The position numbers and the translations under genes were made by a program. Below the pieces are notes generated by a model that was given only the letters and a program-made list of their open reading frames with translations, was not told the DNA's origin and ran no database searches. A stretch of 58,849 nt of DNA, the filler included, from an uncultured archaeon (lineage in GTDB: Archaea > Nanobdellota > Nanobdellia > Woesearchaeales > CAIVOO01): the NCBI GenBank assembly GCA_903842985.1. It is 5 parts of 5 records of this genome, joined end to end, with 100 filler letters (N's around TTAATTAATTAA, not from the genome) between each part and the next. Parts side by side here need not be neighbours in the genome. Positions count along the whole stretch, not along the records: positions 9,574 to 38,851 come from CAIMOB010000054.1; 4 more parts are not named here. The stretch is one strand, 5' to 3'. Below, in pieces: positions 1 through 58,849 of this stretch (its first letter is position 1; each line of letters opens with the position of its first letter).

Positions 1-38
1 AACTATTTCACCTGCAGCCCCAATTTGTCCTGGAAGAT

Positions 39-329
39 TTATTTCTGCGGCACAACTAATATCTTCTCTACCTTGAAGGATTTGTAGATGCCTTCGATGA
101 TATCTGTTCCTGCGTAGCCTGCGAGCAGGCTCAGTCTCCTGTCGAAGTTGAAGATGATGCCTGCGAAGACTCCGATGACTGCAGCGATTAGTGCTGTTAA
201 TCCCCAGTAGCTCCAGGATATCCTCCGCTTTGCTGCCATTGCCTTGAGCAGGCCGATGACGCTTCTTGTTATTCCTCCCAGTCCGCCCAATAACCCTGCA
301 AAAAGATAGATATTCACCATATTTATCAT
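39..329 (-). CDS. small 3-TM membrane protein (holin-like topology), function unknown
   Basis: 96-aa ORF with Gly-rich hydrophobic helices (GLLGGLGGITRSVIG; AAVIGVFAG; LLAGYAG); overlaps the upstream gene by 4 nt. Confidence 0.6.
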   Translation of the reverse strand: MINMVNIYLFAGLLGGLGGITRSVIGLLKAMAAKRRISWSYWGLTALIAAVIGVFAGIIFNFDRRLSLLAGYAGTDIIEGIYKSFKVEKILVVPQK

Positions 330-565
330 CCTCCGCTTTTTTCAATTCTCCTTGACTCTTTTGTCGGCGTTGAAAAGTAGTCCTCGAACTCAACCTTCTT
401 CGGCCTGCCTGCCTTTCCCTTTGCCGGCTGCAGCTGCACAAGAAGGCTTTTCCTTATCATGTCGTTTATGAATTCCTGCACGCTCATGTAACTGGCTTCA
501 GCCTTTTGGCTCAGCAGCTCGTAGATTTTCGGGCTGAGCGTCAATAATAGTCTTTTTCCCTGCAT
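326..565 (-). CDS. ribbon-helix-helix-like DNA-binding protein with AT-hook-like GRPKK tail
   Basis: RLLLTLSPKIYELLSQKAEASYMSVQEFINDMIRK fits the CopG/RHH beta-alpha-alpha pattern; ATG at 565 preferred to TTG at 571. Confidence 0.6.
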   Translation of the reverse strand: MQGKRLLLTLSPKIYELLSQKAEASYMSVQEFINDMIRKSLLVQLQPAKGKAGRPKKVEFEDYFSTPTKESRRIEKSGG

Positions 566-567
566 AG

Positions 568-604
568 TCAATCGATATCATGGTGATATCAATTGATATA
601 TAAA
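568..604 (-). promoter_or_regulatory. TATA box (597-604) with a 13-bp inverted repeat (568-596) over the presumed start site
   Basis: TCAATCGATATCA-tgg-TGATATCAATTGA (1 mismatch); TTTATATA on the - strand just upstream. Confidence 0.55.
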
Positions 605-710
605 CCTTGCGGTTTTGAGGAGAGAAACAGCGCTGAAGCGGAAATTGGATTATTTTCGATTTTGGCAGGATTAGCAGAAACAGGGGCTGCAGGCATCTGC
701 TGCTGCAGCG

Positions 711-1046
711 CTAGAACCTGGCTTCAACAGGCACAACTATCTTTGCAGGGATTTCATGCCTTGTATTTTTTGCCTTAAAGATGATTCCCAATGTTATGCT
801 GTTCGGCCTTATGTAAGCATTAAATTCAGCATCTGCGAGATTTTCCAATGTTTTCGCTTCCACGTCAAATTCCTTTAAGAATCTGGTTGCATTTATTATC
901 TCAACCCCCACAACTCTTCCTTTGGTGGAAACATCCAGAATCAAGTCGCCTGCATCAATATTTCCCTTGAATTTCTCATCATTTGAGAATCCATTGTGAA
1001 TAGCAAGTATGTCATTCTCTTTGTCGTATGAAATTGTTTTTGCCAT
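711..1046 (-). CDS. DUF2283-like protein (putative antitoxin)
   Basis: YDKENDILAI...DLILDVSTKGRVVGVEIINA matches the DUF2283 pattern. Confidence 0.75.
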   Translation of the reverse strand: MAKTISYDKENDILAIHNGFSNDEKFKGNIDAGDLILDVSTKGRVVGVEIINATRFLKEFDVEAKTLENLADAEFNAYIRPNSITLGIIFKAKNTRHEIPAKIVVPVEARF

Positions 1047-1047
1047 T

Positions 1048-1374
1048 TTACCTCTTCACCATGCTTTGCCAGGGCCTGTATCTCATAACATATGTAACAA
1101 TATATAAGCTTTTCCCATTGTTTTTATCGAATATAACAGGCACTCTCATTGTTCTTGTGTTGCTGATTTTGAAATGAAGGCAGTGTATTTCGTCGCCGTA
1201 TTTGCCTTTTTCCTCATACGAATAAACCAATTTGTCCGGGTTTAACAGATTATTTATGACATCCTCTCTTCTGCCTTCCCTTAGTGTTAATTGCTGCGTG
1301 AAATGCGGCTCATTAAATTCTATGTCCTCTTCGCCATAGCTTCTAAGCTTTTTCTTCAGTTCTTCAATGTTCAT
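1048..1374 (-). CDS. DUF4258-like / RelE-BrnT-fold putative toxin
   Basis: FNEPHF..L..R N-terminus and C-terminal LYIVT strand; directly upstream of the DUF2283 gene, a common pairing. Confidence 0.55.
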   Translation of the reverse strand: MNIEELKKKLRSYGEEDIEFNEPHFTQQLTLREGRREDVINNLLNPDKLVYSYEEKGKYGDEIHCLHFKISNTRTMRVPVIFDKNNGKSLYIVTYVMRYRPWQSMVKR

Positions 1375-1423
1375 TTTCCTGAAAACTGCGTAGAATCAGC
1401 CAAATATTGCGTTGCAGTTTGAC

Positions 1424-1458
1424 TATATAAGCGCGCGTTGTAGCAATCGCTACAACAC
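1424..1458 (-). promoter_or_regulatory. palindromic operator + TATA element, copy 1
   Basis: GTTGTAGCAATCGCTACAAC (1437-1456) followed on - by TTATATA; 32/35 identical to 34099-34133. Confidence 0.65.
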
Positions 1459-1569
1459 CTTTAAACAGAAGCATTTAAAAACCACCTCGTTTTTCTGTAT
1501 ATAATCAGGAGCTTTACAGCTGTTTGTTTGGCTGCTTCTGGTTAAAACAAACAAAGGAGTAAAAACAAA

Positions 1570-1761
1570 ATGAAAGGAACAGTAAAATTTTTTAACGAAG
1601 GCAAGGGATTTGGATTTATTGCATGCGAAGACGGAAAGGAAGTTTTTGTGCACAAGTCAGCAATAGAAGAAGGCGTGACCCTGCATGAGAATGACGCAGT
1701 TGTCTTTGATGTGGAAGAGGGCGACAGGGGCCTAAAGGCAGTTAATGTAAAGAAAGAGTAA
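1570..1761 (+). CDS. cspA: cold-shock protein
   Basis: [17 protein letters not shown] (RNP1), VFVHKSAI (RNP2); SD AAGGAG upstream. Confidence 0.95.
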
Positions 1762-1780
1762 ATAAAAACTGTCAATAGCT

Positions 1781-1811
1781 ATTTTCTTTTTTTGTATTGA
1801 TTTTTTAATTT
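1781..1811 (+). terminator. oligo-T archaeal-type terminator after csp
   Basis: T-tracts ATTTTCTTTTTTTGTATTGATTTTTT between convergent genes. Confidence 0.4.
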
Positions 1812-2239
1812 TACCAAAGCCTGTAATTAGTATCCGGCTTCTCTTTCCCGTTCGGCGTGAACAGCTTCACAATTATTTCTGCGCCCTCGGGACCGACGCC
1901 CTTCACAGGAGAAATAATATCATAGACGCGCTTCAGCACCTTTTGGTAGCCGTTGCCTGCCTTGATGTTCTCAACCAGCGGAAGGCAATCCTTCATCGCT
2001 TCCTTAAATTCATTTACATCAACGCCTTCGAGCGCTTCGTCAATTGATGAAATCGCCATAAATGCGCCCTGCACAGGAAAGCCTGATTTGACAAGCTGGT
2101 CTGCAATAGAATAATAATCTCTCATTACAATTGGTTTTTCCGGGGGTGTATCTTGCATCTGCTTTCGGGCAAGCCGGCGGAATATAAGGCTTTCGCTTAG
2201 CATCCAAGCAATCAGACTATAATAGTATGCGTCGCACAA
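1811..2239 (-). CDS. hypothetical protein (start uncertain, possibly MQDTPPEK)
   Basis: ORF with plausible helical composition; no recognised motif. Confidence 0.5.
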   Translation of the reverse strand: MCDAYYYSLIAWMLSESLIFRRLARKQMQDTPPEKPIVMRDYYSIADQLVKSGFPVQGAFMAISSIDEALEGVDVNEFKEAMKDCLPLVENIKAGNGYQKVLKRVYDIISPVKGVGPEGAEIIVKLFTPNGKEKPDTNYRLW

Positions 2240-2305
2240 TATTTATATACCACCTTCCCGGTCAGATATCAAAAAGCGGCGTTCTGGGTGTTTTGAAATG
2301 AAACT

Positions 2306-2569
2306 TCATTTCATCTGCAGGCCCATCTTGTCCTGGAAGCTTGAGAAGCCGGCGCCTGCGAAGAACACAGCAAGATAGTCAATTGGATAGGACATTCTCA
2401 ATGCGTAGCCTGCGACGAAGCCAGCTGCAAATGCAGGCGCAAGAGTGATAAAAATTTTCAGCGGGTCAAACTTCAGTTTGGGATTCTTTGCTTTCTTCTT
2501 GACATAGCTCCAGACACCGCGCGAAACAGCGCCAAGCCCTGCAACAACTGCGACAATCAGCTGGTCCAT
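2306..2569 (-). CDS. small 3-TM membrane protein, similar to the 39-329 product
   Basis: AGLGAVSRGV / AGFVAG / FFAGAG pattern; TATA-like TTTATATA upstream. Confidence 0.6.
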   Translation of the reverse strand: MDQLIVAVVAGLGAVSRGVWSYVKKKAKNPKLKFDPLKIFITLAPAFAAGFVAGYALRMSYPIDYLAVFFAGAGFSSFQDKMGLQMK

Positions 2570-2676
2570 TTGTATAATAAAGACTAAATAATATATAAAG
2601 CTTGTCCCCGAAACATTTATAAACCGAAGATTTTACATAGCATATTTATACGGCAGAGATACTAAGAGGTTGTTTG

Positions 2677-5600
2677 ATGAGGAAAATACTGATTTTAAGC
2701 ATATTTCTTTTTGCATCAATGGCATTGCTGTCGGTGAATGTTGTAGCAGTAACGTCTTGCAACGATTTAATTATGACATCAACAGTAATAAATAATGATG
2801 TGTTGGGTTGCACTGGAACTAATGGACTAAATATAGCTGCACCAAATATTGTTCTTGACTGCAATGGAAGTACTATCTCTGATAGTGGGGCTAAAAACTA
2901 CATCGGAATATATAACACAGGAAATGATAATGTAACTGTTAAAAATTGTATCATAAATGGTTTTGATGTCGGCATATATTTTGGTACAGAAAATAACGGC
3001 ACTTTGGCAAACAATGTTATCACAAATTCTTTCAATGCTGGAATCAAGTTAACTGCTGGTGCAAACTTTACTCTTGTTGAAAACAACACCTTGCATGCAC
3101 ATCACTATGGTTTGTACGTTACAGGAGCTTCAGACAATAATACTTTTCTAAACAACATTGCACAAAGCGATAATACGGGCGGTTATGATATAGGTGTCGC
3201 CGTAGAAGGTACAGATGGTAATAAACTGATAAATAATTCAGCAACTAATGTTGACAGAGGAATAAGCCTATTCGATGATACGAATACACTGGTCCAAGGC
3301 AATAATATTTCTGATAATAATTTAGTTAATTCATATGAATCAAATACAGGACTTTACATATATGGAACAACAAATGGTGCTCAAATATTTGATAATAACA
3401 TAATGAATAATCAACAATACGGAGTTTTCTTAGGGACAAGCACATATAATAATTTAATTTATCACAATAATATTTATGGAAATCCTGATTATGGTGTTTA
3501 CTCTCAAATAATTCCTGTTGAACTTTCAAACGGCACTTCAGGAAACTACTGGGGACACACTTCCTGCCCTGTCTTCACAGCAGGCGTAGATTCAAATGAT
3601 GCAACTGTAACTGACAGCAATCCTTATAATGAATCTAATGGCTGGCTTTCACACGGGCCAGGATGCGGTGGCGCTCCTGCACTCAGCTGCGGCGACACAA
3701 TAAATACATCAAAAACACTGGCAGGCAATTTACCCAACTGCACCGGAAACGGCCTGAACATTGCCGCAAATAATATTGTTTTGAATTGTGCAGGGCATTC
3801 CATCAGCGGCGACGGATCAAGCATAGGAATAAATATAAATGGATTATCAAATGTGACTGTCGAGAACTGTGTCTTGAGCAACTGGGGCAACGGGATATAC
3901 CTCGGCGCTGCCTCCACTTTAAATACTATTTTTGGAAATACAGTTACTTCAGGTACGCACGGAATTTCTCTTGATTCCAGCACCAATAATTTAATACAAA
4001 ACAACGTCGTGAATTCGAATACCGCAGGGGATGGATTCGGACTCTATCTCCGTTCAAGCTCCGACAGCAATACTATACTGAATAACACTCTTAATTCAAA
4101 TAACCAGGGAATTTACATTTTCCAGTCTGCTTCCAATGTACTCACAAATAACACTGCCAGTTCAAATGCATATGCCGGATTTTACATAGAAAGCAGCACA
4201 GGCAGCACTTTTAGCGGCAATACTCTCACTTCAAACGTAAATACAGGGTTAGTTCTTTTATCAACTTCCGGCGATACAATATCGCATAATAACATATATG
4301 CCAATTCTTATCTGCAGATTCGTTCAGATTCAGCATTGGAAGCTTCAAATGCCGGCGAAGGAAACTACTGGGGTCGCAGCTGCCCAACACTTTTTGTACC
4401 TGGATCAGACTCCAACAACGTAACTGTAAATGACAGCGATCCCTATGATTCTCCAAATGGCTGGCTTTCAGGACCGCCAACTGTATGTTCTGCTCCTTTA
4501 TTGTGCAATGTTTTTAATGGTGATGAACCCACATGTTCAAGCACTCCTGGATGCACATGGCAGGATGCATGCACAGGCATTGTAAGCTGCGGAACCTTTT
4601 CTGGAAATGAGGGAAACTGCAACACTTACGGATGCTTCTGGAATCCAACCTGCACCGGAGCTCCTAATGATTGTTTAGCTTATTATCATGATGCGACTGG
4701 ATGCGGGAATGCCGGCTGCTCTTATGACGGAGAGAATTGCACCGGAACTCCTAATGATTGTTCAATTTACAGTTCTGACGGAACCACATGCAACTACATG
4801 GGATGTTCTTATACTCCAAGCTGTGATGACCCAAGCAGCAGCAGCTGCTCAGACTGGGATACAGATTTAATCACTTGCGCTGCTGTCGGCTGCACACAGC
4901 AGGACAGCTGCACAGGAACATATGTGCCGCAAAATACTTCAATTTCAATCAATTATCTTGGCGGGGACATCAGCATAAGGCCTAACCGCATATTCAATAT
5001 CACATTAAATGTTTCGTGCTTCGGACCAGATTGTGGAGAAATCAATGTCAGCCTGGACCCTTCTGCTTTGGCTTTTGACGGAGGCGCCGCTGGCCAATAC
5101 AGCAGCACTGATTCAGAGTCCATCTCCATAACCACCAACAATACTGATGACATAATTGTCCTGCTTGCTGCCCAGGAAACAGGAGCCATGCCCTCTGATT
5201 ATCCGGTGGCTGTCTCAAGTGTTTCAGGAGGAGGATTGACCTGGCATAGAAGAGCAGCATCAAATATAACTGGCGATGGTTTTGACCAAAGCAATGAGAT
5301 ATGGTGGGCTTATTCGCCAGGCATATTAACAAGCGAGCTTATCATTGTGAATTTGAGCGGGCAAATAGACGACGGCGCATTGCACATATTTGCGGTTAAT
5401 GGCGCAAACACAGCAGACCCTTTTGATGCAAATCCTTCTTTGCCGTCAATTGTAAACAGCGGGAACATTCCTCAAACAACCATGTCTACTTCAAATTCAA
5501 ATGATTTTATTTTTGCCATGTACGGGTGCCCAACATACCATTCTGCAACGGGAGCAGTTCCTCCGGACATGAATGTGCTCTTATCAATTCAAAATGGCGG

Positions 5601-7355
5601 GGCAACGTACTGGGAGTACGAAGACAGCGAGTATAAGGCAGTTAGCTCAATGCAATCAGGCATTAATGTTGGCTGGGATAATTTTACTGGTCTGGATAGT
5701 AACCCCAGTTATGGCAACTGCTCTTCGAAATTTATAGTGATTGCAGACGCAATTCAAAGTGCTGGGGCTGCGAAGGCAGGATTAATCTCGACAACAATAG
5801 GAGCTATTCCTTTCTGGACAAATGAAAGCAATCCAAGAACAATAGTCCTTAGTGATTCAGAATCAAAATTAGTCACATTCTGGGTAAATGCTTCAATTGC
5901 GCCAGCATCGCCGATAGATTATACTTTCTTTGCCTATGCTAATCTGACTTCAGGCATGTCTGCCGGAGCTGCAACAAACAATTGGACAGTAACTGTTTAT
6001 CCAAGTGTAATGTGCGGGGATGCAATCAACACATCAACAACATTGACTCATGATTTGAACTGCTCATCAGGAGGAAATGGATTGAATGTTGGTGCAAATG
6101 GCATAACTCTTGATTGCAACAGTCATTCTATAGCTGGATCTGGCAGCGGAATCGGCGTAAGGATAATGAACTCATTTTCAGGAGTCACTGTTAAGAATTG
6201 CAATATTTCTTTATTTGGAAACGGGATACTCAGCAACAATGCCCAAGGCAATAATATCCTCAATAACACAATCAGCAATATCACTCAATACGCGATAGGC
6301 ATTAGGCAAGCGACAAATTACACTGTTGCTTACAATGAAATAAGCAACTCTTATGCCGGGGTGCGCATTGTAGCATCTTCCAACTCTGATGTGTACAAAA
6401 ATACCTTTGCTGGAAATACATACGGAATTTCTGAAGCGCAATCAGATAGAACCATCATAGAAAATAATACCATCACTTCTAGTGCTGGCCTCGGAATTTA
6501 TCTGGATGGTCATGTCGCCGCTTCGACGAATACTGTCATTAAAAACAACAACATAAGCCATAATAATTACGGAATTGGTGTTTATGACTGTGATGGGTCA
6601 CAGATTCTGAACAATACAGTCAGCTGGAGCAATTACAGCGGAATTTACATGAAAAGCGACATAATTAAACCCCACTCCAATCATTTGATAAAAGACAATA
6701 CAATAGAATACAATGTGCAGGCAAACAGCACTGATCCTAGCTCAGGTTACAGCGAACCAGCTGGAATAGAAATTGATTCTGAAGACAGTTCTATCATAGA
6801 GAACAACAACATATCATATAATCTTTACTCTGCCATCTCATTATATGCTTATTCATCATCCAACCCATACAGCATGCAAATCCTGTCTAATGATATCATA
6901 GGCAACGGCTTTGGAATATACTCTGTTGACGGAGACGATAACGTTATCAATGGAAATAATCTGATAAACAATTCTTATGGCGGAATAGAGTTTGATAGCG
7001 GATCTGGCAGTAATGTTGTAACAAATAACACCATCAAAGGAGACGGAACCTTTGCAATTGATGCAAATGGAATATATTCACGCATCAACGGAGTTTATTT
7101 CAACGGAAATCATGTTTCAGGCTATCTATACGGCGCATACATGAATGCAATTACAGATTTCACAATGGAAGGCGAGGAATACTACGGCAATAATTGCAGC
7201 ATCTACCTTGATGGTGTTGGCAGTTCAGCAGTAATTGCAGATTCAAACATTCATGATAATTGCGAAGGAATGTATGTTGCTGGGTTCTCAACTCCGGTAA
7301 TAACCGACGACACATTCACAAACAATACCTGCGTCGGATTGCATGCAACAGGCAG
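2677..7355 (+). CDS. very large secreted surface protein with parallel beta-helix (NosD/CASH-like) domains and a Cys-rich repeat block; 3' truncated at gap
   Basis: Signal peptide; many N-x-I-x-N-N / GIYL beta-helix repeats; three 'C-x-D-x-I...L-x-C...GL' domain starts; ORF runs into the Ns. Confidence 0.85.
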
Positions 7356-7455
7356 NNNNNNNNNNNNNNNNNNNNNNNNNNNNNNNNNNNNNNNNNNNNT
7401 TAATTAATTAANNNNNNNNNNNNNNNNNNNNNNNNNNNNNNNNNNNNNNNNNNNN
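7356..7455. other. artificial contig linker
   Basis: N-run + TTAATTAATTAA (stops in six frames) + N-run. Confidence 0.98.
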
Positions 7456-7945
7456 ACGATGCTTCATCATATAAGACCATCCTGACAAGATTAATATTTG
7501 AATTTTTGTTAAGGTAATCAATGATTGTTTTAAATGCCACTTCGGCAGCTTCTTTAACAGGATACCCAAAAATTCCAGTCGATAGTGCTGGAAAAGAAAT
7601 TGTCTTTATACTTTTCTTTTCAGCAACCTCAAGTGATCTTCTATAACAGGAACTGAGCAATACCGGGTCATTTGAAGATCCGCTGTAAACAGGCCCCACC
7701 GTATGTATGACATATTTATTTTGAAGGTTGTGGCCGCCGCTGAGTTTTGCTTCACCGGTAGCACATCCCCCGAGCCTGGAACATTCCTCCCATAAGCCTG
7801 GTCCGGCTGCCCTGTGTATGGCTCCGGCAACACCTCCACCTGATGCAAGCTGTGAGTTAGCAGCATTGACAATTGCATCGGTGTCCTGAGAGGTAATATC
7901 GCCTGTTACAAGCTCAAGTTCTACACCATTGAAAGTGTATTTCAT
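7456..7945 (-). CDS. macro domain protein (O-acetyl-ADP-ribose deacetylase/YmdB-like), 3' truncated
   Basis: GDIT, DAIVNAAN, GGGVAGAIH, VIHTVGP, FPALSTGIFGYP motifs. Confidence 0.93.
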
Positions 7946-8052
7946 ACAGCCTCCTGTCCATGTGGAAAATCACTTAAACATCTATCCCTAATTTGTCTTC
8001 AATGCAATTTGCTGGTATAGTTTTCAGATAAAATCCAAAAGGAGTCAATAAG

Positions 8053-9473
8053 TTGCCAGAAAAAAAAAGAAGACTTTACAAGCTCGAAGAAGATTTTCTC
8101 TTTAGCCTGATTGACAACTCAAGCGACGCCATCATCGCAACCGATATTAAAGGCCTTGTGCTTATTTTCAATGAGGCTGCCCAGGAAATGACAGGCTACG
8201 ATGCAGTGGACCTGATCGACAAACGAGTCTCATTCAGGCGCTTTATGGGACAAGGAGAACAGGAGAGGATTCTTTCTATTCTTAACAAGGGAACAGCTGA
8301 CAATCCTCTTAAGCTTGTCGGAGAGGAAACTACCCTTTATGCAAAAAACGGCTCCCTGATCCCGATTTCACTTTCGGTTTCCTACATCTATAGACATGGT
8401 AATCCCGTTGCAACAATGAATATATTCAGGGATCTGAGACCTATAAAAGTGGTGCAGGACAAGCTCAGAGTTTCTGAAGAAAAATATCGCATGCTTGTCG
8501 AAAAGGCAAATGATGGAATATTTGTCTATCAGGATCATCGTTTCCGGTATGCCAACCCCAAGTTTTATGAAATATTGGGTTATACAGAAGAAGAACTCCT
8601 CAGTATGGGTCTGCGCGATATTGTCCATCCAGAGCTTGCTGACTTTATAGAAGACCGCTACGTCAGGCGCATAAGGGGTGAAAAGGTGCCTGCCCAGTAT
8701 GAGATATCGTTTGTCGGCAAAGATGGCATCTGGCGTGATTTCGAGATAACGCCCGCTGCAATAGAATATGAGGGAAGTATAGCCACGCAGAATATCATTC
8801 GTGATATTACACAGAGAAAACGCATGGAACGCGAGCTTGCCGATACAAGGAAAATGGCCATTCTTGGAGAGATGAGCGCCCATGTCGCCCATGAGGTCAG
8901 AAATCCCCTGCAGAAAATCAAGACAGGCCTTGAGCTGTTGTCATTTTCAAGCTCACTGGACAAAAAGCAGAAAAAAATTCTTGAAGGTGTCAACCAGGGA
9001 ATACAAAATCTGGAACGGTTCGTTACAGAAGTCCTGGATTGGAGCAAATCGGGAAAGCTCAAGCTTAAAGTTTACCATGTCGGGAATATAATCGATGGGC
9101 TCATCTTCAACCATGAGGCCGAATTCAACGAAAGAAACATCATGGTTGAAACAGATTATGACATAAGGGCTGATTCTGTAATAGCAGACGGTATACAGCT
9201 CAGGCAGGCAATAGAAGACATCCTGGACAATGCAATGGATGCAATGCCGGAAGGGGGCATTCTGGCTTTTAAAACACACCTGTTGAAATCACATGACTTT
9301 GAAGTAGGGGGGCGTTTCATAAAGTCTGACGCATTGGAAATCTGCATCGGCGACACAGGACCGGGAATTTCAGAAGAAGAGCTTAAAAAAGTATTCCAGC
9401 CTTTTTTTACTACCAAGAAAAGGGGTACAGGCCTTGGGCTTTCGCTGGTTCAGAAGGTTGTTGAAGCGCATGG
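8053..9473 (+). CDS. PAS-PAS sensor histidine kinase (NtrB-like), 3' truncated
   Basis: Two PAS domains; H-box AHEVRNPL; N-box DNAMDAM; DTGPGI; FQPFFTTK; GTGLGL. Confidence 0.93.
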
Positions 9474-9573
9474 NNNNNNNNNNNNNNNNNNNNNNNNNNN
9501 NNNNNNNNNNNNNNNNNTTAATTAATTAANNNNNNNNNNNNNNNNNNNNNNNNNNNNNNNNNNNNNNNNNNNN
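9474..9573. other. artificial contig linker
   Basis: N-run + TTAATTAATTAA + N-run. Confidence 0.98.
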
Positions 9574-10134
9574 CCTAAAAAAATAGGTCTGCTGACAACT
9601 GCACAGCATCTTAGCCAATTAAAAAAAGCAAAAGAATTTCTTGAAAAAAATGGAAAAGAAGCTGTTTTGGGCGGTCAGGTTCTCGGCTGCAATCAGGAAA
9701 ATGCAGAAAAGATTGCGGCAAAAGTCGATTGTTTTATTTTTATAGGAAGCGGATGCTTCCATCCTTCAGGAGTTTTATTAAAGCTAAACAAGAAAATCAT
9801 TATTGCAAACCCATATTCAGGAGAGGTTTCTGAAATAAGCGAGGCTGATATAGAAAAAACAAAAAAAGTTAAGAAAGGCGCGCTGCTTAGATTCCACAGC
9901 GCAAAAAACATCGGCATTTTAATCTCGACAAAGCCAGGGCAGTATAATCTTGAAGAGGCAGATAGATTAAAGAAAAAATACAATGAAAAGAAATTCTATC
10001 TGTTTGTCGCAGACACATTTGACTTCAACGAGCTTGAGAATTTTCCTTTTATCGAATGCTGGGTAAACACTGCCTGCCCAAGGATTGCAGAAGACCAGAT
10101 TAAAAAACCAATTGTGAATCTGGAGGATTTATGA
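9574..10134 (+). CDS. dph2: diphthamide biosynthesis protein Dph2, 5' truncated
   Basis: Frame open from the contig edge (KIGLLTTAQH); GQVLGC, GSGxFH, STKPGQ, VNTACPRI motifs. Confidence 0.88.
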   Translation, partial: PKKIGLLTTAQHLSQLKKAKEFLEKNGKEAVLGGQVLGCNQENAEKIAAKVDCFIFIGSGCFHPSGVLLKLNKKIIIANPYSGEVSEISEADIEKTKKVKKGALLRFHSAKNIGILISTKPGQYNLEEADRLKKKYNEKKFYLFVADTFDFNELENFPFIECWVNTACPRIAEDQIKKPIVNLEDL

Positions 10135-11318
10135 AGCCTGAGCTTTTGGCTCCTGTTTCTGATTTCACGAGCCTGATGGCAGCGATTGATGCTGGCGCTG
10201 ATTCTGTATATTTTGGCGTAAAAGAGCTGAATATGAGGGTTACTGCAAAGAATTTTGAATTAAGCGAGCTGAAAAAAGTTTCTGGGCTATGCCACAAGAA
10301 TAAAGTCAAGGCGTATCTTGCACTGAACACCATTGTTTATGACGAAGAAATAAAAAAAGTCAGGAAGATACTGAAGAAGGCAAAAGAAGCAAAGATAAAC
10401 GCAGTCATTGCCTGGGACCTGGCAGTTATTCAGGAGGCAAGAAAACTCAAGATTCCGATTCACCTAAGCACGCAGGCATCTGTATCAAACATAGAGGCAT
10501 TAAAGTTCTATGAAAAATTAGGCGTGAAAAGAGTTGTTCTTGCAAGGGAATTGAGTCTGGAGCAGATAAAAGCAATAAGGAAAAAGACAAAATCAGAGAT
10601 TGAGGTTTTCATTCACGGCGCGATGTGCGTCTCTGTATCAGGCAGATGCTTCACTTCGCAGTTTGTCTTCGGAAGAAGCGCAAACAGGGGAGATTGTCTT
10701 CAGCCCTGCAGGAGAAAGTACTTGATAAAGGATGTTGAAGAGGGGCATGAGCTCGAGTTGGGAGAGAATTATGTGATGAGTGCGAAAGACATGTGCACAA
10801 TTTTATTTATTGACAAGCTGATTGGGGCTGGAATCAATGCATTCAAGATTGAAGGCAGGCAGAAATCCCCTGAATACGTTAAAACAGTTGTTGAATGCTA
10901 TAGAGAAGCGATTGATGCCTGTGCTGAAAAAAAATACAACAAAAAGCTGGTTGAAAAACTTACAAACAAGCTGAAAACAGTTTATCACAGGGATTTCTCA
11001 TGCGGATTCTACCTTGGAAAACCGATAAACGAATTTTCAGAGCCAGAAAGCAGGGCAACAAGAAGAAAAGAATATCTCGGCTATGTAAAAAATTATTACA
11101 AGAAGCAAGGTGTTGCTGAGATAGTACTACAGGCAAACAAGCTTAAGATAGGCGATAGAATAATGATTCAGGGCCCGACAACAGGTGTTTTTGAGCAGAG
11201 AATAGCGTCGATGGAGATAAACCACAAAAAGGTTTCTGAAGCTGGAAAAGGAAAAAATGCGGGGATTAAACTTGAAAAGACTGCAAGACAGAATGACAAA
11301 GCTTATCTGATTAAGTAG
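10131..11318 (+). CDS. U32-family peptidase-like Fe-S protein (TrhP/RlhA-type RNA hydroxylation family)
   Basis: PELLAP, HLSTQAS, RVVLARELSL, HGAMCVSVSGRC, RGDCLQPCR, KIEGR. Confidence 0.9.
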   Translation: MKPELLAPVSDFTSLMAAIDAGADSVYFGVKELNMRVTAKNFELSELKKVSGLCHKNKVKAYLALNTIVYDEEIKKVRKILKKAKEAKINAVIAWDLAVIQEARKLKIPIHLSTQASVSNIEALKFYEKLGVKRVVLARELSLEQIKAIRKKTKSEIEVFIHGAMCVSVSGRCFTSQFVFGRSANRGDCLQPCRRKYLIKDVEEGHELELGENYVMSAKDMCTILFIDKLIGAGINAFKIEGRQKSPEYVKTVVECYREAIDACAEKKYNKKLVEKLTNKLKTVYHRDFSCGFYLGKPINEFSEPESRATRRKEYLGYVKNYYKKQGVAEIVLQANKLKIGDRIMIQGPTTGVFEQRIASMEINHKKVSEAGKGKNAGIKLEKTARQNDKAYLIK

Positions 11319-12177
11319 TTATTTTAACGCCCTGCTCCAATCCCAAATTGCTTTTTGAAAATGCGCCTGCAAACATTGAAAGCAGGCCTTTTGACTTCTC
11401 ATATTTTACAAGCTTTATTTCTGTGATGTTTGCTTCCTGCTTAATCAGCTGAAGCGCTTCGTCCCTGCTTCCCAGAACATCTATCAAGCCAAGCTCCTTT
11501 GCCTCGCTTCCTATGTAGAACCTTCCTGTTGCAACTTCTTTTACTTTTTCAGGATCCATTCCCCTGTTCTTCGCAACCGCATTTATGAAATATTCATGGA
11601 TTTGGTCAAGTGTCGACTGGAAAATCTGCCTTTCTTCAGGAGTCAGCTCCTTCATCGGCGTTCCAATGTCCTTGTATTTCCCGGAAACAAGCCTTTCATA
11701 GCTTACATTGTACATTTCAAGCAGGCCTGAAAATTCAAGGTAAGAGCCAATGACGCCAATGCTGCCTGTTACAGACAGCGGATGCGCAACTATCTTGTCG
11801 CAAGCAGAAGCTGCCCAGTAAGCTCCTGAAGTTCCTATCTCCCTGATTAATGCAACCGTCGTCTTGTTTACCTTGTTTATTGCCTCTGCAATCTCTGCAG
11901 ATGCAACAGCTGAGCCGCCAGGTGAGTTTATCTCAAAAAGAATTGCCTTTATGTCTTTATCTTCATTTGCCTTTTTAATCTCGTTTACTATGTCTTCTGA
12001 AGATGCTGTCTGGTCGCTGAAAAGGCTGTTAGCACTCTCAGTGGCAATTACTCCGTTTATTTTTATGAGGGCAACATTTCCGAAATCCCCTTTTTCAATC
12101 TTAAATATTGAAGCTGCCAAATAGCTTATTATCAGCAAAAAAATTATTAAGATTACTGCGCTCTTAAGTTTACTCAT
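11311..12177 (-). CDS. sppA: signal peptide peptidase SppA (S49)
   Basis: INSPGGS, SGAYW, TGSIGV, GKYKD motifs; N-terminal TM. Confidence 0.92.
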   Translation of the reverse strand: MSKLKSAVILIIFLLIISYLAASIFKIEKGDFGNVALIKINGVIATESANSLFSDQTASSEDIVNEIKKANEDKDIKAILFEINSPGGSAVASAEIAEAINKVNKTTVALIREIGTSGAYWAASACDKIVAHPLSVTGSIGVIGSYLEFSGLLEMYNVSYERLVSGKYKDIGTPMKELTPEERQIFQSTLDQIHEYFINAVAKNRGMDPEKVKEVATGRFYIGSEAKELGLIDVLGSRDEALQLIKQEANITEIKLVKYEKSKGLLSMFAGAFSKSNLGLEQGVKITT

Positions 12178-12608
12178 CTTTTAACCTCCTCAACTGTCAT
12201 TGTTCTTGTAAGTATTTCGCTAAGCCTTATTTTCTTGAAAATCAGGTAAATCGGATCGATAATCCATAAAAGTATGAATGGGAAGATAGGCAGGATAAAA
12301 ATGCTTCTTCCAACTGCCTGCCAAATGCTAAGTCCGCCTTTTTCTGAGACAACATAAAGCCCAAGAACCATCTTGCCGATTGTCTGCTGCAGTTTGTACT
12401 CAAACATTGCAAAGTAAAGCAACGCAATAAATGCCATTGTTACTATCAGCCAAATCAGATTTGAATTTGATTCAAATATTGAAATTGAAATTGGCATAAT
12501 GTTCTGCACAAGACTTTCGAATGGCGACAAAATAAAATCAATCACCATTAAATCAATCAAGAATGCAAGTGTTCTTTTCCAGAACAGCGAGCTCCTTTTT
12601 GGCTTCAT
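12174..12608 (-). CDS. RDD family membrane protein
   Basis: WKRTLAFLID ... QTIGKMVLGLYVV. Confidence 0.85.
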   Translation of the reverse strand: MKPKRSSLFWKRTLAFLIDLMVIDFILSPFESLVQNIMPISISIFESNSNLIWLIVTMAFIALLYFAMFEYKLQQTIGKMVLGLYVVSEKGGLSIWQAVGRSIFILPIFPFILLWIIDPIYLIFKKIRLSEILTRTMTVEEVKR

Positions 12609-12687
12609 ATGTTCTGAAATGCGTCAGGGGTATTTAAAATTGTCGGAATTAAAAAGGTTTATAAACCCTCCTGCTTTTTCAAAAACC

Positions 12688-13029
12688 ATGAGCAAAAGGG
12701 AAGATGAAGAAGTAAGAGAGCAGCAGGAATCAGAAATAAGCAGGATAAGGCTTCCGAGGCCTCCGCAAACATTCGGGCTTGTTTCAAGGCTTGTCGGCGG
12801 GAGCAGGATGGAAGTGAAATGTTTTGATGGAAAAGGAAGAATCTGCAGGATTCCTGGAAGGCTGAAAAGAAGGCTGTGGATAAGGGCGAATGATCTTGTG
12901 ATTGTTGAGCCCTGGGAGTTCTGCGGCAATGAAAAAGGAGATGTACTCTACAAATACACAAAGACGCAGGTTGGCTGGCTGCGAAACAAGGGCTATTTGA
13001 AAAAACTTGAAGAGTTTGAAGAATTCTGA
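12688..13029 (+). CDS. eif1a: translation initiation factor aIF-1A
   Basis: RICRIPGRLKRRLWIR.NDLVIVEPW; start moved to ATG 12688, downstream of BRE/TATA AAAAGGTTTATAAA. Confidence 0.93.
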   Translation: MSKREDEEVREQQESEISRIRLPRPPQTFGLVSRLVGGSRMEVKCFDGKGRICRIPGRLKRRLWIRANDLVIVEPWEFCGNEKGDVLYKYTKTQVGWLRNKGYLKKLEEFEEF

Positions 13030-13464
13030 TTATTCTCTTGACAGATAAACAATAAGCCCGATAATCCCTGTTGTTATTAAAATATCTGCTATGTTGAAAA
13101 CAGGCCAAATCCTAAAATCTATGAAATCAACAACATAGCCAAACGCCAGCCTATCTACCAGATTTCCAACAATTCCTGCTGCAACAAATAAAACCATCAC
13201 TTTTGGAAATGTTTTTTTTGGTATTTTGTCATAATAGTACATAATGAAGCCGAGCGTGATTATTGAAATCCAAATTAAATATGGATTTGCGTTCTGGAAA
13301 AGGCCGAAGCCGATGCCTGTGTTCTTGACAAAAGATAAGTGGAGAAAATTCTTAATCAAAGGAATCGAAGCATCAATCCTTCTTGCAAAATATTTTGTAA
13401 GCTGGTCAATGATTAAAAGAAGTGCAAATAATAAAATAGAAATTAATGTCTGTTTTTTCACCAT
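13030..13464 (-). CDS. lspA: lipoprotein signal peptidase II
   Basis: DQLTK, NTGIGFG, GNLVDR, VVDFI, VFNIAD conserved motifs including the catalytic Asp residues. Confidence 0.92.
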   Translation of the reverse strand: MVKKQTLISILLFALLLIIDQLTKYFARRIDASIPLIKNFLHLSFVKNTGIGFGLFQNANPYLIWISIITLGFIMYYYDKIPKKTFPKVMVLFVAAGIVGNLVDRLAFGYVVDFIDFRIWPVFNIADILITTGIIGLIVYLSRE

Positions 13465-13784
13465 CTTGGCTTTTTGTCCATTGATTCTATCCTGTGGTTA
13501 AGGCTTTCAATCATTGCTCTGAGCGTGTCAAGTTTTGCAGAAATCAGCTCCAAATCCTTGGAAACATCTTTCGGCGCCTGGGGCTGAGGCATTGGAATTT
13601 CGCGGTATGTCATCGTTTCAAAGGAAGGTGCCGGAGCAGCAGGCGAAGGTTCAAATTTTGGCATTTCCGGCAGCTTTTGCTCTTCTGTTTTCAGCCCAAG
13701 ATCTGTTTTTTCAAGCGGGGGCAGTTCAAATTTTAATTCTTCTGGCTTTTTTCCGAATTTCTTGAAGATTGAAAATATGCTCAT
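13458..13784 (-). CDS. hypothetical protein: amphipathic N-terminus, Pro-rich linker, C-terminal coiled coil
   Basis: MSIFSIFKKFGKK...KDLELISAKLDTLRAMIESLNHRIE. Confidence 0.7.
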   Translation of the reverse strand: MSIFSIFKKFGKKPEELKFELPPLEKTDLGLKTEEQKLPEMPKFEPSPAAPAPSFETMTYREIPMPQPQAPKDVSKDLELISAKLDTLRAMIESLNHRIESMDKKPRW

Positions 13785-13786
13785 CT

Positions 13787-16390
13787 TTATCCCCCAAAAA
13801 TAGCTTTTTTCAAAAATAGATACAGATCTTTCAGCTGTGCGATAAAGCCTTTTGGCTTTTCTGTAACAGCAACTTCCTCCTTTGTAATCTCCTTTGATGC
13901 CCCCTCAACTTTTTCTGCGCTGCCAATCTCTATTGCTGGCTTGTTTGAGGTTGTTGTAATAGTTTTATTAAGATAAACATACTCTCCAACAGCAGGTTCG
14001 AGCTCGAATTTTCCTATTTTATCAAAAGATATGGAATAGCCAAATTTTGTCTCTTCTTTTGCAGACAACTCAATATCCCGAACTTTTCCCATGTCTGAAA
14101 CTTTTATTTGGCCTTTTTCTGTGCCAATATTCCTGACAGTTAAAACAACATCAACAGATTCACTTTTGTTTATTTTTTTCTTTGAAACAGTTTTGTTAAG
14201 CAAAAATGCAGGCCCGTCTATGTATCCAAACTTGACGTCGAATGTGGCCTTTGAGCTGTTTTTCCTAAAAATATTGCCAAGATCATCATAATAAACAAGT
14301 TCAGTGGGCTCCAGTGTCTGTGAACCATTTAGTTTTGCCCTTACTTTGTGCTTTTCCACTATTGTCAGCTTTTCACCTGGGTCAAGTTTTTCAATGAAAT
14401 ACTCTTTATTTCCAACAAGGTCAAATTTTTGCTGTATTGGAAATCTAAATAGAATATTCTTTAACTGCTCTTTTTCTTTATTTTCAATAATATATGTTAT
14501 ATCCACTATCTGTCCCGTAAACAGCGGAGTTGGCACGTTTCTTGTTACTGTAATTTCCAATTTTTTGGGCATAACTGTTATTATGAATTCCTTTTCCGCA
14601 GATTTTGTTACATTCTCTTTCGAATAGTTTGCTGTGGTAATAAATTTATACTTAGTTGTCTCCTTTACCTGCGGAGCCTTCATTTTATATTTATAAACAG
14701 AAACAGTATCAAGGCCGTTGATGTTTATTATATTTGAACTTATGCCCTTTCTGCTGAATTCATCGTGCATTGTGTCAAAAACCCTGACATCGCTAATGTC
14801 TTCGAGTCTTTTATTTTGAACCTTAACCTCAACATCAAATTCCTCGCCCGATTCAACATTTGACTTTGATATTGCCTGTGTTATCACCAACCCCTCAATT
14901 GGCTTTACATCAATATCAATATCAAAACTCTTCTGCTTTTTTTCATCATACTGTGTTTCATAGTCAGCAACAACATCAAAATTATATGTTGTTTTTTTAA
15001 TAATCTTTGGTGTCACCAATTTTGTGTTTAACACAAAAATAGTGTTTGATTCATTGAGTCTGTCCAGGTATACATCTGAAAAATTTCCCAGTGTTGTATT
15101 AAACCACAAATGAATATTTTTAAAATAAATGCTGCTGCCAATTGGATTTTCAATGTAAATCTTTAGCGGGGTCTCGACATTTGTATCAAATTCATTTTTA
15201 CTAGATTCATCTTTGCTTTTTAGATTAGAATGTATTTTTAGTTCAGGAGAAATTGCCTCGATTGATTCCATTTTTTCTTTTGTTCGGACAACATTCTCTG
15301 TCTCATACTCTGCCTTCATGTAAATGTTTGACTTTCCGATAAACTTGGCTCTGAATGCTGGCGCAATTATCTTGCTCTGATTTTCGTTTAGTTCATCAGA
15401 AGAGTATCTATAAACATTGCTGCCAATTTTTGTAAGACTACCGCTTGGAAAGTACTTATAATCTGTTGAATTTACGCGTGTCCTTATTGTTGTAGTTCCA
15501 AGATATTCTAAGCCATCTGGAACATATATGTCAAAATACCTCAGGTCCATATCCTCATCATTCTTGTTTGTGATGTTTATTTTTAGGTAAACTGTCTGGC
15601 CGAGGTATATTTTCTTGTCAGTATCATTAAACTCAGTCTTGATATCAATAAGAGGGTTTACTTTTATTGCGAGTGTATCAGAGTATTTTTCTTGCATCTC
15701 AAACCCATCAAAATATTCAACCTTTGCCTTAAAGGAGCGTTCAATCTCATCCAATGCCTTAATAGTGTATCTGCATTCAACAGAGTCATTCACTCTTAGG
15801 TATTTTAACCAATAAACAGAATCGTTATTCTTGTTGCAGGTATGAACTTCAGTAATATTGAATTCAGGAGTAAATGTATCTATAAAAGAAAAATTTTCAG
15901 CTGAAAGCCCGTCTCCATTTTTTATTGTTGTTGTTATCTCCGCTTCTTCGCCTACACGCATTGTTGGGTTGTCTATTGTTCTTGTTATTGTTATTGTGGG
16001 CGCTATTGAATAAACAGTCAGGTTTATTTTTTCCTTTTTTTCATCAATGTCCCACATTGTATTTCCAAAGCAGAATTTTAGATTATAGACTTTTTGACAG
16101 TCGCCTCTGTTAATAAAAAAATAGTTTAAACCGTATTTCAGCATTAATTTATCATGGTCTTCTAATGAAACCATAAAAGGCATTTTATTAACTGTCAGGG
16201 TTTCATATGGAAGAATATAATTTGAATAAACCTTGGTGACCTCTGCATTTGCAAAAAGCGCATACAAAAGAAACAAAAGGAGGCATAAAACAACTGTTTT
16301 TTTTATTATGGACAGGCTTATGCCTATTATTTTGACTATTACAAACAGGGCTATAAAGAATATAATCAAAAGTCCTATGCTAAACTCCAT
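13787..16390 (-). CDS. large exported protein with repeated Ig-like (BatD/DUF11/COG1361-like) domains
   Basis: N-terminal TM/signal; repeated beta-rich modules such as ITRTIDNPTMRVGEEAEITTTIKN and LNKTVSKKKI...VVLTVRNIG. Confidence 0.7.
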   Translation of the reverse strand: MEFSIGLLIIFFIALFVIVKIIGISLSIIKKTVVLCLLLFLLYALFANAEVTKVYSNYILPYETLTVNKMPFMVSLEDHDKLMLKYGLNYFFINRGDCQKVYNLKFCFGNTMWDIDEKKEKINLTVYSIAPTITITRTIDNPTMRVGEEAEITTTIKNGDGLSAENFSFIDTFTPEFNITEVHTCNKNNDSVYWLKYLRVNDSVECRYTIKALDEIERSFKAKVEYFDGFEMQEKYSDTLAIKVNPLIDIKTEFNDTDKKIYLGQTVYLKINITNKNDEDMDLRYFDIYVPDGLEYLGTTTIRTRVNSTDYKYFPSGSLTKIGSNVYRYSSDELNENQSKIIAPAFRAKFIGKSNIYMKAEYETENVVRTKEKMESIEAISPELKIHSNLKSKDESSKNEFDTNVETPLKIYIENPIGSSIYFKNIHLWFNTTLGNFSDVYLDRLNESNTIFVLNTKLVTPKIIKKTTYNFDVVADYETQYDEKKQKSFDIDIDVKPIEGLVITQAISKSNVESGEEFDVEVKVQNKRLEDISDVRVFDTMHDEFSRKGISSNIININGLDTVSVYKYKMKAPQVKETTKYKFITTANYSKENVTKSAEKEFIITVMPKKLEITVTRNVPTPLFTGQIVDITYIIENKEKEQLKNILFRFPIQQKFDLVGNKEYFIEKLDPGEKLTIVEKHKVRAKLNGSQTLEPTELVYYDDLGNIFRKNSSKATFDVKFGYIDGPAFLLNKTVSKKKINKSESVDVVLTVRNIGTEKGQIKVSDMGKVRDIELSAKEETKFGYSISFDKIGKFELEPAVGEYVYLNKTITTTSNKPAIEIGSAEKVEGASKEITKEEVAVTEKPKGFIAQLKDLYLFLKKAIFGG

Positions 16391-16455
16391 GTGTTTTCCT
16401 CTTTTTTATTTATATATTCTCATTTATATACCATATTTATTTTTAAATCTTTGTG

Positions 16456-17295
16456 TTATATGAATAAAAACAGAACATTGCCCCAAAAATAAGTAAAAAC
16501 AAGGGCAAGCAGATAGCTTGGCACAAAAGGGATGCCTTCCTTTATCAGCACTTCTTTTATTTTCAACTTTTTAAGCGCAATTATCTGCTCTTTTGTCGCG
16601 CCCAGGTCCTTTGGACCGCATATTCTTTTGCCTCTTATTATTATATCCTTGGCAATCCAGTCGCCTTCTGTTAATTTTGACGGGCTGACAAACTTATACA
16701 TCACTGCCTTTTCAACAGCCTTTACAAATACCCAAAGATAAAATGAAAATATCAGCACGACTATGAGCAAGAGTAACGAAAGTCTCAGTGATTTCAGGAA
16801 AATACCTGCAATAAATAGCATTATAGAGACGATTAAAATTGCAATCCTTAATTTAGTGATTTTCCCTTCGGAGATTATACTTTTGAATTTCTCCCAAAAA
16901 TTGTTCCTGTGACTTACTGCAAGAATCACGCCGTATGCCACGCCATAAACTGCCCCTATCAAAAATATGTTGAGCATCAATGACAATAAGAAAGAACTAT
17001 ATGAAAAATCAAGCCCGATTAACGAACCGAGAGCCATAAGCATTTTTGAATCGCCGCCACCCCACTGGCCAAGATAGAACATCGGGATAGCAATTGCAGC
17101 TGTCACTGCCAGGCCAGCCAGCCCTTTGGCAAGAATAATCCAATCTGAGAATATTAGTGAATACGATAGATGCAGAAAAATACCCATAAAAATAAGGCTG
17201 TAGCTTACCCAATCCGGAACCTCTTTTGTCATGAAATCTGTATAACTGCCAATTATAAGGGCTATAAAGGCTATAAACAAACCAAGTATAAGCAT
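16456..17295 (-). CDS. A24 prepilin/preflagellin peptidase
   Basis: SYTDFMTKEVPD (Asp1), WGGGDSK (Asp2), C-terminal GIPFVP. Confidence 0.88.
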   Translation of the reverse strand: MLILGLFIAFIALIIGSYTDFMTKEVPDWVSYSLIFMGIFLHLSYSLIFSDWIILAKGLAGLAVTAAIAIPMFYLGQWGGGDSKMLMALGSLIGLDFSYSSFLLSLMLNIFLIGAVYGVAYGVILAVSHRNNFWEKFKSIISEGKITKLRIAILIVSIMLFIAGIFLKSLRLSLLLLIVVLIFSFYLWVFVKAVEKAVMYKFVSPSKLTEGDWIAKDIIIRGKRICGPKDLGATKEQIIALKKLKIKEVLIKEGIPFVPSYLLALVFTYFWGNVLFLFI

Positions 17296-17344
17296 TTGTT
17301 ATTTAAAAATAACAAAATTTATAAATGTTTGTTATGTATTTAAA

Positions 17345-18064
17345 GTGATGATTGACAAATTCATAAAGCACAAAAAGAAGCTTAAAGCGCTTCCAAAGCA
17401 TATAGCACTCTCTTATACAGAGTATACAACCACAAATATAAAGGTGCCCATAGATGAGTTTTTCAAAAACAAATTCATGAAAATAAAGGATGTGGTTGAT
17501 GTGCAGGTAAATTATGGTGTGCCTGTACTGACAGTGTACCTACTTTCTTCAGAGGAAAAGGAAAATGTAAATTTTTCTGTCATCATTGACACGCTGACAA
17601 ATTTCTTCAATGACTTTGCGAAAGAGAAAAAGATTTTTGATAGCAAGATAAAGATTTCATTTCTGGGCAAATGGTATAATCTGCCGAGCAAGCTTGTTGA
17701 CAGCATAAAGAAGCTGACAGAGGAAACAAGGGATCATGACAATTTTTTCCTGAACTTCTGCATAAACTATGATGGGCAGGAAGAGATAATCGATGCCTGC
17801 AGGCTTATTGGAAGGAAGATAAAGAGCGGAAAATTGGATCCTGACAATATAAGCAGGGAGATGATAAAGGAGAATCTTTACAGCTCATATTTCCTGCCGC
17901 CTGAACTGATGATTGTCATAGACGGGCAGAAGCATCTTTCGGGATTCCTGCTGTGGGACTCGACAAAGGCAAAGATTTACTTCTCAGACAAGAAATGGAT
18001 AGATTTCTCTGCAAGCGATGTTGAAAAGGCGCTGACGCATTATGAGAAGTGGAAGGTTGGCTAG
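17345..18064 (+). CDS. cis-prenyltransferase (UppS) homolog lacking the catalytic DGNRR motif
   Basis: LPKHIAL, LTVYLLS, LNFCINYDGQEEI, PELMI, LSGFLLW retained; I-M-DGNRRWA replaced by SYTEYTT. Confidence 0.8.
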   Translation: MMIDKFIKHKKKLKALPKHIALSYTEYTTTNIKVPIDEFFKNKFMKIKDVVDVQVNYGVPVLTVYLLSSEEKENVNFSVIIDTLTNFFNDFAKEKKIFDSKIKISFLGKWYNLPSKLVDSIKKLTEETRDHDNFFLNFCINYDGQEEIIDACRLIGRKIKSGKLDPDNISREMIKENLYSSYFLPPELMIVIDGQKHLSGFLLWDSTKAKIYFSDKKWIDFSASDVEKALTHYEKWKVG

Positions 18065-18171
18065 CAAATCTTTTCCAACGGACAGTTCCTACACTCTGGA
18101 TTCTTTCTGAAGTTGCGAATGTGCCTTATTTTGAGAAAGATTTAAAAAAGATTTGCAAGATTTCAAAGGAA

Positions 18172-18516
18172 ATGTACATTCCAAAGAAATACGGGCAGAG
18201 CAAGGTAGATAAGTGCCCTTTCTGCAGCGAGCAGGCAACAACAATCAACAGCCAGAAAGTGCCTGTATGCGGACGCCACAGAGGATCCATCCTGAATGAT
18301 ATGAAATGCGCCTGCGGGAGCTATATTGAGATGAAGAGCGGCAAATTCGGAATTTACTTCAGCTGCCTGAGGTGTGGAAACATAAACCTGAAGAAGGCGC
18401 TTGAATTGAACGAAATCGAAGACATGAACAAGCCCAAAAATGAATTCAGGCACGCACCACAATCAAGAACGCCGAAAGAAATCACAATACGCTCTGATGA
18501 TCCAGATTATTTTTAG
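18172..18516 (+). CDS. small Cys/His zinc-binding protein
   Basis: CPFC, CGRH, CACG, CLRC; start moved to ATG 18172. Confidence 0.7.
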   Translation: MYIPKKYGQSKVDKCPFCSEQATTINSQKVPVCGRHRGSILNDMKCACGSYIEMKSGKFGIYFSCLRCGNINLKKALELNEIEDMNKPKNEFRHAPQSRTPKEITIRSDDPDYF

Positions 18517-19148
18517 CTTAATGAGCAGATTCCAGAAAGAATGCAATCGTCACACTTGGGCTTTTTCCTGCAGTTATTTTTAGCGTGCTCGACAAGAACA
18601 GCATGGTAATTATTGAATAATTTTGTATTTTTTTTCAGGTTTTTGTGAAACATCTGCTGGATCTCTTCATAGGTTGCATCTTCCTTACAGATGCCAAGCC
18701 TTGAAAATATCCTTCTTGTGTATGCGTCTATAACAAAAATTGGCCTGTTCAATGCATAAAGAATTATTGAATCAGCTGTTTCAGGTCCTATGCCTTTGAT
18801 TGAAAGCAGCTCTTTTCTCAGTTGATGTATTTCTTTTTTCAGGAAATTTGGATTTTTTAGCAAGTAGTTTGCAAAAATCTTCAGTTTTTCTGCTTTTTGA
18901 TTGTAGTAGCCAGCTGGCTTTATCAGTCTTGCAAGCCTTTTTTGAGGAATTTTTGCGATTTTCTTTGCGTCAATCAGGTTTTCCCTGTGTAGATTTGAAA
19001 TCGCCTTCTCAACGTTCTTCCAGGATGTGTTCTGGGTCAGAATTGCGCCAATAATTACTTCAAACTGCTTATTCTTGGAAATTGTCGGCCACCAATTCAA
19101 GTTGCCGTATCTATTATTCAGTTTTTTATAGATTTCAAGAGTGTTCAT
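18513..19148 (-). CDS. endonuclease III-related HhH-GPD DNA glycosylase
   Basis: GAILTQNTSW, LLSIKGIGPETAD, VIDAY, C-terminal CRKKPKCDDC Fe-S motif. Confidence 0.9.
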   Translation of the reverse strand: MNTLEIYKKLNNRYGNLNWWPTISKNKQFEVIIGAILTQNTSWKNVEKAISNLHRENLIDAKKIAKIPQKRLARLIKPAGYYNQKAEKLKIFANYLLKNPNFLKKEIHQLRKELLSIKGIGPETADSIILYALNRPIFVIDAYTRRIFSRLGICKEDATYEEIQQMFHKNLKKNTKLFNNYHAVLVEHAKNNCRKKPKCDDCILSGICSLS

Positions 19149-19204
19149 TTTCCGAAGCCAGGAATACAGGAAATTATATAAATCTATCCAGTATTATCTA
19201 TAAC

Positions 19205-20929
19205 ATGATTTTGCTTCAAATATCTCTTTTAATAATGCTGGTTCCAGCATATCTTCTTGCAAGAATTTTTGTAACAACAGAACTGCTGAAAACAATTGCA
19301 GTATCGATTGGTTTTGCAGTTGTAATCTCTATCCTCTCAGGCTTTCTGCTTAATTTTATTGAAATCTCAACATTAAGTGTCTGGATTTTTTACCTGCTTT
19401 TAACCATCATGCTGTCTCTTGTTGTTTGTTTCAGAAAAATTGAGCTATTTCCGAAAATTGAAATCAGCAGAAATAAATTAATTATTCTGCTGGCTGCACT
19501 TCTGCTGTCTTCAGCAGTAATTTATTATCCAAGAGCAGACTATCCTTATCCGAATCAGGTTGATGAATGGACCCATCTTTCTTATGCAGACAAAATAATC
19601 AGCACAGGTCATTTGTTCAACAGTCCATATGGCAATTATGCAGAGTATAATCTTGAGTCAGGAACCCATATCTTAATTGCAGAGGTTTTTCTTCTGACAA
19701 ATGAGGACATGATTACAAACTACAAATTTCTGCCTGTAATTTTTATCATTTTCACTGCATTTGTTCTGTTCACTAGTGTTTATGCCATAACAAGAAAATT
19801 CTGGCTTTCGATGCTCCCAATATTATTTCTTCTTTCGCTGAAAAGCAATGCCAATATTCTCGGCACGTGGCTGTTTACCCCTTTTTCAATGTCTTTCCCG
19901 CTTGTTTTTCTCTTTTTGTTCCTGTTTTCTGAAGGAATCAGCAACGAAAAGAACAATTACCTGCTTTCGTCGCTTGCTATTCTGATTATTACGATACTAT
20001 TTCACGCGAGCACAGCGATAATGATGGGTGCAGTCGGCGCTGTTTTTCTTATTCTTAATCCAAATTATCTCAAAAAACATTACACCTGGCTGTCTGCTTC
20101 ATTAATTGCATTGATTCTAACAGGGCTGATATTCTCAAAATTAATGTGGAATACTGGAGTTGCAGAAACGATTGTAAAGATTCTTGGCTACCAGTTTCCA
20201 ATGGGCGTGTCATACACATACAACTACCTGACAGTTTATGGAATAATTCCTTCGTTGCTGGCAGTTCTTGGCCTCTGGATTGCAGCAAGCTCAAGGAAGT
20301 TGAGGATTTATGCTATATTTTGGGCAGTCATGTTTATTTATTACCTTGTTTCCCATCTTCTGCCATACACAATTTACATAGAGTACGCAAGAATTTTCTA
20401 TCTCCTTATGCTTTCTTCGGTTGTTTTGTCTGCGATAGGATTCTACTCGCTTGCAACATCATTAAAACAAAAATATCTAAAAATATTTATTGTTGCAGTA
20501 ATACTGATTCTTCTGGCAATGTTCCAATTCAGTCATTATTACAGCCCTAATCTTTCAGACCCAAAGGACATAAGGGCAAAATGGCACAGATACATTGATG
20601 AAAATGATTATGCTGCGCTTCTTTGGCTGAAAGACAGCCAAACCAAAGATAAGAAAATATTTACAACGCCTGAAATAGGCAATGTAATCCCCTGGACAGG
20701 CAACTACCCGTCTGCAAGGGTAAGACTTGTGCACGGCATGGCAGAAGAGACTAAGGACAGCCTTTTTTTCTTTTCAAACAGCACCTGCATGCAAAAAAGG
20801 GATATATTGAATAAATACAATCCAGATTATGTTTTTTCAAAAAAGACAATTGGATGCGATTTCCTGAAACTTGAATACCAAAATACAGATTACCTTTATT
20901 CAATCAATATTCCTGCACAGGCAAGATAA
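19205..20929 (+). CDS. polytopic membrane protein, GT-C-like (putative glycosyltransferase)
   Basis: Many TM helices, loop motif DEWTH, soluble C-terminal domain (AALLWLK); next to glycosyltransferases; start at ATG 19205. Confidence 0.6.
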   Translation: MILLQISLLIMLVPAYLLARIFVTTELLKTIAVSIGFAVVISILSGFLLNFIEISTLSVWIFYLLLTIMLSLVVCFRKIELFPKIEISRNKLIILLAALLLSSAVIYYPRADYPYPNQVDEWTHLSYADKIISTGHLFNSPYGNYAEYNLESGTHILIAEVFLLTNEDMITNYKFLPVIFIIFTAFVLFTSVYAITRKFWLSMLPILFLLSLKSNANILGTWLFTPFSMSFPLVFLFLFLFSEGISNEKNNYLLSSLAILIITILFHASTAIMMGAVGAVFLILNPNYLKKHYTWLSASLIALILTGLIFSKLMWNTGVAETIVKILGYQFPMGVSYTYNYLTVYGIIPSLLAVLGLWIAASSRKLRIYAIFWAVMFIYYLVSHLLPYTIYIEYARIFYLLMLSSVVLSAIGFYSLATSLKQKYLKIFIVAVILILLAMFQFSHYYSPNLSDPKDIRAKWHRYIDENDYAALLWLKDSQTKDKKIFTTPEIGNVIPWTGNYPSARVRLVHGMAEETKDSLFFFSNSTCMQKRDILNKYNPDYVFSKKTIGCDFLKLEYQNTDYLYSINIPAQAR

Positions 20930-21005
20930 TATAAAAGTATATTTAAATATTAAGGGTAATATTTATAAAAGTGGTTGTTTTCACCGCTTCTGGGGGTATT
21001 TATAA

Positions 21006-22157
21006 ATGAAAGAAAGAGTTGAGCTTAGCGTAGTTCTTCCTTGCAGGAATGAGGAAAAAGCAATAGGGTTCTGCATTAATTCCATAAAGAAAGTTTTTGA
21101 AGAAAACAGCATAAAAGGTGAAATCATTGTTTCTGACTCATCTTCTGACAAGTCCCCAATAATTGCCACAAAGCTTGGCGCGAGGGTAGTAAAGCATGAC
21201 AAAAAAGGATATGGCATTGCATATTTGGAAGGATTTAAGGCCGCAAAAGGCAAATATATCTTCTGCGCAGATGCAGACGGCACATATGATTTTAACGAGA
21301 TTCCTAATTTTCTTCACTATTTAAGGAAGGGCTATGATTTTGTCATAGGCGACAGGTTCGGCAAAAATATTGACAAGGATGCTATGCCCTGGCTGCATAG
21401 GCATGTTGGAAACCCGATTCTCTCAGGAATGCTCCGGCTTTTTTTCAAGGCGCCTGTTAATGATGCCCACTGCGGTATGAGGGCTTTGTCAAAAAAGGCG
21501 CTTGGCAATCTCGATCTGAAAACAACAGGCATGGAATTTGCTTCTGAAATGGTCGTAAAGGCCATAAAAAATAAGTTATGGATAAAGGAACTTCCAATCA
21601 GCTATCATAAAAGAGTCGGCGAGTCGAAACTCAGCACTTTCTCAGACGGCTGGAGGCATCTGAGATTCATGCTTTTATATGCCCCAGATTATCTTTTTAT
21701 GATCCCAGGTTTATTATTCCTGATTCTCGGCTTGATAGTAATGGCCATGTTTCTCATAGGTCCAATAAACATTGATGGGCTTGTACTATACACGCATCCG
21801 ATGATTGTAGGAAGCTTCTTAACAATCCTCGGTTACCAGATAATCACATCAGGTGTTTATGCAAAAACATATGCTGTTTCAATTGGATTCGAGAAGAAAG
21901 ACAGGGTTGTTGACTTTATCGCAAAATATGTAACATTCGAATCTGGGATAATTGTTGGAATGCTGTTACTGTTGGTCAGCTTTATCCTTGGGTTTGGTAT
22001 CCTGTTTGACTGGGTTAGCAAAGGATATCCTGGGATTCTTAAAACAAACGACATGATTTTAATACTGACGCTGGCAGTTATAGGAATTCAGACGATGTTT
22101 TCGGCATTCTTCCTAAGCGCGCTGCTGGTTGAGAAGAGGGAATACGATGATTGCTGA
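21006..22157 (+). CDS. GT2 glycosyltransferase (Dol-P-Man synthase-like) with C-terminal TMs
   Basis: SVVLPCRNEE, GYGIAY, DADGTY, DAHCGMR, GMEFASEM. Confidence 0.9.
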   Translation: MKERVELSVVLPCRNEEKAIGFCINSIKKVFEENSIKGEIIVSDSSSDKSPIIATKLGARVVKHDKKGYGIAYLEGFKAAKGKYIFCADADGTYDFNEIPNFLHYLRKGYDFVIGDRFGKNIDKDAMPWLHRHVGNPILSGMLRLFFKAPVNDAHCGMRALSKKALGNLDLKTTGMEFASEMVVKAIKNKLWIKELPISYHKRVGESKLSTFSDGWRHLRFMLLYAPDYLFMIPGLLFLILGLIVMAMFLIGPINIDGLVLYTHPMIVGSFLTILGYQIITSGVYAKTYAVSIGFEKKDRVVDFIAKYVTFESGIIVGMLLLLVSFILGFGILFDWVSKGYPGILKTNDMILILTLAVIGIQTMFSAFFLSALLVEKREYDDC

Positions 22158-23934
22158 GATTCTGCTAAAAATTTTTGGGACGATACTGTTTTTTTTGCCT
22201 GGAGTGCTGCTGAGCTTTGTTCTGTTCAGGAAGCTTGATTTTATCGAAAGGACAGCATATTCAATTGTTCTTTCATTCTTGACTGCAATAATTATCGGTA
22301 CGATTCTAGCCTGGGTTGGAAAACTTTTTCCATTTTATATAATCACTGTGATGATTTTACTTAACCTGCTGCTTGCTGGTATTGTCTACATTAAAAAAAA
22401 CAGCGGATTTTCAACAGAAAAAATAAACCTGCATTTTATCTTGATTCTTGTTTTTTCGCTTGCCGGCGCAGGCTGGAGGTATTTTTTTTATTCGCAGGCA
22501 AATGCCTGGGGCGACGGAATAATAACCCACGTAAATATTATTCTTGAAAACGCCATAGCCCAGACAGGAAGTGCTGTTGCTTCTGTGCCAAACCTTAACT
22601 TTTATACGGGAATTGTACAGGACCATGCAAGTTTCATCGGCAGCTATGCAGCATCAATTATTTTCAAGCTGCTTTCATTCAACAGCAAGTCACTTGAACT
22701 TGTCCTTGCAGTTCTGATTTTGTCAAGCTTTGCTTACATTGCTGCAAAGCAGTTCACAAAGGATTCCAAACTAGCATTATTTTGCGCTGCAGTAATGGCG
22801 CTCGGCCCTATTGAAATATGGCATTCTTCCCTGTCCCCTTATTTTTATACTATTTATTTTATGGCATTAATTTCGCTTTTTATAATGTTCAAGACAGAAG
22901 AAAAGGGATTCTTATGGTTCACATTCATATTTGCTTTTTCAATGATGGTAACTAATTATACTGCTTCTCTTGTTATGATGATAGCATCTATCGGTTTTGT
23001 AATTGCACTGGCTCTTAAAAATCTGAAGCTTAAAAATTTTTCAAAATCTTTTTTCGATTTAATCAGGCAGAAAAAATTCATTTCATATATTGCAATAATC
23101 CTGCTGCTTTTTTCGTTTATATTCTTATTTGCAGGCAAAAGTATTGTGGGTTACACATCACACAATATTCATGCAACTGTTCAAAATGTAGCGCAGCTCG
23201 ATACGACAGCAGAGACAACAATACCTGAACCTGTAAGGCCTTACAAGCCAGCAATAATGCTTCTCGGTCTTACGCCACTAACTTGGCAGGGCATTTATCT
23301 TCTGTTTCTGGGACTTAATTTTGTAATCTATTTTTTAATAGGAAAAAACACAAAAGATGACTGGGACATTGCCTATTCAATTATTCCTGTTGTGTTGGTT
23401 GGTCTTTCGTTCTTAGCAGTAAACTATGTTGGAAGGGCTTTCTCTTATCTTGTATTTTTTGCGCTGCTGTCTGTGAAAATTCCGAAAAAATCGTTTAATA
23501 TGTTTGCAGTGCTTTCAATAATATTCCTGGTTTTCACTGGATTTTTTGCAGCTTCTCAAACAATCGAGTTTTTAACAAATTCAAATGGGGAAATTGCTGC
23601 TGCGAACTGGGCAGCGGCGAATCTGGACGGAAGGCTCCTAAGTGACGAGCGTTTCCTCAGCCTGGTCATACAAAAGGGATATTACAATGTCACAGGTTTT
23701 GAAGATAATTCTGTTTATGTGATGCCTATTTTTTACAGGAACAGCAGTGAAAACGCCTCAGTTGTATTTGCCAAGCTTAATACAACTTATTTTGCAGACA
23801 CAAAAAGAATGAGAGAAAACTACATCCTGATGTTGAACTCCCCCCAGCAGCCAATTGAGAATTCACAGATGTATGAGGATAATTTTAAAAAGATTTATGA
23901 CAACGGGGATGTGAGGGTATATAAAATAAAATGA
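22147..23934 (+). CDS. polytopic membrane protein, GT-C-like
   Basis: More than 12 hydrophobic segments, FFLPG N-terminus, C-terminal KIYDNGDVRVY. Confidence 0.6.
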   Translation: MIAEILLKIFGTILFFLPGVLLSFVLFRKLDFIERTAYSIVLSFLTAIIIGTILAWVGKLFPFYIITVMILLNLLLAGIVYIKKNSGFSTEKINLHFILILVFSLAGAGWRYFFYSQANAWGDGIITHVNIILENAIAQTGSAVASVPNLNFYTGIVQDHASFIGSYAASIIFKLLSFNSKSLELVLAVLILSSFAYIAAKQFTKDSKLALFCAAVMALGPIEIWHSSLSPYFYTIYFMALISLFIMFKTEEKGFLWFTFIFAFSMMVTNYTASLVMMIASIGFVIALALKNLKLKNFSKSFFDLIRQKKFISYIAIILLLFSFIFLFAGKSIVGYTSHNIHATVQNVAQLDTTAETTIPEPVRPYKPAIMLLGLTPLTWQGIYLLFLGLNFVIYFLIGKNTKDDWDIAYSIIPVVLVGLSFLAVNYVGRAFSYLVFFALLSVKIPKKSFNMFAVLSIIFLVFTGFFAASQTIEFLTNSNGEIAAANWAAANLDGRLLSDERFLSLVIQKGYYNVTGFEDNSVYVMPIFYRNSSENASVVFAKLNTTYFADTKRMRENYILMLNSPQQPIENSQMYEDNFKKIYDNGDVRVYKIK

Positions 23935-25025
23935 AAATAGCAGTCTTTAATAACTTCTTGGACAACATTGGGGGAGCAGAAATAGTCACGCTTACGCTCG
24001 CAAGGGAGCTGAAAGCGGACCTTTACACAACAAATGTTGATATGAAAAAAATAAGAAAAATGGGTTTTGGCAATATAAAAATTATTTCTTTGGGAAAAAT
24101 TCCGATAAACGCGCCTTTCAGGCAGCAGTTAGCTTTCTGGAAATTCAGAAGTCTGAATCTCGGAAAAAAATATGATTTTTACATTATTTCGGGCGACTGG
24201 GCGATGTCAGCAGTCGTAAACAACAAGCCAAACCTTTGGTATATCTATTCGCCGCTTAACGAACTGTGGGAATTCAATGATTATGTCAGAAAAGAAGTTG
24301 TACCCGCTTGGAAGCGGCCAATTTTTGATGTTTGGGTTTGGTTCAACAGGATGTTAAATCTGAAATATATTAAGCATGCGCAGATGCTTGTCAGCGATTC
24401 GAAAAATGTGCAGGGCAGAGTAAGAAAGTATTACAACCGTGATTCTGTTGTAATAACCCCTCCGACTGAAACAACAAGACACAAATACAAAAAGCACAAG
24501 GACTATTGGCTTTCTGTAAATAGGGTTACGAAGAACAAGAGAATAGAATTGCAACTGAATGCTTTTAGCAGGCTTCCAAAAGAAAAGCTAGTTATTGTTG
24601 GAAGCTATGAAAAGGGTGTGGAGCAGTTCGAGAACTACAAAAAGTTCATTGAAAAAATAATGCCTGCAAATGTTGAGATGAAGGCGTGGGTTAGCAATGA
24701 CGAGCTTGTTGAGCTGTACAACAACTGCAAGGGATTCATAACAACTTCAAGGAATGAGGATTTTGGAATGACGCCTATTGAAGCCATGGCTTCTGGAAAG
24801 CCTGTGATTGCGCCGAATGAAGGCGGATACAAGGAAAGCGTGATAGACGGCGTGACAGGAAAGCTGATTGACAACATTAACTCCGACAAGATTGTTAAAG
24901 CTATCAAAGAGATTGGTAAAAATCCTGAAAAATATAAGGAAGCGTGCATCAAGAGGGCAAGGGAGTTTGATACCAAAGAATTTATCAGGAAAATCAAGGA
25001 GCAGATTAAAAATGGAAAATCCTAA
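23931..25025 (+). CDS. GT4 glycosyltransferase
   Basis: GGAE, NR..KNKR, EDFGMTPIEAMASGKPVI. Confidence 0.92.
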   Translation: MKIAVFNNFLDNIGGAEIVTLTLARELKADLYTTNVDMKKIRKMGFGNIKIISLGKIPINAPFRQQLAFWKFRSLNLGKKYDFYIISGDWAMSAVVNNKPNLWYIYSPLNELWEFNDYVRKEVVPAWKRPIFDVWVWFNRMLNLKYIKHAQMLVSDSKNVQGRVRKYYNRDSVVITPPTETTRHKYKKHKDYWLSVNRVTKNKRIELQLNAFSRLPKEKLVIVGSYEKGVEQFENYKKFIEKIMPANVEMKAWVSNDELVELYNNCKGFITTSRNEDFGMTPIEAMASGKPVIAPNEGGYKESVIDGVTGKLIDNINSDKIVKAIKEIGKNPEKYKEACIKRAREFDTKEFIRKIKEQIKNGKS

Positions 25026-25881
25026 AGTTTCAGTGATGATACCTGTATATAACGGAGAAAAAACTCTGAAACAGTGCATAGCTTCTGTCCTGAATCAGTC
25101 TTACAAGAACTATGAAGTTATTGTAGTTGACAACAATTCAACAGATGAAACAGAAGAGATAATAAAAAAATTTCATAAGTTGAATCCAAAAGTCAAATAT
25201 ATATTTGAAGAAAAAATAGGGAGAAGCGCTGCCAGAAATGCCGGGATAAAATCTTCTGTGGGGAAGATTGTTGTCATGACTGATAGCGACTGCGTTGTTT
25301 CAAAGAATTGGATTGAAAAAATCATCAGGCCAATTGTATATGAAAATGAGACGGCAGTTATGGGTTTTGAAGAGGATTTGGTAAAAAATTATTGGACAAA
25401 AAATACTCAGAAAGCAGATTGGCGTTTTATAAAAAGAAATGTCTCAGGAAAATATGTAAACACAGTTGATACTAAAAATTTTGCAATAAAATCTTCTGTT
25501 TTGAAGCAATTAATGTTTGACCCTAAAATTATAAACTGTGACGATTTTGATTTTTATCTGCGCCTAAAACAGATTGCTAAAGTAAGATTCCTCCCGAATG
25601 TGAGAGTCGGACACTACCATAAAAATTCTTTCTTAGGTACAGTTAAGATCAATTTTGAGAGGGCGATTTGGATAGTAAGGATTTATAAAAAGTTTAGGAA
25701 CAAGATAGATTTGCAAAAAGAATATGTGACTGAAAGTATCTTTTTGAAAAAAGGGACAACCTTCCTTTTTTGGAAACTAATTCAATTTTTAAGAATGCCT
25801 ATTGGAGAAGCTTTTTTTGCATTAGTCTCAGCAATCTCTTGGAGAGCAGGTCTTATTGCCGGATGGCTGAGCAAATATTAA
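25012..25881 (+). CDS. GT2 glycosyltransferase
   Basis: VSVMIPVYNGE, VVDNNSTD, ARNAG, TDSDC; start at ATG 25012. Confidence 0.9.
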   Translation: MENPKVSVMIPVYNGEKTLKQCIASVLNQSYKNYEVIVVDNNSTDETEEIIKKFHKLNPKVKYIFEEKIGRSAARNAGIKSSVGKIVVMTDSDCVVSKNWIEKIIRPIVYENETAVMGFEEDLVKNYWTKNTQKADWRFIKRNVSGKYVNTVDTKNFAIKSSVLKQLMFDPKIINCDDFDFYLRLKQIAKVRFLPNVRVGHYHKNSFLGTVKINFERAIWIVRIYKKFRNKIDLQKEYVTESIFLKKGTTFLFWKLIQFLRMPIGEAFFALVSAISWRAGLIAGWLSKY

Positions 25882-25921
25882 CTTCTTAAAAGCCTATTTT
25901 TAAATATTTGACAAAAAAGAA

Positions 25922-27193
25922 TTATTCATATCTGAGCGCATCAACTGGTTTCAGCTTTGACGCCCTGTATGCTGGCACTACTCCGGCAATCACTCCAATC
26001 AACACTGCAAAAAACAATGCGCCAATGATTAATTGTGGAGTTAGTAGTGCAGTTGAACCAAGCCTGCTTAGGAAGCCTCCTGGGCCTCCTCCTGTGGATG
26101 TTGTTATCCCGCTCATAGAACTTATTAAACTTGCGGCAACGCCGCCAAGTATAACTCCGCCAAGCCCGCCGATGAATCCTATCATGCCTGAATTAAACAA
26201 GAATATCATCAAAATATCCCTATTCTTTGACCCTATCGCTTTCAGTATGCCAATGTCCCTTGTTTTTTCAAGAACAGATGTGAACATCGAGTTTGCTATT
26301 CCAATTGCACCAACTATTAAAGATATTGCTGCGATTGCGCCAAGAAATATTGTCATTGTATTTAATGTGGATTGTATTGTCGCCTGCATTGAAGTAGGCG
26401 AAGAAACAGAGAAATCTCTGCCTTTGTCATTTAATATCCCTCTTGAGAGCATAAGCTTTTTTGTTATGTCATTCAAAGTCTGGTTCGCAAAGTTCACATC
26501 TGCAATTTTCACAGATATTGATCCGAATTCTTCACTGCCTACGTCTGTCAGGACTTGCCTTGCACTTTCTTCAGGCATAAAAATTGATGAACCCTCCTGC
26601 AAAATTCCAACCACCTTGAATGATTTGCCTTCGATTGTTATCTTGCTGTTGAGAGGTATGGCTTTTTCAAAAACAGAGGTTGCAACACGATTTCCTATAA
26701 CAACAGAATAGGAGTCGCTTCCTATTAAAAACCTTCCTGAACTTATTTTTTCAGTGGTAATGTCTGACCATATAGAACTATCAACGCCTGTCACAGAAAG
26801 CGAAGCTGTCTTGCCTAAATAGCTGACATCAACTCTTCCTGAAACAGTGCCCATTACATATTTGACATTCTGGACGCTCTTAAGCGCCATGACATCCTTT
26901 GCTGTAAGGTTTTTTCCGCTAAGAGATGATGAAGAGCCCGGAGGACCTCCTCCCTCTCTTTCTCCGCCAAATCCAAATCCTCTTGCCCTTGAATAGCCCG
27001 GGCTCACTGTTATTATGTCTGCCCCAAGATTGCTAAAACTGCTTTCAAGGGTCTGCTGCGCGCCCTGGCTTATAGAAACAATTGATACAACTGCAGCAAT
27101 TCCAATTACAATGCCGATAATCGTCAGCCAGCTCCTTAATTTGCTGTGAACAAGTATATTAAGGGCAAGCTGGAAGGATTTTTTAAGTCGCAT
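25922..27193 (-). CDS. MacB/FtsX-like ABC transporter permease
   Basis: KLRSWLTIIGIVIGIAAVV; VGAIGIANSMFTSVLEKTRDIGILKAIG; PAYRASKLKPVDALRYE. Confidence 0.93.
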   Translation of the reverse strand: MRLKKSFQLALNILVHSKLRSWLTIIGIVIGIAAVVSIVSISQGAQQTLESSFSNLGADIITVSPGYSRARGFGFGGEREGGGPPGSSSSLSGKNLTAKDVMALKSVQNVKYVMGTVSGRVDVSYLGKTASLSVTGVDSSIWSDITTEKISSGRFLIGSDSYSVVIGNRVATSVFEKAIPLNSKITIEGKSFKVVGILQEGSSIFMPEESARQVLTDVGSEEFGSISVKIADVNFANQTLNDITKKLMLSRGILNDKGRDFSVSSPTSMQATIQSTLNTMTIFLGAIAAISLIVGAIGIANSMFTSVLEKTRDIGILKAIGSKNRDILMIFLFNSGMIGFIGGLGGVILGGVAASLISSMSGITTSTGGGPGGFLSRLGSTALLTPQLIIGALFFAVLIGVIAGVVPAYRASKLKPVDALRYE

Positions 27194-27198
27194 CGGGA

Positions 27199-28320
27199 TT
27201 ACTTATTTTTTCCCTTCTTTTCGGAGTTTTTAACCCAATCAGGGATTTCATGAGAGATTGTGCCTTTCTTCCCTTCCCTTTTAATGTTGTAAACCCTGTA
27301 AGCAATGAATGCCATTATTAAAATAAGCACCACAATGACCCAGGGATTGCTTGAAGGCAAGAGGCTGCTGCTTGTTTTTGTTGTGGTTGCTCTGATTCCT
27401 GAAGTTCTGATTCCTGAAAAATTATTTGTGGCATTGCCATAATTAAATGGAAGCGCCATGTTAACTACCCTTCTTTCCCCAATGTTATCTGTGTAGTAAA
27501 TGTCAAATTTCAATTCCTTGGGAGCAGTATTTTGAGTACGGGTCATATTTCTAAGGCGAGTTATGTTTTTGGGAGCAGTATTTTGAGAAGGCATATTTTT
27601 AGGAAGGGTCATGTTTTGAGCGGACATGCCTGCTCTTTTAGATGAAACTTCAAAACTTACCATTGAATAATCTCCGCTGTCGATGTTTCCAACCATCTGC
27701 CCGTCAGTTCCAACCACGCTGAAATATTCCTGCTCGGGAATCCTGACTACAACAGAATTTGCAGCATATTTTCCTGTATTTGCTATTGCTATGGAAACTT
27801 GCGAGCCTGTCGATTCCTGAATGACCGCATCAAAACTTGTTCTTGCGTCTTGGACTTTTATCTTGAACTTTTTTATTATTGGAGTATCCAACGCCTTGTT
27901 GCCCGGAACATAATGTATCTCAATTTCAGATTCCTCATCAAGCGCATCCTTGTCCACTCTTAATTTATAAGGCAAAACCCACACGCCGTTGTAGCCATAG
28001 GCGTAGGTTGTTGCATTCAAAGTTCTCACTGCGTCGTTTGTATCAAGCGAAAATGGATAGGTTGGAACAAATTCGAATTTTGCGCCGCCACAGTCAGGAT
28101 TCTGGATACCGCTGACCTGAAAAACAACAGTAACATAGCTGTCTGGCGTTGCAGGATACGGGTCCTGGCTGACCAGTGAAACATTCATAAGGTAGCAACC
28201 TGTGTAATACTTGTCTCCGCTGCTGGTTGTTGAGGTTGTTGATGCCGTTGGAGCGCGCACGCTCGCAATTGTGATTAAAACAAATCCTAAAATAATAAAC
28301 AGAGATTTTGAAAATTTCAT
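27199..28320 (-). CDS. COG1361-like S-layer-domain membrane-anchored protein
   Basis: Signal peptide, SQDPYPATP, IANTG motifs, C-terminal TM; sits inside the ABC operon. Confidence 0.7.
   Translation of the reverse strand: MKFSKSLFIILGFVLITIASVRAPTASTTSTTSSGDKYYTGCYLMNVSLVSQDPYPATPDSYVTVVFQVSGIQNPDCGGAKFEFVPTYPFSLDTNDAVRTLNATTYAYGYNGVWVLPYKLRVDKDALDEESEIEIHYVPGNKALDTPIIKKFKIKVQDARTSFDAVIQESTGSQVSIAIANTGKYAANSVVVRIPEQEYFSVVGTDGQMVGNIDSGDYSMVSFEVSSKRAGMSAQNMTLPKNMPSQNTAPKNITRLRNMTRTQNTAPKELKFDIYYTDNIGERRVVNMALPFNYGNATNNFSGIRTSGIRATTTKTSSSLLPSSNPWVIVVLILIMAFIAYRVYNIKREGKKGTISHEIPDWVKNSEKKGKNK
27518..27587. repeat. intragenic 19-bp direct repeat, 51-nt period
   Basis: TTGGGAGCAGTATTTTGAG at 27518 and 27569 (encodes QNTAPK twice). 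Confidence 0.8.
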
Positions 28321-29043
28321 TTATTTTGCCTCATTTTTGTTTATTCTTTCTTTTTCTATCATTCCATCCCTCAAATGAATTATTCTCTTTGCGTATTTTA
28401 CTAATTCAATATCGTGAGTTATTAAAATTATCGTTTTTCCATCGTCATTAAGCCTGGACAGGAAATCCATCACGAATTTCCCTGTTTTGCTGTCAAGGTT
28501 GCCTGTCGGCTCATCTGCAATTATGATTTCAGGGTCATTTGACAATGCCCTTGCTATTGCAACCCTCTGCTGCTGGCCGCCGCTCAGCTGGTTTGGCTTG
28601 TGGTGAAGCCTGTCTTTCAGACCCAGCGATTCAAGCAGCTGCGTTGCCCTTTCCTTTGCCTTGGAATCACTTTCATCAACTATTTGCATCGGAAGCATCA
28701 CATTTTCAAGCGCACTTAGTGTCGGAAGCAGGTTGAACTGCTGAAAAATGAAGCCAATTGTCTTTCCCCTGAGATAAGCGAGCGAGGATTCTGACATCTC
28801 TGCTATGTTTATGTCTTTCAGATAAACCGAGCCCCATGAAGAAATGTCAAGCGCGCCAACAATGTTAACCATTGTTGATTTTCCAGAGCCTGAGGGCCCT
28901 GTGATTGTGACAAATTCGCCGCGCTTTATCTTAAGCGTTATTTCTTTTAATACAATAAGCGGTTCTGCCTCGCCCATGTCATACTTTTTCCAGACATTCT
29001 CAAGGCGCAATATTACATCATCAGATTGCGTATTTTTGGCCAT
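28321..29043 (-). CDS. ABC transporter ATP-binding protein (LolD/MacB-like)
   Basis: GPSGSGKST, LSGGQQQRVAIARAL, ADEPTGNLD, ITHD. Confidence 0.95.
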   Translation of the reverse strand: MAKNTQSDDVILRLENVWKKYDMGEAEPLIVLKEITLKIKRGEFVTITGPSGSGKSTMVNIVGALDISSWGSVYLKDINIAEMSESSLAYLRGKTIGFIFQQFNLLPTLSALENVMLPMQIVDESDSKAKERATQLLESLGLKDRLHHKPNQLSGGQQQRVAIARALSNDPEIIIADEPTGNLDSKTGKFVMDFLSRLNDDGKTIILITHDIELVKYAKRIIHLRDGMIEKERINKNEAK

Positions 29044-29137
29044 AAGATTATTATATTTTAACTAGTATTTATAAATAAAATGTATTTAAAGTCCACATTG
29101 TATATAAATATTGCCAAATTAAATTTGATTTGAGGAA

Positions 29138-29806
29138 ATGACAATGCCGCCACATTTTTTTGACCTGCACATTTTAATCATAGAGCCAATTTTCACGCTT
29201 GTAACTGTGATTTTTTGCTTTTTGATTTATTTTAAAACCAAGGAAAGCTATGACCTTACCAGATACAAGGGAATTGGGTACTTTCGTGATGCATTTCTGT
29301 TCTTTGGGCTGTCTTATGTGCTGAGATTTGTTTTCAGCCTTGTTTTCTTTTCGACAATTGTATTTGATTTGATCCCTTCAAGGGAAATTTTCTCACCATT
29401 TTTCATATTTCTTTTGGGGTATTTCAGCACAATGGGGATATTTTATCTGATATTCAGCCTGGTTTGGAAGAAGTTCAACAACAGGAATATGCTTATTTTC
29501 GGGCACTCCATTGCGGTTTTGCTGTCAGTAATATCATTTATTACCCGGTCTCATATGATGATTATCTATCTTCAGTGCATTCTTCTAGTTATTGCAGTTG
29601 TGTTGAGCTTTGTTATGCACATGGGAAGAAAAAAATTATCAAAAACAAAATTGCTGTATCTCCTGGTTGCTGGGCTCTGGCTGATAAATCTTCTTGTTAT
29701 TGACAGAAGGAAGCCATTCTCTTCTGGTCTTGATATTTTCTTCGAAGCTGTTTCACTGGCAGTGTTTGCTGTGATTTATCATAAGATTTTAAAGTGGATA
29801 AAATGA
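29138..29806 (+). CDS. 7-TM membrane protein, putative sensor
   Basis: About 7 hydrophobic segments; ATGA overlap with the downstream wHTH gene. Confidence 0.6.
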   Translation: MTMPPHFFDLHILIIEPIFTLVTVIFCFLIYFKTKESYDLTRYKGIGYFRDAFLFFGLSYVLRFVFSLVFFSTIVFDLIPSREIFSPFFIFLLGYFSTMGIFYLIFSLVWKKFNNRNMLIFGHSIAVLLSVISFITRSHMMIIYLQCILLVIAVVLSFVMHMGRKKLSKTKLLYLLVAGLWLINLLVIDRRKPFSSGLDIFFEAVSLAVFAVIYHKILKWIK

Positions 29807-30078
29807 CTAAAAAGAGGGAACGACTAGAAGTCATATTTGACATACTTAAGGACATCAGCGAACACCATAACTCTATCAAGCCTACCCCTCTGCTGAGGCG
29901 TTCTGGCCTGTCTTCAAACAGCTTTTCTGAATATTACAAAGAACTGATTTCAAAGGAATTTATCCGAGAAATTGTCGACGAGCATGGCAAAAAATATGTA
30001 ACGCTTAGTGACAAGGGATTCACGTTTCTTGAGAAGTACAAATTAATAATCGGTTTTATTGGAGAATTTGAACTTTAA
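29803..30078 (+). CDS. winged-helix transcription regulator (COG3432-like)
   Basis: KRERLEVIFDIL...KPTPLLRRSGLS...Y..L..KG..FL. Confidence 0.8.
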   Translation: MTKKRERLEVIFDILKDISEHHNSIKPTPLLRRSGLSSNSFSEYYKELISKEFIREIVDEHGKKYVTLSDKGFTFLEKYKLIIGFIGEFEL

Positions 30079-30084
30079 TTCAGT

Positions 30085-30471
30085 TTATTTCTCTGGAATA
30101 AGCACTGCATTCACAGTTCCGTCCTGCCCTGGCCTTGACGTGACAACTGCCTTGCCTTTTTCTGTTTCAATTATCGCGCCTTTTGTCATTATGTTTCGCC
30201 TGACATAGTGCCTGTTTGCAGGGTTCTCAGCAACATGCTTTATCTTTGCCTTGTAAAATTTCTTTGTTTTCTTGTCATAGACATTTGCTGTATCTGCCAT
30301 TAGAAGCCTGTATTTTCTGTTTCCGCCCCTTGTCCTTATTGTCTGAATCTGTTTTTCATTCACAATTGTCAAAGAAGGCTTTCTTCCAAGCTCGTTAAGT
30401 TTTTTAGATCTGAAAAACTTGAATCTTTTCCCTGTATTGCTTCTTTTTGCCCTTCCTTGCGAGATTGCCAT
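30085..30471 (-). CDS. rps8e: 30S ribosomal protein S8e
   Basis: [34 protein letters not shown]. Confidence 0.96.
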
Positions 30472-30472
30472 T

Positions 30473-30643
30473 TTATTTTCTCTTTTTCTGCCAGCTGTAT
30501 GTTCTTAGTTTTGCTGTCTTTCCAAAACCGCAGCTTGCGCATATATTTCTGGAAACGTGGTAAGATCTTCTTCCGCATCTTCTGCAGTAGATATGTGTCT
30601 TCCCTGAAGACATCTTACCTTTTGATGGTGTTCCTTTTGTCAT
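30473..30643 (-). CDS. rpl37e: 50S ribosomal protein L37e (not in the ORF track)
   Basis: Hand translation [10 protein letters not shown]...[14 protein letters not shown]...CASCGFG, 56 aa; conserved Sm-L37e gene order. Confidence 0.95.
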
Positions 30644-30644
30644 T

Positions 30645-30866
30645 TTATGCTGCGAATATCACTGTTATTGTGTCTCCTCTTACAAAAACCGTACCTATCT
30701 TCCTTATGAGCTCTCCATTTGCCCTTTCCTCTGCATCATCAAGCACAACATTTATGTGTATATCAAATGCCTGCAAAGTGCCAATGTACTGCTTGTTGTT
30801 CTTTAGCTCAACTATTACTCTTTTTCCCCTTGACTTGTTTAATGCATCCAAAGGTCTTGATTCCAT
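30645..30866 (-). CDS. archaeal Sm/Lsm protein
   Basis: RPLDAL...[14 protein letters not shown]...VFVRGDTI. Confidence 0.93.
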
Positions 30867-30955
30867 TGTATATCCCCCTATGGCTTTTTAAATGCCATTT
30901 AAACTGGAAATGAAGGCTTCTCATATATAAAGGTTGCTGTTTTAAAGAAATATGA

Positions 30956-31090
30956 TGCGGGGAGCAGGATTCGAACCTGCGTAGGCACTAAGCCAATAGA
31001 TGACTTACACTGTTCATCATCGCACTCATGCGAGCACTCCGCTCCAACGTGCCTTGAGTCTATCCCGTTTGGCCACTCCGGCACCCCCGC
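30956..31090 (-). tRNA. tRNA-Leu(CAA) with a 51-nt intron at 37/38 (31002-31052)
   Basis: GCGGGGG acceptor, ATAGA-CT-CAA-G[intron]A-TCTAT anticodon arm, long variable arm, GGTTCGAATCC. Confidence 0.92.
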
Positions 31091-31179
31091 AATTTATTGC
31101 GGACCAGCAAATCCGCAGATTTGCGCTGCCCGCAATTTGTTTGTGTGAATAAATAAAGAATTCAGAGCATATTTAAACC

Positions 31180-31542
31180 TTACTGCAACGCCTTCAGTTT
31201 TGACTCAATTTCAGAAAGCTCTCTTTCAAGCTTGTCAGCTGCGCTTGCCCTGCTCACCATAACAATAGGTTTTGATTTTTGCGCTGCTTTTACAATAATC
31301 CTTCTTGGCTCTTCTCTTTTTGGAAGCTTTATTGCAGGAAGCTCCTTCTTAAGCCTCCCAATCAATTCGTTTATTTCCTTAATGTTTATTCTCAGCCTTT
31401 CATAATCACCAAGCTTTTTCGTCCTTTCTATCTTGAATCTTTCAAATTTTTGAAGAGCCAGGACAACATTTTTTGAAGCTTCCAGCAGTTTTCTTCTTAG
31501 CTCAACAGGATTTTCAAGATTTACATAAAAATTTTCAGTCAT
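31180..31542 (-). CDS. coiled-coil hypothetical protein
   Basis: FYVNLENPVELRRKLL...; third gene of a tightly coupled operon. Confidence 0.75.
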   Translation of the reverse strand: MTENFYVNLENPVELRRKLLEASKNVVLALQKFERFKIERTKKLGDYERLRINIKEINELIGRLKKELPAIKLPKREEPRRIIVKAAQKSKPIVMVSRASAADKLERELSEIESKLKALQ

Positions 31543-31543
31543 A

Positions 31544-31759
31544 TCATACCTTCAGCAGTGATTTGTCGATTGAATCTATCTTGCTTGCTATCTCGTCGAG
31601 TTCGGCAGACCATGTCGCAAGCTCATTGTCCTCTTCTTCCTTCATTTTGTTGATCCTTTCAATTATTTCTTTTCCTTCATTAAGCTTGTTCTTAAGCAAA
31701 GCTATGATGTCCAGTGTATCCTTGTATTCGTCTATTTTTATGAAAACAGGCGCTCCCAT
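31544..31759 (-). CDS. coiled-coil hypothetical protein
   Basis: APVFIKIDEYKDTLD...; SD GGAGG. Confidence 0.75.
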   Translation of the reverse strand: MGAPVFIKIDEYKDTLDIIALLKNKLNEGKEIIERINKMKEEEDNELATWSAELDEIASKIDSIDKSLLKV

Positions 31760-31761
31760 TT

Positions 31762-32253
31762 TTAACCTCCTTCAAAAATTATTTTATCTATATATAGAAG
31801 CTTTCTTTCGATTGCTTCCAAATTTCCTCTGAATTTTTCATACGATTCATCCTTTGAAACCTTGATGTCGCCAAGCTTCGATGAAAAACCTGCATGCTCT
31901 GCAAGAACTGATTTCGCGTTGCTTAGCTGCTCCATCAATTCCCTATAATTATCAACATTTATGAAAAGCGGTTTTGTGGTTCTTCGCGCAGAAAATCTTA
32001 ATTCAGGCGTCTCTGCCATGTGTTCTTCAGCGCCCAACTCCTCAATATCAGGTATTATGCCTGGAGCTTCGGGTATTTCAGAGAGTTCTGACACTGAAAT
32101 CTCTTCAGAAATTTCTGGAATTGTTTCTGGAGCAGATTCGATTGACTCTGGCTCAGAATGCATAGGTATCTCTGGGAATGCTAATTCAGGAACCTCAGGA
32201 ATAGGTACTGCTGTTTTTGCCTCTTTTTTCTTTAGGAAACTGAATACTCCCAT
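31762..32253 (-). CDS. hypothetical protein: amphipathic N-terminus, Pro/Glu linker, coiled coil
   Basis: MGVFSFLKKK...KPLFINVDNYRELME...; SD GGGGG. Confidence 0.75.
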   Translation of the reverse strand: MGVFSFLKKKEAKTAVPIPEVPELAFPEIPMHSEPESIESAPETIPEISEEISVSELSEIPEAPGIIPDIEELGAEEHMAETPELRFSARRTTKPLFINVDNYRELMEQLSNAKSVLAEHAGFSSKLGDIKVSKDESYEKFRGNLEAIERKLLYIDKIIFEGG

Positions 32254-32359
32254 TTATACCCCCTTTAAATAACAATATTTGTAGCGAGTATTAAAATTTT
32301 TATTAGTATTGTGAAATAACAACAAATCTAAAAATAGTAGTTAGTGAATATATGCTCAA

Positions 32360-33358
32360 ATGAAGGTTGCAAAGTTCTGGAAAAGCCTGGACAAGGAGAA
32401 AGTTCAGTGCGTGTTATGCCCAAAGGAATGCTTGATTCTGCCTGATAAAACTGGGTTCTGCGCAGTGAGGAAAAACATCGGAGGAAAGCTTTACAGCCTT
32501 GCCTATGAACAGCCGCTGTCATTGGCTGTTGACCCTGTTGAAAAAAAGCCGCTGTTTCATTTTATGCCCGGCACAAATGTGCTCTCATTCGGCACAGTCG
32601 GCTGCAATCTTAGCTGCAAGTTCTGCCAGAATTATGAGATGGCAAGGTCTGCTTATTTTGAGGTTGAGAAAGTAAGCGCAAAAAATGTTGCTGAAGAGGC
32701 TATCAGGAGGAAATGCAGTTCAATTGCCTACACATACAACGAACCGACAGTATTTTTTGAGTACGTTGAGGCTGTTTCAAGGCTTGCGCATAAAAAAGAG
32801 CTGAAGAACATACTTGTGACAAATGGCTATACGCAGGAAAAGCCGCTGAGAGAGATTGTTAATTTTATAGACGCTGCAAATGTTGATTTGAAGGGATTTA
32901 CAGAGGACTTTTACAAGAAGATTTGCCTTGCAACTTTAAAGCCTGTGCTGAACAGCCTGAAGATTTACAAGGAAGCTGGAGTGTGGGCTGAGGTCACAAA
33001 CCTGGTGATTCCGACGCTTAATGATAATTTTGAAAAGATTGAAGAAATGTGCGCCTGGCTGAGAGAGAATTTGGGCAGGGAAACCCCGCTGCATTTCTCA
33101 AGATTCTTCCCGTCCTATCAGCTTGGTAATTTGCCTGTAACTCCTCTTGAAACACTGGAAAAGGCAAAGAAAATAGCTGACAAATACTTGGATTTTGTTT
33201 ACATTGGAAATATTATTACTGAAAAATGCGAAAACACATACTGCCCAAAATGCAAAAAGCTTTTGGTTGCAAGGTCTGGGTTTGGAATTATAATCAATAA
33301 TATCAGAAGAGGCAAATGCCCTAAGTGCAGCCATCTTATTCCTGGAGTTTGGTCATAG
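32360..33358 (+). CDS. amrS: AmmeMemoRadiSam system radical SAM enzyme
   Basis: CVLCPKEC, DPVEKKPLFHF, GCNLSCKFCQN, AYTYNEP, LHFSRFFP. Confidence 0.9.
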   Translation: MKVAKFWKSLDKEKVQCVLCPKECLILPDKTGFCAVRKNIGGKLYSLAYEQPLSLAVDPVEKKPLFHFMPGTNVLSFGTVGCNLSCKFCQNYEMARSAYFEVEKVSAKNVAEEAIRRKCSSIAYTYNEPTVFFEYVEAVSRLAHKKELKNILVTNGYTQEKPLREIVNFIDAANVDLKGFTEDFYKKICLATLKPVLNSLKIYKEAGVWAEVTNLVIPTLNDNFEKIEEMCAWLRENLGRETPLHFSRFFPSYQLGNLPVTPLETLEKAKKIADKYLDFVYIGNIITEKCENTYCPKCKKLLVARSGFGIIINNIRRGKCPKCSHLIPGVWS

Positions 33359-33362
33359 CAAC

Positions 33363-34088
33363 ATGAAAATAAAAATCCTGAGTTCCAACTGCTGGCTTCT
33401 GCCCCCGCCGTTCTCAGTCGAAAACAGGAAAAGGCTGAAAAAACTCATTGGGCTTATCAGGAAGACAAACCCAGATATCATCGCACTGCAGGAGGTCTGG
33501 CTTAACAAGTATGTTTCTCTGCTGAAAAAAGGATTCAGCGACTATTTTGCAGTATCATTAAACAAGGGCTTTTTCAATAAAACAGGGCTTGTTACGCTGT
33601 CAAAATTAAAGCCTAACTCAGTTGATTTTTATTTTTTTAAAAAAACAAAGAAGCATAGTTTAGTTGAATCATTTGCAAAAAAAGGGTATCAAAAAATAAT
33701 TTTTGACATTGGCCAAAAAAAACTTGCTTTCATAAACACACATTTGTATGCTCCTGTGCTTGAGTTAGAGGAAAAAATGGCAGCGCAGCAGTTCAACGAG
33801 ATAAAAAGAAACTGCAAGGATAAAAATCTGATTTTAGCTGGCGATTTGAACATAAGGAAAAGCGATTTTAAACGCTTTAATCCAGGCCTCTTTTGCTACA
33901 AGCCTGACAAGAATTCAGACGAACGGCTGCTTGATATTTATCGAAAAATCAAATTTAATCGTATTGTAAGATATGATGACCGGGTAAATTACATACTGCC
34001 AAAGCAAAAAAGCCAATTCAAGGTAAAAAATATTGTGTCTCCTATAATTTCAGACCATTTTCCCATTGAAGCCATTTTAGATATATAG
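33363..34088 (+). CDS. endonuclease/exonuclease/phosphatase (EEP) family protein
   Basis: LSSN, DIIALQEV, NTHL, GDLN, SDHFPI. Confidence 0.85.
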   Translation: MKIKILSSNCWLLPPPFSVENRKRLKKLIGLIRKTNPDIIALQEVWLNKYVSLLKKGFSDYFAVSLNKGFFNKTGLVTLSKLKPNSVDFYFFKKTKKHSLVESFAKKGYQKIIFDIGQKKLAFINTHLYAPVLELEEKMAAQQFNEIKRNCKDKNLILAGDLNIRKSDFKRFNPGLFCYKPDKNSDERLLDIYRKIKFNRIVRYDDRVNYILPKQKSQFKVKNIVSPIISDHFPIEAILDI

Positions 34089-34098
34089 TTGCAGATAT

Positions 34099-34133
34099 GT
34101 GTTGTAGCGATCGCTACAACGCGAGTTTATATA
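34099..34133 (+). promoter_or_regulatory. palindromic operator + TATA element, copy 2
   Basis: Perfect 20-bp palindrome GTTGTAGCGATCGCTACAAC (34101-34120), then GCGAGTTTATATA. Confidence 0.65.
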
Positions 34134-34179
34134 CCTCAATTGTATAATAGATTATGCTGGTTCTGCGGCTTGAGGTAAA

Positions 34180-35682
34180 ATGAAAAAGATATTATTGCTG
34201 CTAGCTCTGGCACTTTTGCCTGCTGCAGGCGCCTTGAGAATAAATGAAATAATGTACAATCCGGTGCTTGATGACAATTACTTTGAATGGGTTGAGCTTT
34301 ATGCAAACGAAAGCTTTGATTTTACAAACGCAACAATCTCAGACAGCGCCTACACAGATGAAATTATGTGTTGCAATGCAAATTGCTCATTGAAAAGGGC
34401 CGGTTATATCTTGATAATTGACAAGGATTCAAAAACTAATTTTTCAGATGCGTTGTGCGTTGACGACAATTCAATCGGAAATGGGCTAGGAAACAGTGGA
34501 GACAGCGTAACAATCAAGAAAAGGGGTATAACAATTGATTCTATCCGTTATAATGGTTCGTCAGCAAATGGGAACAACCGTTCGCTGGAATTTTTCAATG
34601 GAAGCTGGCTTGAAAGCATTGCAATGGGAGGAACTCCTGGATTCCTGAATTCAATTGCAAATATTTCTGCTGGTTTGGTTAACATATCATTTAATGAAAC
34701 TGCGAATATTACAATAAACCAGACCAATTCAACAATGATAAATGGAACAAACCAGACATCAAATACAACAAACAAAACTAGCAACTGTGATGTTTCACTT
34801 GAGATTTTTACAGAAAAAATAATTTACAGCGATGAAGCAATAAAATTTAGGCATATCCTAAACAATGCTTCTTATTCATTTTCGATTGAATACTGGATTG
34901 AGGACTTGTTCGGTGGCATTGTGAAGGCAAAGAGAAACACCACAAACACTGAAGAAAAATCATACACTGCAAATATAGATGAAAGCGACAAAACACTGCT
35001 AATAAAATCAGATGTTTCTGCGAACTGCTCTGATACAAATCTCTCGAATAACTACGCAGAAAAAATGGTTGTGGTTAAGGGAGAGAAAAAACAGGCGCCG
35101 GAATCGAGCCAGACACAAACCCAGGAAACTAAAACTCAGACAAGCGCTGCTGCACCAGCAGTTAGTAAATTTGATTATGAGATAATCTCATATCCTGAAG
35201 AGATTGTCAGCGGAGAGGAATTTGCAGTAAATGTAAAAATAATCGGCGATTCAAAACAGCATTCACTGATTTTAAGGTCATATGTTTACAAGGGAAGCAA
35301 GCATTATTCTGAAGAGACTACAAAGGAATTTGTCTTGAAAGCAAATGGCGAAGAGATAACTGAATTAAAAAATGTTGTTGAAGCGCCGCCAGGATATTAT
35401 AAATTAAAAGTTAAAATAAAAAAAGATGAGCTGGTTACAGAATATGATTTGACAGAGGATATCCAAGTTGTTGATGAAAAAATAAATACAGTTAAAGAAA
35501 ATATGAACAATGTGAAAGAAACAAAAGACATTGTAAATGAGATTAATGAAAATTATACAATAAACCTGACAGAGCCGAAAATACTTTACAGCTCAAAGTC
35601 AAATAATGCCAAGAATCTTGTAAAATACCTTATAATCGGGATTTTGGTGGTTATAAGCGCTGTGCTGATATGGAAAAGATAG
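34180..35682 (+). CDS. lamin-tail-domain secreted, membrane-anchored protein
   Basis: Signal peptide, INEIMYNP...EWVELY, LGNSGD, GTPG; C-terminal TM. Confidence 0.8.
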   Translation: MKKILLLLALALLPAAGALRINEIMYNPVLDDNYFEWVELYANESFDFTNATISDSAYTDEIMCCNANCSLKRAGYILIIDKDSKTNFSDALCVDDNSIGNGLGNSGDSVTIKKRGITIDSIRYNGSSANGNNRSLEFFNGSWLESIAMGGTPGFLNSIANISAGLVNISFNETANITINQTNSTMINGTNQTSNTTNKTSNCDVSLEIFTEKIIYSDEAIKFRHILNNASYSFSIEYWIEDLFGGIVKAKRNTTNTEEKSYTANIDESDKTLLIKSDVSANCSDTNLSNNYAEKMVVVKGEKKQAPESSQTQTQETKTQTSAAAPAVSKFDYEIISYPEEIVSGEEFAVNVKIIGDSKQHSLILRSYVYKGSKHYSEETTKEFVLKANGEEITELKNVVEAPPGYYKLKVKIKKDELVTEYDLTEDIQVVDEKINTVKENMNNVKETKDIVNEINENYTINLTEPKILYSSKSNNAKNLVKYLIIGILVVISAVLIWKR

Positions 35683-35719
35683 CGAAAACTATATAAAGCT
35701 CGGTTTTCTAGTCCAGCAT

Positions 35720-36400
35720 ATGGTTTTTGAAAAGCTCTTTGGCGGGAAAAAGGAGAAGAAGGAAAAGAAAAAACAGCATCCTAAACCTGCTGATGATTTG
35801 GAAGAGGGACATAAAATCACCTGCAGGGCGGTGATTGAGATTCTTGGATCCCCAAAAGAGCATGTTGAAAAGACACTGAAAGATTATCTGGCACTAATAA
35901 GGAAAAGCAAGGATTTCAAGATTGTGGATGAATTTGTTTCGAGCGCAGAGCCAAAGGAAAAGCTTTTTGGGATATTTGCGGAGCTCGAGCTTATTTTCAA
36001 GCACCCTTCAAAAATAATTGAGTTCTGCTTTGATTACATGCCTTCATCAATTGAGATAATCGAGCCAGAGGAACTTAAATTCAAGTCAAGGGAAATGGCA
36101 AATATGCTGAATGACCTTCAGGCAAAGCTTCACAAGCTTGACATGTTTGTAAAGAACATAAGAGCAGAGAATACTCTTCTTACGAAAAATGCAGAAGCAA
36201 TATTAAGAAACAATGTCCTGCTTGTTTTGAAGACCGGCGACAAAAATTTAAAGGAGCTGTCAAAAAAGATAGGGCTTCCTGAAGAAAATACAAAAAACTT
36301 TTTGGAAAGCCTGATAAAACAAAAGTATATAAAGAAAAAAGGGGATAAGTACAATTTGGTGTACAAGTTTGGAGATGAGCGAACTAAAAAAACAAGTTGA
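35720..36400 (+). CDS. conserved archaeal hypothetical protein with a C-terminal wHTH
   Basis: IEILGSPKEHVE, FDYMPSSIEIIEP; C-terminal LKELSKKIGL...L..LIKQKYI. Confidence 0.7.
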   Translation: MVFEKLFGGKKEKKEKKKQHPKPADDLEEGHKITCRAVIEILGSPKEHVEKTLKDYLALIRKSKDFKIVDEFVSSAEPKEKLFGIFAELELIFKHPSKIIEFCFDYMPSSIEIIEPEELKFKSREMANMLNDLQAKLHKLDMFVKNIRAENTLLTKNAEAILRNNVLLVLKTGDKNLKELSKKIGLPEENTKNFLESLIKQKYIKKKGDKYNLVYKFGDERTKKTS

Positions 36401-37139
36401 GGCGATACTTTTTGCTTCCGGCAAAAAAGTGGCTTACGAAGAGTTAGCCAGAATATGCAATGTCCAGATTTCTGAAATAAAAGATGCGTTGAAAGAGCTG
36501 AAGGAAGATTTTGAAAAGAGCGAGTCTGCCCTGCTGCTGACAGAGGAAACAGACGGCTGGAAGCTGACCGTAAGAGAGAAATACTTATCGACTGTGCAGA
36601 AACTGCTGCCGGAGACAGAATTAAGCAAGACAATTCTTGAAACGCTTGCAGTTATTGCCTGGAAGCATCCTGTTCTGCAGGCAGATGTAATCAAGATAAG
36701 GACGAACAAGGCTTATGATCACATAAAGGAGCTTGAGGAACTTGGGTTTATCACAAAAGAAAAGAAAGGAAGAAGCTATCAGCTGAAGGTGAGCAACAAG
36801 TTCAGGGAATACTTTGAACTGCCTGGGCATGATGACATCAAGAAGATGTTCAAGGATGTTGAGGGAGCATTCAAGGATGAGAAACTGAACGAGCTTGAGG
36901 TTGTTGATGAGCCTGAGATAACCCCTCACAAATTCGGAAAACTGGATATAATCGATGTTCAGAAACCAAAGGCAGAACAGCCAGAACTTGAAGTTGTTGA
37001 TGTTCCGCAGGAAGAAGCTAAAAAGGAAAAAATAGAAGTAAAGGAAGTCCAGGAAGAGGAAGAAACAGAAGAAGCAGCTGAAGAAGAAAGCGGAGAAGCG
37101 CCTGCGGAAAAAGAAGAAGGCGAAGAAGAGGAAAAATAA
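36375..37139 (+). CDS. scpB: SMC-Scp complex subunit ScpB with acidic tail
   Basis: VEAILFASG, LSKTILETLAVIAWKHPV, IRTNKAYDHIKEL. Confidence 0.9.
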   Translation: MSELKKQVEAILFASGKKVAYEELARICNVQISEIKDALKELKEDFEKSESALLLTEETDGWKLTVREKYLSTVQKLLPETELSKTILETLAVIAWKHPVLQADVIKIRTNKAYDHIKELEELGFITKEKKGRSYQLKVSNKFREYFELPGHDDIKKMFKDVEGAFKDEKLNELEVVDEPEITPHKFGKLDIIDVQKPKAEQPELEVVDVPQEEAKKEKIEVKEVQEEEETEEAAEEESGEAPAEKEEGEEEEK

Positions 37140-37273
37140 TGATTCTAGTTCTCAGGTGCCCGAAGTGCGGGAATAAGATGAAATATGCCACTTCTGGCAG
37201 TTTGGAAGGCAAGAGAAAGAGATGCGTTTACTGCGGGAAGAGCTTTGCAGTCAGAGGAAGGATTGTGAAATAA
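37139..37273 (+). CDS. 44-aa zinc-ribbon protein (not in the ORF track)
   Basis: MILVLRCPKCG...KRCVYCGKSF; TAATG overlap with the scpB stop. Confidence 0.75.
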   Translation: MILVLRCPKCGNKMKYATSGSLEGKRKRCVYCGKSFAVRGRIVK

Positions 37274-38284
37274 TTATTGGCAGGCTTCTGCAAACCTACC
37301 CAGAACTCTTTTCCTAAGGTTATATGTATTTGCCCACATGGCATACCCAAACCAGCCCTGAAGGCTGTCAATAACCTCGCCTGCTGCCAGTTCCCCTGAT
37401 TTGCACAGTTTTAATTTTTCCTCAAAATTCCTTTTGAATTTTATTAAATTTCTTTTTTTCAACAGCTTATGGCAATGAAATACCCTGTAGCCAAGAAACG
37501 TTATTCCATTTCTCAACAGCATAATTTTTGATTTGTCTTGGTGCATTTTTAATTTTAGTGTTATGAGAAATCTATTTATTCTTTTTTTATACTGCTGAAG
37601 CACACAGCGGTTATTGTGCAGGATAATAAAATCATCCACATATCTTATGTAATACCTTGCCTTCAATTCGTGCTTTACAAATTGGTCAAGCTCATTCAGG
37701 TAGACGTTCGCGAAAAATTGGGATGTCAGGTTGCCAAGGGGCATTCCTCTGCCATTTTTCTTGTCAAAGTTATCTAATATCAGTTTTATCAGCCAGATAA
37801 TTTTTTTATCGTTTATTCTGTTTTTAAGGATATTAACAAGCACTTTCCTGTCTACTTCGTTGAAATAGTGCATTATGTCTGCCTTGAGAACAAAGCAGTT
37901 TCTCGTATTGTTTTTTGACACCTTGCGCTTAAAGAATTCGAACCTCTGGACTGCTTTCAATGTTCCCTTGCCTTTTCTGTTGGCATAAGAATCATGGATG
38001 AAGCTTTTTTCAAAAATCGGCTCAATTATATTGCAAAGCGCATGATGCACGACCCTGTCGCGGAAGTCTGCCCTGCTTATCCTCCTTGTTTTTGGGTCTC
38101 TCAGGATGAATGTTTTCAATGGCTTTGGCCTATATGTGTGGAATATCAGCTCGTTTCTCAACTGCAGAAGGTTTTCTTCCAGATTATTCTCAAACTCAAT
38201 CACGCAGGGCTTGAGTGATTTTCTTTTTCTTGCTTTCCTGAATGCGAGCTCAAGGTTTTTATAAGAACAAAGCCGACTATACAT
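37274..38284 (-). CDS. DGR reverse transcriptase
   Basis: FRDRVVHHAL, KADI..YF, GMPLGNLTSQ.FAN.YL (DGR signature), YIRYVDDF, FLGY; likely start ATG 38284 (ORF track uses TTG 38317). Confidence 0.95.
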   Translation of the reverse strand: MYSRLCSYKNLELAFRKARKRKSLKPCVIEFENNLEENLLQLRNELIFHTYRPKPLKTFILRDPKTRRISRADFRDRVVHHALCNIIEPIFEKSFIHDSYANRKGKGTLKAVQRFEFFKRKVSKNNTRNCFVLKADIMHYFNEVDRKVLVNILKNRINDKKIIWLIKLILDNFDKKNGRGMPLGNLTSQFFANVYLNELDQFVKHELKARYYIRYVDDFIILHNNRCVLQQYKKRINRFLITLKLKMHQDKSKIMLLRNGITFLGYRVFHCHKLLKKRNLIKFKRNFEEKLKLCKSGELAAGEVIDSLQGWFGYAMWANTYNLRKRVLGRFAEACQ

Positions 38285-38321
38285 ATTAAGCACATATAAA
38301 ATCCCAGCAAGAAGCAATGAG

Positions 38322-38406
38322 CTATTCCAAGGAAACGGCCATTGTTGTTGAGGTTGTTGTTGCCATTGAAGCCATTCCTGTTGTTGTTGAGGAACAGTAA
38401 CCGGCC
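38322..38406 (-). repeat. DGR template repeat (TR)
   Basis: GGC CGG TTA CTG TTC CTC AAC AAC AAC AGG AAT GGC TTC AAT GGC AAC AAC AAC CTC AAC AAC AAT GGC CGT TTC CTT GGA ATA G. Confidence 0.96.
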
Positions 38407-38563
38407 GCCCTGTAGCCTTTTCACCGCTGCATCACTGCTGCTTCATTCCTGTCGCAGCTGTATTTCATGGCCAGTTTTGGCCTTGATGAAAGGGCATGTA
38501 GCCCTGCCACTCCAAATAGCCTTCATTTAGAAAACTTCTTGGAAAGCTGGGATAATGAAAATA

Positions 38564-38851
38564 CTATTTGCTTTTGTAAATGCCTTTCAGCCCGCCCTCG
38601 AATTCTTCAAAAGCAGCCTGCGGAACGAACTTTTTTGAATATTTTAAAATCTGCTCAAGTGTTGGAGCTGATATTTTTTGCGACGCGCCTTCGGCGCCAC
38701 TGCGAACTACCCCAAGGAAACGGCCATAGTCGTCGAGGTTGTTGCTGCCAAAGAAGCCATTCCTGAGGCTGACGAGGAACAGCAACCGGCCCTGAGATTG
38801 TCCTGGATTTATGCTATCAAAAGTATGCCAGTTCCCATACTGTTCTGTATC
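38564..38851 (-). CDS. DGR target (variable) protein, C-terminal 95 aa, 5' truncated
   Basis: Frame open from the contig edge: DTEQYGNWHTFDSINPGQSQGRLLFLVSLRNGFFGSNNLDDYGRFLGVVRSGAEG...KSK*. Confidence 0.9.
   Translation of the reverse strand, partial: DTEQYGNWHTFDSINPGQSQGRLLFLVSLRNGFFGSNNLDDYGRFLGVVRSGAEGASQKISAPTLEQILKYSKKFVPQAAFEEFEGGLKGIYKSK
38685..38697 (-). promoter_or_regulatory. DGR cis-acting hairpin downstream of VR
   Basis: GCGCC-GAA-GGCGC, 9 nt past the VR 3' end. Confidence 0.7.
38707..38791 (-). repeat. DGR variable repeat (VR)
   Basis: 85 bp colinear with TR; 14 mismatches, all opposite TR adenines. Confidence 0.96.
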
Positions 38852-38951
38852 NNNNNNNNNNNNNNNNNNNNNNNNNNNNNNNNNNNNNNNNNNNNTTAAT
38901 TAATTAANNNNNNNNNNNNNNNNNNNNNNNNNNNNNNNNNNNNNNNNNNNN
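38852..38951. other. artificial contig linker
   Basis: N-run + TTAATTAATTAA + N-run. Confidence 0.98.
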
Positions 38952-38953
38952 AG

Positions 38954-40611
<1,658 letters not shown>

Positions 40612-40692
40612 CCCGCAAACAATTTCAAAACTTGTATTTAAGCATTTTCAAAAAGCAAAAAGTATTTAAAATGACTTTTAAATCCAAGTATT

Positions 40693-40971
40693 ATGAAGGA
40701 GATAACAGAAGCAAGACTGGAAAAGGAGTTCAAGCGAATGGAAGAAGCGTTTTCCAAGGTAAAAGTCAAAGAGACGAAATTAAAGGAGAAGGCAATAGAA
40801 TGTTTGGAGATGGCGAAGCGCTACCATGAAGATGCAAAGCATTTTAGGAAGAAAGGCGATTACGCTTCAGCATTCGGCGCACTGAACTATGCATTTGGCT
40901 GGCTTGACGCAGGCGCTGTCCTTGGCGTGTTTGAAGTGGACAGCAGCTCTGGCTTGTTTGTGGTTGATTAA
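40693..40971 (+). CDS. DUF357 family protein
   Basis: [12 protein letters not shown]...[15 protein letters not shown]. Confidence 0.88.
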
Positions 40972-41108
40972 TCTTTTAAAACTTGTTTAAGATAGCTTTC
41001 TATCGGCACTGACCTTTCAATCATCCCTTCAAGCATCTGCAGGTAAATGTCGCTCACATTCTTGCTATGGATGATTGTGCCGGGCGTAGCCCCTTCGTGT
41101 ATCATTGA
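40968..41108 (-). CDS. 3' fragment of a gene, possibly the C-terminus of a TrmB-like regulator
   Basis: Open frame [46 protein letters not shown] from the contig edge. Confidence 0.4.
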
Positions 41109-41109
41109 A

Positions 41110-41209
41110 NNNNNNNNNNNNNNNNNNNNNNNNNNNNNNNNNNNNNNNNNNNNTTAATTAATTAANNNNNNNNNNNNNNNNNNNNNNNNNNNNNNNNNNN
41201 NNNNNNNNN
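41110..41209. other. artificial contig linker
   Basis: N-run + TTAATTAATTAA + N-run. Confidence 0.98.
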
Positions 41210-41270
41210 ATTTAGGGATAGAAATAACGTAAGAAGAACTTCCAAAACTAATTAGTTTTCTTGACTCCAA
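41210..41270 (-). CDS. 5' fragment of an AbrB-domain/PhoU-type archaeal phosphate regulator
   Basis: TTG start after SD GGGGGT; MESRKLISFGSSSYVISIPK matches the AbrB N-terminus. Confidence 0.65.
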
Positions 41271-41370
41271 TTTACCCCCAACGTATATACAATATATAGA
41301 ATAACTTATTATATAAAGTTTTCTATATTTTACTATATAAATCAAAAAAATTACGAAAGAGGTGGTCAGA

Positions 41371-41487
41371 ATGAGAATTGTGCGTATATTTCAAAAAAAG
41401 AAAGTTGAAGATATATACACAGAAGACGAGCTTCTTTCAGCTGATGAGAGAAGTTTCATAAGCAAATGGGAGAGCAAGAAAGAATAG
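41371..41487 (+). CDS. 38-aa hypothetical protein
   Basis: SD GAGGTG; MRIVRIFQKKKVEDIYTEDELLSADERSFISKWESKKE. Confidence 0.45.
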   Translation: MRIVRIFQKKKVEDIYTEDELLSADERSFISKWESKKE

Positions 41488-41530
41488 ATTTCTGGAAAGA
41501 TTTTTAAATATCTGTTGAATACATGCAGTT

Positions 41531-41758
41531 ATGTTCTTCAGAAAGAAAAAAGGCAGGCTGGAAATCATATATGAAAAGGAACTGCACAAAAGGGACAGCG
41601 AGATTCAAGACCTTGCGAGAAAGAATGAACTTCTTTTGAAAACCGCAATGAAACAATCTGCTTCTGCAAACGAATGGAAAGAGTATGCGCAGAAGATGGA
41701 AAAGCATATCAGGCGCCTTGAAGAGGAGATAAAGGATTTGAAGAGAGCAAAAAGTTAA
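41531..41758 (+). CDS. small coiled-coil protein
   Basis: MFFRKKKG followed by a continuous heptad pattern. Confidence 0.6.
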   Translation: MFFRKKKGRLEIIYEKELHKRDSEIQDLARKNELLLKTAMKQSASANEWKEYAQKMEKHIRRLEEEIKDLKRAKS

Positions 41759-41784
41759 TAAACAGAAGCTTCTAGAATTGGTAT

Positions 41785-43476
41785 ATGGATGAGTTTAAAA
41801 AAGAGATAGTGAGACTTGTAAGCAAGAAGTACCCTATCTCAGATTCTATGCTGGAAACGCCTCCTGATGAAAAGCTTGGCGACTTTGCGCTGCCCTGCTT
41901 TGGGCTTGCAAAAGAGGCGAAAAAAGACCCTAAAATCATTGCTGAAGAGATTGCAGATGAGGCAAAGGAATCTGAGCTTATCAAGGAAGTCAGGGCTGTT
42001 GGCCCCTATGTCAATTTTTTTGTGAAAAAGGACAAGCTTTCTGAGCTTGTCCTGCCGAATGTTGTCAAGCTTAAGAACGACTACGGCAAATCACTGATTG
42101 GGAAAGATAAGATGATTGTAGTTGAGTTCTCTGCTCCGAACACGAACAAGCCGCAGCATCTCGGGCACATAAGAAATAATCTGCTTGGAATGAGCTTTTC
42201 AAATATTCTCGAGTTTTCTGGTCACAAAACAATAAGAGTCAATTTCATAAATGACAGAGGAATACATATCTGCAAGTCGATGCTCGCTTACAAGAAATGG
42301 GGAAATGACCGCGAGCCTGATGTGAAATCTGATCATTTTGTCGGTAACTTCTATGTTATGTTCAACCTAAATGCACAGGATAAGCCAGAGCTTGAAGATG
42401 AAGCAAAGGAGATGCTGAAAAAATGGGAGGAAGGCGACAAGGAGACACTTGCTTTGTGGAGAAAGATGAACAACTGGGTCTATAAGGGATTTAATGATAC
42501 TTATGAAAAACTGGGCATAAGGTTTGACAATACATATTATGAATCTGAGATTTATGAAAAAGGAAAGAAGAGGATTATCGAATGGCTTGAGAAAGGAATT
42601 TTCAAGAAAACAGACGATGGCGCAATCTACGCCCCGCTCCAGGATTTTAACCTGCCTGACAAGATTTTGATAAGGTCGGACGGGACATCGCTTTACATTG
42701 TTTCTGACATCGAGCTTGCGAAGATAAGGTTTGACGAGTACAAGATGGACAAGCTTGTCTATGTTGTGGCATCAGAGCAGAATGCTTATTTTCAGCAGCT
42801 TTTCAAGGTATTTGACCTGATTGGATATGAGTTTACAAACAAATGCTTCCATATGAGCTACGGCATGGTTTTTCTTCCTGAAGGCAAAATGAAGTCAAGG
42901 GAGGGGAATGTTGTTGATGCAGATGATTTAATGGATGAGATTATCGAGCTTTCAAGAGAGGACTTGAAAAAAAGATATGAAGGGCTGAGCGACATCGAAA
43001 TAGAGAAAAGGGCAAAGGCAATTGGGATTGGCGCATTAAAATTCTTCATGCTGAAGCATGACCATCTGAAAGATATGAATTACAATCCAAAGGAATCCAT
43101 ATCATTTGAAGGTGAAACAGGCCCTTATGTGCAGTACGCATACGCGAGAATCAGCTCGATAGTGAATAAATTCGGAAAAATCCTTGACAAGGCGGATTAT
43201 TCCCTGCTGAGGGCAGAGGAAGAGAAAAAACTGGTGAAATTAATTGCGGATTTCCCTGAGGCAGTTGAGGAAAGCGCAAGGAACTGCAGACCAGAGGTTG
43301 TTGCAAGGTATCTTCTGGATTTGAGCCATGCGTTCAATGAGTTTTATCAGGCGTGCCAGGTGCTTGCCGAAGATGAGGAGCTGAAGAAATCAAGAATTCT
43401 TTTGATTAACTGCGTCAGGCAGGTTTTGAAGAACGGGCTTGGATTGCTGGGAATTGAATGCCTGGATGAAATGTAA
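41785..43476 (+). CDS. argS: arginyl-tRNA synthetase
   Basis: VEFSAPNTNKPQHLGHIRN, GKMKSREG, GETGPYVQYAYAR. Confidence 0.97.
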   Translation: MDEFKKEIVRLVSKKYPISDSMLETPPDEKLGDFALPCFGLAKEAKKDPKIIAEEIADEAKESELIKEVRAVGPYVNFFVKKDKLSELVLPNVVKLKNDYGKSLIGKDKMIVVEFSAPNTNKPQHLGHIRNNLLGMSFSNILEFSGHKTIRVNFINDRGIHICKSMLAYKKWGNDREPDVKSDHFVGNFYVMFNLNAQDKPELEDEAKEMLKKWEEGDKETLALWRKMNNWVYKGFNDTYEKLGIRFDNTYYESEIYEKGKKRIIEWLEKGIFKKTDDGAIYAPLQDFNLPDKILIRSDGTSLYIVSDIELAKIRFDEYKMDKLVYVVASEQNAYFQQLFKVFDLIGYEFTNKCFHMSYGMVFLPEGKMKSREGNVVDADDLMDEIIELSREDLKKRYEGLSDIEIEKRAKAIGIGALKFFMLKHDHLKDMNYNPKESISFEGETGPYVQYAYARISSIVNKFGKILDKADYSLLRAEEEKKLVKLIADFPEAVEESARNCRPEVVARYLLDLSHAFNEFYQACQVLAEDEELKKSRILLINCVRQVLKNGLGLLGIECLDEM

Positions 43477-43478
43477 AA

Positions 43479-44225
43479 ATGAAAATCCTAAAAATACCTT
43501 ATTCAGCAGGCTGTCTTGGAAAAAATATCGGAACAGAGAAGGCGCCTGATGCTGTTCTTGCAGAGCTGAACAACCTGTTTGTGAATGAAAGCAAGAAAAG
43601 CAGGTTTGTTGAAGCTGAGAATGTTGAAGTTGACAATTCAAACATCAGCGTTTCGCAGGAAAAAATAAGAAAAGCTGTGAAAGAAGGGCTTGTGATTGGC
43701 GGGGACCATTCAATAACATATTCTGCATTCAAGGGCTCTGGCTGCGATGGCCTATTGATTTTAGATGCGCACGCTGACTGCATGGAAGGGACAGATGCAG
43801 TAACTCATGAGGATTTTGCAAGGAAGCTTGTTGATGAAGGCGCGAAAGTGGTTCTTGCAGGTGTTCGTGACTTGCACAGGCAGGAGCTTGATTTTATCCA
43901 GCAGAAGAAGATACTGTGCTTTACAATGAAAGAGATTTTCGAGCTTGGCATAAAGGAATTCTGCGATGCTGTTATGGAAAACTGCAGGCAGTTCAAGTCA
44001 TTGTATCTTTCTATTGACATTGATGTTGCTGACCCTGCATTTGCGCCAGGCACTGGCTATACTGTTGCAGGCGGATTGAGCTCAAGGGAATTGATTTATC
44101 TTGTGCAGAGGCTGAAGCTTCTGAAGAATCTGAAGGTTGTAGATATTGTTGAAGTGAACCCAAAGAAGGACAGGGATAACATTACTGTGAAATTGGCTGC
44201 TAAGATTGTGAATGAGTTATTCTAA
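43479..44225 (+). CDS. arginase/agmatinase family ureohydrolase
   Basis: GGDHSIT, DAHAD, SIDIDVADPAFAPGTG, VEVNP. Confidence 0.92.
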   Translation: MKILKIPYSAGCLGKNIGTEKAPDAVLAELNNLFVNESKKSRFVEAENVEVDNSNISVSQEKIRKAVKEGLVIGGDHSITYSAFKGSGCDGLLILDAHADCMEGTDAVTHEDFARKLVDEGAKVVLAGVRDLHRQELDFIQQKKILCFTMKEIFELGIKEFCDAVMENCRQFKSLYLSIDIDVADPAFAPGTGYTVAGGLSSRELIYLVQRLKLLKNLKVVDIVEVNPKKDRDNITVKLAAKIVNELF

Positions 44226-44292
44226 TTTATTTCAATATTGAAAATAATTCTGATGGCAAAAATTTATAAACAAGGCAACTAAAAGCAGGTAT

Positions 44293-44487
44293 ATGGGACG
44301 CGTAAAAACCACAAAGATAAAGCGTGCAACACAGGAGATATTTAGCAGGCACAAGGATGAGATTAGCACTGACTTTAGTGAAAACAAGGAAAAACTCAAG
44401 CAGATGGCTGGGTTTCAGTCAAAGAAGATCAGGAACATTGTCGCAGGTTACTTGACTAGACTAGCGAAAACAAAAGAGAAGATTTAG
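44293..44487 (+). CDS. rps17e: 30S ribosomal protein S17e
   Basis: MGRVKT..IKR, DF.ENK, SKKIRN.VAGY.TR. Confidence 0.95.
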   Translation: MGRVKTTKIKRATQEIFSRHKDEISTDFSENKEKLKQMAGFQSKKIRNIVAGYLTRLAKTKEKI

Positions 44488-44504
44488 AAACTGGGGGGAT
44501 TTGA

Positions 44505-44789
44505 ATGGGGAACGACGACAATTCAATGTTTATTGGTGGTAAGCCCTTCATGAATTATGTCACTGGGGTTGTGATGCAGTTCACGACAAAAGGAGCAAGC
44601 GAAGTGATTATTAAGGCAAGAGGAAAGTTCATCAACAGGGCTGTTGATGTTGCAGAAGTTGTAAGGAAAAGATTTATGGCAGACCAGGTTGATGTGAAGG
44701 AGATAGTGGTTGATTCTGAGGAATTCAAGAACAAGGAAGGCAGAAACGTAAGAGTCTCCACAATCGAAGTGACGCTGAAGAAGAAATAA
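44505..44789 (+). CDS. albA: DNA/RNA-binding protein Alba
   Basis: IG.KPFMNYV, IKARGKFINRAVDVAE, VSTIEV. Confidence 0.95.
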   Translation: MGNDDNSMFIGGKPFMNYVTGVVMQFTTKGASEVIIKARGKFINRAVDVAEVVRKRFMADQVDVKEIVVDSEEFKNKEGRNVRVSTIEVTLKKK

Positions 44790-44871
44790 GATTTATTTTT
44801 CTCTATTCCTTTATGAGATGTAACTATTCTAGAATATAAATATTTATAAAAATAGAACTCCTATTGATTAC

Positions 44872-45648
44872 ATGGAAGATAAATCATTAGCTGTAAAAGT
44901 AAACAATACATGGTATTGGTTGGGCATATTCAATTCATATTCTGCTGCTGATCAAGTAAGGCAGGAATTTTTTAACAAAAATAGAAAAAAGATGATAAAG
45001 GAGCGTCTGTGGGAAGAAGAAGACAAGGTGTTTGATGTTCTGTATGTTAACAATCACCCATATGGTGAGGTAGTTTATTTTGAAGACAAGTCTGGAACAA
45101 AGATTCATCCAGATATTTCTGAAAATTTTGAGATTCCAAAAAAACCAGAAAAGGACGACCCACAGTCTGATATACACGCAGAAAGGGATTTATCGCTACT
45201 TGTTAAATTAGACAGAAAGTGGTATTTTATTGAAAATTTTCCAAATTTTGAGGATGCCTACTGGTTTGCAAATACATTATGGAATTGGAATGATTTGCCT
45301 AAATTAAATGAGAAAGTAATTGGGCATATAGGACAAAAGAGGCGAATCGATTCTTTTGATGTAGCAAATGTGGTCTCTTCGGCAAATCCTGAAGGAGTTA
45401 TCTATTCTCCAACTAGAATAAATGTACAAGTTGGAGGAAGAACCCATCCTCTTGTACTAGACTCACTTCAATACCCAGCAGACATTAATTTAAAAAATCC
45501 AAGTGAAGCAGAAAAAAAAAGATTATATGAGATTGAGCTGTCAGAATCATTTTTCGAGACGGATTTGCCAAGAACAATTGGCTATAAATTAGAACACTAT
45601 TTTGCACTGCTTTCGAAAGAATTTCTGGCAGGGGAATTTATTAAATAA
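44872..45648 (+). CDS. hypothetical protein with an internal duplication
   Basis: SLAVKVNNTWYWLGIF vs SLLVKLDRKWYFIENF; own TATA (TTTATAA). Confidence 0.65.
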   Translation: MEDKSLAVKVNNTWYWLGIFNSYSAADQVRQEFFNKNRKKMIKERLWEEEDKVFDVLYVNNHPYGEVVYFEDKSGTKIHPDISENFEIPKKPEKDDPQSDIHAERDLSLLVKLDRKWYFIENFPNFEDAYWFANTLWNWNDLPKLNEKVIGHIGQKRRIDSFDVANVVSSANPEGVIYSPTRINVQVGGRTHPLVLDSLQYPADINLKNPSEAEKKRLYEIELSESFFETDLPRTIGYKLEHYFALLSKEFLAGEFIK

Positions 45649-45676
45649 ACTTTTATAAAGCCTGTTTCCTCTAATC

Positions 45677-46612
45677 TTATTTTGTTTGTTTTTTATCCTC
45701 AAACCAAGGCGCAGCTCCGTTAGGCAGCTGCTCATACCATTTCTGGACATAAGATGCGAGCGTCCAGCCGCTAAAACAAAATTCAACTTTGTTATGAGGT
45801 TCGATGTGCCCAGGGCACAGCATTGTGTTCCTGTGCAACCCTCTCTCAGGCTCATCCAATTCATCCAGTCTTTTGCAGCCTTCGCCTTGGCAGGAAACTC
45901 TGGTGAATAGCGGCCTAAGGTTAAGCCTTTTCAGCACTGTTTCAAGCGGCAAAACCATTCTCTCATCAGACAGGATTGCGTAGCAGATATCGTTTGCCAC
46001 AAAAGTCGGTTCTTCCTCCTCAAACAGTTTAGAAAGATGCAAATATTCTTTATACTCTCCACCATAAATTTCAGCACATTCTGGCGTAAGCAACCCTTCT
46101 GAGTCAAATGCAAAATTGGGTACAGGATTGGATGGCATTTTCTCGTAAAAACATCTTTCCCTTATTCCGGAAAGGCCATCAACAATTTCAAAAGATTCTA
46201 TAAAACTTGGCTTAAGGTATTTTGTGGTTATTTGCGCACACCTCAATCTCCCGCCAATATCCTCAATTGTGCCCTTGTGCTTACTGTCCCGCGGGCAGGA
46301 TTCATAATGAATATGCGGGAGGGCGAGTTCTTTATAACCCAACTCTTCTGGCCTAAAAAGGGTCTGAAAATTATCTTCATTTTGCTGCATCCAGCTTTTA
46401 ATGAAATCACGCATTCCTCTGATGCCCATCATATACATTACTGTTGTCTCGCTTCCCCATCTGCAGCTGTCGAGGCAGGCGCCCAAGTACTGCCCTTTCA
46501 TATTGCCGTCCAGAAGAAATTTTACCTGATTAATCGGCTCTTTCTTTTCCTTAAAAAGAAAGGGTGACTTGTTTTCCATCTCTCTAAAAACAGCGCATAT
46601 GTCCTGTGCCAT
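45677..46612 (-). CDS. hypothetical Cys/His-rich protein
   Basis: 311-aa ORF; CPRDSKH, CQGEGC...LCPGH. Confidence 0.65.
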   Translation of the reverse strand: MAQDICAVFREMENKSPFLFKEKKEPINQVKFLLDGNMKGQYLGACLDSCRWGSETTVMYMMGIRGMRDFIKSWMQQNEDNFQTLFRPEELGYKELALPHIHYESCPRDSKHKGTIEDIGGRLRCAQITTKYLKPSFIESFEIVDGLSGIRERCFYEKMPSNPVPNFAFDSEGLLTPECAEIYGGEYKEYLHLSKLFEEEEPTFVANDICYAILSDERMVLPLETVLKRLNLRPLFTRVSCQGEGCKRLDELDEPERGLHRNTMLCPGHIEPHNKVEFCFSGWTLASYVQKWYEQLPNGAAPWFEDKKQTK

Positions 46613-46666
46613 GCAAAACCGAATTGAAATAAAAAATATAAGCTTTTCTGTAAGAAAATAATTTAT

Positions 46667-47293
46667 TTATAAGCTTAACTCCCTCAAAACTCTTGCAGGA
46701 TTCTTCGCTTTTACAACTCCAGATGCTACAAGAACTCCCTTCGCTCCCAGCTTCAGCGCTATCTTCACATCCTCTCCTGTATGCACGCCTGCACCGCAGA
46801 GAACAGGCACTTTTGACTTCTTCACAGCATCAGAAATCAAGCTTGGCCTTGCAGTTGACACTGAAATCTTGCCGCCAATCAATTCAGGCGGCTCAATTGC
46901 GATAAAATCAGGCTTCAGCCTTGAAAGCCTGCCTGCTTCTTCTGCTGTTTTCGCGCAGACAATTGTTTTTAATCTGATTTTCTTGCATCTCTGCACAAGT
47001 TTCTTCAGAACATCAAATTTCAGCCGATGCTCAGAATGATTCAGCAAGGTGCCTTTCGCGCCCTCCGCCTCGACATCTTCTGGAAGAATGAATCCTGTGA
47101 ACTGCCCGTAGTCAACCAAATCAACATGCTGGGCAAAAACAGGAATTTTTATTTTTTTTGCAAGATAAAGGTCAGCTGCCTGCACGCAGATAATTGAATT
47201 CCTGAATCTGCTGCATATCTTTGCAAGCTTTAGGGCATTCGCGCCTGTCGCCTCTTTGTATGTCTTGAAGTTGACAACCACCAGGGGTTTCAT
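46667..47293 (-). CDS. tpiA: triosephosphate isomerase (archaeal type)
   Basis: VNFKTY, AQHVD, LLNHSEHR, IEPPELIG, GVLVASG. Confidence 0.96.
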   Translation of the reverse strand: MKPLVVVNFKTYKEATGANALKLAKICSRFRNSIICVQAADLYLAKKIKIPVFAQHVDLVDYGQFTGFILPEDVEAEGAKGTLLNHSEHRLKFDVLKKLVQRCKKIRLKTIVCAKTAEEAGRLSRLKPDFIAIEPPELIGGKISVSTARPSLISDAVKKSKVPVLCGAGVHTGEDVKIALKLGAKGVLVASGVVKAKNPARVLRELSL

Positions 47294-47310
47294 AAGAAGA
47301 ACTTTCTGCT

Positions 47311-48036
47311 TCAGAGTTTAAAAAACTTTTCTTTTTGTACAGCGAGCCCTATGACTGAAACAATAAATGCAATCAGCGAAGTTGCTATTGTAGTCAGGAA
47401 CAGCCTCACGCTGAAATCATAGAAAAGATCCTCTGAATAAATTGTAGTCAGCGCGCCGGGCGGAAGAATCCAGTAGTTGTTATGGAAAAGCAGTTTGTGG
47501 AACCAGACAAATGAGAGGTCAAATGGAAGCAGCGCAATCACAGCCACAATAATTATCGAAAATATTGAGCCGAAAAAAAGAACTTTCATGAATTTATGCA
47601 GGAACCGTCTTCCTGAGAGGATAAGCAGCAGGATTGTCAGCAGCAGGAAAAGCCCGGCAATAACTTCCAGCGAAAGCGTGAAATAATGCGAAAGGTATCT
47701 CACATCCCTAAGATGTGCAAGCTCAATCTCTGAAAAAATGCTTTCATCCAGCGCCCCTTTTGAATTCAGGTAAGCCAGCAGATTGTCATTTATCCCCTCT
47801 GCATCAGGGTAGGAAATGTAAACGTCGTATTTTGAAAATTCCCTGTGATAAAAATTATTGTTATTCGCAAGAAACTTGAAATTATCCAGCAGGATAAGCA
47901 ATGGTAAAAGAATTAGGAGGATTACAACCAGAGTATTAAAAGACCTTAACTTTTTATTAATCTTTTTAGCTGGTTTAGCTCTCTTTAATTTTTTATGAAT
48001 CTTTCTAACTGGTTTCTTAGCTCTCTTTTTGTGCAT
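47311..48036 (-). CDS. integral membrane protein (TIGR01906/DUF1461-like)
   Basis: ELAHLRDVR, F..FHKLLF.NNYW motifs; Lys-rich N-terminus. Confidence 0.75.
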   Translation of the reverse strand: MHKKRAKKPVRKIHKKLKRAKPAKKINKKLRSFNTLVVILLILLPLLILLDNFKFLANNNNFYHREFSKYDVYISYPDAEGINDNLLAYLNSKGALDESIFSEIELAHLRDVRYLSHYFTLSLEVIAGLFLLLTILLLILSGRRFLHKFMKVLFFGSIFSIIIVAVIALLPFDLSFVWFHKLLFHNNYWILPPGALTTIYSEDLFYDFSVRLFLTTIATSLIAFIVSVIGLAVQKEKFFKL

Positions 48037-48299
48037 AGTTTTTCAATCCTTGCAGTCGGCCTGCCGTTTGTGAAAATCATTATTGAAGGTATTGAAGCCA
48101 CCCCAAATTTCTTTGCAATGACAGGGTTTGAATTGATTTCTGATTCAATGAATTTTGCCTTTCCCCTAAACTCATCAGAAAGCTGCTTGTACGGCTCTTC
48201 CAATGCCCTGCTGTCAGTGCTCCATAATGAATAGAACTTCACTACAGCTATGCCTGCTGCAGCATCTTTTTCAAAATTTTTGTCAGTCAGCACAGGCAT
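47985..48299 (-). CDS. thioredoxin-fold protein lacking CxxC
   Basis: LTDKNF, VVKFYSLWSTDSR, FGVASIPS (cis-Pro). Confidence 0.8.
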   Translation of the reverse strand: MPVLTDKNFEKDAAAGIAVVKFYSLWSTDSRALEEPYKQLSDEFRGKAKFIESEINSNPVIAKKFGVASIPSIMIFTNGRPTARIEKLCTKRELRNQLERFIKN

Positions 48300-48324
48300 A
48301 TATGAAGTTGAGAAGAGGAATTAT

Positions 48325-49134
48325 TTAAATTTTTCGGCATTTGCAGCGCGTATAATGGAATAGGTACTGCTGAGCATAGCCTGCATAGCTTCCAAAGTAT
48401 CTCTGGGAGAAGTCCCTCATCTGAGGTATATTTTCCTTTTTGTAGCGCTGCTTCATTAGTCTTTCAAGCCAGACATCAACAGGGAACGCATTCAGGAATT
48501 CGAGCGAGTAGAGCAGGATGCAGTCAGCAACCTTGTGTCCAACTCCTGGAAATTTAATCAACTCGGTTTTTGCATACTCATAAGTGAGCTTTTTCAGAGC
48601 TTTCAGCTTTTTTTCATCAGCCATCTTGTTTATCTTAAACAAATATCTGTCCCTGAAGCCCACTCCGCACTTTCTTATTCTCTTTAAGTTGTTCAGGCTT
48701 CCTGGATTTGGAAATGTGTAAGTCCTGTAGCTTCCCAATGCAATTTTCCTGCCAAACGCCTTTGAAAGATTGTTAAGATTGCGTCTTATCTGCGGGATGT
48801 TTGAGCGGGCGGAGCAGACAAATGAAATCAGCGCTTCCCAGGGGTCGTATCTTACTATTCTCAGCCCCCTGCTGAACTTGACTGCATCTTTTATGTATGC
48901 ATCCTTGCTTATTGTCCTTATTATTTTATTATAATCATCATCCAGCCTGAAGAAATGCTTTATGAAACTCTCTGAAGCGCCGTTGAACTTTAATTTGCTT
49001 CCCTCCTGCTTCACCCTGAATAATTTGTCTCTTGCAACAACATAGTACCAGCCGTCGACCAGCTGCCATCTAAATAACTGCCCGCATTCGACTGTCTCCT
49101 TCAGGTTGAAGTCCTTTATTTTGATTTGAGCCAT
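48325..49134 (-). CDS. 8-oxoguanine DNA glycosylase (OGG1-like)
   Basis: TVECGQLFRW, DPWEALISFVCS, FPGVGHKVADC, FPVDVW, AGYAQQYLF. Confidence 0.92.
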   Translation of the reverse strand: MAQIKIKDFNLKETVECGQLFRWQLVDGWYYVVARDKLFRVKQEGSKLKFNGASESFIKHFFRLDDDYNKIIRTISKDAYIKDAVKFSRGLRIVRYDPWEALISFVCSARSNIPQIRRNLNNLSKAFGRKIALGSYRTYTFPNPGSLNNLKRIRKCGVGFRDRYLFKINKMADEKKLKALKKLTYEYAKTELIKFPGVGHKVADCILLYSLEFLNAFPVDVWLERLMKQRYKKENIPQMRDFSQRYFGSYAGYAQQYLFHYTRCKCRKI

Positions 49135-49286
49135 TTTATCAGCGGAAACGCAATGATTGCAACAAGCGCAACAATCAGCCAGAACGCAAGGGGCTTGTAA
49201 TGCAGTATCGAAAATAGAATTAGATTCAATACCAATATGGTTACCGCAACCAGTCCAACTGCCTTTATTATGTTTTCGCGCTTCAT
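49116..49286 (-). CDS. 56-aa two-TM protein (not in the ORF track)
   Basis: MKRENIIKAVGLVAVTILVLNLILFSILHYKPLAFWLIVALVAIIAFPLIKWLKSK. Confidence 0.55.
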   Translation of the reverse strand: MKRENIIKAVGLVAVTILVLNLILFSILHYKPLAFWLIVALVAIIAFPLIKWLKSK

Positions 49287-49296
49287 TTTAAAGAAG

Positions 49297-49368
49297 GGCG
49301 GTAACCGGGAATCGGACCCGGGTCACGGGTTCCACAGACCCGTATACTACCATTGTACGATTACCGCC
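49297..49368 (-). tRNA. tRNA-His(GTG) with encoded G-1
   Basis: G-GCGGTAA...TTACCGC-C; anticodon arm CGGGT-CT-GTG-GA-ACCCG; T-arm CCGGG-TCCGATT-CCCGG. Confidence 0.92.
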
Positions 49369-49451
49369 ATTTGAAATATCACTAGAAAACGGGTTTTATA
49401 AAGGTTTTGGAAAACAAAATGTATTTAAACAGCAAAATACAAATTAAGCGT

Positions 49452-49790
49452 ATGGCGAAAAGGTTGGTGTTCGGAATTCTGGCTTTAATGGCTTTAGCTG
49501 TCCTGCTAAGCAGCTGTCAGCAGAGCACAACGCAGACAACAGCGCCAGCAGAAACCAGCAAAATCATGATAAAGAACTTTGCCTTTAACCCGCAGTCTGT
49601 AACCATTAAGGCAGGCACAAAAGTGATTTGGACAAATTTTGATGCTGAAACGCACGCGCTAAAAAGCACTTTTTTTGAACACACGCTGTACCCAGGCGAC
49701 AGCTATTCATATACATTTAACCTGACAGGCACTTATAATTATTACTGCTTGCTACACTCTCCAGAGAACGGAACAATAATTGTAGAATAA
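49452..49790 (+). CDS. cupredoxin (plastocyanin/amicyanin-like) lipoprotein
   Basis: Lipobox LLSSC; IKNFAFNPQSVTIKAGTKVIWTN.D...H; YYCLLH. Confidence 0.85.
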   Translation: MAKRLVFGILALMALAVLLSSCQQSTTQTTAPAETSKIMIKNFAFNPQSVTIKAGTKVIWTNFDAETHALKSTFFEHTLYPGDSYSYTFNLTGTYNYYCLLHSPENGTIIVE

Positions 49791-49799
49791 ATCTGGCAA

Positions 49800-50732
49800 A
49801 TGAAATATTTAATTTTATCAATTGTATTCTTGACAATAATTTTAGTAATAACCGGCTGCGCCCAAAAACAGCAGACAATTATTGACAGAGAAAGCAGGAT
49901 TCCTGCAGACGCAGTAAAGATAACTCAGGAAGCAGATGTGTCTCCTCCGCAGACCTATTCTGACGAATATGAAAAGCCAGTTCCTGTTCCAGGATTGGTG
50001 AATACGGCAGGCGCAGAGGATTCAGCATTTGTAATGCCTGACGGAGACACATTGTATTTCTTTTTCACCCCGGATGTGAGAGTTCCTGTTGAGAAGCAGG
50101 TGATTGACGGAGTAACGGGCATTTATGTCTCAAAAAAATCAAATAACGAGTGGGGCAAGCCTGAGAGAATATTTCTGCAGGACCCAGGCAAGCTTGCAAT
50201 GGACGGCTGCGAATTTGTCCAGAACAATGTTATGCTGTTCTGCTCAGTAAGGGAAGGCTACACCGATGTGCACTGGTTCAGCGCGGAATACAAGGATGGT
50301 AAATGGCAGAACTGGAAAAATTCAGATTTCAATCCTGATTACAAAGTCGGCGAGCTTCACATAACAAATGACGGAAAGGAGCTCTATTTCCATTCTGACA
50401 GGCCAGGCGGAAAAGGCGGGCTTGACATTTGGGTTTCAAAAAAAGTAAATGGCGAATGGTCAGAGCCTGAAAATGTTGAGGCTGTTAACACAGCAGACAG
50501 CGAAGGCTGGCCTGCGATAAGCCCTGACGGAAATGAGTTGTGGATTTCAAAAAATTACGGCTTGTGGAAGTCAAAGAAAGTTGACAGCAAGTGGCAGACG
50601 CCTGAATTAATTATTTCGCCTCTTGCAGGGGAGGCTTCAATAGACAATGAAGGAAATGTCTATTTCACGCACCATTTCTACAAAGATAACAATATGCTTG
50701 AAGCAGATATTTATGTTGCGTACAAGAAATAG
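49800..50732 (+). CDS. TolB/PD40-like beta-propeller lipoprotein
   Basis: Lipobox ITGC; repeats PDGDTLYF, DGKELYFHSDRPGGKGGLDIW, SPDGNELW. Confidence 0.8.
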   Translation: MKYLILSIVFLTIILVITGCAQKQQTIIDRESRIPADAVKITQEADVSPPQTYSDEYEKPVPVPGLVNTAGAEDSAFVMPDGDTLYFFFTPDVRVPVEKQVIDGVTGIYVSKKSNNEWGKPERIFLQDPGKLAMDGCEFVQNNVMLFCSVREGYTDVHWFSAEYKDGKWQNWKNSDFNPDYKVGELHITNDGKELYFHSDRPGGKGGLDIWVSKKVNGEWSEPENVEAVNTADSEGWPAISPDGNELWISKNYGLWKSKKVDSKWQTPELIISPLAGEASIDNEGNVYFTHHFYKDNNMLEADIYVAYKK

Positions 50733-52661
50733 TTACTTCGTCTTCATCACCCAGGTGCCGTCCCAGCCTTTTGGAGGCGGGCTCTTCTTGAAATCCCTGC
50801 AGCGCTGGATAAATTCTTTCGAAGGATTGTCATTTACTTTAGAAAACTCCTTTATTGCGCTGTCCCATTTCTTTGCAAAATAAAGATTAAGCCCAGCTTC
50901 GTAATGTCTTATTGCCTCTGCGTTTTTCTTTGCCAGCTCCTTCTTAGCGCAGACTAATTCATAAATAAATATTGGCTTCGTCCTCCCCTTAACACTGACT
51001 AAATCCAGTTTTCTTGCTACAAACTCGTCTTTAACCTGCGCATAGGTTGCTTCGCTGATTATTATCTTGACGCCGTACTGCTTTGTCAACCCCTCAAGCC
51101 TCGAGCCCAGATTAATGTTGTCGCCGATTGCAGTGTAATCAAACCTATCATATGAGCCCATGTTCCCTATTACTGCATCGCCTGTATTCAAGCCGACTCC
51201 TATGTCGATGTTTGGCAGTTTCTCCTTTTTCCATTTCTCCTGGATTTCCCCTAATTTTTTTATCATTTCAATTGCTGTTAAACAGGCAAGCCTTGCGTGC
51301 TTTGGCTGGTTCAGCGGAGCATTCCAAAAAGCCATTATTGCGTCGCCTATGTATTTGTCAACGAGGCCGTCATGCTTCAATATTATTGTAGTCATCGCAG
51401 ACAGATACTCATTAAGCAGGCGGACAAGCTGTTCAGGCTTTAATTTCTCCGAAATCGAAGTGAAGCCCCTTATGTCAGAGAACAAAATTGTCACATTCCT
51501 CTTCTCCCCGCCGAGCTTCAGCTTATCAGGATGCTTCGCTATCTGCTCCACAATTATTGGCGAAACATATTTTCCGAATGCGCCCATTATCTTTTTCTTG
51601 GACTTCTGCTCTGTCAGATATGAGTAAGCCAGAACAGAAACATATGAAAACAATATCACTGCAGGGATGTAGACAAAATTCATTATGACGCCAAATTCAA
51701 AAATCTTTATTGAAACAAGCATGTAAATGAAAAACATTGCAAATGATATCGCGGCTGAAATCCAGATATGAAGCCTGTCAACAAGAACAGCTACAATCGC
51801 GGCAAAGATAAACAGTGAAAGTATTACCAGCCATTTCGGCTCGTTGCCTAGGAACCGCTTAGTAATCATCGTCTGCACAGTATTCGCGTGAATCTCGACG
51901 CCGGGCATTGCCTTGCCTGCTGATGTCGGCACGAAATAGTCGTCGTGCATGTCAGGCGATGTTGCGCCTATGAAGACGAGCTTTCCCTTGAAAACGCTTT
52001 TATTCACGCGCCCATGGATGAGGTCTGTAAATGAATAGTACTTGAAGCTTCCCGGCTTTCCCACAAAATTCAAAAGAAACCTGTTTGTTGGTTTTACATC
52101 ATCTCTCCAATAAATATCATAAACAACCTGCGCGAAATTCCTGTATTCGTCGCTGACATCAAGGTTCACAGCCCTTGTAACGCCGTCGGCGTCAGTCACG
52201 ACATTCACATAGCCAAGGCCTTTGGCGTACTTTCCAAGCTCGCCAACAGGGTAGAGCATTTTATTCCCGACAATCCTGTCTCCTTTCTTTTCAAAGGACA
52301 TGTATTCAACAGGTATCACAACATTGCCAGAATTCTTCAGCGCCTCTGCAAATTTCTGGTCAATGGCCTTGTCAGACTCCTCAAAAAATGCGACATCAAT
52401 TCCCACAACCTTGCTCTCATTAAGAAAATTAACAACCTCTGCGAAATTTTCCCTGTTCCACGGCCATCTTCCAATCTCCTGCAGGCTCTTGTCGTCAATC
52501 GCAACAATCACTATGCTGTCAAGCGCGTTCCTTCCGCCGTAAAGATTGTCAGAAAGCTTCAGCTGTATGTTTGAATAGAACCCAAAATAAAAAAGCAGAG
52601 AAAAAACCAATGCACAAGCCAGAGAAATCGCCAAGCAAACGCCTGTTTTAGCCCTGTGCAT
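50733..52661 (-). CDS. CHASE2-domain class III adenylate/guanylate cyclase
   Basis: IVAIDDKSL..IGRWPW.R, PGVEIHAN (CHASE2); 3 TM; FSDIRGFT, DKYIGDAIMAFW, TAIGD.INLGSRLE. Confidence 0.94.
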   Translation of the reverse strand: MHRAKTGVCLAISLACALVFSLLFYFGFYSNIQLKLSDNLYGGRNALDSIVIVAIDDKSLQEIGRWPWNRENFAEVVNFLNESKVVGIDVAFFEESDKAIDQKFAEALKNSGNVVIPVEYMSFEKKGDRIVGNKMLYPVGELGKYAKGLGYVNVVTDADGVTRAVNLDVSDEYRNFAQVVYDIYWRDDVKPTNRFLLNFVGKPGSFKYYSFTDLIHGRVNKSVFKGKLVFIGATSPDMHDDYFVPTSAGKAMPGVEIHANTVQTMITKRFLGNEPKWLVILSLFIFAAIVAVLVDRLHIWISAAISFAMFFIYMLVSIKIFEFGVIMNFVYIPAVILFSYVSVLAYSYLTEQKSKKKIMGAFGKYVSPIIVEQIAKHPDKLKLGGEKRNVTILFSDIRGFTSISEKLKPEQLVRLLNEYLSAMTTIILKHDGLVDKYIGDAIMAFWNAPLNQPKHARLACLTAIEMIKKLGEIQEKWKKEKLPNIDIGVGLNTGDAVIGNMGSYDRFDYTAIGDNINLGSRLEGLTKQYGVKIIISEATYAQVKDEFVARKLDLVSVKGRTKPIFIYELVCAKKELAKKNAEAIRHYEAGLNLYFAKKWDSAIKEFSKVNDNPSKEFIQRCRDFKKSPPPKGWDGTWVMKTK

Positions 52662-52671
52662 TTTCCATTAA

Positions 52672-53541
52672 CTACTTTCCTCCCATTAATTTATGTATCT
52701 GCTGATTCTGTTTCCTGATTTTTTTGTTCAGCGCGATTATGTTGTTGACAGAATCCTTTGCAAACGGAATCTTATCCAGAGGTATTGGCATCTTTTTCAT
52801 GACCTCTCCTTCTGTCAGATTGCCGCTGTCAAGCTTTTCAAACCCTCTGCCTATGTCTGCGTCAGTTAAATTGCGCATTTTCTTTATCCTGTCAAGCAAG
52901 AATTTGTGCTTCTGCAGCTGCGCCATTCTCAGCTCCTTAAGTTTTTCAAGGCTTTTTGCCAGCCTGTTTATGATAAACTGCTTTTCTTCAGGCGTCAAAT
53001 CAAGTTCGCTTAGCTTGCCCATTAAAAACGCAGACTTCTTCCCCTCAAGTATCCTAAGCTTCTGCCCTTGTGACTCAACATCAACCTCGCCTTCGCCAAC
53101 CATGACTTCAGAAAGATTTACTCCAAACTCTGTCCCTCTCACAGTTGCGACTGTCGTGGGAGTTTCTACCTCATATCCATTAACACCGCTGAGCCCTGTG
53201 AACTTGTTCCAGGTTGTTCCGCTTTCCTGCTTTACTGCAACCTTATCTTTTGCCAGGTCGCTTATCGAAATCTCTGTATTCTTATCAAGCTGTACGATTA
53301 TGCTTTCATAAAGAATTACTGATGCTTCGCCGTCAGCTGTCCTTACTTTGTCATTCAGCGAAAGGTCCATGCTGTCTGTTGCAGGCATCCAGCCGCTGCC
53401 TTGGTTAACTTCAACAGCTCCGCTGTCTATTTTCAGGTATGCTGTCCTTGTGCTTGTTCCTGTAACAGAAACAAACCCGACAATTGCCAGTACAATCAAA
53501 ACAGCTACTGTGATTAGTATGATTTTAAGCGTTTTTTTCAT
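52672..53541 (-). CDS. FecR-domain membrane-anchored protein
   Basis: N-terminal TM; G.VEV, DKVRT, VETPTTVATVRGTEF. Confidence 0.85.
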   Translation of the reverse strand: MKKTLKIILITVAVLIVLAIVGFVSVTGTSTRTAYLKIDSGAVEVNQGSGWMPATDSMDLSLNDKVRTADGEASVILYESIIVQLDKNTEISISDLAKDKVAVKQESGTTWNKFTGLSGVNGYEVETPTTVATVRGTEFGVNLSEVMVGEGEVDVESQGQKLRILEGKKSAFLMGKLSELDLTPEEKQFIINRLAKSLEKLKELRMAQLQKHKFLLDRIKKMRNLTDADIGRGFEKLDSGNLTEGEVMKKMPIPLDKIPFAKDSVNNIIALNKKIRKQNQQIHKLMGGK

Positions 53542-55430
53542 TTTAACCTTACCGCTTCCAAATTCCTTGGACAGCTTGTCTCGACGCGGTACTGCCTGTG
53601 CATCGAGCTTGCCAAATCAAGGCATCTCGAGCTTTCGCCGTGGTTGACTATTATTTTCTTCGGCCTCGGTTCGCATTTGTAGACAAAGTTCATCAGCTGC
53701 TTCCTGTCTGAGTGGTCTGTTATCTCAAACCTTGTCACTTCCATGTTCACCTTCATTACTTCATGCTTTGTCCCCTCTGTGAATGTGAATTCTGTCTCGC
53801 CATTCCTTATTCTCCAGCCGAGCGAGCCCTCCGGCTGATAGCATGAGAAAATCAGTGTATTCCTTTGGCTGCCTGCCAGCGCCTTCAGGTACTCAACAGA
53901 CGGGCCTCCGACAAGCATTCCCGATGTTGCAAGGATTATGCAGCTTCCCTCTTCTTCAAGTATCTGGTCCCTCTCCTTTTTCGAGCCGACTCTTTTGAAT
54001 ATGTCCGACAAGAATGGATTTTCGTCCTTGTGGAAAATCAGCTTTCTTATGTTGCTGTTCAGGAATTCAGGATAAGCTGTGTGGATTGCAGTGACGTCCC
54101 AAACCATTCCGTCTATGTAGACAGGAATCTTCTCGATTTCTCCCCTCCTTATCATATCCTCAACAATAATCATCATGTCCTGCCCTCTTCCTGTGCCAAG
54201 CACCGGAATTAGGATTTTTCCCTTTCTTTTTACTGTCTCCTTGACAACCAGCTTGAATTCTTCTTCCTCTTCCTTCAGCGGAGGCAGTATGTTGTCCTTT
54301 CCGCCGTATGTGCTTTCAATCATCAAGGATTCGAGCCTTGGAAATTGTGTTGCGGCTGACTCGAGCAGCTCTGTCCTTCCGAATTTCAGGTCGCCTGTGT
54401 AAAGGATGTTGTGCAACCCGTTTCCGACGTGCATATGGACCATAGAACTTCCAAGAATGTGACCTGCGTTGTAAAGTGTAAGGCGCACATCAGGTGTGAT
54501 GTCAGAAACCTCTTCATAGTCAAGGCAGATTGTGTGCTTGACCATCTCCTTAACATCCTCGCTTGTGTAAATCGGATCTTTTCCTTCGCTCTGCTGTATC
54601 TTGACAAAGTCAAGCTGAAGCAGAGCCATTATGTCCCTTGTCGGCGCTGTGCAGTAGGTCGGGCCCTTGTAGCCGAACTTGTAAAGATAGGGAAGAAAAC
54701 CAGAATGGTCCAAATGAGCGTGAGTTATGATGACTGCGTCAAGCTCGTCAATCTTGAATTCAGGCGCTTCGAGCTTCGGATATGCATGCTCGCTTTCTGC
54801 TGCGACGTTTATTCCGCAGTCAAGCATCACCCTTGACTCAGGCGTCTGCAGAAGCATGCAGCTTCTTCCGACCTGCCTTGCCCCGCCGAGATAGGAAACC
54901 CTTATCCATTCATTCTTCTTTCCCCTCATCCAGCCGTCGTAAATCCTGTGCCCGATTTTGTTCAGGAATTTTCTCCTGTAATCAGAATTCTGGTACAGAA
55001 CATTTCTTATGTTCTCTATCAAACTGGATTTTATTGCCGGCGTCCTTCTTATCAGCGGAACCCAGAGCGTTTTCTGCTTTATCTCCCTCAGAAGTTCGCC
55101 CTGCTTTCCGATTGCAAGCCCCGGTTTCTCAACTTCAATGATGACTCTTGACCTTTGCGAGTCAAAGATTATGTTTGAAACGCCTGACTCTGCAGGAATT
55201 ATGCTCTTGATTTCTTTTTCTGCCTTCTCCTGGTTTAATGTTATCGAAGGGTCCGGCCTTAATTCTATCCTTTTCTTCAGCTCGTCAACAATCGCCCTTA
55301 TCTTTGTGCCTGGCTCAAGGAAAAAATCCTTGTCCTTGGTGTAGAGGACTATGTTCGCACCCTCGAATACAGCGTCAGCTATTTCATCTCCTGGCAGTTT
55401 GCTTAAAATTTCTTTTATTATGTCTCCCAT
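53538..55430 (-). CDS. fttA: KH-domain beta-CASP ribonuclease aCPSF1 (FttA)
   Basis: FEG..IVLY, KPGLAIGK (KH), THAHLDHSG, AGHILGS, ESTYGG, HSDR, NHGE. Confidence 0.95.
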   Translation of the reverse strand: MGDIIKEILSKLPGDEIADAVFEGANIVLYTKDKDFFLEPGTKIRAIVDELKKRIELRPDPSITLNQEKAEKEIKSIIPAESGVSNIIFDSQRSRVIIEVEKPGLAIGKQGELLREIKQKTLWVPLIRRTPAIKSSLIENIRNVLYQNSDYRRKFLNKIGHRIYDGWMRGKKNEWIRVSYLGGARQVGRSCMLLQTPESRVMLDCGINVAAESEHAYPKLEAPEFKIDELDAVIITHAHLDHSGFLPYLYKFGYKGPTYCTAPTRDIMALLQLDFVKIQQSEGKDPIYTSEDVKEMVKHTICLDYEEVSDITPDVRLTLYNAGHILGSSMVHMHVGNGLHNILYTGDLKFGRTELLESAATQFPRLESLMIESTYGGKDNILPPLKEEEEEFKLVVKETVKRKGKILIPVLGTGRGQDMMIIVEDMIRRGEIEKIPVYIDGMVWDVTAIHTAYPEFLNSNIRKLIFHKDENPFLSDIFKRVGSKKERDQILEEEGSCIILATSGMLVGGPSVEYLKALAGSQRNTLIFSCYQPEGSLGWRIRNGETEFTFTEGTKHEVMKVNMEVTRFEITDHSDRKQLMNFVYKCEPRPKKIIVNHGESSRCLDLASSMHRQYRVETSCPRNLEAVRLK

Positions 55431-55470
55431 TCAAGAACCTCTATTTCTAAATCCCTTCAGAATAGGTTGA

Positions 55471-56103
55471 TTATAACTCTACTTTCAATTGAAGTTTTTT
55501 TGCCGCTACTCTTTTTAGCCCTTCTTTTGTCACAGTCATTATATCAAAGCCAGAGCCTGATGCTGAATCCCTCTGGATTGCTGCGTTCAACCCCTTCACA
55601 GCCAGCTGAACTCCTTCGCTCACGCTAAGCTCTTTTTTGTAAAGTGTCTCCAAAACGCCGTAGACCATGTCGCTTCCTGAGCCTGATGCAACATAATCAT
55701 CAATAGGCATCACAGAGCCGTCAAAGTTTATTTCGTAGGTGTGGAATCCTTCCTTGTCCATTCCGCCCAGCAGGAATTGTGAAATTCCCGGTATCAGGCT
55801 GAACTTTCTTATGTTTGAGTAAACCATCCCTGCAAGAAGATTTGCTGCCTCCTTGTTTGTCACGTCCCTGCCTGTCCTTACTCTCATTAGTCCTATCTGT
55901 GCCCTTGCAATCTTTATTAGAAGCTGTATGTCTGAGACAGTTCCTGCAACAGTCAGCAGCATTTTGTCTGACAGTTCGTAGATTTTCGGGCAGTCTTTGT
56001 TGGCAATAATGTTTCCTGCAGTCGCTCTCCTGTCTGCAGCTACGACTATTCCATCCTTGCACATAATAACCATTGTTGTTGTGCCGGTTTTTACTTCTTT
56101 CAT
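55471..56103 (-). CDS. psmB: proteasome beta subunit
   Basis: KTG/TTT propeptide site, AADRRAT, SGSGS, RDSASG. Confidence 0.95.
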   Translation of the reverse strand: MKEVKTGTTTMVIMCKDGIVVAADRRATAGNIIANKDCPKIYELSDKMLLTVAGTVSDIQLLIKIARAQIGLMRVRTGRDVTNKEAANLLAGMVYSNIRKFSLIPGISQFLLGGMDKEGFHTYEINFDGSVMPIDDYVASGSGSDMVYGVLETLYKKELSVSEGVQLAVKGLNAAIQRDSASGSGFDIMTVTKEGLKRVAAKKLQLKVEL

Positions 56104-56268
56104 TATGGCCCCATATTCATCTTAGAATATCTATTGAGGTGTTAAATTAGAGGTGGTATTTAAAGGTTTCGGGAGTGTGTCTTGCAGTTAGTATATATTT
56201 CAGCGCCTGGAACTGAACTTAGGCACTTTCAGAAAACATTATAAAAGGAATAATTCTATACCATCATT

Positions 56269-57438
56269 ATGTATGAATTTACCCTGCCGGATTACAATGG
56301 AAACAGCATTATTAATTTAATGAGTTCTATTTCAAATAGTTTTGGAAAAAAACATTCGTATCCTGAGCTTGTTTCATTAAATTCCAAAAGATTAAAGAGA
56401 TTTAAGAATCTAGTTTTAATTATAATTGACGGGTTAGGATACAATTACTTAAAAAAACAAAAAAATTCTTTTTTGCTGGAAAATCTTGATTCAAAAATGA
56501 CTTCTACTTTTTTAGCTACCACTGCATGCGCGAACACTTCATTTTTAGTTGGCTATCCGCCGCAGCAGCATGCACTTACTGGCTGGAACATTAATCTCAA
56601 GGAAGTCGGGGCAATAACTACAATTTTGCGCTTTGCCCCAATGTATGGCAAGGAGTCTTTGTCCAAATCAGGATTTGAGATGGACAAAATCATGGACATT
56701 GAATCATTCCATAAAGGATTTAACGGAAAATGTTTCGAATTAATCGACAAAAAAATTGCCGATGGCCCATTTACAGAATATGTTTCAAAAGACACTGAAA
56801 TAATACCAACAACAAATTACAAAAATACTTTTACAAAATTAAGGGCTTTAATCAAAAAGAAATCGACAAAAAGAAGATTAATTCATGCATATATTTATGA
56901 GTTAGATTCATTATCGCATAAAGAAGGTGTCAGCAGCAAAAAAGTCAATGCTCTTTTCCGGGATTTGGATGCGCGAATGAAGAATTTAGCTAAATCAGTC
57001 AGTGGAACAAATACTGCGATAATTGTTACTGCGGACCATGGTTTTATTGACACCGCCCCCAAAACCTGGATATGGGTTGAAAAAATAAAAGGGTTGAAAG
57101 ATTGCCTGACAATCCCCCTTGCAGGAGAGTCGAGGGTGAGGGATTGCTTTGTCAGACCCAGCAAAGCAAAGGATTTTGAAAAAATTGTAAAAACCAAGAT
57201 GTCAAAATACTGCTGGTGTTTCAAGGGAGAGCAGTTGATTAAAGACAACCTTTACGGACTGGGAAAACCAAACAAAAAATTAATCGACAGAGTTGGCGAT
57301 TATGTGCTGATAATGAAGAAAAATTATGCTTTAAAAGACAAGCTCGCAAATTATAAACCAAAGAAATTACATAAAGGAAAGCACGGTGGAGTGAGCGATG
57401 ATGAGATGCTTGTTCCTCTGGTTCTTATAGACTGTTAA
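56269..57438 (+). CDS. alkaline phosphatase superfamily (nucleotide pyrophosphatase/phosphodiesterase)
   Basis: IIDGLG, STF..TT, LDSLSH, TADHG, GKHGG...EM.VPL. Confidence 0.88.
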   Translation: MYEFTLPDYNGNSIINLMSSISNSFGKKHSYPELVSLNSKRLKRFKNLVLIIIDGLGYNYLKKQKNSFLLENLDSKMTSTFLATTACANTSFLVGYPPQQHALTGWNINLKEVGAITTILRFAPMYGKESLSKSGFEMDKIMDIESFHKGFNGKCFELIDKKIADGPFTEYVSKDTEIIPTTNYKNTFTKLRALIKKKSTKRRLIHAYIYELDSLSHKEGVSSKKVNALFRDLDARMKNLAKSVSGTNTAIIVTADHGFIDTAPKTWIWVEKIKGLKDCLTIPLAGESRVRDCFVRPSKAKDFEKIVKTKMSKYCWCFKGEQLIKDNLYGLGKPNKKLIDRVGDYVLIMKKNYALKDKLANYKPKKLHKGKHGGVSDDEMLVPLVLIDC

Positions 57439-57451
57439 ATTTTTGAATTGC

Positions 57452-58048
57452 TTAAATCAATTCAGGGTAAAATGAATCTAAAATTTGCTGCTCCAAATGC
57501 CCGTTTCTAGTTACTATGCGGATTTTTTCATGCGGTCTTGTCATTTTATAATCGCTTTTTTTGAGATTCAAATGCGCCCATGCTTCGTCATCCAATTCAA
57601 AAATCCTTTGTGCCAGGCTCTCCCTTAACTGCACGAAATCGTCGTGCTTTGGGTTTTTCCTTATTTTGGAATTTTCAAAGTGCGCCTTGGTTATGCTGAA
57701 AGGAAACAAGAACAAAGACCTCAGATACAAAGCATTTCTCAGCATTTTTTCTGTTGGATAATTTCTCTGCATGTCCCTTGCAATTGAATGGTAAACAAAA
57801 GCGTAAAAGCGCCTTGCACTTATATCTTCGTCAAACCTGTACAGCTGCCCTTTGTTTATTACGCCTCCATTGTCATAGGCAGATGCTTTTACTTCAACAT
57901 AAAAAGAACCGTCTTTGGAAACCAAGTCCGGCACAATTCCCAGCGCATGCGGGTCTGTTCTTTCTAATTCAAATATTCTCCTTACTTTTCTCTCGAAAAA
58001 ATCCCCGACAACCTGTGTTGCGCTGTACATGCTTATGGCAATTACCAT
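57452..58048 (-). CDS. PD-(D/E)XK nuclease-like protein
   Basis: GDFFE...PDL...YVEVKAS motif arrangement. Confidence 0.65.
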   Translation of the reverse strand: MVIAISMYSATQVVGDFFERKVRRIFELERTDPHALGIVPDLVSKDGSFYVEVKASAYDNGGVINKGQLYRFDEDISARRFYAFVYHSIARDMQRNYPTEKMLRNALYLRSLFLFPFSITKAHFENSKIRKNPKHDDFVQLRESLAQRIFELDDEAWAHLNLKKSDYKMTRPHEKIRIVTRNGHLEQQILDSFYPELI

Positions 58049-58134
58049 AAATTATAAAAAGCTATCGCGCCTTAAACTGAACTTTCTCCTCATCTTACAA
58101 AAACATTTATATAATCAAAAGGCATACAATAAAA

Positions 58135-58737
58135 ATGGCAGACACAAACCCATCAAAACCAAATCTGTTCTACAAATCACTGGGGATTTTTCTGGGGATT
58201 ATGATATTTTTCCTGGCTCTCTTTTTCTTGTCTCAGGCAGGATACATAACTCTTCCGTTTGCTCAAGAATCTGCTCAAGAGCAGCATGAAGGCAATGAAG
58301 TGCCGGTTAAGAACAATACCGTTGTTCCAAATGAAGCGCCAGAAATATTTGACGTGAAAATCAGCTCTTTAACTTGCAAATGGACAGTCAAAACAGGAGA
58401 CTATGGAGTCAAAAGCGACTGCGTCCGAATCATATCAAGAGGAACAGCGCAGGGGCCTGTTGGCGCGCGTGTCGAGCTTCCGCTTCTTTCATGGTCAACT
58501 GATTTGTTTGACTGCGGCGCCTGGACGCACAAAACAGGGGCGCTTATCACAGTCGGGCACACCTGCGTCAGGAACGAAGGCCAGCCTGAATCAACAAGCT
58601 GGACAGTGGACACCGAAGGCGACGACTGCCCCACTAAGAATTATTACGACAGCGAGCGTTCCCACAGCGTCAAGATTTACAACGACGGTGACTTAGAGCC
58701 TCAGAAAGAAGACAGCAAAAGCGTTGTGTGCCAGTAA
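58135..58737 (+). CDS. membrane-anchored exported protein with 6 Cys
   Basis: N-terminal TM and a beta-rich Cys-containing ectodomain. Confidence 0.65.
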   Translation: MADTNPSKPNLFYKSLGIFLGIMIFFLALFFLSQAGYITLPFAQESAQEQHEGNEVPVKNNTVVPNEAPEIFDVKISSLTCKWTVKTGDYGVKSDCVRIISRGTAQGPVGARVELPLLSWSTDLFDCGAWTHKTGALITVGHTCVRNEGQPESTSWTVDTEGDDCPTKNYYDSERSHSVKIYNDGDLEPQKEDSKSVVCQ

Positions 58738-58849
58738 GGCAGGTGATCATTTATATTTCTTCATCTCAACCCTAAATTGGCAAAATATTGAATCGGTACC
58801 CAGAATAATGCAAAAGAGGCTCTTAGTGCGTAACCGAGATCGGTATAAG

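Follow-up and report, generated by a model that had tools for sequence, protein, structure and literature searches.

Among described diversity-generating retroelements (DGRs), the closest to the locus analysed here are those of DUSEL4 Nanoarchaeota and groundwater DPANN archaea. According to the available excerpts of Paul et al. 2015 (PMC4372165), DUSEL4 DGRs carry the motif TGGAAT in IMH* and TGGGGT in IMH, and a hairpin with a GRA loop follows the IMH inside the target gene. The excerpts of Handa et al. 2016 (PMC5006420) describe AvpA (PDB 5IOO) as a protein with an internal variable repeat (VR), a tail of ~46 aa and an RFxGV strand encoded by the IMH. Repertoires of 7e10-9e12 variants are given for AvpA-type DGRs in the parts of these two sources at hand (PMC4372165, PMC5006420). 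In the Bordetella phage DGR, RNA segments flanking the template repeat (TR) pair, forming the avd:Sp "cPRT stop" (bioRxiv 10.1101/2023.10.23.563531, in excerpt). Avd is present in 74% of catalogued DGRs and is not universal (Wu et al. 2018). Among the RT-associated RNA motifs of Weinberg et al. 2017, the sections available tie only RT-10 to a DGR and list RT-16 without a role (PMC5737381).

The initial annotation of the window, by which we mean the whole 58,849-nucleotide stretch of DNA that was analysed, described a DGR with TR/VR divergence restricted to adenines, and our analysis confirms that description. The element belongs to the already described DPANN/Nanoarchaeota AvpA-type DGRs. We are highly confident that the locus is a complete archaeal element of this type, in which the reverse transcriptase (RT) is predicted to overwrite an 85-nt VR via adenine-mutagenised cDNA of an RT-16-led RNA. 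Its features within the window are as follows, with the basis of each call in brackets.

37274..38284, minus strand: DGR reverse transcriptase gene, 336 aa from the ATG at 38284 (RVT_1, bRT match, tree)
38301..38308, minus strand: 3' arm of a long-range helix, GCUGGGAU, 14-21 nt past the TR end (RNAalifold, pair counts, complement test)
38322-38406, minus strand: TR, 85 nt, with 27 A and 11 AAY codons (ungapped TR/VR alignment)
38407..38551, minus strand: RT-16 RNA (Rfam RF03019), a structured leader abutting the TR 5' end (Rfam model)
38546..38553, minus strand: 5' arm of the long-range helix, AUCCCAGC (RNAalifold, pair counts, complement test)
38564..38851, minus strand: 3' end of the target gene, last 95 codons, with the stop at 38564-38566 (ORF, AvpA fold and profile)
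38685..38697, minus strand: hairpin GCGCC-GAA-GGCGC with a GRA triloop, in the target ORF, 10 nt after the IMH (folding and relatives)
38707-38791, minus strand: VR, version "C54", 85 nt (ungapped TR/VR alignment)

Adenine-specific divergence between the repeats

On the minus strand, TR and VR align over 85 nt without gaps and differ at 14 positions, all 14 of which are an A in the TR (8 A>G, 5 A>T and 1 A>C). This reproduces the alignment reported in the initial annotation; the probability that 14 of 14 mismatches land by chance on the 27 A columns of the TR is P = 5.3e-9. Homology between the repeats ends on both sides, as judged from 25-nt flanks, and a longer TR/VR alignment of 88 nt contains a single non-A mismatch that lies past the repeat end. 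The 27 adenines and 11 AAY codons previously ascribed to the TR were confirmed by counting and by translation in frame, which yields GRLLFLNNNRNGFNGNNNLNNNGRFLGIA with its 11 AAY codons.

IMH* is formed by the last 9 nt of the TR (38322-38330, minus strand, UUGGAAUAG) and IMH by the last 9 nt of the VR (38707-38715, minus strand, UUGGGGUAG). The final two mismatches, where the TR reads GGAATAG and the VR GGGGTAG, represent the fixed IMH*/IMH difference (GGAATA versus GGGGTA). Since the IMH has GG and IMH* has AA in 20 of 20 TR/VR rows (the present locus and 19 in relatives), diversification accounts for 12 mismatches, not 14. The earlier attribution of all 14 to diversification stands for these 12 and is withdrawn for the other two. 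Adenine-specific TR/VR pairs were found at 14 of the 20 loci in the comparison with relatives. The VR is in frame within the AvpA-like target ORF; the TR is non-coding and ends 37 nt before the ATG of the RT.

A structured leader joined to the template by a closing helix

The apparent spacer between the target stop codon and the TR is an RT-16 RNA, which matches the full Rfam model (positions 1-158 of 158) at 70.2 bits versus a gathering score of 50. RT-16 occupies the same position, abutting the 5' end of the TR, at 13 of the 20 relatives' loci, as it does at 17 of another 18 RT-16 sites.

RNAalifold applied to 14 cassettes predicted a closing helix that joins the RT-16 5' end to a site just past the TR. 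Pair counts for this helix gave 87% paired positions and covariation in 6 of 7 pairs, a result that none of 500 shuffles reached, and at the present locus the two arms are a perfect 8-bp complement (p ~0.013). RNAalifold did not recover the helix on an independent set of RT-16 sites because MAFFT had misaligned the 5' ends. The helix is a perfect complement of at least 7 bp in only 6 of 17 members of this independent set, and a crude 7-nt helix search on the same set gave no enrichment (mean of 5.47 versus 5.06 pairs).

An AvpA-like target gene in a housekeeping context

Position 38851 is a contig end that falls inside the target gene (the N-linker starts at 38852), so the given span contains only the final 95 codons. 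The first ~186 codons are located outside the window on a second contig of the same genome, C13 (L001:169-726, minus strand). The VR is internal and is followed by a 48-aa tail. An RFxGV-type strand is present as GRFLGVV, and the scaffold is kept in 13 family members.

An AF2 model of the target (pLDDT 88.7, pTM 0.87) matched 5ioo_A in Foldseek (E 2e-17, TM 0.77/0.88) and 5ioo in VIA-align (Z 27.1, rmsd 2.3 A over 207 residues, 32% identity), where the next structural matches were C-type lectins at Z ~5. A profile of the 13 family members searched against the PDB returned 5ioo_A, "AvpA", as its sole match (E 8.8e-34, 120 bits). The nearest target homologue is 45% identical, and Pfam, NCBIfam and PADLOC gave no match for the target. 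Based on profile and model, we assign the target as an AvpA homologue with a predicted C-type-lectin fold. The earlier statement that such elements are known in DPANN archaea therefore holds, as the homology is to AvpA of Nanoarchaeota DGRs. By analogy, the variable face of the AvpA-like protein may bind a ligand.

A stem with a G(G/A)A loop follows the IMH in 17 of 20 VR rows (12 counted by script and 5 by eye), with stems that differ in sequence yet remain complementary. We rejected the folding energy of the hairpin at the present locus (dG -6 kcal/mol, z -0.6) as stand-alone evidence, with 46 of 200 shuffles folding equally well.

Synteny with a relative, genome G067, places the cassette of ~2.1 kb as an insertion between a Zn-ribbon gene and gyrA. 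The order is target(VR)-TR-RT on one strand, and this is the single cassette in a genome of 0.88 Mb. Both flanks are housekeeping, with scpB and the Zn-ribbon gene on one side, gyrA on the other and no viral genes. The initial annotation had described such a setting for the scpB side, and it extends to the gyrA side, which we reached by following the locus past 38851 through contig C13 and synteny.

Two natural versions of the variable repeat

Searching the whole assembly for further VRs, with TR and VR as queries, uncovered a second version at C13:24-108. The segment C13:1-168 overlaps the end of contig C54 with 13 differences, all in TR-A columns (P 2.4e-12), and the 60-nt and 23-nt flanks of the VR are identical between the two versions. 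The C13 VR differs from the TR at 19 positions, 19 of 19 being TR adenines. Non-adenine differences number zero for the TR versus either VR (85 nt) and zero between the VR versions (168 nt). In four public DNA runs from one study, which covered the locus at 2-5x as short contigs, the VR was spanned by one contig, and run X2 independently contained the C13 version. Neither the C54 VR version nor positions 38652-38704 had coverage in these four thin runs. Exact-pattern scans of metagenome contigs for the flank upstream of the VR and for the TR/RT-16 junction returned no match.

With some reserve, we favor the interpretation that a single locus is present as two haplotypes in the sampled population, each with one of the VR versions. 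There is an appreciable chance, short of even, that the versions instead stem from a recent duplication of the target gene, probably in tandem, with one TR serving both copies. The element would still be a DGR in that case, and the ~0.8 kb separating the VR versions would have dropped out of the assembly as a short contig. It is common for relatives to have 2-3 target paralogues served by one TR, and the shortest contig in the source assembly is 1570 nt, so a smaller contig carrying the intervening piece would be absent. Of six paralogue pairs in relatives, four share the 23 nt following the VR without a difference and one also shares the 60 nt before it; the other five pairs show differences in these upstream 60 nt, which are identical between the two versions here. 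A duplication also sits poorly with synteny to G067, which puts the C54 end beside the C13 start, and with the source genome, which has no other match to the AvpA profile. Among the contigs of the four runs aligned to C13:1-900, thin as their coverage was, none carried a second, diverged target body (80% or more alike). If the versions were paralogues, the pair would document past diversification of two genes, not population-level variation.

Probable recent activity

The two versions of the protein tip differ at template adenines alone, which makes recent rewriting likely, and the sequences suggest that the element has likely been active recently. We consider it improbable that the cassette is a DGR that recently stopped, leaving a frozen relic with an unchanging VR. 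Only two VR versions are known and there are 7 split RT genes among the related loci examined, but the RT ORF here is unbroken, with none of the poly-G/(CT)n tracts by which relatives' RTs are disrupted. The TR, IMH/IMH*, hairpin, RT-16 and closing helix are likewise all intact, and the absence of non-adenine differences between the TR and both VRs, and between the VRs themselves, also speaks against a relic.

The reverse transcriptase groups with DGR enzymes

The RT ORF is open over 37274-38317, back to a TTG at 38317, with the ATG at 38284 as the likely start, and it contains LGNLTSQ and YVDD, in agreement with the intact RT and the two motifs first annotated. The "...SQ" motif is taken as diagnostic of DGR RTs. 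No slippery tracts (poly-G, (CT)n) were found in the RT gene. The protein matches RVT_1 at 88.5 bits. Its best PDB match, end to end, is bRT 8ub7_A (E 1.1e-48, 169 bits), which we verified as the Bordetella phage RT against the BIP-1 ORF beside the annotated VR1; the best group II RT in the PDB scored 74 bits (E 1.3e-19). Identity to the BIP-1 RT is 34% (E 5e-40), and the nearest RT homologue is 68% identical.

In a tree of 25 RTs, our query, 10 archaeal RTs and 6 DGR-context RTs split from 8 group II RTs at 100/100, under an assumed root and in a comparison limited to these two labelled classes, because four candidate "other" references proved to be group II RTs. The grouping with DGR RTs proposed at the outset is thus borne out between these two classes. 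The best NCBIfam model, TIGR04416 for group II intron RTs, scored 156.3 bits on our RT versus a cut-off of 300; six DGR-context RTs fell in the same range at 72-153 bits, and eight group II RTs scored 275-450. The interval 36900-38851 gave no match to a group II intron RNA family at E<=1, and we rejected group II intron membership on these scores, the missing intron RNA and the tree. Retron membership was rejected as well, as the retron RT model NF038233 reached 50.8 bits versus a cut-off of 235; no retron model occurred among the 25 best PADLOC matches of the RT, and the best PADLOC match was a generic RT model only.

It is extremely unlikely that this RT is of group II intron, retron or defence-associated type and the repeat pair incidental: homologues are labelled "group II intron RT domain-containing" or "retron-type" in their sources, the best NCBIfam model is a group II intron RT and DRT-type PADLOC models score 50-117 bits, but all fall below their curated cut-offs (TIGR04416 156 of 300, retron St85 51 of 235, Drt3a 75 of 200), no other solved structure matches nearly as well as bRT, the tree sets the RT apart from the 8 group II RTs, and the A-only mismatch pattern has P ~5e-9.

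A proposed route without a recognizable Avd

If the locus works like the Bordetella phage DGR, its minus strand would be transcribed into an RNA of ~250 nt from 38553 to 38301, whose closing helix may act like the avd:Sp "cPRT stop" duplex. The RT would self-prime and misincorporate opposite A on this RT-16-led template RNA, and the resulting cDNA would home to the VR through the IMH and hairpin, overwriting the 85-nt variable region of the target. In this scheme Avd would be dispensable, or replaced by an unrecognised protein or by the RNA itself.

Avd is essential in the Bordetella prototype DGR. In the source genome (92.65% complete), Avd (PF05635) had no match at E<=1, and there is no ORF between VR and TR. 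A stand-alone HTH_40 protein in this genome was set aside, being a 15-bit match only. Across the phylum sample, 55 of 73 AvpA-positive genomes had no Avd match. We raise, as a tentative and rather doubtful proposal, that the lineage runs a minimal Avd-independent DGR for which a 336-aa RT and a self-contained RNA of ~250 nt suffice, with the VR pair showing it running in a natural population. If true, the RT-16 leader and TR with the closing helix would do the scaffolding and stop/priming work of Avd and the Sp region. RT-16 with the closing helix provides a concrete RNA construct with which to study how a DGR can function in the absence of Avd, of use for work on DGR mechanism and for the design of small targeted-mutagenesis tools.

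Comparison with known systems

The locus resembles the DUSEL4 Nanoarchaeota and groundwater DPANN DGRs, as far as the available parts of PMC4372165 and PMC5006420 describe them, in its target(VR)-TR-RT order on one strand, its short TR (85 nt here) with AAY codons and ~9e12 protein variants, the IMH TGGGGT versus IMH* TGGAAT, the GRA-triloop hairpin within the target ORF, the internal VR with a tail of ~46-48 aa, the RFxGV strand from the IMH, the lack of a recognisable Avd and the chromosomal location in a tiny genome. The relationship of its target to AvpA extends to fold (Z 27.1, 32% identity) and sequence homology (E 8.8e-34). It differs in being from another organism and locus, here between scpB/Zn-ribbon and gyrA, and in having one cassette per genome versus four or more per DUSEL4 genome in the excerpted account. 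The RT-16 leader and closing helix identified here receive no mention in the available parts of PMC4372165 and PMC5006420.

With the Bordetella phage BPP-1/BIP-1 DGR (mtd-avd-TR-Sp-brt), the locus shares an RT that is homologous end to end (motifs IGSLTSQ/LGNLTSQ and YMDD/YVDD, phage/here), the signature of adenine-specific TR-to-VR transfer, an IMH with a downstream hairpin and a target with a C-type-lectin fold, predicted in our case. TR-flanking RNA pairing, as far as the excerpted phage work describes it, is a further likeness, here predicted between the RT-16 5' end and the post-TR site. Unlike the phage element, the locus has no Avd gene, places its structured RNA 5' of the TR (RT-16) instead of 3' (RT-10/Sp), has only 37 nt between TR and RT start, and uses a GRA triloop in place of a GRNA tetraloop. 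It is also cellular, not phage-borne, and its target is not a tail fibre.

The RT-16 RNA is a full-length match to Rfam RF03019 above the gathering score and lies beside an RT gene, as the motif was defined (PMC5737381). What differs is its setting: at this locus and 30 further sites, RT-16 lies immediately 5' of an adenine-mutagenic TR. The locus adds to the evidence that this orphan Rfam motif leads the template RNA of DGRs in a lineage that lacks Avd. For DPANN archaea the element is an ordinary DGR, with its type, cis elements and target fold already in print. It is valuable because it is clean, intact and compact (~2.1 kb), with a single cassette in a housekeeping context, two natural VR versions and an RT without the slippery tracts that break many relatives' RTs.

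Adenine-specific divergence of the template and variable repeats

The element lies at 37274-38851 on the minus strand, with the start of its target gene on a second contig, C13.

Features of the cassette (positions in the window unless prefixed)
L001:1-726 (stretch of C13), minus strand: rest of the target ORF, followed by divergent gyrA
38707-38791, minus strand: variable repeat (VR; version on contig C54), an ungapped 85-nt match to TR
38685-38697: hairpin GCGCC-GAA-GGCGC in the coding sequence of the target tail
38407-38551, minus strand: RT-16 RNA (Rfam RF03019), full-length match, 70.2 bits (gathering score 50)
38322-38406, minus strand: template repeat (TR), 85 nt with 27 A
38553-38546 with 38308-38301, minus strand: arms of a predicted closing helix, AUCCCAGC with GCUGGGAU
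37274-38284, minus strand: RT ORF, 336 aa, RVT_1 present

TR and VR differ at 14 of 85 positions, all of them A in TR (8 to G, 5 to T, 1 to C), and their likeness stops at both ends of the repeat. The chance of 14 out of 14 mismatches falling on the 27 A columns is 5.3e-9, in keeping with the purely adenine-specific divergence described in the initial annotation. The final two (GGAATAG in TR, GGGGTAG in VR) form a GG/AA difference found in 20 of 20 TR/VR rows, the element here and 19 from relatives, and a TGGGGT/TGGAAT pair is described as IMH/IMH* for Nanoarchaeota DGRs in the available part of PMC4372165. Since this is a recurrent IMH/IMH* pair, 12 mismatches, not 14, come from diversification. 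Translated in the open frame of the VR, the TR reads GRLLFLNNNRNGFNGNNNLNNNGRFLGIA; its 11 AAY codons confirm the basis of the proposed ~9e12 protein variants, a value at the top of the published range for DUSEL4 DGRs (PMC4372165, available part).

Genomic setting and a second version of the variable repeat

The source assembly holds 878,927 bases in 60 contigs (completeness 92.65%, contamination 1.64%). The contigs of the window are chained by N44-TTAATTAATTAA-N44 linkers, and because places 9574-38851 are contig C54, the DGR sits at the extreme end of a contig. A whole-assembly search with TR and VR showed that C13 opens with 168 nt overlapping the C54 end, and carries a second VR. The two contig ends are identical for 60 nt upstream and 23 nt downstream of the VR, and all 13 differences between the two VRs fall in TR-adenine columns (P 2.4e-12, 168 columns). 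The C13 VR has 19 differences from TR, each at an A of TR and 18 of them to G. Translated, the two versions give VSLRNGFFGSNNLDDY and GSVGDGFGGGDDLDGS, and TR gives NNNRNGFNGNNNLNNN at the same place. Be they haplotypes or paralogues, both derive from the local TR by adenine-only changes.

Past 38851, C13 continues the target ORF and then enters gyrA. G067, a same-family genome, has this block unbroken and with no DGR in it (upstream gene, scpB, Zn-ribbon, gyrA, next gene); the C54 end and C13 start are therefore neighbours. By this comparison the ~2.1-kb cassette (RT stop to target start) is an insertion into a conserved housekeeping block. The gyrA gene on C13 (L001:992-4830, plus strand) contains an intein-like insert (GNFG/CFTAD... 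to ...VHN/SVDGD) that G067 gyrA lacks. It comprises two ORFs in different frames (992-1516 and 1573-4830), hence a frameshift or assembly error within the insert. Just upstream of the target start codon, ~35-40 nt (L001:748-787) draw many unrelated short contigs in all four public DNA runs of one study, differing by 2-7 mismatches, which marks this stretch as a dispersed repeat.

We favor the reading that the two VR versions are haplotypes of one locus. Among those runs, which were covered as contigs at 2-5x, a contig of X2 contains the C13 version letter for letter, contigs of X1 and X3 break within the VR, and the C54 version lies outside the coverage; two exact-match scans of the metagenome contigs found no contig spanning the locus. 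Recent tandem paralogues, with the connecting piece below the assembly's contig-length limit, are a less probable but sizeable alternative, since paralogous targets of relatives share flanks: a common 23-nt downstream flank in 4 of 6 pairs and a perfect 60-nt upstream flank in 1 of 6. Under haplotypes and paralogues alike, non-adenine differences are absent between TR and either VR and between the VR versions, and the RT is intact. As the initial annotation proposed from the lack of non-A drift, the DGR has probably been active recently.

The reverse transcriptase belongs with DGR enzymes

The best match of the RT among all PDB sequences is 8ub7_A, end to end (E 1.1e-48, 169 bits), followed by group II intron RTs (E 1.3e-19, 74 bits). 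The residues of 8ub7_A are those of the RT ORF of Bordetella phage BIP-1, which adjoins the annotated 'VR1, tropism-switching cassette'; 8ub7_A is therefore the prototype DGR RT. The motifs of the intact window ORF align with it as LGNLTSQ/IGSLTSQ and YVDD/YMDD, as the earlier description of the RT would predict. An SQ motif at this place is generally taken as diagnostic of DGR enzymes.

The NCBIfam group II model gives the window RT 156 bits (cut-off 300), compared with 72-153 for six DGR-context RTs and 275-450 for eight annotated group II RTs. The six come from the phages BIP-1 and Bacteroides p00, one Vibrio and one Faecalibacterium phage (Avd annotated in each), a Moritella plasmid (avd annotated) and a Methanomassiliicoccales virus. 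In a maximum-likelihood tree of 25 RTs, limited to group II, DGR-context and archaeal RTs, a 100/100 branch parts the 8 group II RTs from the 6 DGR, 10 archaeal and window RTs, and the window RT groups with the archaeal ones in a 100/100 clade. On the retron St85 model it scores 51 bits, below the cut-off of 235.

The RT lineage is large: of 7,999 scored candidates, 7,924 clusters reach E<=1e-30; the closest homologue among these is 68% identical, and sources label the homologues as Woesearchaeota or Nanoarchaeota archaea. Several relatives' RTs, and 14 of the best 119 matches, carry a C-terminal HTH_40 domain (PF14493; L027:1610-3307, L030:1654-3312, L032:1216-2949, L033:1871-3655, L039:122-1522, L042:910-2607). 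The window RT lacks it and is thus a short form compared with the HTH_40-bearing RTs common in the lineage; a search of the source genome for a stand-alone HTH_40 protein gave no convincing copy. Some RTs of the lineage lie on the strand opposite to TR and targets. Seven RT genes among the examined loci (L034, L041, L069, L073, L077, L082, L084) are split into two overlapping ORFs, with G9-12 tracts in the overlap of five and (CT)n in one; in 4 of these 6 cases the tract immediately precedes the GMPLGNLTSQ motif. The window RT contains neither tract.

An AvpA-type target and its relatives

Pfam, NCBIfam and PADLOC gave no match to the target protein, and its N terminus shows no hydrophobic stretch. 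Word-indexed search found 12 homologues; a full profile search of 1.84 billion yielded 997 representative clusters with E<=1e-3, of which 241 reach E<=1e-30. Their alignment has a fixed scaffold, QGRLLFL.....G(L/F).G...L...GRF.GV, with N/D/Y/S/G-rich intervening positions. The AlphaFold model (pLDDT 88.7, pTM 0.87) matches only one solved structure, 5ioo, AvpA of a Nanoarchaeota DGR (Foldseek E 2e-17, TM 0.77/0.88, next match E 0.3; VIA-align Z 27.1, rmsd 2.3 A over 207 residues, then C-type lectin domains at Z ~5). By sequence, the family profile matches AvpA at E 8.8e-34. As in AvpA (PMC5006420, available part), the VR is internal, with a tail of 48 residues (46 in AvpA), and the IMH encodes the RFxGV strand, here GRFLGVV. 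Downstream of the IMH, 17 of 20 rows (12 detected by script, 5 spotted by eye) have a stem capped by a G(G/A)A triloop, with stems that differ from one another and are each self-complementary; the energy of the hairpin at 38685-38697 alone is unremarkable (z -0.6).

The target profile matches 73 of 401 sampled genomes of the phylum and 64 of 281 genera (one of the 73, flagged unpublished, enters the tally only). In 20 loci of relatives, a biased sample picked for strong or TR-like matches, A-specific TR/VR pairs occur in 14 (TR 80-91 nt, at most 3 VRs per TR), and 14 have an RT homologue within the stretch (388-445 bits).

An ORF sought between VR and TR was not found, and the source genome, at 92.65% completeness, has no PF05635 (Avd) match. 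Avd-type genes occur in 92 of the 401 genomes (four flagged unpublished, in the tally only) and in only 18 of the 73 AvpA-positive ones, by cross-count of the two surveys. Among 14 genomes with verified cassettes, four have an Avd match (G209, G137, G325, G083), each on another contig, and ten do not. The Avd-type genes of the phylum (for example G187:C9:15040-15354 and G133:C116:4650-4964) do not sit in the AvpA-type cassettes, and are probably part of another, second class of DGR in these archaea. Wu et al. 2018 (PMC5758913) reported that 26% of DGRs, and one lineage altogether, are without avd, and suggested 'Avd-independent mutagenic homing'; the absence here is therefore a known, though unexplained, feature.

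RT-16 as a putative leader of the template repeat

The 158-nt 'spacer' from the target stop codon to TR is the RT-16 RNA, which also adjoins the TR 5' end in 13 of 20 relatives' loci. In an unselected sample, 35 of 151 phylum genomes carry RT-16, against 0 of 14 control genomes. AvpA-profile matches are found in 16 of 34 relatives with RT-16 and are absent from the other 18. Of 18 RT-16 sites examined that lack such a match alongside, 17 have an adjoining A-specific TR and 15 an RT alongside, so RT-16 travels with the RT/TR unit whatever the target. The diversified genes at these 17 RT-16/TR sites (L069-L085) go unrecognised by the AvpA profile; the same RT/RT-16/TR engine thus serves several target families. 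An orphan copy, L068 (G061:C16:6531-6710), has the top RT-16 score of the phylum sample (98.4 bits), with neither an A-specific repeat pair nor an RT in ~3.5 kb around it.

The discoverers of RT-16 left it unassigned and tied only RT-10, the Bordetella DGR RNA, to a DGR (PMC5737381, main-text RT-motif section). A full-text literature search for RT-16/RF03019 found no DGR link in the available parts of the Rfam 15 paper or a survey of 3D motifs. In that survey (PMC13085918, available part), sarcin-ricin-like internal loops are listed for several Rfam motifs associated with RTs, RT-16 and RT-10 among them, which hints at an RNA module common to both.

RNAalifold on 14 cassettes (RT-16, TR and 120 nt) predicted a 7-bp helix in which the first bases of RT-16 pair with a site lying 10-20 nt beyond TR. 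On this alignment 87% of helix cells are paired (24-59% with the partner slid). Both partners vary in 6 of 7 pairs, and 0 of 500 shuffles attain the covariation score, a check that used the alignment which yielded the structure and so favors the helix. Alignment-free, 11 of 14 cassettes contain 8 bp or more of perfect complement (10 at p<=0.05). In an independent set of 17, six have at least 7 bp, five at p<=0.05; RNAalifold did not recover the helix in this set, and a cruder complement scan of it showed no enrichment. The published study used for comparison looked at no more than 40 nt of sequence upstream of TR. On the analogy of the Bordetella phage DGR, a closing helix would delimit the template RNA and position the RT.

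Comparison with known elements

RT-16 as a TR leader, the closing helix and the phylum-scale non-association with Avd go beyond the printed descriptions, in the parts examined, and are offered as leads, not proofs. The element itself, as the initial annotation held overall, is a real, complete and probably recently active AvpA-type DGR, as known from Nanoarchaeota/DPANN archaea.
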